Shown: piece by piece, positions 1 through 32,000 of the stretch | How positions within the stretch are numbered: the stretch's first letter is position 1 | Layout of the letters: each line of letters starts with the position of its first letter | Source of the DNA: Staphylothermus hellenicus DSM 12710 | GTDB taxonomy: Archaea > Thermoproteota > Thermoprotei_A > Sulfolobales > Desulfurococcaceae | Length of the DNA: 32,000 nucleotides | Assembly: GCF_000092465.1 (NCBI RefSeq) | Contig: NC_014205.1 | Coordinates: 1,440,001-1,472,000 of the forward strand | Direction of reading: 5' to 3' | Made by a program: the position numbers and the translations under genes | The notes under the pieces: model-generated | Seen by the model: the letters and a program-made list of their open reading frames with translations, nothing else | What the model was told of the DNA's origin: nothing | Databases searched by the model: none

Positions 1-9
1 ATAAACTAT

Positions 10-753
10 ATGGCTGAGAGAATAAATAAGATATATAGTTCGCCGAAGCTTAACAAGTTAAAAGCAAGGTTAATGGCTAGTGAGGTTCTAAGACTGTTAA
101 AACCCAGCTTCTCCTATAAATCATTATCAATACTTACAGGAATACCTGAATCAGTATTGTGCCGCTATGTTCGTGGAAACATTATTCCAAGCTATGAACA
201 AGCAGTTAATATTCTAGCTAAAATATCTTTATCCGTAGATATAGATTACCTATTAAGAGAACTTGTTGAAAGAGAGAAAAGCACCATTATTGATTTATCA
301 CGTGTTCTCAAAGACCCATATATTATAAGATTGTTAACTATCATGTTGATACTCGAGCTCGGAGGTAGGGATATAACGAAAATAATAGCTACAGCTGAAG
401 CAGTATTACCATTAGCAACTATGATCGGGTTAGAAATAAATACACCAATAGTATTAGTTAAGAGAAGAGCGTATCCAGGAGTAAAATATTATAGTGCAAT
501 AATTGTTAGATCACCTAAGGTATCCGAAACACTACACCTAGACAAAGACCTTGTCAATAAAAGAGATAACGTCCTAATATTAGCGGATGTAGTATATACT
601 GGTAAAACACTTAGCGGAGTAATAAGTTTACTGGAGAGAGCCCGGGCAAAGATCTCGGATATAATAGTTATACTAGCACTCGGAGATAGATGGAAGACAA
701 GGCTGGAAGAATACAATGTTAAACCATTAACAAAGATACCATACCCCTTCTAA
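10..753 (+). CDS. HTH + phosphoribosyltransferase-fold protein (PurR-like putative regulator)
   Basis: 247-aa ORF. N-terminal HTH-like segment (SLSILTGIPESVLCRYVRGN). C-terminal type-I PRTase PRPP-binding loop (VLILADVVYTGKTLSG). Confidence 0.6.
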   Translation: MAERINKIYSSPKLNKLKARLMASEVLRLLKPSFSYKSLSILTGIPESVLCRYVRGNIIPSYEQAVNILAKISLSVDIDYLLRELVEREKSTIIDLSRVLKDPYIIRLLTIMLILELGGRDITKIIATAEAVLPLATMIGLEINTPIVLVKRRAYPGVKYYSAIIVRSPKVSETLHLDKDLVNKRDNVLILADVVYTGKTLSGVISLLERARAKISDIIVILALGDRWKTRLEEYNVKPLTKIPYPF

Positions 754-833
754 CATGTTTCTAACAAATTATTGGGAATATCGTGGGTAACTTATTTTTA
801 TATATAAAACAATATAATTACTCATAAAGAAAG

Positions 834-1277
834 ATGTTGGACCAAGTTCTCAACGGTGTATTGCTTATGAAGATAAGGGAGATCGTGAAAGTTGATTCTA
901 AGGGTAGAATAACTATACCCCTAACAATACGTGAAGCCCTAGATATAAGAGAGAGAATGACTGTTCTATTAATAGCTGATAAAGAAAGGAAAGAAATAAT
1001 AGTTTCTCCAATACCTGAAAGAGCAAAACTTATAGAGTTAACGATTAGAGTAGAGGATCGGCCGGGTGTATTAGCTGAGCTTACAAGAGAACTAGCTAAT
1101 AAAGGAATAGATATCATAGCGACAAAATGCATAGTGTTGAAACGAGGAGAAATGGGAGAATGCTATATGGTAGTCGACTTATCCCGCTCACTAATAACTA
1201 ACCTGAGAGAATTAGAGGAAGCACTGCAAAAGCTGGAACCGGTAAGAGAAGCAAGAGCACAAGAAATACATAGCTAA
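834..1277 (+). CDS. AbrB/SpoVT-type DNA-binding domain fused to an ACT domain
   Basis: KVDSKGRITIPLTIREALDI is a typical AbrB/SpoVT motif. IELTIRVEDRPGVLAELTRELANKGIDI is a typical ACT-domain start. A TATA-like run TTTTTATATATAAAA lies ~30 nt upstream. Alternative start ATG at 867. Confidence 0.65.
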   Translation: MLDQVLNGVLLMKIREIVKVDSKGRITIPLTIREALDIRERMTVLLIADKERKEIIVSPIPERAKLIELTIRVEDRPGVLAELTRELANKGIDIIATKCIVLKRGEMGECYMVVDLSRSLITNLRELEEALQKLEPVREARAQEIHS

Positions 1278-1319
1278 CATTTTAAACAATAAATTCAACT
1301 AGTAGGGGGCCAGTAATCT

Positions 1320-2096
1320 TTGGGTAAAATAGTGAAGATAGGCTGCTGCGGATTCCCTGTCTCTAGGAGAAAATACTATGTAATACATCGATTAGTAGAG
1401 CTGCAAAAAACATTTTATAATCTACCAAGTAGGAAATGGGCCGAGAAAATCAGGGCTGAAGCCCCTCGAGAATTCGAGTTCACAGTTAAAGCATGGCAAG
1501 TAATAACTCATCCACATAGAAGCCCTACATGGAGAAAACTCCAAAACAAACCAGCCGGTAATATTGAAAACTATGGATGGCTTAAACCTACAAATGAAAA
1601 TATTGAAGCATTAACGAAAACATTGGAGATAGCAGATGTTCTAGGAGCTAAAATCATAGTTTTACAAACACCTGGATCAATGCCTTACAGTGAAGAATCA
1701 AAGAAATGGGTATATGAATTCTTTGATAAAGCAGGAGAAACTGTTTCTAACAATTATTTGCTTGGATGGGAACCGAGGGGTGAGTGGGCTAAGCATATAA
1801 GTGAGTATAGGGAGATCCTCCGCGAACACCGCATAATACATGTTGTCGACCCCTTTAGATACGAATCTGTAAGCATAGTTGATGGGATCGCGTATTATAG
1901 GTTACACGGGATAGGAGGGGGCGAAGTAAATTATAGGTATAAGTATAGTGTTGAAGACCTAGAGAAACTAGCATCAATATTGGAAAAAACAGTTTTTGAA
2001 ACAGCATATGTATTATTCAACAACGTATATATGCTAGATGATTCTAGGAAGTTCAAGGAAATACTGAGAAAACACCCCAGCTTAACGCCTGTGTAA
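1320..2096 (+). CDS. DUF72 (UPF0759) family protein
   Basis: 258-aa ORF with TTG start. N-terminal IGCCGF and C-terminal YYRLHG motifs and the length fit DUF72 as I remember it. Confidence 0.6.
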   Translation: MGKIVKIGCCGFPVSRRKYYVIHRLVELQKTFYNLPSRKWAEKIRAEAPREFEFTVKAWQVITHPHRSPTWRKLQNKPAGNIENYGWLKPTNENIEALTKTLEIADVLGAKIIVLQTPGSMPYSEESKKWVYEFFDKAGETVSNNYLLGWEPRGEWAKHISEYREILREHRIIHVVDPFRYESVSIVDGIAYYRLHGIGGGEVNYRYKYSVEDLEKLASILEKTVFETAYVLFNNVYMLDDSRKFKEILRKHPSLTPV

Positions 2097-2175
2097 AATA
2101 TAATTGTTTAAATACTTGAAACCAGTAAATCCGAATATATGTAGAAAACATATTTGGAGAAGATGGTGGTAATAG

Positions 2176-2664
2176 TTGAAGCTCGGAATAATAGATGAGA
2201 TATTGTTAGCAATACTAGTAGCTGGAATAGTTTTAGCACTATTCTATCTAGCACTACCACCAAACATACAAACTGGAACACTCCAATTAGAAGATGAAAT
2301 ACCTGGAACAGGCTGGAAACTAGTAGACTTATCGCCCACAGCTGGAAAAGCCTCTTTCAAAAACACAATAATGAACTATGAATACACAACATTTGTTGGT
2401 AGAAGATTCTATGCAATAACAATTGATCAAATCAAGGGATCCACTGTTAAATACAGTGTTGACATGAAATTCTACAAAAACATCTACATATATGCAGCAG
2501 CACATCTATTACTAGGAATAGGCATAGTGTTAAGCATAATAGTATTTATGCTGAGAATAGATAGGCTCAAAGAAAAACTATTAAGCCCAACACTACTAAT
2601 AACAACTGCATACATAATCATAGGACTACCACTAATATACGCACTAGTATTATCGATCTCATAA
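2176..2664 (+). CDS. hypothetical membrane protein
   Basis: 162-aa ORF with TTG start. One N-terminal and two C-terminal hydrophobic helices flank a ~70-aa soluble segment. No recognisable family. Confidence 0.4.
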   Translation: MKLGIIDEILLAILVAGIVLALFYLALPPNIQTGTLQLEDEIPGTGWKLVDLSPTAGKASFKNTIMNYEYTTFVGRRFYAITIDQIKGSTVKYSVDMKFYKNIYIYAAAHLLLGIGIVLSIIVFMLRIDRLKEKLLSPTLLITTAYIIIGLPLIYALVLSIS

Positions 2665-2734
2665 ACAATTTTTACCCTCCCCTCTCTTCTCTTAATAATT
2701 TTATTTAACAACCTGGTTCTCAAAACTATAAACC

Positions 2735-3066
2735 ATTGAGAACCGGGGAGTTCCACCCCAACGGATCAAATCGATCAAGCAAAAATCCCCCTCTATAAAA
2801 GCTAAACACAGAACTCGGAAGGGGCTAAACATGTATGGGTTCAATATCTGGGTGTGAACCCCCCGGTTTCCACCCAATAAATAAAAATCAGAACGGATGG
2901 GGGGCTAAAGACATGGTATCCGGTTCTTGTGCATATGAAACCCCCCGGTTCCTCTGTATGATTTCGCCTCCAGGATCCAGGGGCTCGTCGAGGCGAAATC
3001 ATAGAGGCTAACCCCCCGGTTATCCAATAGAACCATCTAATAGAAAACGACCAAGCCCCCTCCAAA
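2735..3066. repeat. Left block of GC-rich repeat family (four copies, mixed orientation) built around AACC-N4-GGTT cores
   Basis: Cores at 2741-2752 (AACCGGGGAGTT), 2857-2868, 2939-2950 and 3010-3021 (each AACCCCCCGGTT). Shared flanks are CGAAATCATA(C)AGAGG upstream and a C/G-string (CCCCCTC or its complement) 35-50 nt downstream. GC-rich against the AT-rich background. Confidence 0.7.
2951..3007. repeat. Long imperfect inverted repeat (hairpin/cruciform-capable) formed by two head-to-head repeat copies
   Basis: CCTCTGTATGATTTCGCCTC (2951-2970) pairs with GAGGCGAAATCATAGAGG (2990-3007) with one bulged base. The loop is 19 nt, CAGGATCCAGGGGCTCGTC. Confidence 0.8.
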
Positions 3067-3088
3067 GACCATGTTATCAATATAAAGA

Positions 3089-3115
3089 CCCCCACCCCTT
3101 GATTTCCTGTGGAGA
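3089..3115 (-). promoter_or_regulatory. ORB-like (origin recognition box) element, left
   Basis: Minus strand reads CTCCACAGGAAATCAAGGGGTGGGGG. This gives a TCCA..GGAAA dyad segment, a short spacer and a G-string, which is the layout of Orc1/Cdc6-binding ORBs recalled from Aeropyrum, Sulfolobus and Pyrococcus origins. Confidence 0.5.
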
Positions 3116-3274
3116 AAACAGCATTGGTTAATTAATGAAACTATATGGTTAGAAAACTAGCTATTTATATATGAAATTAGTTTTTAATTTTATGGTTTAA
3201 ATATATGGATCTCATTATACAAACCAATATATGTTCTCGATAATAAATAATTAGTAAGTATTATTTCCTAATTT
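3116..3274. other. AT-rich core (candidate duplex unwinding element)
   Basis: ~160 bp between the two inverted ORB-like boxes. My hand count gives roughly 20% G+C, well below the flanking sequence. No ORF. Confidence 0.5.
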
Positions 3275-3303
3275 GTTCCATATGAAATAGAGGGGGGAGG
3301 GGG
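3275..3303 (+). promoter_or_regulatory. ORB-like (origin recognition box) element, right
   Basis: Plus strand reads GTTCCATATGAAATAGAGGGGGGAGGGGG. It aligns with the reverse complement of 3089-3115 (TCCA, GAAAT, G-string). The two are inverted, with G-strings pointing away from the AT-rich core. Confidence 0.5.
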
Positions 3304-3323
3304 TTTATAAAGGGGTTTATAAA
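3299..3323 (+). promoter_or_regulatory. Tandem duplicated TATA-box module (GGGGTTTATAAA x2)
   Basis: TTTATAAA at 3304-3311 and 3316-3323, each preceded by GGGG. The first repeat copy of the right block starts ~10-25 nt downstream (3331). Confidence 0.4.
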
Positions 3324-3330
3324 GGCCTCT

Positions 3331-3518
3331 TCGAGGCGAAGCCATAGAGAGGAACCGGGGAGTTATCACTTTTCCATTGAAAACGAACACGCCGCAACCC
3401 CCCTCTCCATGGATCAGGCTCGTTGAAATGCCTGGTGGGTCCAGTCGAAATCATACAGAGGAACCGGGGGGTTCACACCCAATGCTTAACCAAAAACACC
3501 ACCAACACCCCCCTCCAC
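3331..3518 (+). repeat. Right block of the same GC-rich repeat family (two tandem copies, + orientation)
   Basis: Cores at 3353-3364 (AACCGGGGAGTT) and 3462-3473 (AACCGGGGGGTT). Segment 3446-3473 is the exact reverse complement of 2939-2966 (28 nt). Both copies end in CCCCCCTC(T)CC. Copy 1 contains the palindrome TTTTCCATTGAAAA (3370-3383). Confidence 0.7.
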
Positions 3519-3572
3519 CATAAAACAAAGAACCAAACCATTATACGAGGTCATACAAAAACAATAAAGAAT

Positions 3573-3926
3573 GGGGAGAGGGGGCGGGCCAGCTGCTCAC
3601 GCCCCCTCCTCTTGGAGGGGGTGAGGAAACTCCGCACACCCCGCGGCTCCACGGCCCCGAAATGGGGCGCGGCGAGCAGCCGCGGCTCCGGCACAGAAAC
3701 GACACGGCCACCGCTCAGATGGCGATGAGGCGGCGAGGGGTCCCCGGCAACGGGGGCTCAGCAACCCGCTGAGGACGGCGGTGGATGCGTTGAAACGGCC
3801 GGTCCCGTGGGGTGCAAGGCCCCCTGTATTATTTGAGGGGGATGAGGTTGGCCGCGCAACCCCTGTGGGGGCCGCATAGTCTAATGCAGCTAGTACAGAA
3901 TGCGGGTTATGGCCTGCCCCTCTCCT
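3573..3926 (+). ncRNA. rnpB: RNase P RNA (archaeal type A)
   Basis: GC-rich island. CR-I-like UGAGGAAACUCCG follows a P3-like hairpin GCCCCCUCCUCUUGGAGGGGG. CR-V-like GUACAGAAUGCGGGUUAUGG lies near the 3' end. P1 pairs GGAGAGGGGGCGGGCC (3575-3590) with GGCCUGCCCCUCUCC (3911-3925). P2 pairs AGCUGC with GCAGCU. P4 pairs CUCCGCA with UGCGGG. A T-run (TTTATTTTTT) follows immediately. Ends are good to about +/-5 nt. Confidence 0.88.
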
Positions 3927-4328
3927 TTATTTTTTGAGTCCTTGCCTCTTCAGTATATAGTATACTGTTGATGTTGGTAATCCTAGTTGTTTGCTTATCT
4001 TATATATGCTCATTTTTCTCCTATACATTTTAACTATTTTCTTTATGATTGCTTTCTTTTTCCTCTTATGTGTTGGCATTTTTTGTTTTTCTGTTTTCCT
4101 TAATGGTATATTGTATTTTCTCAGTATTTCGTAGAGGAGGGCTAAGTATATTTTGTGTTTCTTAACTATCTCCTTCACGGGTAATCCTTTCCTGTAATCA
4201 TTTATTATTTCCTCTATTTTCTCCTTGCTTAGATCCTCTATGTTCAAGGCATCAACACCTGCTAGGATTGTTTTCATAAATATATTATTTCTTTTCATAC
4301 TTATAAATAGATAATTGATAGTTAGCAT
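3927..4328 (-). CDS. small DNA-binding protein with two tandem HTH (resolvase/homeodomain-like) motifs
   Basis: Two internal repeats: GLPVKEIVKKHKIYLALLYEILRKYNI and MSIYKISKQLGLPTSTVYYILKRQGL. Lies downstream of tsr3, overlapping it by 7 nt if the start is 4328. Alternative starts at 4298 and 4277. The stop codon abuts the RNase P RNA 3' end. Confidence 0.5.
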   Translation of the reverse strand: MLTINYLFISMKRNNIFMKTILAGVDALNIEDLSKEKIEEIINDYRKGLPVKEIVKKHKIYLALLYEILRKYNIPLRKTEKQKMPTHKRKKKAIIKKIVKMYRRKMSIYKISKQLGLPTSTVYYILKRQGLKK

Positions 4329-4858
4329 GGAGGTTTTTCTCCCCAGTAATCCTTTATTGTTTCTAATAATTTATTAATTGATTTTGTTCTACGATATGCT
4401 TCTAATACTTCACTGTTTAATGTATGAAATGTTTTCATCCACTTGTATAGTCCAAGTAGTTTCCTATATGCTTCAATAAAACCTGTTATATATAGTGTTG
4501 CAGCTGCTGCTTCAATACTTGATAATATACATGGTTTACCATAGTTTATCGGATTACCTGGTAGGAGGGGTGGGAGCCTTCTATGTCGCCCCTTGATCAT
4601 AGAGGTTTTTCTAGGAACCAGTTTTTTCCAGCTAGCATCAACAACTACTACACCATATTTCTCCACATATACGCTATCCCATGGCCCCAAATACTTGTTG
4701 CTGTAGGGGTCAAGTATTATCGGTGAACCATGTATTCTACGTGGAAATACATGTATGGCTAGGTTTTTACGGATCATTTTTAAAGCAGTATTCTTACGGG
4801 GATCGTCTTCTCGATAATAAATAACCATTATCCTGGGCAAACGCTTCTGCTGAGCCAA
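4322..4858 (-). CDS. tsr3: 16S rRNA aminocarboxypropyltransferase Tsr3
   Basis: 178 aa. DDPRKNTA, ILDP, VVVDASW, HRRLPPLLPGNPINYGKP and LSSIEAAAATLYI match the conserved blocks of archaeal Tsr3 (DUF367). Confidence 0.8.
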   Translation of the reverse strand: MAQQKRLPRIMVIYYREDDPRKNTALKMIRKNLAIHVFPRRIHGSPIILDPYSNKYLGPWDSVYVEKYGVVVVDASWKKLVPRKTSMIKGRHRRLPPLLPGNPINYGKPCILSSIEAAAATLYITGFIEAYRKLLGLYKWMKTFHTLNSEVLEAYRRTKSINKLLETIKDYWGEKPPC

Positions 4859-4956
4859 GACTTATTCATACCTACAACTATACTATGAGCTAAACAATTA
4901 TAATCCATAAAGACCCCAAAATATATATTGGACACAGTAGGTGATAGGTGGTTTAA

Positions 4957-5211
4957 TTGGCTAAAGCTGGAGCAATAGTCCTTATCCAAACAGATATTGG
5001 CGCGGAATCACGTGTTATGGAGGAACTCGTTAAAGTACCTGAGATCACGGAGGCATACATAGTTTATGGAATATACGATATAATAGTTAAGATCGAGGCT
5101 GAAAGCCTCGAGAAGATAAGAGAAGTAATAACCAACAGGATCAGGAAGCTCCCAGATATTAGGACGACTAGTACAATGGTTATTGTTGAGGAGAGAATTA
5201 AGAAGCAGTAA
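4957..5211 (+). CDS. stand-alone Lrp/AsnC ligand-binding (RAM) domain protein
   Basis: 84 aa, TTG start. Beta-alpha-beta-beta-alpha-beta pattern with EVxEAYIVYGxYDIIVKIEA, typical of AsnC-type RAM domains. No HTH. Confidence 0.7.
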   Translation: MAKAGAIVLIQTDIGAESRVMEELVKVPEITEAYIVYGIYDIIVKIEAESLEKIREVITNRIRKLPDIRTTSTMVIVEERIKKQ

Positions 5212-5232
5212 TTAGGATTATAATGTATTAGC

Positions 5233-6129
5233 TTAACTATTCTTTTTCTCATCACCCACAATATTTTCATAGCCACTATCTTCTTTCTTAACAATTATTC
5301 TCAGCGGCGACCTAAACCATACATCGTTTTGCGGGAACGGTATCTCTATGCCTGCATCAGTTATTGCTTTCTTAATCCTCCAAACAATCTCCTTTTTCAC
5401 ATTATACCATTCACTACTTGGAACCCATACTCTAACTCTTATATTTACACTACTATCCCCTAGTTCTTCAACAAAAACATCTGGCTCCGGCTTAGCCAGT
5501 ATGAATGGGTGCTTGGATAGTTCGTTCCTAATAATCCGGTATGCTTTCTCAGCATCCTCACTATAAGCTATTCCGACAAGGAATTCTAGTCTTCTAGCAG
5601 GTGTTGCTCCAATGTTTTTAATAACTGAGTTGAATACATCATTATTCGGTATTCTTATTAATACGCCGTCTAAACCCCTGATCTTAGTGGACATTATTGA
5701 TATGTCCTCAACAATTCCCAGCTGCCCATTAACATCTACGAAATCACCTGGTTTCAAAGGCCTCTCCCAATAGAGGAATATCCCTGATACTAGGTTTGCT
5801 GTTATACTTTGCAGTGCGAAGCCAAGTATTATGCCTAGGAATCCACCAGCTATTACTAGTCCTGTAAGGTTTATTCCTAGAATACTTAGTGCTGATACTG
5901 CGAATATAGTTACTAGTGTATAATAGATTATTCGTGCAAGATTATAAGCTATTGTTTGAGGCATAAATCTTATTGATACCCTATATGTTATTTTCTTAGC
6001 AATTATTGAGATGAATAAGCCTACACCCAATATTATTGTTGCAGACAATATTCCTAGCCAATCTATATTCTCTAACCATGTGAAGCCTGATGTAAGATTT
6101 AACTGGTCACTCAACCCTATATCCCCCAC
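5233..6129 (-). CDS. small-conductance mechanosensitive channel (MscS family)
   Basis: Three N-terminal TM helices followed by the MscS beta-domain signature PGDFVDVNGQLGIVEDISIMSTKIRGLDGVLIRIPNNDVFNSVIKN. Confidence 0.85.
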   Translation of the reverse strand: MGDIGLSDQLNLTSGFTWLENIDWLGILSATIILGVGLFISIIAKKITYRVSIRFMPQTIAYNLARIIYYTLVTIFAVSALSILGINLTGLVIAGGFLGIILGFALQSITANLVSGIFLYWERPLKPGDFVDVNGQLGIVEDISIMSTKIRGLDGVLIRIPNNDVFNSVIKNIGATPARRLEFLVGIAYSEDAEKAYRIIRNELSKHPFILAKPEPDVFVEELGDSSVNIRVRVWVPSSEWYNVKKEIVWRIKKAITDAGIEIPFPQNDVWFRSPLRIIVKKEDSGYENIVGDEKKNS

Positions 6130-6875
6130 AGCATTTCGGTTCCAGGACTTATACGTGGAGGTTTAAAATCTTTTGGATCATCTATTCTTTTAAGGCCTTT
6201 CCTAAAAGATCTACCGTATTTTATTGAGGCAGTTGTTTTAGAGTTTATAGTTACATTTATTTCTTGAGTATAAGCTTTCCATGATTTCTCCCGGTAATAT
6301 AATGCGAGATTATTTGAATCGAGGAGGATCTGTGTGAACAATACCCATTCATCCAGTGTATTATTTATTTTCAGTAGTGAAACTGCTTTTCCAAAAACCG
6401 GTTCTGGCTCAGATATATATGTTTTTGAAACACTATATCTAGCGATAACACCCATACTCGTTGATCCATATAATGCATATTTTGGATCAGTTCCCTCAAT
6501 AACATCTATTATATCAAAGCTATTGTCTCGATAAACATATACCGCAATATCAACGGGCACATATATGTAGATCTCAGTATATGAGTTGGGGGCAAGCCTT
6601 ATCTTCTCCGAGAAATCTACGAGGATAAAACTAGTTACTCTACGAGGTAATAGGACAGGATAGAATGGTGTAATTAAAACCTTATCAAAACCTACGATTT
6701 TCTGCTCAACCAGAACATCGTCATTAATAGATCTACGATAAACAACAATCTCATCCCCAACCCTCTCCAGAGACAACGTATATTTATCAACAACGTATTC
6801 TTTACCAATACCCAGAACACCATAACCATTCAAAACCACTGCAGAAACCATAGAAAACACCATCCAAACAATCAA
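6117..6875 (-). CDS. conserved archaeal hypothetical protein (possibly DUF432-like)
   Basis: 252-aa ORF that overlaps the mscS start by 13 nt, so probably co-transcribed. Family assignment is from memory only. Alternative ATG starts at 6863 and 6851. Confidence 0.45.
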   Translation of the reverse strand: MIVWMVFSMVSAVVLNGYGVLGIGKEYVVDKYTLSLERVGDEIVVYRRSINDDVLVEQKIVGFDKVLITPFYPVLLPRRVTSFILVDFSEKIRLAPNSYTEIYIYVPVDIAVYVYRDNSFDIIDVIEGTDPKYALYGSTSMGVIARYSVSKTYISEPEPVFGKAVSLLKINNTLDEWVLFTQILLDSNNLALYYREKSWKAYTQEINVTINSKTTASIKYGRSFRKGLKRIDDPKDFKPPRISPGTEMLWGI

Positions 6876-6923
6876 GCAATTATGAAGTAATGCCTCTACA
6901 CAAATATAAGTCTAGAAAATAAT

Positions 6924-7039
<116 letters not shown>

Positions 7040-7301
7040 ACCCTAAACCTCCTAATAATGAATCAGTATAGGACCCTGTTATATATTTTTGCTGTATCCC
7101 CCTGTAGAATAGATTACCTAGCCAGCTCTAATAAGACCTTATCTCTTAGATCCACCTTATTCAATCCTCAAACACATTCGTTAATGATTTTTGTTTATCC
7201 TAATAATATGTTTTAGTAGAGATATTTAGACAAAATGGGGGCTGTGTTCTGGAAGATATTTTTAACTATTTAATATATCTTATATTTTTCTGAATTAACC
7301 T

Positions 7302-8324
7302 GTGAGGGTTAGAAATAAAGTGAAAACAGTGTTTTTAGCTTGGGGTAGAATTGGTAGAAGAACTGTTGAGTTATCTAGGGAGCTAGGCTCCTACTTATTA
7401 TTTATACCTGATAAACCCCCATATTTGAAAGCATATTTTAAAACAATAAAGTTCTTATCAAGATTTCAGCCTAAAACGGTAATTCTCCAATTGCCGCAGG
7501 GGCCGTTATTATTTAGTTCTATTATGCATAGGAAAAAACATCATTATAATGTTGTAGCAGATGTTCATACAGGTTTCTCCATATATGATTCTTGGAAAAG
7601 CCTTATTCTTAATAAACCATTTCATTGTTTTCTCAAATACTGCGAACTAGTTATAGCACATAATGATCCTTTCCGAGAATACCTAGTTAAAACTAAAGGG
7701 TTAGATCCTGAGAGAGTGGTCACCGTATATGATCCCTTCCCTAAAATCCCTGAAAACCCTAGAAAACCCATTAATATAGATGTTGAACCATTCAAATACA
7801 TTGTTTTCCCAGCAGCATGGGATCCCGATGAAAACCTGGAGTTCATTGTTAGGGAATACTTATCTTCAACCGCTAGTAGAACCTATAAGTTATTGTTAAC
7901 AGGTAATTATAATAGAAGGAAGAGATTAGCTGAGAAAATAAGGAGAAGTAGCGATAAAATAGTTTTAACAGGCTATGTAGGGAATAGAGAATACTACTGG
8001 ATCTTAAAATATTCAAAACTAGTAGTTACAGGGACCACTAGAGAATACACAATGCTCTCAAGTATATGGGAATCCCTCGCACTCGAGAAACCATTTATTA
8101 CGAGCTATACATATACACTTGGCAAGATCCTGGGTAAGAACACATTATACTACACCTATAAGGAGGGTTCTCTTAGGAAACTATTAGATACATGTTTGAA
8201 TAATAATGCCTGCCTAGTTTATCTGCGGAAAAGAATAACTACATTAAAAGAAAATATGAAAACATTATCTAGGAACAGCATAGAAAAGCTGAGGATAATA
8301 ATAAATAGACTCAACGAGCTGTGA
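7302..8324 (+). CDS. putative glycosyltransferase (GT-B-like, divergent)
   Basis: 340 aa, GTG start, first gene of the glycan cluster. Two-lobe layout and a degenerate acidic motif (WESLALEKP) in the C-terminal half. Weak family evidence. Confidence 0.4.
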   Translation: MRVRNKVKTVFLAWGRIGRRTVELSRELGSYLLFIPDKPPYLKAYFKTIKFLSRFQPKTVILQLPQGPLLFSSIMHRKKHHYNVVADVHTGFSIYDSWKSLILNKPFHCFLKYCELVIAHNDPFREYLVKTKGLDPERVVTVYDPFPKIPENPRKPINIDVEPFKYIVFPAAWDPDENLEFIVREYLSSTASRTYKLLLTGNYNRRKRLAEKIRRSSDKIVLTGYVGNREYYWILKYSKLVVTGTTREYTMLSSIWESLALEKPFITSYTYTLGKILGKNTLYYTYKEGSLRKLLDTCLNNNACLVYLRKRITTLKENMKTLSRNSIEKLRIIINRLNEL

Positions 8325-8327
8325 AAT

Positions 8328-9482
8328 ATGAGGAACGCGTTAGTTATACATACTAGTCTAAGCGGTTTAGGCGGTGCGGAGAAGGTATCATCAGCTATTA
8401 TCGAGTCATTGAAGAAAATGAATTATTATGTGAAACTATACACAATGGAGCCTACTAATTGGAAACAATTAATCAATGTTTTCAATATAGAACCCAAGAC
8501 TTTACCCCATGAATACTATAATTTGCTTCCATTCCATATAAGGAAATTCACAATATATACCCGTTTAATAGCCTCTAAAATCATGGAGTCAAAGATCAAG
8601 CGGGGATATGATATTGTTATTAACACTCATGGAGACGCATTACCCATAGCTACCGATATAGTATATATGCATTTCCCAGGCTTTGCAGCCATGGAATATT
8701 ACCCACATAAACATAGAAGCACCGGCTCAATAATTAACAAAATATATCTTGCAGGATACGATTTTTTAAGAAGACATCTAACCCCAAGCTTTGAGAACTC
8801 AACTATTCTATGTAATTCTAGTTTTAGCAGAGCAGTCATAAAGCTCAAGCTCAACATAGATGCCCAAGTAGTATATCCACCCATAGATATAGAGTTTTTT
8901 GGAAAAGCATATTTTAGGAAAAAAGGAAGTGAACCCTACAATATAGTTTCAATAGGCAGGTTCTCTCCGGAGAAAAACTATGAATTCATTGTTGAGATCG
9001 CTAAGAGGCTGAGAGATTTAAAATTCTTTATTATTGGAAGCATTGGTAATCCAAAGAATAAATCTTATTTCCTAAAAATACTTGGTTTAAAACATAAATA
9101 TAGCTTATCAAACTTAATACTAGTCCCCAATGCTTCTCATAGAAAACTATTAGAAATACTAACATATTCAAGGGTATTACTGCATACTATGAAGTATGAA
9201 CATTTTGGAATGGCTATAGCGGAGGGAATGGTTGCTGGATTAGTCCCAGTTATTCATAGATCTGGTGGAGCATACTATGATATTATCAAGAGGGATAAAT
9301 ATGGATACTCTTATAGAACCATAGATGAAGCAATTGAAAAAATATGGGAAGCTCTAGAAAATTATCCCAGAATATATGGGAAAATACACGATTATGCTTC
9401 CAAGGAGTTTGGCAGGGAAGAATTCCATATAAGATTCAAGAAGATATTAGATTCTATTACAAACCAAGACATTATTGTTTAA
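8328..9482 (+). CDS. glycosyltransferase family 4 (GT-B, retaining)
   Basis: 384 aa. N-terminal GGAEKV and C-terminal EHFGMAIAEGMVAGLVPV (E-x7-E motif) are typical GT4. Confidence 0.85.
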   Translation: MRNALVIHTSLSGLGGAEKVSSAIIESLKKMNYYVKLYTMEPTNWKQLINVFNIEPKTLPHEYYNLLPFHIRKFTIYTRLIASKIMESKIKRGYDIVINTHGDALPIATDIVYMHFPGFAAMEYYPHKHRSTGSIINKIYLAGYDFLRRHLTPSFENSTILCNSSFSRAVIKLKLNIDAQVVYPPIDIEFFGKAYFRKKGSEPYNIVSIGRFSPEKNYEFIVEIAKRLRDLKFFIIGSIGNPKNKSYFLKILGLKHKYSLSNLILVPNASHRKLLEILTYSRVLLHTMKYEHFGMAIAEGMVAGLVPVIHRSGGAYYDIIKRDKYGYSYRTIDEAIEKIWEALENYPRIYGKIHDYASKEFGREEFHIRFKKILDSITNQDIIV

Positions 9483-11031
9483 GCATCCTAGTTCTCAGAG
9501 AATATAGTTTCTTATACATCCTCCACCTACCAACAACATTAACTGTCCTCACACTCCCCGCTATTTTCTCCAATAACCCTATATGATCGGTTAAATGACT
9601 TATCGGGTATCCCAAGAACAATAAAGCGATCGGTGCCGGTATAGTGTTGGGAACAGGATTCGGCAGTAAGTCTAGGTTAAACATGTTGTCTTCGAAATAT
9701 GCACCAAATATGCCATATCTAGCATGGGATGCTATACCTCTATTAGAGATCTTCTTCGAATATATTGTTCCGGACACTATAACTTTATCATCATCTGGAC
9801 CGGGGATTATAACTAGTCCAGGAGCCCTGTTTACATAGGGCCCCTCGAATACTTCTTGGGGATGTTTAACTGTTATGTTATATTTCCTAAGGGCCATCTT
9901 TAATTTATTAATAGTTTCTGGACTCTTATCGTTTAATACTATATAGAATCTAGGCGGTGCTGTTGCTTTATCAGCGGGTATGAAAGCCTTTGAACGTGTA
10001 AAATCTATTCCGGTCTCATATTCTAATTCAAGATTATATCCAAGTTTTGAAAATAGTTTTCTTGTTATTCTTAATAATGCTCTTGAGAATGGTCTTAATA
10101 GCTCGGAAGAAGCTATCTTGTATAATGTGCCTTTTACATGGAACATTTTTGTATCTCTGCTCTTATCGGCAGTATCTACTGAGCCTGATTCCTTGCTGGT
10201 AAGAGGCTTGGTAATGAATGATTCCTCGTATAGGATCCTGTTCACATATATTCTCCCCCTATAATACTTGAACCCGTGATCCGAGACAATTACAATGTTT
10301 CCAGTGGCTGATATAATGTCTTTAATAATCTTATCTATCTCGGAATAGATCTTGTTGAGCATAGATAATTTCTTTGCTGCAATTTGGCATTTATGGAGAA
10401 GAGAGTCTGGGAAGGGGGTTGCGAACCAGTAGAAGTCATAGTTTTTTCTCAATGCTTTCTCAATTATTCCATGATATACCTCCAGAAGTTCTCTACCCTT
10501 ATCCAGTGCTTCGCATTCAATAGTTTTGTGGAATTTAACCGTATTTACAGCTTCTATGTAGTCACTGTATTCATTCAATAGGCTGGGAGGACTAGATAAT
10601 ATCTTTGGAGCAAAGAAGCCTATTTGTAAGATCTCAGCGTTCCTAACGGGTATTAATGGGTATCCTGGAATAATGTTTAATAGAAACATTCTGGTCTTAC
10701 CATTTAATAAGCCTATGGTCTCATGTATTCTTGGATGCTCTAGTTCATTAGCTGTTACTAGTTCTGCAACCCACTTGTTCTCAGAGACCACTCTGTATTT
10801 GAAGAAATCAAATATTCCATGTTTTCCAGGATTAACCCCGGTCATAATAGAGGTCCAAGAAGGCAGTGTTACTGGGGGTATACAATCCATATCCCTCAAA
10901 ACCATTCCCTTATCGATCAGTCTCTTCAAGGTAGGCATATATCCTTTTTCAACACCGTATAACAATATCTCTCTAGACATACCATCAAGACCTAGAACTG
11001 CAAGTTTCCCTGATCGCTTATTTAGATGCAT
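9472..11031 (-). CDS. AlkP-superfamily enzyme (type I phosphodiesterase/nucleotide pyrophosphatase fold, COG3379-like), paralog 1
   Basis: 519 aa. Metal and nucleophile motifs VLGLDGM, PPVTLPSWTSIMTGVNPGKHG and VSDHGF. No TM segment. Confidence 0.75.
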   Translation of the reverse strand: MHLNKRSGKLAVLGLDGMSREILLYGVEKGYMPTLKRLIDKGMVLRDMDCIPPVTLPSWTSIMTGVNPGKHGIFDFFKYRVVSENKWVAELVTANELEHPRIHETIGLLNGKTRMFLLNIIPGYPLIPVRNAEILQIGFFAPKILSSPPSLLNEYSDYIEAVNTVKFHKTIECEALDKGRELLEVYHGIIEKALRKNYDFYWFATPFPDSLLHKCQIAAKKLSMLNKIYSEIDKIIKDIISATGNIVIVSDHGFKYYRGRIYVNRILYEESFITKPLTSKESGSVDTADKSRDTKMFHVKGTLYKIASSELLRPFSRALLRITRKLFSKLGYNLELEYETGIDFTRSKAFIPADKATAPPRFYIVLNDKSPETINKLKMALRKYNITVKHPQEVFEGPYVNRAPGLVIIPGPDDDKVIVSGTIYSKKISNRGIASHARYGIFGAYFEDNMFNLDLLPNPVPNTIPAPIALLFLGYPISHLTDHIGLLEKIAGSVRTVNVVGRWRMYKKLYSLRTRMLKQ

Positions 11032-11145
11032 TATCTATACCTCATGCCTCATATATTCATATATTTGCTTATACCAATGTTATCACAATAGATGGTTATT
11101 TAACTTTGTAAGATGGAGACTATTAAAGAAAGTGGTTGAAGTTAT

Positions 11146-12174
11146 ATGAAGGTGCTTGTCGGCATTCCTACATATGGTAATGTGAGGTTTGGATACACTA
11201 TTAGGGAAACTCTTGAGGGACTAGTTAATCAGACATTTAAGGATTTCAGGGTTCTCATAGTATATAAACCTATGAAGGATGATAAAACCTTGGATGTAGT
11301 GTCTGAGTATAGTGATAAATTAGATGTAGAAGTTCTTGTTCAGAGAAATGGGTATTTTGTTGATGCTGTTAATATGATCTTGGAGGTGGCTAGGGATTAT
11401 GATATAACTCTGACTACTGATGATGATGCAATACCAGGACCTAAATGGGTCGCAGAACACATTAGTATGCATCGTGCACATGAAAAAATAGGTGTTCTCT
11501 CAGGCTTAGTGAATAATTCGTTTCGTGTAGAAATAGGGTCTGGAAATAAATTTTTGGCCTTTATTAAGAAAATAAGTGGGTTTTATACTCCTCTTTTTAA
11601 GGACTATATTGAGCGTGGATATATTGGGTATATAAATGATATAGGTTTATCGGTTATTAATCCTAGCTACGATTATGAATATGTGAAACATAGAGATAAA
11701 ATATATGGTCCACCAATAGGAGTTAACATGAGTTTTAAAAGCAGGCTTTTAGACAACTTTGGTCTTCCTCCTTATAGTATTAAGGGCTTACATAATGAAA
11801 ATTTGCTTGCAACTTATTATTTAATAAAGTATAAGATGTATTCTTCGATATTTAGAGGTGCTAATGTTATCCATTTAGAGAGAGAATCATTATCTAGAGC
11901 AAAATCAAAGGAAGAGTTATGTAAGCTTTTAGCCGAGCACTGTCTTCTACCTTATGGACTTTATAGTATTGGGGTCAAAGTTAATATGAGAAAACTAAAG
12001 TTGTATTCATTGATCAAACCCCTATATTCAAGGTTGAAGGAAACGTATCGTTATGATGGATGCTTGTATGGGATTAGATTAGCTATTGAAGCTATAGAGA
12101 ATAATTATACACCATTAGAGGTAAGGAATAAATTAAAAAATTCAATCTATAATAAATGCAAAGTAAACTTATAA
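11146..12174 (+). CDS. glycosyltransferase family 2
   Basis: 342 aa. N-terminal VGIPTYGN..TLEGLVNQTFKDFRVLIV and DxD-type TTDDDAIP are typical GT-A/GT2. Confidence 0.8.
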   Translation: MKVLVGIPTYGNVRFGYTIRETLEGLVNQTFKDFRVLIVYKPMKDDKTLDVVSEYSDKLDVEVLVQRNGYFVDAVNMILEVARDYDITLTTDDDAIPGPKWVAEHISMHRAHEKIGVLSGLVNNSFRVEIGSGNKFLAFIKKISGFYTPLFKDYIERGYIGYINDIGLSVINPSYDYEYVKHRDKIYGPPIGVNMSFKSRLLDNFGLPPYSIKGLHNENLLATYYLIKYKMYSSIFRGANVIHLERESLSRAKSKEELCKLLAEHCLLPYGLYSIGVKVNMRKLKLYSLIKPLYSRLKETYRYDGCLYGIRLAIEAIENNYTPLEVRNKLKNSIYNKCKVNL

Positions 12175-12235
12175 AGCCTAGTAAGGAAGACCTTAGCCAA
12201 TAATGTCTTAATAACGACCTAGGAGGCAATATTAC

Positions 12236-13771
12236 ATGGATACGGATAAGAAGACTATTAGTGTAGTAGGATTAGATGGTTTAGGAAGGCAGTACTTGGC
12301 AAAAATGATAAACTCGGGAGAAATGCCCTACCTAAAACATATTGTTGAAAATGCAGATGTTAATACCAACATATACTGTTTTCCCCCCTCCACGCCTTCC
12401 TCATGGCCCAGTCTAATGAGTGGCGTTAACTTAGGTAAGCATGGAATATATGATTTCCTAAAATATAGTAATGGAAAGATAAGATTGTTTAATGCATTAG
12501 ATCTGGGGCATCCTCGGATACATGAAATGATGGCAATGCTTAAACAACCCGTTCTCATGATAAATCCTGTTCATTCTTATCCCATTATACCTGTATCCAA
12601 CACTATGCACGTTATTTCATTAACATTCTTCACTCCCAAACCAGTGGTTTATCCGAGTTATCTCCGTAAATATATAGAAAATTATAAACAATACACATAT
12701 AAATCACTCAACGAGTTTTTTGAAAACTATATCAGTGATCTCGAATATAGACTTGGTGTTATAGAGGAGTTAACGGGAAAATATAATTACAGGCTTATCT
12801 GGGTAAACTTTGAAGTACCAGATCGGTTGTTGCATTTAGCAAGCGAACAAAAACGATATAACATATTAGATAAATTGGTATTAAAGCGTGAAAGAATTAT
12901 TTTTAGGAAATTAGATAAAATAATTAAGTTCTTAAGCAATGAAACTGATAATGTCGCCATCGTTTCTGATCACGGTTTTCACTGTTATAATAAAAGGATA
13001 TCTATAAATACTATCCTGTATAAACATGGCTTTGTAAAACCTGCTGAGAAAGGATTAAGTACTGAGGCTGAGGAGGAATTATCAAAAGTATTGCTGAAGA
13101 AAAATAACCCACAGAAAATTATTCCTGCAGATAATCCATTAATTAAAATTGCTAGAAAACCTATTATAAAGCCTGTAGCCAGATTAATAAATAACTTGTA
13201 TACAAAACTAACCAAAAAAGGAATAATGATTGAGTTCCCAGATGTAGATCACACGAAATCAAAAGCATTTCTTTATAGTGAATTATCATTTGCTATAATC
13301 ATTAACAGGAAAAAATATAATGGAGACCCTATGCGAATAGTTGAGATAATTAAGAGATATGAAGGAATAAAACATGTGTGGTTAAAGGACGAAATATTTT
13401 CTGGACCTTATCTAGGGGAACTGCCGGATATCTATATATATCCTGATTTTGACAAAGGATACTATATCGTTAAACCTAAAATCTATGATAAAATCTACGA
13501 AAGCAGACCAGTGCTCCATCATCATCCATTAGGGATCTTTATTATGAAAGATCTTAATGAGTATAAGTTGAAACATAAAATAATTAACAATACAGCTGTA
13601 GCCTCCATAATTATGGGCTGGTTAGGCATTCCTCTGAGTAGTTGGATTGATGATAAAGAATTGGTGGCGAGAATTTTCGGTGGAAATGTAAAATATACTG
13701 ATAGATACATTAATCTTTGGAATTTGAATAAGAGAATATTTGCAGCGAGATTCTTTAAAAGTAGAAAATAA
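12236..13771 (+). CDS. AlkP-superfamily enzyme (type I phosphodiesterase/nucleotide pyrophosphatase fold), paralog 2
   Basis: 511 aa. Collinear with 9472-11031 (VVGLDGL, PPSTPSSWPSLMSGVNLGKHG, HPRIHE, VSDHGFH). Confidence 0.75.
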   Translation: MDTDKKTISVVGLDGLGRQYLAKMINSGEMPYLKHIVENADVNTNIYCFPPSTPSSWPSLMSGVNLGKHGIYDFLKYSNGKIRLFNALDLGHPRIHEMMAMLKQPVLMINPVHSYPIIPVSNTMHVISLTFFTPKPVVYPSYLRKYIENYKQYTYKSLNEFFENYISDLEYRLGVIEELTGKYNYRLIWVNFEVPDRLLHLASEQKRYNILDKLVLKRERIIFRKLDKIIKFLSNETDNVAIVSDHGFHCYNKRISINTILYKHGFVKPAEKGLSTEAEEELSKVLLKKNNPQKIIPADNPLIKIARKPIIKPVARLINNLYTKLTKKGIMIEFPDVDHTKSKAFLYSELSFAIIINRKKYNGDPMRIVEIIKRYEGIKHVWLKDEIFSGPYLGELPDIYIYPDFDKGYYIVKPKIYDKIYESRPVLHHHPLGIFIMKDLNEYKLKHKIINNTAVASIIMGWLGIPLSSWIDDKELVARIFGGNVKYTDRYINLWNLNKRIFAARFFKSRK

Positions 13772-13819
13772 CGGTTGCTCAGTCTAGTAGCGGGAATACT
13801 TGGTTGTGAGGCTTCATAT

Positions 13820-15349
13820 ATGGGTCTTAACAATAGTGATGTTGTGATTGATTATGATGAGATAAGATCTCTTAGGGTGAGGTATTCTTCAATAGTTAAT
13901 TATTCTTATGTAGTTTATCGTGCATTTACGTCTTTGTTGTTTTCTATCATAGTGATTCGTAGGCTTCCGCCTAGCGAGTATGGTTTGTTTTCATTTATAA
14001 TTGCATTAATTGGTTTATTTGTTCCTTTAAATAATTTATGGAATTATTGGTCTTTCCGTTTCTATGCTCGGAAAAGATATGGTTTATCTTTTGCAGCGTT
14101 TGCAATAACTATTATTTATGGCTTTGTAGGTTTTGCATTGATTTATTCATTGTTATTTCTTGGTTTTCAAGAATACTTGTATGGTGTTGTGGCTGGATTA
14201 ATATTTGTTGGTCAGGGTCTTTATTTATATTTTAAAAATCTTCTATATGCTACTAGACCCTATCTTGTAGGTTATATTAGCATGGTTGGTGAGACTCTTA
14301 GGGTTTTATCTGCGTATTTTTTCGTTGCTGTATTTAATCTACGTGTTATTGGTGCTTTATCATCATTAGTTGTTGTTTTTTTATCAAATAATTTATTAGC
14401 TATATGTTTCTTAGCGCGCATATCTGGGTTGCCCCGCCTTGTTTTCAGCAAGGAGGATTTACGTGTATTGTTTGTGAATGCATATATACCTCTTCTTCAA
14501 ACAATTAATCAACAAATAAAATTATCTATTGAGAGATTATTTACCACGCTATTTACTGGTTCTACATTGTTTTCCGCATACTTGGGAGTATCCTATATTA
14601 GTAGGAGCTTTGTTAGTGGGAGAGGCTCGTTTACTAGAAGTCTTTCATCGAGATTATTAAGGCTTGGTGTTTCTAGTGATATAGAGGATGTTCTGCGTAT
14701 ATTGGTGATTTTATCGTTTTTAGTTAGTGGAGCATTCATTGTTTATTCCCGTACAGTTCTGAGTATTTTTAGGAGGGAATACTTGGATGCACAGATACTG
14801 TTAATACTCTACACTATTGGAGCATTGATCGATGTTTTTGCCAACTTTTTCTCTTCGATCAGCATTTCCCTTGAAAAATCTGATCTGGTCTTTCATGGTG
14901 GTAAGTTGAAGGAGACTGTTTTGTTTAGGAATCCTTTTGCTGTATTTTTAGCAAATATATCTTATGTTTCGGCTGGAGCAGTAGCTTTTATGTCTATGTA
15001 TGTGGTTTTGGGGGTGAGGAATATTGTGTTTCTACTTATACCGTTTCCGATAGCTTATATAGTTGCTTATATTCCTTTGCTAGTAGTTTTTTATCGTAGG
15101 AGTATTGAGAAGATACAGTATAGTATTCCGTGGAGAGAAGTAATGGCTTCTATTGTTGGTGTGGCTTGTTTTTCTGTTTTTGGAATTGTTACGGGTTATT
15201 CGAATATTGTGGTTAAGAGCTTGTATAGAGACTATATTTATATATTGATCATTGCTGGGTATTCTCTCGCTATCTATTTTGTAGTCTTGTATTTATTGTC
15301 TCCTTGGTTTAGGGAATTTGTGAGGAAGGTTGTAGAGGAGATTTTCTAG
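13820..15349 (+). CDS. polytopic membrane protein, Wzx/MOP-type oligosaccharide flippase-like
   Basis: ~12+ hydrophobic helices along the whole length, and the last gene of the glycan cluster. ATG at 13820 is preferred over the upstream TTG at 13775. Confidence 0.6.
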   Translation: MGLNNSDVVIDYDEIRSLRVRYSSIVNYSYVVYRAFTSLLFSIIVIRRLPPSEYGLFSFIIALIGLFVPLNNLWNYWSFRFYARKRYGLSFAAFAITIIYGFVGFALIYSLLFLGFQEYLYGVVAGLIFVGQGLYLYFKNLLYATRPYLVGYISMVGETLRVLSAYFFVAVFNLRVIGALSSLVVVFLSNNLLAICFLARISGLPRLVFSKEDLRVLFVNAYIPLLQTINQQIKLSIERLFTTLFTGSTLFSAYLGVSYISRSFVSGRGSFTRSLSSRLLRLGVSSDIEDVLRILVILSFLVSGAFIVYSRTVLSIFRREYLDAQILLILYTIGALIDVFANFFSSISISLEKSDLVFHGGKLKETVLFRNPFAVFLANISYVSAGAVAFMSMYVVLGVRNIVFLLIPFPIAYIVAYIPLLVVFYRRSIEKIQYSIPWREVMASIVGVACFSVFGIVTGYSNIVVKSLYRDYIYILIIAGYSLAIYFVVLYLLSPWFREFVRKVVEEIF

Positions 15350-15360
15350 TATCTATATTT

Positions 15361-15549
15361 TTACCTGATCCTTATTCTGTTTACTTTTTTGTTTTGCCAA
15401 CTATATCTTCTTATTCTCTTGCTTCTCCCGAATCCGCATGCTGCACAGTATCCTTTTGCTACGTTGAATGCGTATCTTCCGCATCTTCTACATCTTATAT
15501 GTGTTTTGCTTCTTCCATGTTTACCCCTGCTTGATGTTCCTTTTCCCAT
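15361..15549 (-). CDS. rpl37e: 50S ribosomal protein L37e
   Basis: [30 protein letters not shown] zinc-ribbon signature, 62 aa. Confidence 0.95.
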
Positions 15550-15587
15550 AGGGGTTGCCGCCTCCCATGTGTTATTGTATTTTTGTC

Positions 15588-15815
15588 TTAGCCTTTGATG
15601 GGTGAGATTAGTATTACTGTGTCTCCTCTAATAACTATTGTTCCCAGCTTTCTTGTTGAACCGTTTTCTCTTATTTCTTCTGCATCGTCTAGAACAATGT
15701 TTAGGTGTTGATCATAGCTTTTCAGTTTTCCGCGGACTTCTCGTTCTCCTTTAAGTTTTATTAAGACTATGTCTCCGAGGTGTTCTAATAATATCTTATG
15801 TGCTGTTTCAGCCAA
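15588..15815 (-). CDS. Sm-like archaeal protein (LSm/SmAP)
   Basis: 75 aa. Sm1 motif ([29 protein letters not shown]) and Sm2 motif ([13 protein letters not shown]). The LSm-L37e gene pair is conserved in archaea. Confidence 0.9.
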
Positions 15816-15984
15816 GCATATACACCCTTGAATCTTATTGTTTTATTGTTGTTTACATAGCTTAAACTTGTTAATCAAGCTTCATATCTGCTTATATCCT
15901 ATATCTCGTTATGTATCTAAGCATATCTAGTCGTTAATATAATTTATTATGCTTTAAAAAGATTCATTTATGAGGTGTTCTTTG

Positions 15985-16470
15985 ATGGCTAGAAGATATG
16001 TGTTATCTAAGCGTGAGCGTAGACGGTTGTTGGAGGAGTTGGAGCAGAGGTATGGTAGTATAGGTGTGGGTAAGAATGATGTTGTCGAAATATTTGAGGA
16101 GAGGAACAAGTTTAAAATACTTATCATAAATAATGTGCCAGCCTTTATATTCTACGAGGATAAATGGATTCCTCACCTAAAATACCTTCTCAGAAACCCC
16201 AACATAAAAGCTCCCATAGTAGTTGTTGATATGGGTGCTGTTAAGCCGTTGCTTAGAGGCGCTGATTTAATGGCGCCAGGTATACGTGAGATTATAGGGG
16301 TTTTTGGGAGGGGGGATGTTATAGTTGTTGTGGAGGAAAAGTATCGTAAACCCTTCGTTACAGGCATAGCTCTTGTTGATTCCAACGATATAGTTTCTGG
16401 TAAGATTAAGAAAGGTAAGGTTGTCAAGAATATTCATAGGATAGGAGATAGTTTCTGGAATATGTTATGA
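15985..16470 (+). CDS. PUA-domain RNA-binding protein (MCT-1/Tma20-like)
   Basis: C-terminal PUA signature (LLRGADLMAPGI ... GKVVKNIHRIGDSFW). ATG 15985 is preceded by GAGGTG. The ORF could start at 15970. Confidence 0.75.
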   Translation: MARRYVLSKRERRRLLEELEQRYGSIGVGKNDVVEIFEERNKFKILIINNVPAFIFYEDKWIPHLKYLLRNPNIKAPIVVVDMGAVKPLLRGADLMAPGIREIIGVFGRGDVIVVVEEKYRKPFVTGIALVDSNDIVSGKIKKGKVVKNIHRIGDSFWNML

Positions 16471-16773
16471 ATCACTATTTTTCATTGTCTCCATGTAATC
16501 CTTCGATATCATCTCTCTATATATCCCGTATCCTCCAATACTAGTTATAAATCCTGATAATCCCATCATCAACATAGCGTTTCTCTCCCCTATTAATTCC
16601 CTATATTCTTTCTCGGCAGAATCATTAATTGCCCGCACAAATATTCCTTGAGAGGATTCATAATACTCTATTCTCTGCCGCAACCCAGTGTTTATAATAA
16701 TGGTTGCAGCACAGATAACTATTCCTATAATGATCACTAGCAACAATACCTGCTTATCCGTATTTTTTCTCAA
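16465..16773 (-). CDS. hypothetical small membrane protein
   Basis: 102-aa ORF, TTG start, two hydrophobic segments. No recognisable family. Confidence 0.35.
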   Translation of the reverse strand: MRKNTDKQVLLLVIIIGIVICAATIIINTGLRQRIEYYESSQGIFVRAINDSAEKEYRELIGERNAMLMMGLSGFITSIGGYGIYREMISKDYMETMKNSDS

Positions 16774-16952
16774 GACAGATCATCTATTATTTTAAATATA
16801 TTAGCTCAACGGGTTTTTCCTTCCTTACAGATGAGTATACTATATTTTGGTATTAATATTATTAAGTAAGTTGTTCACAATATGTTTTTATAAGGTTTAA
16901 TATCCTTATTTAATGAGTCAGACAAACTATTTAGTATTAGAGGGGTTAAAAT

Positions 16953-17753
16953 ATGGGTTTCAACGAAGGAGACTTCGTACTGGTAGAGTATACAGTTCGA
17001 GTAAAAGAAACCGGTAACATAGTTGATACTACAGATGAAGCATTGGCTAAGAAGGAAAACATATATGAGTCTGGAAGAATCTATGGTCCAGCATTGATCG
17101 TTATAGGTAAGGGCTGGATCAATAAGGTTGTGGAGGATACTATTAAGGAGATGAATATTGGTGAGGAGAAAACTGTTGAGGTTCCCCCTGAGAAGGCTTT
17201 TGGACAAAGAGATCCTAGTAAGGTTAGGATTTTTAGTATGAGAGAGTTTAGGAGGAGAAACATCAAGGTTAGAGTTGGTGATGTAATAGATTTTGGCGGT
17301 GTTAAGGGGATTGTTAAGAGTATTAGTGGTGGTCGAGTAGTTGTTGATTTTAATCATCCATTAGCTGGTAAGACACTAATATATAAAGTTAAGGTTGTAG
17401 GTGAGCTGGAGGATCTAGTGGAGAAGATTAGGGCATTGGCTGTTAGGTATCTCCAAATACCCGGCGAAGAATTAGATGTTAAGTATGTGTCTGAGGAGAA
17501 GAAAGTAATAATCAGTATACCTACAAAGTATATTACTAGGAAAGATCTACAATACGCCAAGGTATCACTAGCAACAAGTATATATGAGTTCTTCAAGGAA
17601 GATGTTGATGAAGTAGTTTTCCAAGAAGAATTCAAGTTTAAGAAGGCGGAGAAGAAAGGAGAGGCGGAAGAGAAGAAGGAAGAGATGGGTGCAGAGAAAG
17701 AGAAGGCTGAGGAATCGAGCAGTCAAGAAACAGGTGAGCAGGGATCTCCATAG
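16953..17753 (+). CDS. long-type archaeal FKBP peptidyl-prolyl isomerase (with IF insert and C-terminal domain)
   Basis: GDFVLVEYTVRVKETG, the EKAFGQRDP flap/IF boundary and VVVDFNHPLAGKTLIYKVKVV are FKBP/SlyD hallmarks. Ends in a Lys/Glu-rich low-complexity tail. Confidence 0.85.
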   Translation: MGFNEGDFVLVEYTVRVKETGNIVDTTDEALAKKENIYESGRIYGPALIVIGKGWINKVVEDTIKEMNIGEEKTVEVPPEKAFGQRDPSKVRIFSMREFRRRNIKVRVGDVIDFGGVKGIVKSISGGRVVVDFNHPLAGKTLIYKVKVVGELEDLVEKIRALAVRYLQIPGEELDVKYVSEEKKVIISIPTKYITRKDLQYAKVSLATSIYEFFKEDVDEVVFQEEFKFKKAEKKGEAEEKKEEMGAEKEKAEESSSQETGEQGSP

Positions 17754-17771
17754 TTACCCTAGGTTTTAGTT

Positions 17772-18839
17772 TTATATAATGCCTGTTTCTCGGACAAGTC
17801 TCCAAGCAGCTTCTTCAGTTAATCCTTTTTCTCCAAGTATTGTGTAGCGATTAGGACGTATCTTATGGGCGATTGTTAAGGCTTTCACGATTGTTTCGAT
17901 TGGAATACCTATTTCTTCTGCTGTAGTTGGCAATCCTATTTTCTTCATTATTCTCTTAATCTTCTTCCATTTTGGGTCACCGTATAGGTAGAGCATCATA
18001 ATTGTTCCCAGTGCTACTTGTTCTCCATGCAATGCTTTACCTGGTGCTAACAGGTCTAGTGCGTGGCTGAACAAGTGCTCTGACCCGCTTGCTGGACGGC
18101 TTGAACCAGCTATGCACATTGCCACTCCACTACTAATGAGTGCTTCAACAACTATTCTTATACCGTCGGGGTTTCCACTAGCTATTAATTCATGGTATCT
18201 AATAACGTGTTTAGCTGATAATAATGCTAGTTGGGCAGCGTATTCACCATAATATTCTCCTTTAAGCCTATGTGCTAATTGCCAATCTTTAACCGCTGTC
18301 AGCTTTCCTAATAAGTCTCCAACCCCTGCCCTTATTAGTTGTGGAGGCGCCTTCGAGATCACATCTATATCGGCTATTATAGCGTATGGCGTGGTTGTCG
18401 GTGTACTTGTTGGTTTATCTGTTCCTTTCAAGCTTGCGAATGGAGATGCTATTCCATCATGGCTTGCAGCTGTTGGAACGCTTATCATGTATCCATTGTT
18501 TTTGTATGCAGCGTATTTTGCTAAATCAATCGATTTACCTCCACCCACTCCTAGAAAGATCTTTATACTATGTGTTTTTGTTTCCTCGACTATTTGATTA
18601 GCTGTTTCCATCCTAGCATCTCTGGCTTTCCAAACTTCTACATTGTATCCATTATTCTTCAACGATTCCTCCACTATTCTACCAGCCACATTATATGTTG
18701 TAGGACCAGTTATTATTCCCGCTCTATATTGGTTTGTAAACTTCATTTTAGATAGGTAATCCGGTATTTTATCGAGAATACCAGATCCAATAATTACTTT
18801 TAGGGGCAGTGTTATTTCATGTATGCTTCTATCCAACAA
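17772..18839 (-). CDS. egsA: sn-glycerol-1-phosphate dehydrogenase
   Basis: 355 aa. GVGGGKSIDLAKYAA, TAASHDGIASP and GSEHLFSHALD match the archaeal G1PDH/iron-ADH fold. TTG start. Confidence 0.9.
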   Translation of the reverse strand: MLDRSIHEITLPLKVIIGSGILDKIPDYLSKMKFTNQYRAGIITGPTTYNVAGRIVEESLKNNGYNVEVWKARDARMETANQIVEETKTHSIKIFLGVGGGKSIDLAKYAAYKNNGYMISVPTAASHDGIASPFASLKGTDKPTSTPTTTPYAIIADIDVISKAPPQLIRAGVGDLLGKLTAVKDWQLAHRLKGEYYGEYAAQLALLSAKHVIRYHELIASGNPDGIRIVVEALISSGVAMCIAGSSRPASGSEHLFSHALDLLAPGKALHGEQVALGTIMMLYLYGDPKWKKIKRIMKKIGLPTTAEEIGIPIETIVKALTIAHKIRPNRYTILGEKGLTEEAAWRLVRETGII

Positions 18840-18948
18840 GTATACACCTTCTACTAGAAACTATTATCAAATAGTGTCTAGAAATATGTTAATACTTATA
18901 ATGGGTAATAAGTTATCATTCATAAATAGCTTATAAGTTTGTGGGGTA

Positions 18949-19581
18949 ATGGTTTTGTCCAATAAGAAAATAGTATCTAAAACAACAACTGTCGGCATAG
19001 TTGTTGGTGACTATGTTGTTTTAGCAGCTGATAAGAGAGCTACTGCGGGCTCGCTGGTTGCTCATAAGAGGGTGAAGAAAATTATTAGAATAGATGACTA
19101 TATTGCAATGACTATTTCGGGTCTTGTAGCTGATGCTGAAATAATTGCTGAGCAAGCTAGGTTTATTGCGAGGAAATATAAGTTAGAACTAGGTAGGCCG
19201 ATTAAAGTTTCAGGTCTAGCGTCTAATTTATCAATTATACTAAATACTTACCTGAGAGCGTCACCATATATAGTCCAGTTATTATTGGGTGGATACGATA
19301 ATAACGGGCCTCACTTGTTCTACATGGATCTCTACGGTAGCTTGAGCGAAGAAAAATATATGGCTACAGGTAGCGGTTCTCCAACAGCATTCGGCGTTCT
19401 CGAGGAAGGATATAGGAGTGATCTAAGCTTGGAGGAAGCCAAAGAATTAGCGTTCAAAGCAGTATCAGCTGCTACTAGAAGAGACGGGTTCAGCGGTGAA
19501 GGTGTTGATATAGTCGTTATTGGTCCAGACACATATGTTGAGGAAACAAAACTATTTAAACGATCAATTATAGCAAAATAG
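18949..19581 (+). CDS. psmB: proteasome subunit beta (canonical TTTVG N-terminus)
   Basis: Short propeptide followed by TTTVGIVVGDYVVLAADKRAT and later GSGS. Ntn-hydrolase beta-subunit pattern. Confidence 0.9.
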   Translation: MVLSNKKIVSKTTTVGIVVGDYVVLAADKRATAGSLVAHKRVKKIIRIDDYIAMTISGLVADAEIIAEQARFIARKYKLELGRPIKVSGLASNLSIILNTYLRASPYIVQLLLGGYDNNGPHLFYMDLYGSLSEEKYMATGSGSPTAFGVLEEGYRSDLSLEEAKELAFKAVSAATRRDGFSGEGVDIVVIGPDTYVEETKLFKRSIIAK

Positions 19582-19827
19582 GAACCAATGCGTCTATTAA
19601 AATTTTATTTTATTCATTACTAACAGCTAAGCCTGGGTTCTTCACATATTATAGCCTAATCTAATATGGAGAGTAATCTATATAAGGACAATAATACTTA
19701 TGTATCGATTGAGATATATTTGCAATTAATAAGTAGCTTTGATTCTTGGTTTATGGGTTATCTTTGCCCACATATTAGACTGTATTCAGAGCTGATCTTA
19801 TCGAAACATTACAGTGTGGTGTTCTAG

Positions 19828-21786
19828 TTGTTGAAAAAGATCATGCTTGATCGTGGCAGGACAGAATTATTAAAGAGAATATTGCAGGAAATACCTCCAG
19901 ATCTAGTCTTGACAAACATAGAGTTTGAAGGACCAGAGATAGTATTATATGTTAGGAATAGGAAGGCTATAGCTAAGTATCTAGACTTAGTCAAGAATAT
20001 AGCTAAGAAAGTGAGGAAAAGAGTTGTTCTAAGAGCTGATCCTGATGCTAGGCTGCCTCCTGAAGAAGCTAAGGAGAAAATCTTGGAAATTGTGCCAAAA
20101 GATGCTGGTGTTGACCCTAATGGAATAGTGTTTGATCATACTAGGGGAGAGGTATGGATTAAGGCTGAAAAACCTGGTTTAATAGTTGGTAGAGGATCAT
20201 ATATTAGACACTACATATTAGCGGAGACTGGGTGGAGACCTGAGCCTCAAAGAGCTTCTCCGCTTGAGTCAAAAGTGTTGAAAGTAATAATGTCTAATTT
20301 ATTAAAGGAGAGCGATTATAGGTTGCGGTTTCTCCGAAAACTTGGTGAGAGAATACATAGGGATGTTGTTTTTAAGAACAACTATGTACGTATAACAGCT
20401 CTCGGAGGATTCATGGAGGTTGGTCGATCAGCTATACTTGTGGAGACCCGTGAAAGCAGAGTATTGCTTGATCTAGGAATTAATGTGGGTGCTGGAACAG
20501 ATTATAATAGAGCTTATCCATTTATTGATATTGACCAGTTGAATTTATCCGAGCTTGACGCTGTTATTGTTACTCATGCACATCTAGACCATATAGGATT
20601 AGTTCCTCTACTCTACAAGTACGGGTATCGTGGACCACTATATGTTACTAAGCCTACTAGGGAATTAATGGTGATAATGATCAAGGATTTAATAGAGGTT
20701 ACACAGCGTGAGGGCAAGTATTTACCTTATAGTGAGAAGGACTTAATGACCGCTATACTTCACACAATACCTCTTGAATACGGTGATGTAACAGATGTTG
20801 CTCCAGACATCAAGGTTACCATGTATAATGCTGGACATATTCTGGGTTCTGCCATAGTTCATCTACACATAGGCATGGGTCTCCATAACATAGTATATAC
20901 TGGAGACTTCAAATATGCTCCTACAAGGCTTCTTAACAGAGCAGAGGATAAGTTTCCGAGAGTTGAGACCTTAATTATGGAATCAACTTATGGTGCTACA
21001 CGTCAACAGAGTAGGAGGGAAGCGGAGGCTGAGCTTATAAAAATTGTTAAGAAAACTATTGAGAGGAAAGGAATAGTTTTGATCCCTGTATTTGCTGTTG
21101 GCCGTGGACAAGAAATAATGCTTGTATTAAATGATGCTATTAACAATGGTTTGATACCTAAAGTTGATGTATTCATTGAGGGATTGGTTAATGAGGTAAC
21201 AGCTATTCATACACAGTACCCGGAGTATTTGAATAGAAACATTAAGGAAATGATTTATAGAGGAGAAAACCCCTTTACAGCAGATTATTTCCACATAATA
21301 GAGGGGGGAACTGCTAGGCCGGATATTGTTGAAACAAGGCCTTCAATAATAATAGCTACTAGCGGCATGTTAACTGGAGGGCCTGCAGTAGAGTATTTAA
21401 AACTTATAGCGAGCGATCCAAGGAATAGCCTTGTATTTGTAGGTTACCAAGCCGAGGGGACTCTTGGTAGGAGAATCAAGGATGGTATGAGGGAGCTTCA
21501 AACAGTTGTTGATAATAAAGTTGAAATTATAAGGATTAATCTCGAAGTATATAGTATAGATGGTTTCAGCGGTCACAGCGATCAAAGCGAGTTGTTGAGA
21601 TATGTAAGAAATATTTCTCCGAAGCCTAGAAATATTATATTAAACCATGGAGAACCCTCAGCTATTATGACTCTTGCCCGACTAGTATCGAAGATCATAA
21701 GAAATCCAAACAGTGGCTATGGAGCCAATACAATGGTTTATACACCGCACATACTGGATTCTATACATTTAACTGCTCGTAGATAA
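19828..21786 (+). CDS. aCPSF1/FttA: KH-domain beta-CASP metallo-beta-lactamase ribonuclease
   Basis: 652 aa. N-terminal KH-like region, MBL motif VTHAHLDHIG, beta-CASP region and C-terminal HGE. Alternative start ATG at 19843. Confidence 0.9.
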   Translation: MLKKIMLDRGRTELLKRILQEIPPDLVLTNIEFEGPEIVLYVRNRKAIAKYLDLVKNIAKKVRKRVVLRADPDARLPPEEAKEKILEIVPKDAGVDPNGIVFDHTRGEVWIKAEKPGLIVGRGSYIRHYILAETGWRPEPQRASPLESKVLKVIMSNLLKESDYRLRFLRKLGERIHRDVVFKNNYVRITALGGFMEVGRSAILVETRESRVLLDLGINVGAGTDYNRAYPFIDIDQLNLSELDAVIVTHAHLDHIGLVPLLYKYGYRGPLYVTKPTRELMVIMIKDLIEVTQREGKYLPYSEKDLMTAILHTIPLEYGDVTDVAPDIKVTMYNAGHILGSAIVHLHIGMGLHNIVYTGDFKYAPTRLLNRAEDKFPRVETLIMESTYGATRQQSRREAEAELIKIVKKTIERKGIVLIPVFAVGRGQEIMLVLNDAINNGLIPKVDVFIEGLVNEVTAIHTQYPEYLNRNIKEMIYRGENPFTADYFHIIEGGTARPDIVETRPSIIIATSGMLTGGPAVEYLKLIASDPRNSLVFVGYQAEGTLGRRIKDGMRELQTVVDNKVEIIRINLEVYSIDGFSGHSDQSELLRYVRNISPKPRNIILNHGEPSAIMTLARLVSKIIRNPNSGYGANTMVYTPHILDSIHLTARR

Positions 21787-21836
21787 TGTGTTATACTCAG
21801 TCCTGTATTTCTAGGAAATTGAGGGGATGACGTGTT

Positions 21837-22364
21837 TTGCGTAGAGTACTCTACCCTGGAAGGTTTCAGCCGTTCCATAAAGGTCATTTACGAGTTGTTG
21901 AGAAGCTGCTTAGAGAGTTTGATGAGGTAGTTATAGTTATTGGTTCTGCTCAGGAGGGATTTACATGTAATAATCCATTTACTGCTAGTGAAAGAATAGA
22001 AATGATAGATTATGTTCTTAGAAGCAATGGTATGAGTAGGGACAAGTACTGGTTAATCCCTATCCCTGATATACGTATGCCTCTTGCTTGGACAACATAT
22101 GTTTTATCCATGGTGCCCCGCGTAGATGCTGTGGCATCCGGTAATCCACATGTTGTTAGAATATATGATTGGATCGGTTTTAAGACTATCAAGTTAAACC
22201 TGTTTAATCCAAGCGAGTATAATGGAACAGTTATTCGGCGCAGAATATGTAATGGTTTAGAGTGGAAACATCTTGTTCCAGAACAGGTTGCTCAATACAT
22301 TGAGTCAATAAATGGTGTTGAAAGAATTAGGGAGGTATGTGGCTGTGGAGATCATAGAGATTGA
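21837..22364 (+). CDS. nicotinamide-nucleotide adenylyltransferase (archaeal NMNAT)
   Basis: 175 aa, TTG start. GRFQPFHKGHLRVVEKLL (the (H/T)xGH nucleotidyltransferase motif) and the length fit archaeal NadM-type NMNAT. Confidence 0.85.
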   Translation: MRRVLYPGRFQPFHKGHLRVVEKLLREFDEVVIVIGSAQEGFTCNNPFTASERIEMIDYVLRSNGMSRDKYWLIPIPDIRMPLAWTTYVLSMVPRVDAVASGNPHVVRIYDWIGFKTIKLNLFNPSEYNGTVIRRRICNGLEWKHLVPEQVAQYIESINGVERIREVCGCGDHRD

Positions 22365-23418
22365 TGGTAGTATGGGTGAGGGTGGCGGACAAATTTTAAG
22401 GTATAGTCTTGGATTCTCAGCTGTAACACTCAAACCTGTTAGAATATATAATATACGTGCTAAACGTAGTAATCCAGGGCTTAGACCACAGCATTTAACA
22501 GCTGTTAAAGCATTACAAATGATTACTGACGCTGTTGTTAGGGGTGCGAAAGTTGGCAGTATGGATATATATTTCGAGCCTAAGAAGCGGAAGCCTGGAA
22601 ACTATAGGTTCAACATAGGAACTGCTGGGAGCACTACGCTTGTTATTCAAGCAATTCTACCAGCCCTCCTATTCAGCAAAGGATATAGTAGTGTAGAAAT
22701 AATTGGTGGCACAGATGTTTCTTGGAGCCCGCCAATAGACTATATGAGATATGTATTCATACATAATTTGAGATTCTTCGGCGTAGATGTTGGAATAGAA
22801 CTGTATAGGAGGGGGCATTATCCTCGAGGCGGCGGCCGTGTTGTTCTCAGAGTTAAACCATTAATTGGGAAATTGAATCCTATAAATATTGTTGAAAGAG
22901 GAAGACTAATCAGTGTTCACGGTATAAGTCATGCTGTTAAATTACCTCGACACGTAGCTGAGAGACAAGCGCGTAGTGCAGCAGCCTTGATCCGTGAAAA
23001 ACTAGGTGTTGAACCCAATATATCTATTGAGTCATACCCACCAGGTAAAGACCCGCATTTAGGGCCTGGAAGCGGTATTGTCCTATGTGCTGATGTAGAG
23101 GCTGGTACTCGTTTGGGAAGTGATGCTCTTGGTGCAAGGGGTAAGAGAGCCGAGATCGTGGGTAGAGAAGCTGCTGAGAAGCTTATAAATGAGCTATGTA
23201 GTGGTATGGCTTTTGATAGTCATATGGGGGATATGCTTATACCATATATGTTTCTAGCCGGGGGCGAAAGTATTGCCGGGGTTTCTAAGCTTACAAATCA
23301 TACTTTAACAGCTATTGAAGTCTCAAAGATTTTCCTGCCGAATGCTAAGGTAAGTATTGTTGGGAATAAGGGTGGGAAGGGAATAATTAGGATTTATGGT
23401 GTAGGGCTTTCTCCATAA
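22339..23418 (+). CDS. rtcA: RNA 3'-terminal phosphate cyclase
   Basis: IEIDGSMGEGGGQILRYSLGFS and RSNPGLRPQHLTAV match RtcA. Start is uncertain: GTG 22339 or 22345, or ATG 22312. All overlap the NMNAT 3' end. Confidence 0.88.
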   Translation: MAVEIIEIDGSMGEGGGQILRYSLGFSAVTLKPVRIYNIRAKRSNPGLRPQHLTAVKALQMITDAVVRGAKVGSMDIYFEPKKRKPGNYRFNIGTAGSTTLVIQAILPALLFSKGYSSVEIIGGTDVSWSPPIDYMRYVFIHNLRFFGVDVGIELYRRGHYPRGGGRVVLRVKPLIGKLNPINIVERGRLISVHGISHAVKLPRHVAERQARSAAALIREKLGVEPNISIESYPPGKDPHLGPGSGIVLCADVEAGTRLGSDALGARGKRAEIVGREAAEKLINELCSGMAFDSHMGDMLIPYMFLAGGESIAGVSKLTNHTLTAIEVSKIFLPNAKVSIVGNKGGKGIIRIYGVGLSP

Positions 23419-24451
23419 GCTTGTTTATAAGGATCATTTTTAATTTATCGAGATTATATTCCTTCTCTGCCGATATGAGCAATGGTTGTTTCCCGGTTAC
23501 TTCTTTGATTCTTATGCTTTGTTTTTCAAGATAATCTTTAGGGGTTATATCGATCTTATTAATAGCGATAATTATATCCTTATCTCCTAGAAGCTCCCTA
23601 ATATCTCTGTAAACATTGAGTTGTTGTTCAAACGTATAATAGCTATGCGGATCTATGTCGAACAAGTATATAGTGATATCAGCTAAGTGTTTTAAGGCGA
23701 GCACAGCTTTGTATTCTATAGGGTTCTTTTTATTTAATGGTCTATCAAGTAATCCAGGTGTATCAATAAGTGTTATTTTACCATATGGCTCCACAGTGAT
23801 GTGGCCAGCTATTATTGTTTTAGTTGTGAAAGGAAATGGGGAGATCTCTGGTTTTGCATGTGTAAGTTTTTTGAGCAGAGTTGATTTTCCTACTTGGGGC
23901 ATTCCAGCAATTATTACTACTAGGTCACCAGTTATATCCGGTAATTTGGAGAGCTCAATTATCGAGTCTTTGATCGCGGCTATTAAATCATTGTTTCTCC
24001 TATAAATAGATAATAACCTGCCAATACCGGCTTTGAAAGCTCCGACAATTTCTTTCCCGGTCAAACCGGTCTTGATCTGTTGTTTTGCATCATTATATAT
24101 TCTTGTAGCAGTGTGTTTAAGCATGGTGAATCTCTTGATAAGATCTCTTGGTGTCTTCCTAGTTTTAGTCGTGAATAATTCGTTGTAGAAGGGGTGCATT
24201 AATGATATTGTTTTGAGGGCTTCAATAATTTTTATCAGTTCTGAATCAATAATATTATATACAATCCCAAGTTTCACTAGTAATGCGTTTCTTAACTGTA
24301 GAAACTTATCTTTCCCTCTTATTTTTGGTGGGGGCGGTATAGATGCCGTTCTCATCCTATTATTTACTAAGTTGTAGAGCTCATCATATGTTTTAATATA
24401 GTATTTCTTTAATTTCTCGGGCTTCATTTCCTTACTCACAATATTTTCCAT
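23387..24451 (-). CDS. NOG1-family GTP-binding protein
   Basis: 354 aa. Helical N-terminal domain followed by G1 GMPQVGKST, G2 FTT, G3 DTPG and G4 NKID. The 3' end overlaps the convergent rtcA by 32 nt. Confidence 0.8.
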   Translation of the reverse strand: MENIVSKEMKPEKLKKYYIKTYDELYNLVNNRMRTASIPPPPKIRGKDKFLQLRNALLVKLGIVYNIIDSELIKIIEALKTISLMHPFYNELFTTKTRKTPRDLIKRFTMLKHTATRIYNDAKQQIKTGLTGKEIVGAFKAGIGRLLSIYRRNNDLIAAIKDSIIELSKLPDITGDLVVIIAGMPQVGKSTLLKKLTHAKPEISPFPFTTKTIIAGHITVEPYGKITLIDTPGLLDRPLNKKNPIEYKAVLALKHLADITIYLFDIDPHSYYTFEQQLNVYRDIRELLGDKDIIIAINKIDITPKDYLEKQSIRIKEVTGKQPLLISAEKEYNLDKLKMILINKLMEKALHHKS

Positions 24452-24581
24452 ATTCTATGCTCTCTAATTACTATGTGGCTAATTAATTATTGTCTTATTA
24501 GATTGGCGGTGAAAAATGATGGGTGTTTAAATATGGTTTTGCCGGTGATGGAGGCTGTTAAGGCGTGATTGACTAGGATAA

Positions 24582-25190
24582 TTATTTATTGTATAATGCT
24601 GGTTTCAACGATACTATTTTCTTCGCTGTTTTCAATAGTCTCTTATAACTTGTTTCGCTTATGTTGAATATTTCTATTATCTCGTTTTGTGGCGGGAATT
24701 TTGTTTTTTGAATATAATAGTAAACCATATATGCTAACGCATATTTTCCTCTACCACTCCTTGCCAGTGTTGCTGGATGGGTTTTTTCTATATATTCTAT
24801 TCCCTTCTCCACCTTATCCCATAGGTTTTTCTCCGTTATGTTCTTTTCAGCTTTAATTGTCGCTATCGATTTTATTGTTTTGATCATTTTTCCTGTTTCA
24901 AGTATTTTTGAATAATCTATTTCTAGCCAAGGCTTGTTTTTGACAATGTTTCGAGCAGTATTGTAAAGACGTATGTGATACTTATATCTTTTAAGGATAC
25001 GGTTTTTCTTCGGATAAGTTTTTAGTTTCGTTTCACGCCATTCAACAACATCTTCTCTCTCCCTACCTGCACTGTAATCATATATTTTATCAACTACTAA
25101 TCCACACTTACTACAAACTACTTCGCCTCTCTCATAATCCCATATTAGTAATCCTCCGCATACTGGGCATCTCTGCGTCAATATAGACAC
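24582..25190 (-). CDS. truncated TFIIB/TFB-like protein (Zn-ribbon plus a single cyclin/HTH-like C-terminal region)
   Basis: N-terminal CPVCGG..x..CSKCGLVVD is the TFB Zn-ribbon. At 202 aa it is too short for full TFB. The C-terminal NEIIEIFNISETSYKRLLKTAKKI is HTH-like. Confidence 0.6.
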   Translation of the reverse strand: MSILTQRCPVCGGLLIWDYERGEVVCSKCGLVVDKIYDYSAGREREDVVEWRETKLKTYPKKNRILKRYKYHIRLYNTARNIVKNKPWLEIDYSKILETGKMIKTIKSIATIKAEKNITEKNLWDKVEKGIEYIEKTHPATLARSGRGKYALAYMVYYYIQKTKFPPQNEIIEIFNISETSYKRLLKTAKKIVSLKPALYNK

Positions 25191-25416
25191 CTCTACTAGT
25201 TTATTTTGTGGTGAAAAAAGGCTATTGCTGAGTCTCTGTATGTTAGTAGTCGCGGAGGGTAGGCTGAAACTATTCTGTTAAATGAGGAATAAGGATGGAA
25301 AGAGATATAATAAGAGCCGGTGTTTTAGATATTATTTAAGAATGTTTTTAATACTCTATGATTATTCATAGTATTTGATAATAGTTTCCACAACAGTCTT
25401 TAATGGTGTGTTTGTT

Positions 25417-26022
25417 ATGAGTAGTTTGCCTGGCACGGTATTGGGTATTAAGGCTAATAATGGAATAGTTATTGCTGGCGAGAAAAGATTAACCTATGAT
25501 GGATACGTGTTAAGCAAGAATACTAGAAAAGTCCACCCAATCACTAAACATGTCGGTATAGGTTTTGCTGGACTGGTTGGTGATGCACAATTCATTATAC
25601 GTGCTCTAAGGTTGGAAGCTGAAAACTACAAATTACAATTGGAGCGTGAAATACGTGTTAGGGGGCTTGCTAAAATATTATCACTACTACTTTACTCATA
25701 CAAGCTCGCCCCTCTCATGACCGAGATTGTTGTGGGGGGATACGATGATAAAGGCCCACAAATATATGTATTGGATCCTGTTGGCAGCTTAATAGAGGAT
25801 AAATATGTTGCTTTAGGCTCCGGGGGACCTATAGCACTCGGTATTATTGAGAAAGAATATAGGGAAGATATAGATATTGATGAAGCAGAAAAGCTCGCAG
25901 TATCAGCTATACGTGAAGCTATCGAACGAGATGCTGTATCCGGTGATGGAGTAGACGTATTGAGGATCACGGAAGAAGGATATTCTTTGAGAGAATACAT
26001 GTTTAGAAGGGAGACTAGTTAG
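25417..26022 (+). CDS. psmB: proteasome subunit beta, second paralog (non-canonical GTVLG N-terminus)
   Basis: MSSLPGTVLGIKANNGIVIAGEKRLT ... GSGG fits the beta-subunit fold. ATG 25417 is preferred over TTG 25375. Confidence 0.85.
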   Translation: MSSLPGTVLGIKANNGIVIAGEKRLTYDGYVLSKNTRKVHPITKHVGIGFAGLVGDAQFIIRALRLEAENYKLQLEREIRVRGLAKILSLLLYSYKLAPLMTEIVVGGYDDKGPQIYVLDPVGSLIEDKYVALGSGGPIALGIIEKEYREDIDIDEAEKLAVSAIREAIERDAVSGDGVDVLRITEEGYSLREYMFRRETS

Positions 26023-26678
26023 TGAGTATTGTTTTCGATTATAGAAGAGCTGTTAGGATCCAGAGAGCTCTTGCAGAGAAAGCTTTCGAATCTATAAAGA
26101 ATATTGGGAGAATCGATCTTGGCAAGATAAATTATGTTGTAGGCGTTGATGCTGCTTATCATAAGGGTTTAATGTATGGTGTCGCTGTTCTCCTAGATTT
26201 TCAGAGTGGAAACGTGTTAGAGCATAGTGTTGTTGTTAAGAAGCCTCCAATACCATATGTTCCAGGGCTTCTTGCTTTCCGTGAAGCACCAGCGTATATT
26301 CCAGCTATTCTAAAGCTTAGACGTGAACCAGATATTATATTTGTTGATGGACATGGATTATCTCATCCTAGAGGACTAGGTATAGCTACACATATAGGGT
26401 TGGTTCTAGATAAGCCAACAATAGGTGTGGCTAAGAAGAAACTATATGGTGAAATAAGAGAGGTTAACGGCGAAAAATACCTTGAAGCACATGGAATGAT
26501 TGTTGCTAGAATAATCAAACATAAAGGACAAGAACTCTACATAAGTATAGGATACAAGATAAGCCTTGAAGACGCATTTCTACTAACCACAAAATTATTG
26601 GCTCCAAAGTATAAATTGCCGCTGCCCACAGCCATAGCCGATCAATTATCTAAGAGAATAGCTCATAGAAAGAAATAG
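26022..26678 (+). CDS. nfi: endonuclease V
   Basis: VGVDAAY, GLLAFREAP and VDGHGLSHPRGLGIATHIGLVLDKPTIGVAKK are Nfi motifs. The GTG start overlaps the psmB stop (TAGTG). Confidence 0.9.
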   Translation: MSIVFDYRRAVRIQRALAEKAFESIKNIGRIDLGKINYVVGVDAAYHKGLMYGVAVLLDFQSGNVLEHSVVVKKPPIPYVPGLLAFREAPAYIPAILKLRREPDIIFVDGHGLSHPRGLGIATHIGLVLDKPTIGVAKKKLYGEIREVNGEKYLEAHGMIVARIIKHKGQELYISIGYKISLEDAFLLTTKLLAPKYKLPLPTAIADQLSKRIAHRKK

Positions 26679-26747
26679 TTTATAAAACAAATAATAAATT
26701 ATGAAAAGAATGAATTACTGCCTAGGCATCTCCAATTACATATTTAT

Positions 26748-26844
26748 GGGCCCGTAGCCTAGCCTGGATAGGGCGCCGGCCTGCGGAGAATAGCGGGGGT
26801 TCGTGGCTAGCCGGAGGTCCCGGGTTCAAATCCCGGCGGGCCCG
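26748..26844 (+). tRNA. tRNA-Arg(GCG) with 22-nt intron at 37/38, no encoded CCA
   Basis: GGGCCCG/TA/GCCT-AGCCTGGATA-GGGC/G/CCGGC-CTGCGG[intron]A-GCCGG/AGGTC/CCGGG-TTCAAAT-CCCGG/CGGGCCC-G. Confidence 0.9.
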
Positions 26845-26877
26845 CTTCTAACAATTAATTTATTAGAATAGAAGAGA

Positions 26878-26927
26878 TCAGAGCTCCGCCGTCATCCTCA
26901 TTCTTCGGCTCCAAAGATCTTCATCAT
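26878..26927 (-). ncRNA. candidate C/D-box sRNA (weak)
   Basis: Minus strand reads ATGATGA-agatctttggag-CCGA-aga-ATGAGGA-tgacggcggagct-CTGA. The C and D boxes are canonical and the C to D' spacing is 12 nt. D' and C' are degenerate and there is no terminal stem. Confidence 0.3.
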
Positions 26928-27046
26928 TATTTTTCATAATGATTATTATGAAGAACATACATTATTATTTTTGGTGATGAAAACCTCCGACCCCGAACAG
27001 CTACTAGTGGCTGAGCAGCTGGTATGTGGAGGCCCTGCGAAGCTGA

Positions 27047-27556
27047 TTAAGAACGGCATTCTCTAAGAATTCTTCTTAAAGCAACCACTCTATGTGCTAA
27101 ACGAATAGGTATGTTTAGAGAATTAGCGAGATCTTCTGGTTGAAACTCTGTTTGAACATTTAATTCGTATTCTACTAGTTTGTTGTATAGGTCTTCTGGC
27201 ACGGTATATGTTGATATACGTGTTCTCCTAATTATTGCTACGAAGTATGTCTTACCTATTTTTAATACATGGGTTTTACCTGTTGTACAGTGATCAAGCA
27301 ATAATTTCTCAATATGCTTCGAATACTCTTCTTTAATAACATGTTTTTCTCCTCGTTTCTCAACAATATTGTTCTTAGCCAGCCACCACAGTGCTCTCTT
27401 TATAATTTGTGTTCTAACACCTACTAGTTTTCTCAGCTCTTCTATTGTGAGGCCTGAATAGGTGTAAATATAATATATGAAGGGTATAAGCCATGGACGC
27501 TTAGTCATCAATGTTATAACTACGGCTTTACCACTGATCTCATCATTTTCACTCAT
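27047..27556 (-). CDS. hypothetical winged-HTH protein (putative regulator)
   Basis: 169 aa. LTIEELRKLVGVRTQIIKRALWWLAKNNIVEKRG is wHTH-like, and there is a second HTH-like segment near the C-terminus. No family recognised. Confidence 0.4.
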   Translation of the reverse strand: MSENDEISGKAVVITLMTKRPWLIPFIYYIYTYSGLTIEELRKLVGVRTQIIKRALWWLAKNNIVEKRGEKHVIKEEYSKHIEKLLLDHCTTGKTHVLKIGKTYFVAIIRRTRISTYTVPEDLYNKLVEYELNVQTEFQPEDLANSLNIPIRLAHRVVALRRILRECRS

Positions 27557-27632
27557 ATAGTAGCACCCCTTAATTATTTATTATTGGCTAATACTATAAT
27601 ATTATAATACTATGTCTTAAAGGCGAACAGGC

Positions 27633-28892
27633 ATGGAGTATAGAGTTAAGAGTATGGAACTAGCTGAACAAGGCAAGTTGAAGATTGAATGGGCAGAAAA
27701 CCATATGCCAGTATTAATGCTTTTAAGGAAGAAATATTCTGAGTCGAAACCACTTAGAGGATTAAGAATTGGCGCGGTACTACATGTAACAAAGGAAACA
27801 GCTGTTTTAATGAAGGCTTTGAAGGATGCTGGCGCAGAAGACGTGGTGTTGGCTGCTAGTAATCCTTTGTCTACACAGGATGATGTAGCTGCTGCATTGG
27901 TAGAGTATGGTATACGAGTTTATGCTTGGAGAGGTATGAGTAGCGAAGAATACTATTGGTGCATAAACCAAGTGGTTAGGAGTAATCCTGATATAGTATT
28001 AGATGACGGCGGAGATCTACATGCAACTATTCATAGGGAACACTTGGATCTGGCTGATAAGATAATTGGTGGAACAGAGGAGACAACAACTGGTGTTATA
28101 AGGCTTAAAGCATTGGAGAGGGATGGATTACTGAAATACCCTGTTATCGCTGTTAATAATGCATATACTAAACACTTGTTCGACAATAGGTATGGGACAG
28201 GGCAGAGTACATTTGATGGAATACTTAGAGCTACAAACATATTAATTGCTGGTAAAGTAGTTGTTGTAGCCGGTTATGGATGGGTTGGTAGAGGAATAGC
28301 TATGCGTGCCAGGGGACTGGGTGCGCGTAGAGTCATTGTCACCGAGGTTGACCCTGTTCGTGCATTAGAAGCAGTATTTGATGGATTCGAGGTAATGCCT
28401 ATGATTGAAGCAGCAAAGGTTGGTGATATATTTATTACCGCAACAGGTGACAAGGCTGTTATTAGAAAGGAGCATATGGAGAAAATGAAGGATGGAGCAA
28501 TACTAGCTAATGCCGGCCACTTCAACGTCGAAATATGGATACCAGATCTAGAATCTTTATCTGCGGGTAAGAGATTGATCAGACCCAATGTTACAGAGTA
28601 TAAGCTAAGAGACGGCAGAAGAATCTATCTATTAGCAGAAGGCAGACTAGTAAACTTAGTAGCAGCAGAAGGTCATCCCAGCGAAGTAATGGATATGAGT
28701 TTTGCAAACCAGTTCCTAGCCGTAAAATACTTATATGATAACAGAGGGAAGCTGCCGCCAAAAGTTTTCAATCCACCGCTAGAACTAGATGAAAGAGTTG
28801 CTAGATTAAAACTGGAATCAATGAATATAGAAATAGATAAGCTTACAAAGGAGCAAGAAGAATACCTTAAATCATGGACTCTCGGAACATAA
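27633..28892 (+). CDS. ahcY: adenosylhomocysteinase (SAH hydrolase)
   Basis: 419 aa. [18 protein letters not shown] and the [11 protein letters not shown]-binding motif. Confidence 0.95.
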
Positions 28893-28968
28893 TATCATAT
28901 ATTGAGAAAAACAGATAACATATAAATCCCCCAATAATATTTAACAAAATAGGGAAGACGGGCACCGG

Positions 28969-29042
28969 GGGCCCGTAGCTCAGCCAGGTAGAGCGCCGGG
29001 CTCATAACCCGGTGGTCGGGGGTTCGAATCCCCCCGGGCCCA
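28969..29042 (+). tRNA. tRNA with CAU anticodon (elongator Met or Ile2)
   Basis: GGGCCCG/TA/GCTC-AGCCAGGTA-GAGC/G/CCGGG-CTCATAA-CCCGG/TGGTC/GGGGG-TTCGAAT-CCCCC/CGGGCCC-A. No intron. Confidence 0.9.
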
Positions 29043-29134
29043 TATACTTTTATTTTATTCGCGAATAATACTGGATATTCCAATAGATCAGAAACGTGTT
29101 GTGGTCTAACATAGAATAAATATAAAATAATATG

Positions 29135-30136
29135 TTATTTCTTAATGTTTTGCAGAATATACTTAAATGCCGCATCTGCTGCTTTTGCTCCTTCTGCAGC
29201 TGCTGTGATTATTTGTTCAAATCTATACTTGCATTGTCCTCCGGCAGCGTCTCCTGCAACATATACTCCTGGGAGATTAGTTGATTGATCAGGTCCTACT
29301 TTTGCATAACCATATTCATCTGTTTCTATACCGATTTTCTCGAAGAGCTCCTTCGGCGGTATAAGCCCTATTTCCACAAAGACACCGTCAACTTCAAATA
29401 TTTTCTCCTCTCCTGTTGCTTTATTGTATAGTTTTACCGCTCTAACTTTCGTATCCCCAATTATTTCTTTGATCACAGTATTTGTTATGAATTCTATTTT
29501 TGGATTCTGCTTAGCCTTCTCAATGTATGCTGGGAATGCTCTGAATTGTTCTCTCCTATGTATTATATATACTTTTGAGGCTAGTGAAGCAAGGTATAGT
29601 GCTGAGGAGAAAGCCGAGTTTCCTCCTCCAACAACTGCTACTACTTTGCCTTTAAACAATGGGCCATCACATGTTGCACAGTAAGAAATTCCTCTCCCAG
29701 CTAATTTATCCTCGCCGGGGACACCAAGCTTTCTTTTCTCACTACCTATTGCATAGATGACTGTGTATCCACAAATTGTTCTCCGAGTAGTTCTAAGCTC
29801 TACACACCAAAGATTGTTTTTCCTAGTCATATTAATGACTTCATCAATTATTATGGGAACATTGTATTTTCTAACATGTTTAGCGAACCTATCAACTAAT
29901 TCGTTACCCGGGATTTCGGGTAATCCAGGATAATCATCAACAATGGGAGCCTCCGTTACTAAGCCTCCTAAAAGCTTCGTTATCACTATTGCTTGTAACT
30001 GGTATCTAGCAGCATATAATGCTGCTGTTAATCCAGCCGGTCCTCCGCCAACAACGACTACATCATATGTTTTTTCCTCTTTCTTTGAAGGTGTCGGAAT
30101 TATACCTGTTAATCTAAATCGAACACTAGCAGTCAT
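29135..30136 (-). CDS. trxB: thioredoxin reductase-like FAD/NAD(P) oxidoreductase
   Basis: YDVVVVGGGPAGLTAALYAAR (FAD motif), redox CATCDG, VVGGGNSA (NADPH motif) and GVYVAGD. ATG 30136 is preferred; the ORF extends to TTG 30160. Confidence 0.85.
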   Translation of the reverse strand: MTASVRFRLTGIIPTPSKKEEKTYDVVVVGGGPAGLTAALYAARYQLQAIVITKLLGGLVTEAPIVDDYPGLPEIPGNELVDRFAKHVRKYNVPIIIDEVINMTRKNNLWCVELRTTRRTICGYTVIYAIGSEKRKLGVPGEDKLAGRGISYCATCDGPLFKGKVVAVVGGGNSAFSSALYLASLASKVYIIHRREQFRAFPAYIEKAKQNPKIEFITNTVIKEIIGDTKVRAVKLYNKATGEEKIFEVDGVFVEIGLIPPKELFEKIGIETDEYGYAKVGPDQSTNLPGVYVAGDAAGGQCKYRFEQIITAAAEGAKAADAAFKYILQNIKK

Positions 30137-30336
30137 AGTCTCACCCACCCATGTTCGCAAACCATTAAATCCCTACGCATCTATTTAGATAACCACGTAT
30201 TAAATTAGCGCAAAGAAACTATTTGATTAATAAAGAATATATAATGTCATTTATATAATTGGTGTTTACAAATAGCCCGGGGTTTTTAAATCATTCATTT
30301 CTAGCTTTGGAAGAGAATAAAAAGATTCTCTTAATT

Positions 30337-30963
30337 CTACATATTTAGGTCTAGTACTTTTTCAGCAATATATGTTGCATGATCACCTATGCGTTCTATA
30401 TGTCTTGCTAATATTGTTTTTGCAGCGAAATACTTAGGCACCTTCTCCATTTCTTTAAGCTTCTTTAAATAACTAATATAGAGGTTGTCAAGTTTATTAT
30501 CCATATCTAAAACTTTTCTTGCTATATCAATATTGTTTTCTATAAAACTTTGAATAGCTAGTTTAACCATTTCTGTGGCCCATATGAATCCTTCTCTGAG
30601 ATCGTGGAATGTTTCATTTGTGAAATTATCAATTATGTTGTCGATTCTACTTATTTCTCCACAGTACCTGCTAATCCTGTATATGTCATAGTATACATTA
30701 ATATAAGCTTCAACAAGCTTTAATTCTCTACCTAGCGGTTGAAATCTTGCAATATATATCAATGCTTCAATGAATGCATCGCGTCTAATAATCTCAATGG
30801 TATTAATTAATTCCTCAATGTTTTTCCTAGCATCTCTCCTGAAATCTTCGTTGGGCTCGCTGAATAATTTCCCAGTATAATCTAGTATTTTATGGATAAT
30901 ATCCTTCATATCGTTGAGTATTTTAACTAATTTATGAAATTCCTTTTCAAGATAAGTATTCAA
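30337..30963 (-). CDS. phoU: phosphate uptake regulator PhoU
   Basis: Two PhoU repeats ending in ARHIERIGDHATYIAEKV. The TTG at 30963 lies 1 nt after the pstB stop. The ORF extends to ATG 31044 inside pstB. Confidence 0.8.
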   Translation of the reverse strand: MNTYLEKEFHKLVKILNDMKDIIHKILDYTGKLFSEPNEDFRRDARKNIEELINTIEIIRRDAFIEALIYIARFQPLGRELKLVEAYINVYYDIYRISRYCGEISRIDNIIDNFTNETFHDLREGFIWATEMVKLAIQSFIENNIDIARKVLDMDNKLDNLYISYLKKLKEMEKVPKYFAAKTILARHIERIGDHATYIAEKVLDLNM

Positions 30964-30964
30964 T

Positions 30965-31717
30965 TTATATCCCTCCTTTAAGGAATTTCTGGGTAAGTTC
31001 GTTTTGTGGATTGATAAGTATTTGTTTCGATGGTCCTTGCTCAATTATTCTGCCCATGTATAAAAATGCTATATAGTCGGAGATACGTGTGGCTTGATGC
31101 GGTGAATGTGTTACCATTATTATTGTTAACTGGTTTTTAAGCGATATTAATGCCTCCTCTATTTTCCATGTATTAACAGGGTCTATGTTAGCGGTAGGCT
31201 CGTCTAGTAGTAGCAACTTAGGTTTTAAAGCTAATGCTCTTGCAAGACATAGTCTCTGTCTCTGTCCCCCACTAAGTTTTGATGGCAGCTCACGCAGTCT
31301 ATCCTTAACTTCATCCCACAGCATCGCAGTTTTTAATGACCACTCAACTATCTTATCTAATTCCTTCCTATTTTTTGCGACGCCGTTAAGCTTAGCCCCT
31401 AACGCTACATTGTCATATATGCTTAAATGTGGGAAGGGGTTTGGTGTTTGGAAAACCATTCCTATATGTTTACGCAGTATGTATGGGTCCACACTATAAA
31501 TATCCTTGCCGAGAACATAGACCTTGCCTTCAACCTTGGAAAATGGTATGAGATCTATTAATCTATTTATTACTCTTAATAATGTGCTTTTCCCAGAACC
31601 GCTTGGGCCCATGATTGTAAATATCGTGTTTGCCGGGATCTTCAGGTTCACATTATCAAGGATCTTTTTTCCTCTAATAAATACATTAAGCCCATTAATC
31701 TCCACAGCATACCTCAT
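30965..31717 (-). CDS. pstB: phosphate ABC transporter ATP-binding protein PstB
   Basis: Walker A GPSGSGKST, signature LSGGQRQRLCLARAL, Walker B LLLDEP and PstB-type VTHSPHQATRISDY. The ATG at 31717 overlaps the pstA stop (ATGA). Confidence 0.9.
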   Translation of the reverse strand: MRYAVEINGLNVFIRGKKILDNVNLKIPANTIFTIMGPSGSGKSTLLRVINRLIDLIPFSKVEGKVYVLGKDIYSVDPYILRKHIGMVFQTPNPFPHLSIYDNVALGAKLNGVAKNRKELDKIVEWSLKTAMLWDEVKDRLRELPSKLSGGQRQRLCLARALALKPKLLLLDEPTANIDPVNTWKIEEALISLKNQLTIIMVTHSPHQATRISDYIAFLYMGRIIEQGPSKQILINPQNELTQKFLKGGI

Positions 31718-32000
31718 AGTTCCACTCTCTTCACAAATGCTCTTAGAGTTATGAATAATGCAAGGTATATCGACAAAAGCACTAGTGCTGCTCCCCAAGC
31801 AACTCTATGGTATATTTCATATGGTGTTTGAGCAAATTCATATATTAGTAGAGGTATAGCATCTATTGGTTGATCTAATCCTCTAAAATACGTATACTTA
31901 CTACCACCTATAGTGAATAGTAATGGTGCTGTTTCTCCAGACGCCTTAGCTAAACCTATAAGTATGCCTGCTACTATGCCTCTACGTGTAATGCCTACGA
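31714..32000 (-). CDS. pstA: phosphate ABC transporter permease PstA, C-terminal part (5' end outside window)
   Basis: My own translation of the minus strand gives ..GIVAGILIGLAKASGETAPLLFTIGG...AWGAALVLLSIYLALFITLRAFVKRVEL*. This carries the EAA-loop-type permease motif of PstA/PstC. Confidence 0.8.
   Translation of the reverse strand, partial: VGITRRGIVAGILIGLAKASGETAPLLFTIGGSKYTYFRGLDQPIDAIPLLIYEFAQTPYEIYHRVAWGAALVLLSIYLALFITLRAFVKRVEL

Follow-up and report, generated by a model that had tools for sequence, protein, structure and literature searches.

Six palindromic repeats as putative accessory ORBs around a predicted oriC1-type replication origin of Staphylothermus hellenicus

The window analysed here, a 32-kb stretch of Staphylothermus hellenicus DNA, carries six related GC-rich repeats around an AT-rich core. 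What are these repeats? The initial annotation had offered three answers: auxiliary initiator or regulator sites around an origin, structured small RNAs, or decayed MITEs. It had also described a core of the form AACC-N4-GGTT as confined to this region, and the search of the window agreed: AACC-S4-GGTT occurs six times in 2741-3473, with about one occurrence expected by chance. With up to one mismatch allowed, AACCSSSSSGTT was found at six sites, starting at 2741, 2857, 2939, 3010, 3353 and 3462, and nowhere else in the 32 kb. The observed total is 12 strand-hits; shuffled sequences averaged 0.99 and never exceeded 6.

As judged from its sequence, the window holds an oriC1-type chromosomal replication origin (Table 1). 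This assignment follows from an AT-rich core between two inverted canonical ORBs, the top two PWM hits of the window, together with the ucm motif inside the AT-rich duplex-unwinding element (DUE). The left inner ORB is identical at 19 of 22 positions to the 22-mer TCTCCACAGGAAACGGAGGGGT, which we take to be the A. pernix ORB4 oligonucleotide of the ORC1-DNA crystal structure. Nine of the best 14 ORB-PWM hits of the 32 kb fall within 2741-3475. Among the related loci, ucm is also kept in L004, L007 (partial), L008, L022-L024 and L027-L029; the motif is essential in Sulfolobus oriC1 (PMC12141716). A membrane-protein gene and the gene for RNase P RNA immediately adjoin the origin; the RNA gene does not belong to the repeat family. 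The window has 33 ORFs of at least 110 aa; a Pfam scan of 30 of them revealed no Orc1/Cdc6 or AAA+ initiator, the other three being nested within longer scanned ones. An orc1/cdc6 gene beside an oriC1-type origin is usual, not universal. The cumulative GC skew across the 32-kb window was uninformative on the origin. No origin lies beside the Tsr3 gene of Pyrolobus fumarii (L026) or that of a 'Sulfolobales' MAG (L030). The literature searched contained no description of an oriC1-type origin in Staphylothermus or its relatives.

Table 1 Features of the predicted origin region, positions in the window
Feature	Sequence	Positions	Strand	Remarks
Element A	ORB-like block (2753-2774) and core AACTCCCCGGTT (2741-2752)	2741-2774	minus	points away from DUE
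Element B	near-palindrome GGGTGTG-AACCCCCCGGTT-TCCACCC	2850-2875	none	
Element C	ORB-like block TGGAGGCGAAATCATACAGAGG (2951-2972) and core AACCGGGGGGTT (2939-2950)	2939-2972	minus	outward; ORB match 9/15
Element D	ORB-like block TCGAGGCGAAATCATAGAGGCT and core AACCCCCCGGTT ('flipped' C-run)	2988-3021	plus	toward DUE; ORB match 9/15
Inner canonical ORB (left)	CTCCACAGGAAATCAAGGGGTGGGGG	3089-3114	minus	best PWM score, 31.5 bits, among 63,958 positions
AT-rich duplex-unwinding element (DUE)		3115-3275	none	contains ucm
ucm motif	ATTATACAAAC	3214-3224		inside DUE; sequence taken from PMC12141716
Inner canonical ORB (right)	TTCCATATGAAATAGAGGGGGGAGGGGG	3276-3303	plus	PWM rank 2, 20.2 bits
Element E	ORB-like block TCGAGGCGAAGCCATAGAGAGG and core AACCGGGGAGTT	3331-3364	plus	outward; ORB match 10/15
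Element F	ORB-like block TCCAGTCGAAATCATACAGAGG, core AACCGGGGGGTT and relic CACACCC	3440-3480	plus	outward; ORB match 11/15
RNase P RNA gene		3580-3921	plus	RF00373, 162 bits, E = 1.6e-46

The repeated unit measures 34 nt and consists of a 22-nt ORB block that directly abuts a 12-nt palindromic core. Counted from the T of TCCA, the palindrome begins at an offset of precisely 22 nt, a register that is constant in all 34 elements compared here. The previously given element length of 60-90 nt is too long, as conservation across genera extends over only about 34-36 nt (block and core) and the terminal C-string is retained only inside the Staphylothermus clade. The block itself is composed of the dyad TCCAnnnGAAA followed by a weak G-string. 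When aligned 22 nt upstream of the core, the ORB pattern was matched at 7-15 of 15 positions in one orientation and at 1-8 in the other, with about 3.75 expected by chance; element B gave 6/15 both ways. The ORB dyad is present in F (TCCAGTCGAAAT), while D and E carry TCGAGGCGAA(A/G), a variant which retains the dyad symmetry TCG/CGA. Element C reads TGGAGGCGAAAT, the dyad of A is weak (TCGATTTGATC), and B has none. The exact sequence TCCAGTGGAAA was found in the same-locus counterparts of L022, L023, L027 and L028. The G-string is canonical (GGGGTGG) in A and in elements of L025, L027, L028 and L029, and has decayed to AGAGG or GAGGCT in elements C, D, E and F of S. hellenicus. In copies C to F, the G-run of the core offers an alternative ORB-like register scoring 9.2-12.7 bits with the PWM. 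Canonical ORB versions of the unit occur in L027 (TCCAGTGGAAACGGAGGGGTGG followed by AACCCCCCGGTG) and L028 (TCCATAGGAAATAGGGGTGTGA followed by TACTGGGGGGTT). A likeness to ORB G-strings had been suggested for the terminal C-strings. These were ruled out, as they have no dyad in the correct register; the likeness sits in the 5' block instead.

Four elements lie to the left of the DUE and two to the right. The 5' block, originally ascribed to every copy, was recognised only in C, D, E and F (4/6). Element A had been read on the plus strand; its conserved flank is at the opposite side of the core, and the minus strand reads TCGATTTGATCCGTTGGGGTGG followed by AACTCCCCGGTT. The ORB match of A amounts to 12/15 on the minus strand versus 4/15 on the plus strand, with the same result in L004 and L007, and no stretch to the left of the origin is better conserved than A. 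Element B lacks the 5' block on both sides; relics of G-strings flank its core and the dyad is missing. It is weakly conserved, with the centre CCAC in L007, and is probably the relic of a symmetric copy. The reported exact reverse complement of 28 nt was recovered (CGAAATCATACAGAGGAACCGGGGGGTT at 2939-2966 on the minus strand and at 3446-3473 on the plus strand), as was the head-to-head hairpin of C and D, the arms of which (2947-2978 and 2982-3013) are 32 nt long and 78% complementary. Elements of the D type with a C-run are kept in L004, L007, L008, L020, L022 and L023. The L022 counterpart of element E reads TCCAGTGGAAACCATAGGGAAT followed by AACCGGGGAGTT, and the block of element F shares 18 of 22 positions with the D. 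amylolyticus block TCCAGTCGCAATCATACACCAG.

The core follows the pattern nAC(C/T)-GGGG or CCCC-(G/A)GTn. The earlier description of an AACC/GGTT palindrome with an unconstrained centre holds for the arms, in which A2, C3, G10 and T11 are invariant in 34/34 elements from relatives, and for the polarity of the centre, which is free. It does not hold for the composition of the centre, which within the clade is strictly a run of G4 or C4 (34/34, both polarities). Mixed-sequence centres of 3 nt occur in three other lineages, and L029 has centres of both 3 and 4 nt. Compared with C, E and F, element D does show the flip of the centre between co-oriented flanks. Variation in one half-site is independent of that in the other (C-G, T-G, C-A and T-A combinations; permutation p = 0.34), as is expected of half-sites in duplex DNA. 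In a full-text literature search, the core sequences matched only unrelated primers. The kind of element is itself known; a palindromic addition to ORBs was not described in the literature searched.

The elements are syntenic and kept across genera. Same-locus elements were found in L004, L007, L008, L017, L020, L022, L023, L027, L028, L029, D. amylolyticus and T. calderae; at least 11 related genomes or MAGs have them at the corresponding position. The core-to-core spacing is conserved: the cores of E and F lie 109 bp apart in three genomes and 98 bp apart in two, those of C and D 71 bp apart in three. Orthologous copies are shared across genera in which the intergenic DNA is otherwise unalignable. 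In total, 37 cores were counted in 8.15 kb of origin DNA versus 4 in 121 kb of non-origin DNA of the related loci. L022 and L023 have an additional site outside the origin, with a TATA-like box downstream of it.

Taken with the ORB-DUE(ucm)-ORB layout, the identification of the 5' block as an ORB supports the first of the original proposals, auxiliary initiator sites around an origin. The six repeats are thus likely accessory ORBs, putative duplex-DNA sites of Orc1/Cdc6 around an oriC1-type origin core. On the best reading they would represent outer Orc1/Cdc6 sites extended, in this lineage, by a palindrome that functions on duplex DNA. By analogy with the solved structures of Orc1 bound to ORBs, the winged-helix domain of Orc1 would contact the dyad and the AAA+ domain the G-string. 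The palindrome, just past the AAA+ contact, could then serve as a symmetric contact or a DNA-shape element. It could also be where a second Orc1, bound convergently, meets the first, or where a partner protein docks. A higher-order initiator-DNA complex, assembled with the help of the outer boxes, may support the loading of MCM at the inner core of ORB, DUE(ucm) and ORB.

Two causes of the flip may be envisaged. The core may be the shared centre of a former convergent ORB pair, of which the surviving ORB reads the G:C tract as either G or C, or the palindrome itself may have been inverted. An intact convergent pair is present in D. amylolyticus (TCCAGTCGCAATCATACACCAG, AAGTTTCGGTT and CTACCCCCTTGTTTCCACTGGA in succession), and relic flanks of the type CCACCC occur in B, F, L025, L027 and L028. 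It counts against a former convergent pair that D. amylolyticus is the only genome in which an intact one was found and that the elements of L029 have no far-side relic.

Several observations run counter to an assignment as ORBs. It is not apparent why a monomeric Orc1 should require a palindrome, and the inner ORBs are devoid of one; C and D have 5' blocks that are only weak as ORBs (9/15) and give poor PWM scores, and there is no orc1/cdc6 gene in the 32 kb. A possible, though doubtful, alternative is that a separate DNA-binding protein, probably a dimer, uses the palindrome GAAC(C/T)-N3/4-(G/A)GTTC as its operator. This would be an origin-associated nucleoid or regulatory factor akin to UBP at ucm, and the ORB a mere neighbour in a composite site. 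Conservation is stricter in the arms than in the ORB dyad, which indicates a dedicated reader, and the palindrome is retained in A, B and their relatives where the dyad decays. Since both inner ORBs lack it, the palindrome is no general requirement for Orc1 binding. The independent variation of the half-sites and the additional site near a TATA-like box in L022 and L023 likewise favour a protein of its own, for which the pair of UBP and ucm and the winged-helix domain of Orc1-3 beside Orc1-1 at Sulfolobus oriC2 provide precedents. However, the constant 22-nt register to the ORB is hard to explain unless ORB and palindrome work together, and a centre of either 3 or 4 nt, even inside one genome (L029), is awkward for a rigid dimer. 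Moreover, no candidate gene is consistently linked to the elements, and Orc1-3 is absent from the Desulfurococcales (PMC10769869). A gene for an HTH protein at 3927-4328 was considered as the linked binder and rejected, being missing from L020 and L022 and not conserved alongside the elements. A nearby AsnC-type protein proved to be a stand-alone ligand-binding domain.

It is very unlikely that the palindromes act by DNA structure alone, as a cruciform or hairpin on unwound strands or through the shape of the G-tract. Centres of 3 or 4 nt and of any composition across lineages do resemble hairpin loops, the extended arms of B are complementary at 9 of 11 positions (hand count), and C and D form the 32-nt inverted repeat mentioned above. 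Most arms, however, comprise just 4-5 bp, and it is their sequence that is invariant and not merely their complementarity, with no compensatory changes at positions 2/11 and 3/10 in the 34 elements. Furthermore, the elements lie outside the DUE, and the C/D hairpin is not kept in L008, L022 and L027. Hyperthermophiles that contain reverse gyrase disfavour cruciform extrusion, which also speaks against a structural role.

The proposed structured small RNAs appear highly improbable. The elements form GC-rich islands in a genome of 36% GC, a TATA-like tandem (GGGGTTTATAAA twice), considered as a promoter of E/F transcripts, is located just upstream of E, and one fold, that of the minus strand of E, reached z = -2.09. 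The other 11 of 12 folds (each copy, both strands) gave z values between -0.96 and +1.74, the best Rfam match had E = 0.49 at a permissive threshold, and no terminator-like sites were found. Alifold of the orthologous E and F sets yielded only -3.3 and -4.3 kcal/mol, with a core hairpin of just 4-5 bp, and the pair counts of the core showed neither a strand-consistent wobble pattern nor covariation. The elements occur in both orientations, their conservation across genera ends after the first 36 nt or so, and the TATA-like repeat is conserved only in the Staphylothermus clade and missing from L008 and L022. A stem between the G-run and the terminal C-string, seen in several MFE folds, was discarded, because in the D type both segments are C-runs and because conservation of the C-strings ends with the genus.

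That the elements are decayed MITEs or other selfish repeats, accumulated by chance in a long intergenic region, is scarcely credible: they do form a multi-copy family in both orientations, with some pairs resembling tandem duplicates (B/C and E/F share 3' similarity) and with element order and orientation varying among lineages, but their orthologous copies at the same locus across genera, the spacing kept to the base pair, the restriction to the origin region within the 32 kb, with only 4 cores in 121 kb of related non-origin DNA, and the lack of visible terminal inverted repeats and target-site duplications next to the units all contradict this view.

The interpretation as accessory ORBs agrees with the known crenarchaeal oriC1 sites, Sulfolobus ORB1-3 and Aeropyrum pernix ORB1-4, which are bound by Orc1-1 or ORC1. 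These share the TCCAnnnGAAA dyad followed by a G-string, multiple copies on both sides of the DUE, an inverted inner pair and ucm inside the DUE. In contrast, the outer boxes of S. hellenicus carry the 12-bp palindrome (a contrast drawn from the S. hellenicus side alone), their G-string is degenerate in Staphylothermus, and the origin adjoins the RNase P RNA gene and not an orc1 gene. A lineage-specific ORB extension has a precedent in the halophile-specific extended G-string of haloarchaeal oriC1 ORBs. That extension is a G-run without dyad symmetry, whereas the extension described here is a palindrome with a G4/C4 centre and limited to outer ORBs.

The mORB/C3 site of S. solfataricus oriC2 is bound by an Orc1-1/Orc1-3 heterodimer, in which a second winged-helix domain is placed beside the AAA+/ISM contact of Orc1-1 (PMC3089459). 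Relative to Orc1-1, this second domain occupies the position that the palindrome has relative to the ORB, a likeness of placement. To our knowledge, the C3 site is not known as a palindrome. Orc1-3 and oriC2 are specific to the Sulfolobales, and the Desulfurococcales have neither (PMC10769869). The ucm of Sulfolobales and Desulfurococcales origins is, like the palindrome, a short, strictly conserved non-ORB motif, and its reader UBP, a small and abundant protein, has further binding sites elsewhere in the genome (Dhanaraju et al. 2025, PMC12141716). The two motifs differ in that ucm is an 11-bp asymmetric, AT-rich, monomer-bound motif inside the DUE, whereas the palindrome is GC-rich, symmetric, outside the DUE and locked to ORBs.

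A bolder interpretation, unlikely though conceivable, is that the palindrome at its fixed 22-bp offset marks an unrecognised origin unit of the Desulfurococcaceae, either a tail-to-tail Orc1 pair over a shared G:C tract or the docking site of a new origin-associated protein that would be to Orc1 what UBP is to ucm. In yeast, inverted ORC sites are needed for double-hexamer loading; a tail-to-tail Orc1 pair would be reminiscent of these and form a quasi-symmetric initiator site. If either version of this unit were true, the evolution of such symmetric sites would be recorded, as in a fossil, by the C/G flip. If the palindrome were read by a second Orc1 or a new partner, the 34-bp unit would offer a substrate for studying the assembly of higher-order origin complexes in archaea. 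In Sulfolobus, a new factor acting at origins, UBP, was discovered as recently as 2025. Should the palindrome be merely a lineage-specific ORB extension, the repeats belong to ordinary origin anatomy. The analysis places a predicted oriC1-type origin of Staphylothermus and its relatives beside the RNase P RNA gene and not beside orc1.

A rule by which the G-run lies on the strand leading away from the DUE was considered and abandoned. In a hand tally of non-independent cases, about 14 elements obey it and about five break it (A, L008-X, L027-2, L028-1 and L028-8).

The GC-rich repeat family announced in the initial annotation is real. Its 12-nt core palindrome AACC-N4-GGTT, searched as AACCSSSSSGTT with up to one mismatch, lies at six sites (2741, 2857, 2939, 3010, 3353 and 3462) and nowhere else in the 32 kb; as a palindrome is hit on both strands, the six sites count as 12 strand-hits, whereas 100 shuffles averaged 0.99 and never exceeded 6. 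The 28-nt reverse-complement pair was recovered as CGAAATCATACAGAGGAACCGGGGGGTT at 2939-2966 (minus) and 3446-3473 (plus), with related 28-mers at 2994-3021 and 3337-3364, and both the head-to-head inverted repeat of elements C and D and the flip between C and G at the core centre proved genuine. The proposed unit had to be revised. The 5' block (the 22 nt upstream of the core) is carried by only four of the six copies, not by all, and is lacking from B; the conserved block of copy A, assigned to the plus strand, sits on the minus-strand side; and cross-genus alignment covers only the first ~36 nt of the supposed 60-90 nt.

Features of the predicted S. hellenicus origin and its borders
Feature	Position	Strand	Sequence or remark
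Membrane-protein gene	2176-2664		162 aa, 100% identical to an S. hellenicus hypothetical protein; left border of the intergenic region
Intergenic region with repeat family	2665-3579		915 bp
Element A	2741-2774	minus	
Element B	2850-2875		
Element C	2939-2972	minus	
Element D	2988-3021	plus	
Left inner ORB	3089-3114	minus	CTCCACAGGAAATCAAGGGGTGGGGG
AT-rich centre (DUE)	about 3115-3275		between the two inner ORBs
ucm motif	3214-3224		ATTATACAAAC; 11 bp, inside the AT-rich stretch
Right inner ORB	3276-3303	plus	TTCCATATGAAATAGAGGGGGGAGGGGG
Element E	3331-3364	plus	
Element F	3440-3480	plus	
Archaeal RNase P RNA gene	3580-3921		RF00373, 162 bits

The intergenic region is predicted to contain an oriC1-type replication origin. 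A PWM trained exclusively on origin recognition boxes (ORBs, the Orc1/Cdc6 sites) from other genera ranked the two inner ORBs first among 63,958 window positions, with 31.5 bits for the left and 20.2 bits for the right one (background mean -37.5, sd 10.7). The left inner ORB is identical at 19 of 22 positions to the duplex TCTCCACAGGAAACGGAGGGGT, reportedly the A. pernix ORB4 oligonucleotide of the ORC1 co-crystal. Together with the ORB-type blocks of the repeats, the ORB-DUE(ucm)-ORB core bears out the suggested tie of the family to a replication origin. The core of Sulfolobus oriC1 is likewise described as ORB-DUE(ucm)-ORB, and the ucm motif is essential there and is bound by UBP (Dhanaraju et al. 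2025, PMC12141716). The origins of A. pernix were reported to be equivalent to the Orc1-1-type and WhiP-type origins of Sulfolobus (PMC10769869). Pfam scans detected no orc1/cdc6 gene in the window; they covered 30 of its 33 ORFs of at least 110 aa, the other three being nested in longer scanned ORFs.

Immediately past the right inner ORB, an exact tandem of two GGGGTTTATAAA copies (3300-3323) includes TTTATAAA, which resembles an archaeal TATA box; the tandem, present in the related loci L004 and L007 and missing from L008 and L022, may act as a promoter or belong to an extended ORB. The block AACCAAACCATTATACGAGG (3530-3551), which hardly varies among three genomes, precedes the RNase P RNA start by ~30 nt; it is probably the promoter of that gene and includes ATTATAC, the first seven ucm bases. 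Elsewhere in the window, two tRNA matches from Rfam, at 6927-7039 (minus, 113 nt) and 26748-26844 (plus, 97 nt), both without an ARAGORN call, are presumably intron-containing tRNA genes.

The repeats themselves are best viewed as accessory ORBs, putative Orc1 sites, that bear an invariant palindromic extension. Outer elements of the related loci L027 and L028 consist of a fully canonical ORB and then the core (TCCAGTGGAAATAGAGGGGTGG followed by CACCGGGGGGTT, TCCAGTGGAAACGGAGGGGTGG by AACCCCCCGGTG and TCCATAGGAAATAGGGGTGTGA by TACTGGGGGGTT). When the 22 nt upstream of each core were scored in both orientations against 15 positions of TCCAnnnGAAAnnnnGGGGTGG, one orientation yielded 7-15 matches and the opposite one 1-8, with ~3.75 expected by chance; on account of this one-sided match, the 5' block appears to be an ORB with a degenerate G-string. 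The S. hellenicus elements scored 12 (A, minus strand), 9 (C), 9 (D), 10 (E) and 11 (F), and B scored 6 in either orientation. The core always starts exactly 22 nt downstream of the T of TCCA. In sequence and in position, the elements resemble ORBs. Copy A has to be taken on the minus strand; this accounts for the conservation of its supposed variable segment, the highest in a three-genome alignment. Nine of the 14 top ORB-PWM matches of the entire window fall in 2741-3475. The blocks of C and D have weak PWM scores, and their putative ORB identity rests mainly on an unbroken series of counterparts at the same locus in relatives.

Elements D and E, one on each side of the inner ORB-DUE-ORB core, are direct repeats of each other (2987-3066 and 3331-3412). 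Outside the 34-bp unit they share ATAGAAAACGACCAAGCC and ATTGAAAACGAACACGCC, with a mini-ORB-like half (TGAAAAC) kept within the Staphylothermus clade. Dyad symmetry is retained through a double change from TCC-AGT-GGA in L022 and L023 to TCG-AGG-CGA in Staphylothermus (3331-3339 versus L022 2587-2595; columns 3 and 7 of the E-set alignment).

The same locus was recovered in relatives via flanking proteins (L004, L007, L008, Desulfurococcus amylolyticus L024, Thermogladius calderae L025, L027, L028 and L029) and one metagenome pattern scan (L017, L020, L022 and L023). At every recovered locus the RNase P RNA is accompanied by a DUE, by inner ORBs and by outer repeat elements, although the remaining intergenic DNA is unalignable between genera. 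The ucm inside the DUE is kept in nearly all of them, with two copies in D. amylolyticus (about 6157 and 6172). The origin is absent at this locus in Pyrolobus fumarii (L026) and the MAG L030. Cores number 37 in 8.15 kb of origin regions versus 4 in 121 kb outside, the latter being two L022 sites and their L023 orthologues. Core spacing is maintained to the base pair. S. hellenicus, L004 and L007 share an E-F distance of 109 bp, L022 and L023 one of 98 bp, and the C-D distance is 71 bp in three genomes; the sequence between equally spaced cores diverges.

Among 34 ORB-oriented elements of Staphylothermus-like lineages, core positions 2, 3, 10 and 11 (A, C ... G, T) are invariant and the centre is GGGG in 19, CCCC in 15 and mixed in none. 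Positions 4 and 9 vary independently (C-G 14, T-G 12, T-A 5, C-A 3; permutation p = 0.34), with mismatches on either strand and no strand-consistent wobble pattern, which fits independent duplex half-sites (AACY) and not an RNA helix. D. amylolyticus, T. calderae and L029 keep the arms and the 22-nt register around mixed 3-nt centres (TTA, ATT, GGT, GCC), and L029 has 3-nt and 4-nt types within one origin. The palindrome with a free centre proposed in the initial annotation therefore holds for its invariant arms and for its polarity, which is free everywhere, but not for its composition, which in one clade alone is held to a G:C homopolymer.

For the role of the core, a serious alternative is that a separate dimeric factor, so far a candidate, reads the palindrome. 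Arm conservation exceeds dyad conservation, the inner ORBs have no palindrome, and at a distance of 3.7 kb from the origins of L022 and L023 one extra site precedes a TATA-like box; against such a factor speak the universal 22-nt register to the ORB and the variation of the centre between 3 and 4 nt. Structured small RNAs are not supported: fold z-scores of 12 strand-copies ranged from -2.09 to +1.74, the best Rfam match had E = 0.49, no terminator-like sites were found, and consensus folds of -3.3 and -4.3 kcal/mol contained only a tiny core hairpin. Nor are decayed MITEs, as the copies are restricted to the origin (none elsewhere in the 32-kb window, 4 cores in 121 kb of non-origin DNA of relatives), syntenic and kept across genera.

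The flipping centre may reflect an ancestral unit of two ORBs converging on a single palindrome; after loss of one ORB, the survivor would read the same G:C tract as G or C. An inverted G-string relic (CCACCC or CACACCC) lies beyond the core in many elements, including B, F, L025 and several of L027 and L028, and is absent from those of L029. An intact convergent pair (TCCAGTCGCAATCATACACCAG, core AAGTTTCGGTT, then CTACCCCCTTGTTTCCACTGGA) occurs in D. amylolyticus, and its left block is identical to that of S. hellenicus F at 18 of 22 positions. Alternatively, the palindrome itself may have been inverted or gene-converted; the core of E is the exact reverse complement of the L008-X core, down to the asymmetric A/T position.

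While ORBs are already known, the invariant palindromic extension on accessory ORBs appears to be new; our literature search, with two key Aeropyrum origin papers outside its reach, found no description of an ACC-S4-GGT extension. The extended G-string of haloarchaeal ORBs is a precedent for a lineage-specific ORB extension. For a second protein that would read the palindrome, Sulfolobus oriC2, where such a protein binds beside the Orc1-1 ISM contact, offers a precedent (PMC3089459). Orc1-3 is missing from Desulfurococcales (PMC10769869).

The extra partial-ORB-plus-core site (TCCAGAGGATGCGATCCCGTAT followed by AACCCCCCGGTT, minus strand; L022 6372-6405, L023 11310-11343) is separated from the origin by ~3.7 kb; a TTTTTATAAAG box follows it closely, and its neighbours are the PUA-domain and FKBP genes. 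Nothing like it is seen in the corresponding intergenic region of S. hellenicus (16470-16953). Both contigs also carry AACCCCCCGGTTCCAC within the Tsr3 coding sequence (L022 3078-3089, L023 8062-8073), ~370 bp from the outermost origin element, and this sequence is not in the S. hellenicus Tsr3 gene. Gene order beside the origin is rearranged across genera (L020, L022, L024, L025 and L027-L029 versus window 2176-4858). The RNase P RNA lies on either side of the origin depending on lineage, and on the same side as Tsr3 or opposite to it. In T. calderae an inserted Alba gene separates RNase P from the origin. Four lineages have Alba plus reverse gyrase as the flanking genes of the origin.

Follow-up and report, generated by a model that had tools for sequence, protein, structure and literature searches.

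A probable oriC1-type replication origin in the chromosome of Staphylothermus hellenicus DSM 12710, unlinked to its initiator gene

The described systems closest to the locus considered here are oriC1 of Sulfolobus (Saccharolobus) and oriC1 of Aeropyrum pernix. The former is reportedly treated by Robinson et al. in 2004 and the latter by Grainge et al. in 2006 and by Robinson and Bell in 2007; the structure of the ORC1-ORB4 complex is said to be 2V1U. Sulfolobus oriC1 depends on Orc1-1 and is built of origin recognition boxes (ORBs) that are inverted, with their G-strings directed outward, around an AT-rich duplex unwinding element (DUE) bearing the ucm motif (Samson et al. 2013, PMC3607249; PMC12141716). 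ORB2, ORB3 and the 11-bp ucm, which is located midway in the unwinding element, are all needed for this origin (Dhanaraju et al. 2025, PMC12141716). Mutation of the two S. islandicus ORBs TCCAATGGAACCGAAGGGG and TCCAAATGAAATACTGGGG, abolishes oriC1. The nucleoid protein UBP, of the Saci_0847 / SiRe_1573 family, binds ucm and also contacts MCM (PMC12141716). The same paper describes oriC1 as the most widely conserved origin of archaea and reports that ubp is restricted to the Desulfurococcales and Sulfolobales; it adds that ucm is conserved in the Sulfolobales and is found at both A. pernix origins.

A. pernix belongs, like S. hellenicus, to the order Desulfurococcales. Its oriC1 has several ORBs around an AT-rich region, which melts upon ORC1 binding (PMC8287685), and neither of its cdc6 genes adjoins an origin, as stated in a review (PMC5333045). 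The origins of euryarchaea such as Pyrococcus and Haloferax follow the same logic of a mini-ORB dyad with a G-string, but they adjoin cdc6/orc1 and are devoid of ucm. A published ORB consensus is GTTCCAGTGGAAAC-AAA----GGGGG, and haloarchaeal ORBs have lineage-specific extended G-strings (PMC1868953).

The window analysed here is a stretch of 32,000 nucleotides of the S. hellenicus chromosome, and all positions given refer to it. Judged from its sequence, the segment 2741-3473 most likely serves as an origin of chromosome replication, of the oriC1 type, in this organism, for which a literature search found no description of an origin in the genus Staphylothermus. An Orc1/Cdc6-type origin, with inverted ORBs around an unwinding element, had been proposed from the sequence-only reading. 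The fit of the boxes to the S. islandicus ORBs, the presence of ucm and the conservation of the module in related organisms all support this proposal. The elements and their arrangement, which can be read directly from the DNA, are collected in Table 1.

Table 1. Elements of the probable origin, with positions in the window; L083 is a close relative.
Element	Position	Strand	Sequence and remarks
Long ORB-like repeat, outermost and most degenerate	2741-2776	minus	TCGATTTGATCCGTTGGGGTGG + AACTCCCCGGTT; repeats D5, I5; authors' reading of a flank outside the L083 coverage
Palindromic 12-mer copy, no recognisable dyad	2849-2880		TGGGTGTG AACCCCCCGGTT TCCACCC; G-string-like arms; repeats I4, D2
Long ORB-like repeat	2939-2972	minus	TGGAGGCGAAATCATACAGAGG + AACCGGGGGGTT; repeats I1, I2
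Long ORB-like repeat	2988-3021	plus	TCGAGGCGAAATCATAGAGGCT + AACCCCCCGGTT; 12-mer in C-run orientation; repeat D1; almost identical in L083
ORB-L, canonical origin recognition box	3089-3116	minus	TCTCCACAGGAAATCAAGGGGTGGGGG; double G-string directed away from the core
AT-rich duplex unwinding element (DUE)	3117-3276		G+C about 21%; assigned from base composition and stability
ucm motif	3213-3224	plus	CATTATACAAAC; in the DUE; presumed binding site of a UBP orthologue
ORB-R, canonical origin recognition box	3277-3303	plus	TCCATATGAAATAGAGGGGGGAGGGGG; inverted relative to ORB-L
Tandem pair abutting ORB-R	3300-3323		GGGGTTTATAAA x2; palindrome TTTATAAA in each unit; repeat D10; 100% conserved in L083
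Long ORB-like repeat	3331-3364	plus	TCGAGGCGAAGCCATAGAGAGG + AACCGGGGAGTT; degenerate dyad and G-string, then 12-bp pseudo-palindrome; repeats D1, I1; identical in L083
Long ORB-like repeat	3440-3473	plus	TCCAGTCGAAATCATACAGAGG + AACCGGGGGGTT; repeats D1, I2, I4

The two canonical boxes are the only sites in the 32 kb that match TCCA-N3-GAAA-N4-GGGG with at most one mismatch, and both match it exactly. By chance, 0.14 sites are expected in a window of this length, and two matches were reached in one of 100 shuffles. The sequence of 3089-3115 is TCTCCACAGGAAATCAAGGGGTGGGGG on the minus strand and that of 3276-3303 is TTCCATATGAAATAGAGGGGGGAGGGGG on the plus strand, so that the boxes run minus, then plus, with the G-strings outward, as the earlier reading had described apart from a one-base offset (its 26-mer corresponds to 3089-3114). 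ORB-L has the top weight-matrix score of the window (35.4) and ORB-R scores 25.9, in a matrix that is partly circular because it was built from the strict ORB matches. ORB-R is kept in the close relative L083. ORB-L fits the two validated S. islandicus ORBs, both of which match the pattern applied to the window. CTCCACAGGAAACGGAGGGGT, which we take to be the sequence of A. pernix ORB4, is nearly identical to ORB-L. The pair also agrees with the published consensus (PMC1868953). The exact matches against an expectation of 0.14, the inverted layout and the AT-rich, least stable DNA between the boxes together argue that the pair is not due to chance. Two further copies had been put forward as weaker ORBs, at 2807-2826 and 3370-3387; neither is supported, since both fall under the threshold of the ORB weight matrix. 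The second of them recurs in a close relative, but it lacks a G-string and the spacing of its dyad falls short by one base.

Between the boxes, the segment 3116-3275 has a G+C content of 20.6% compared with 37.3% for the window, which bears out the description of a non-coding core of about 160 bp with roughly 20% G+C. The most AT-rich 100-mer of the window (3166-3265, 17% G+C) lies within it and the most AT-rich 160-mer overlaps it. The least stable 100-mer of the window is also found in the core, with a nearest-neighbour energy of -102.5 kcal/mol compared with a mean of -125.2 (sd 7.8).

A motif conserved among relatives inside the AT-rich core, TCATTATACAAACC, led to the identification of ucm. 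This third origin element had been absent from the sequence-only reading. The only exact occurrence of CATTATACAAA in the 32 kb is at this position. The window motif is identical to the ucm oligonucleotide of S. acidocaldarius, ATTATACAAACT, across ATTATACAAAC, and to the ucm of S. islandicus, ATTATACAAAAG, across ATTATACAAA. In about 45 related loci, TTATACAAAC is located within or beside the ORB pairs. The order and strands of the three elements (ORB minus, ucm plus, ORB plus) are those of the S. islandicus oriC1 core contained in oligonucleotide P23, whereas the gap from box to box is 163 bp in the window and 96 bp in S. islandicus. A small open reading frame of L001, an independent assembly with the same sequence (L001:5718-6083), was considered as a nearby candidate for UBP, and a PDB search with it gave no match.

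Eighty loci from species-representative genomes were fetched by alignment of Tsr3, a neighbouring gene, and were searched for the same elements. The relaxed ORB pattern has 91 matches in these 1.28 Mb, 84 of them not farther than 4 kb from Tsr3, while shuffles of all 80 loci gave 1.9 matches in total. The density is thus 0.14 per kb near Tsr3 and 0.010 per kb elsewhere, a 14-fold enrichment. At least one ORB is present within 4 kb of Tsr3 in 38 loci, and in about 20 an inverted pair encloses a low-GC gap of 71-300 bp. Nearly every element across 2856-3580 is conserved in L083, the Tsr3 of which is 88% identical, and this near-complete conservation points to ongoing selection on the whole module.

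The locus of Acidianus hospitalis connects the window with the Sulfolobus origin. Here a module of ORB, ORB, ucm and ORB, at about 7560-7735, immediately precedes the gene of a Cdc6-1 orthologue, which scores 563 bits to 2qby_A as compared with 202 bits to Cdc6-3, and the order is cdc6-1, ORB-ORB-ucm-ORB, tRNA, TiaS, AsnC, Tsr3. This arrangement is the canonical oriC1 of the Sulfolobales. The module is 2.3 kb from the Tsr3/AsnC pair, which also flanks the origin of the window, where the order is origin, RNase P RNA, a gene with a helix-turn-helix (HTH) motif, Tsr3, AsnC. The window has retained the Tsr3/AsnC pair of Sulfolobus oriC1, as seen via Acidianus, and has not retained cdc6. By this gene order and by the ORBs beside Tsr3, the locus is positionally homologous to an origin that adjoins cdc6-1, and across the Desulfurococcales and Sulfolobales both the sequence and the chromosomal position of the ORB–ucm–ORB core are conserved. 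The earlier suggestion that the locus is a secondary origin, or one of non-canonical arrangement, found no evidence in its favour; the locus is the positional and sequence homologue of the widely conserved oriC1.

The gap that holds the probable origin is non-coding and measures about 915 bp (2665-3579); in the independent assembly, no gene is called between 2664 and 3927. The neighbours are those named in the earlier reading: on the left a 162-residue open reading frame (2176-2664) with three hydrophobic segments, and on the right the archaeal RNase P RNA (3580-3921, 162 bits in an Rfam search), which is followed by a small transposase-like HTH gene at 3927-4328 and by Tsr3 at 4322-4858. In Sulfolobus oriC1, by contrast, RNase P RNA is not the immediate neighbour. 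RNase P RNA borders the origin in all eight Desulfurococcaceae loci checked, with its side and orientation varying among them.

The reported lack of an initiator gene nearby proved correct. No open reading frame of the window of at least 110 residues has an Orc1/Cdc6 Pfam domain and a tblastn search of the window with a Cdc6-1 protein gave no match. The independent assembly extends 9 kb upstream of the window, into genes for reverse gyrase, two Alba proteins and an XPB-like helicase, and has no cdc6 there. An adjacent orc1/cdc6 gene is a typical but not universal mark of archaeal origins; here none is present over about 12 kb on the upstream side and 29 kb on the downstream side. The absence of such a neighbour removes the usual cue for annotation.

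S. hellenicus does have an Orc1-1 orthologue, P0141 (organism name as given by NCBI), the gene of which lies elsewhere in the genome. The scores of this protein are 420 bits to Sso Cdc6-1 and 416 bits to A. pernix ORC1 (2v1u), compared with 89 bits to A. pernix ORC2. The entry 2v1u is an ORB-bound structure. In a Staphylothermus metagenome-assembled genome, orc1-1 adjoins the RNA polymerase operon, and no ORB, ucm or 12-mer of the kind described below lies within 10 kb of it. None of the Desulfurococcaceae loci fetched has cdc6-1 beside the ORBs, and in a single one (L032) is it present within 10 kb, at a distance of about 9 kb.

In this respect, S. hellenicus differs from Sulfolobus, where orc1-1 adjoins oriC1, and is similar to A. 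pernix, where the initiator genes are apart from the origins according to the review (PMC5333045). The separation claimed earlier is therefore real and has a precedent. An adjacent initiator gene does not define the family, since the validated A. pernix origins do not have one either, and an unlinked layout that is known in A. pernix and seen in related Desulfurococcaceae loci supports the assignment of the locus as a homologue of the conserved oriC1.

The cumulative GC skew had been proposed as a check, by a switch of polarity at the locus. Over the 41 kb profiled, the curve is V-shaped with a broad minimum at about 0.8-10.8 kb that includes the locus, but its lowest point, at window position 7179, lies some 4 kb away from the origin, and gene orientation confounds it. 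The profile is compatible with an origin at the locus and lends it weak support, being too local to decide the matter. The flanking genes do not share their orientation with forks that would leave the locus, which counts against an origin.

A conserved module might also be a dormant or relic origin, or its Orc1 and UBP sites might be reused, for chromosome organisation or for regulation of RNase P RNA and the neighbouring genes, with replication starting elsewhere. Dormant origins do exist in archaea, as in Haloferax mediterranei (PMC4595724), and UBP is found at more than 300 non-origin sites in Sulfolobus; the unlinked initiator gene and the constant presence of RNase P RNA next to the module would both agree with such a role. 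Nevertheless, we regard this explanation as improbable, because both ORBs and ucm, the three elements needed in S. islandicus oriC1, are intact and conserved across two orders. The selection on the whole module indicated by L083 and the description of oriC1 as the most widely conserved archaeal origin (PMC12141716) weigh in the same direction.

The oriC1-type origin extends well beyond the segment 3089-3303 that had been assigned to it. Five long ORB-like repeats and a sixth copy of the 12-mer that they share, AACYSSSSRGTT, are located outside that segment, and the extent is about 2741-3473. The 12-mer is a 12-bp pseudo-palindrome. All of its six copies in the window lie within 2741-3473, compared with 0.02 expected, and in relatives it clusters at the corresponding origins. 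An alignment of 64 copies placed it after the ORB G-string, with its central G-run or C-run facing either way; the spacing from G-string to 12-mer is 1-3 bp in relatives, while in S. hellenicus the 12-mer directly abuts a degenerate G-string. The resulting 'long ORB' of about 34 nt reads TCCAGTGGAAAyCATAGGGGTGn-AACYSSSSRGTT. In relatives, the long repeats bear canonical ORB dyads, whereas the dyads of the outer repeats of S. hellenicus are degenerate (TCGAGGCGAA, TGGAGGCGAA). The ORB weight matrix did not pick up these degenerate copies, which were found by repeat analysis and by the 12-mer. The repeat at 2939-2972 is 97% complementary to the copy at 3443-3473. The two core ORBs are without the 12-mer and have double G-strings instead.

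The origins of Desulfurococcaceae conserve the 12-mer element; in Acidianus, ORB1 is followed by a sequence related to it. Where Sulfolobus oriC1 has ORB1 as a single extra box, S. hellenicus has five long repeats with degenerate dyads and the sixth, dyad-less copy of AACYSSSSRGTT; A. pernix has four canonical ORBs where S. hellenicus has two canonical ones and the degenerate long repeats. Tentatively, and with considerable doubt on our part, the 12-mer may be a distinct, undescribed origin element that binds a second factor and forms composite sites with Orc1-1, in a manner similar to the pair of Cdc6-1 and Cdc6-3 at Sulfolobus oriC2. The second factor could be a dimeric protein or the Orc1-2 paralogue.

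The abundance of inverted and direct repeats of 30-44 nt, a potential hairpin with an 11-bp stem at 2961-3001 and the nearby transposase-like HTH gene could also suggest a mobile element that has decayed (MITE or insertion-sequence scar) or a cluster of small non-coding RNAs or hairpins, with a coincidental resemblance to ORBs. This is very unlikely. In dozens of species the repeats are not dispersed but keep to a single conserved position in the chromosome, those of relatives contain canonical ORB dyads, and the 12-mer is absent elsewhere in the window. A permissive Rfam search of 2600-3600 gave as its best match a chance-level mtPerm-5S (E 0.49), so that the fixed position, the confinement of the motifs and the lack of an Rfam match all speak against such an origin of the repeats. 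Hardly any weight can be given to a purely transcriptional role, in which the G-rich boxes and the TATA-like TTTATAAA would belong to a promoter or regulatory region of RNase P RNA or the flanking genes: the region is directly upstream of RNase P RNA, has two TTTATAAA palindromes at 3304-3323 and shows the same linkage in the eight loci, but RNase P RNA differs in side and orientation among loci that keep the ORB–ucm–ORB core, the core of Acidianus adjoins cdc6-1 and has no RNase P RNA next to it, and a multi-repeat region of 900 bp far exceeds what an archaeal promoter needs.

The way in which an oriC1-type origin at this locus would bind its proteins, load MCM and fire in vivo can be outlined from the published work on its homologues. 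By analogy with Sulfolobus and A. pernix, Orc1-1 monomers would bind the inverted ORBs at 3089-3116 and 3277-3303 in a fixed polarity, such that the TCCA..GAAA dyad is contacted by the winged-helix domain and the G-string by the initiator-specific motif of the AAA+ domain. Every bound Orc1-1 would then bring one MCM hexamer onto the 160-bp AT-rich element. A UBP-like nucleoid protein, bound to ucm between the two hexamers, may assist the exit of the helicase from the origin. Auxiliary protein sites, probably for additional Orc1-1 or for a second factor, would be provided by the long ORB-like repeats on the flanks, which carry the AACYSSSSRGTT module.

The analysis points to where the main replication origin of S. 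hellenicus probably lies and, by extension, to the origin of many uncultured Desulfurococcaceae, in which the cue of an adjacent orc1/cdc6 gene fails. The conserved 12-bp module of the outer repeats is the one feature that the oriC1 framework does not explain. Genetic work in Sulfolobus defined the core, the sequence and position of which are conserved over two orders; in practice, oriC1 of these genomes can therefore be found by searching beside Tsr3 and RNase P RNA. The separation of the origin from the initiator gene, known from A. pernix, is confirmed as widespread rather than exceptional.

The gene for RNase P RNA (3580-3921 in the window) adjoins the putative replication origin in all eight of the Desulfurococcaceae loci checked (L003, L006, L008, L010, L012, L021, L058 and L083), on a side and in an orientation that vary, and the linkage of the two is conserved. 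The related loci were fetched through the neighbouring Tsr3 gene. In two of the loci so fetched, an ORB-bearing module (ORB, origin recognition box) is situated 6-9 kb away from Tsr3. The module of L029 (16221-16521) contains an ORB, a ucm motif and the 12-mer described below, and that of L049 (813-977) has an inverted ORB pair only. The association with Tsr3 is therefore not absolute. In the window, the Tsr3 block is inverted with respect to the RNase P RNA when compared with L058, which suggests a local rearrangement. The small HTH gene located between RNase P RNA and Tsr3 is present in the window and its closest relatives, L083 and L084, and is absent from the loci in which Tsr3 directly adjoins the origin (e.g. 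L003 and L058).

Farther into the window, two Rfam tRNA matches, 6927-7039 (minus strand, 113 nt) and 26748-26844 (plus strand, 97 nt), are not called as tRNAs by ARAGORN and are likely to be archaeal tRNA genes with introns.

The origin itself is rich in repeats. Six copies of the 12-bp pseudo-palindrome AACYSSSSRGTT are present in the window, where 0.02 are expected, and all of them lie in the origin region. In the relatives, it is placed at a fixed distance after the ORB G-strings, with both the G-run and the C-run orientation occurring; no earlier description of this 12-mer was found in the literature searched. On the plus strand, copies of a second family (D3, D7), all direct rather than inverted, come after the 12-mers on each flank of the AT-rich core. 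Each unit of the perfect tandem contains a TATA-like palindrome, TTTATAAA. The tandem shows 100% conservation in L083 and may represent two promoters or a different type of protein site. Two inverted long repeats (GATTTCGCCTC...GAGGCGAAATC) could form a hairpin with an 11-bp stem at 2961-3001. When these repeats are compared with L083, GAAATC of the window is GAAACC in three repeat copies; this difference seems to reflect the repeats changing in concert and is not read as a sign of RNA structure.

Features in and around the putative origin (window positions unless L001, an independent assembly, is named)
Feature	Position	Strand	Location
AACYSSSSRGTT copies	2741-2752, 2857-2868, 2939-2950, 3010-3021, 3353-3364, 3462-3473		
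(A)AAACGAnCAnGCC...CCCCCTC(T)CC (D3, D7)	3033-3066, 3372-3410, 2768-2794; weaker copy 3490-3516		
Perfect tandem GGGGTTTATAAA x2	3300-3323		directly outside ORB-R
Small homeodomain-like or transposase-type HTH protein (HTH_23/HTH_28)	3927-4328	minus	between RNase P RNA and Tsr3
Reverse gyrase, two Alba genes, XPB-like helicase	L001 1212-4874, 922-1215, 5034-5330		upstream of window

Over the 41 kb of the window and L001 combined, the cumulative GC skew drops to window position ~800, stays flat to ~10,800 with its minimum at 7179, and then climbs; the AT skew peaks at 3775. Such a profile hints at a switch of polarity close to the origin, with gene orientation as a confounding factor. In L001, reverse gyrase, flanked by an Alba gene on each side, and the XPB-like helicase are found upstream of the origin at a distance of 4-9 kb, so that genes of chromatin and DNA topology are clustered near oriC.
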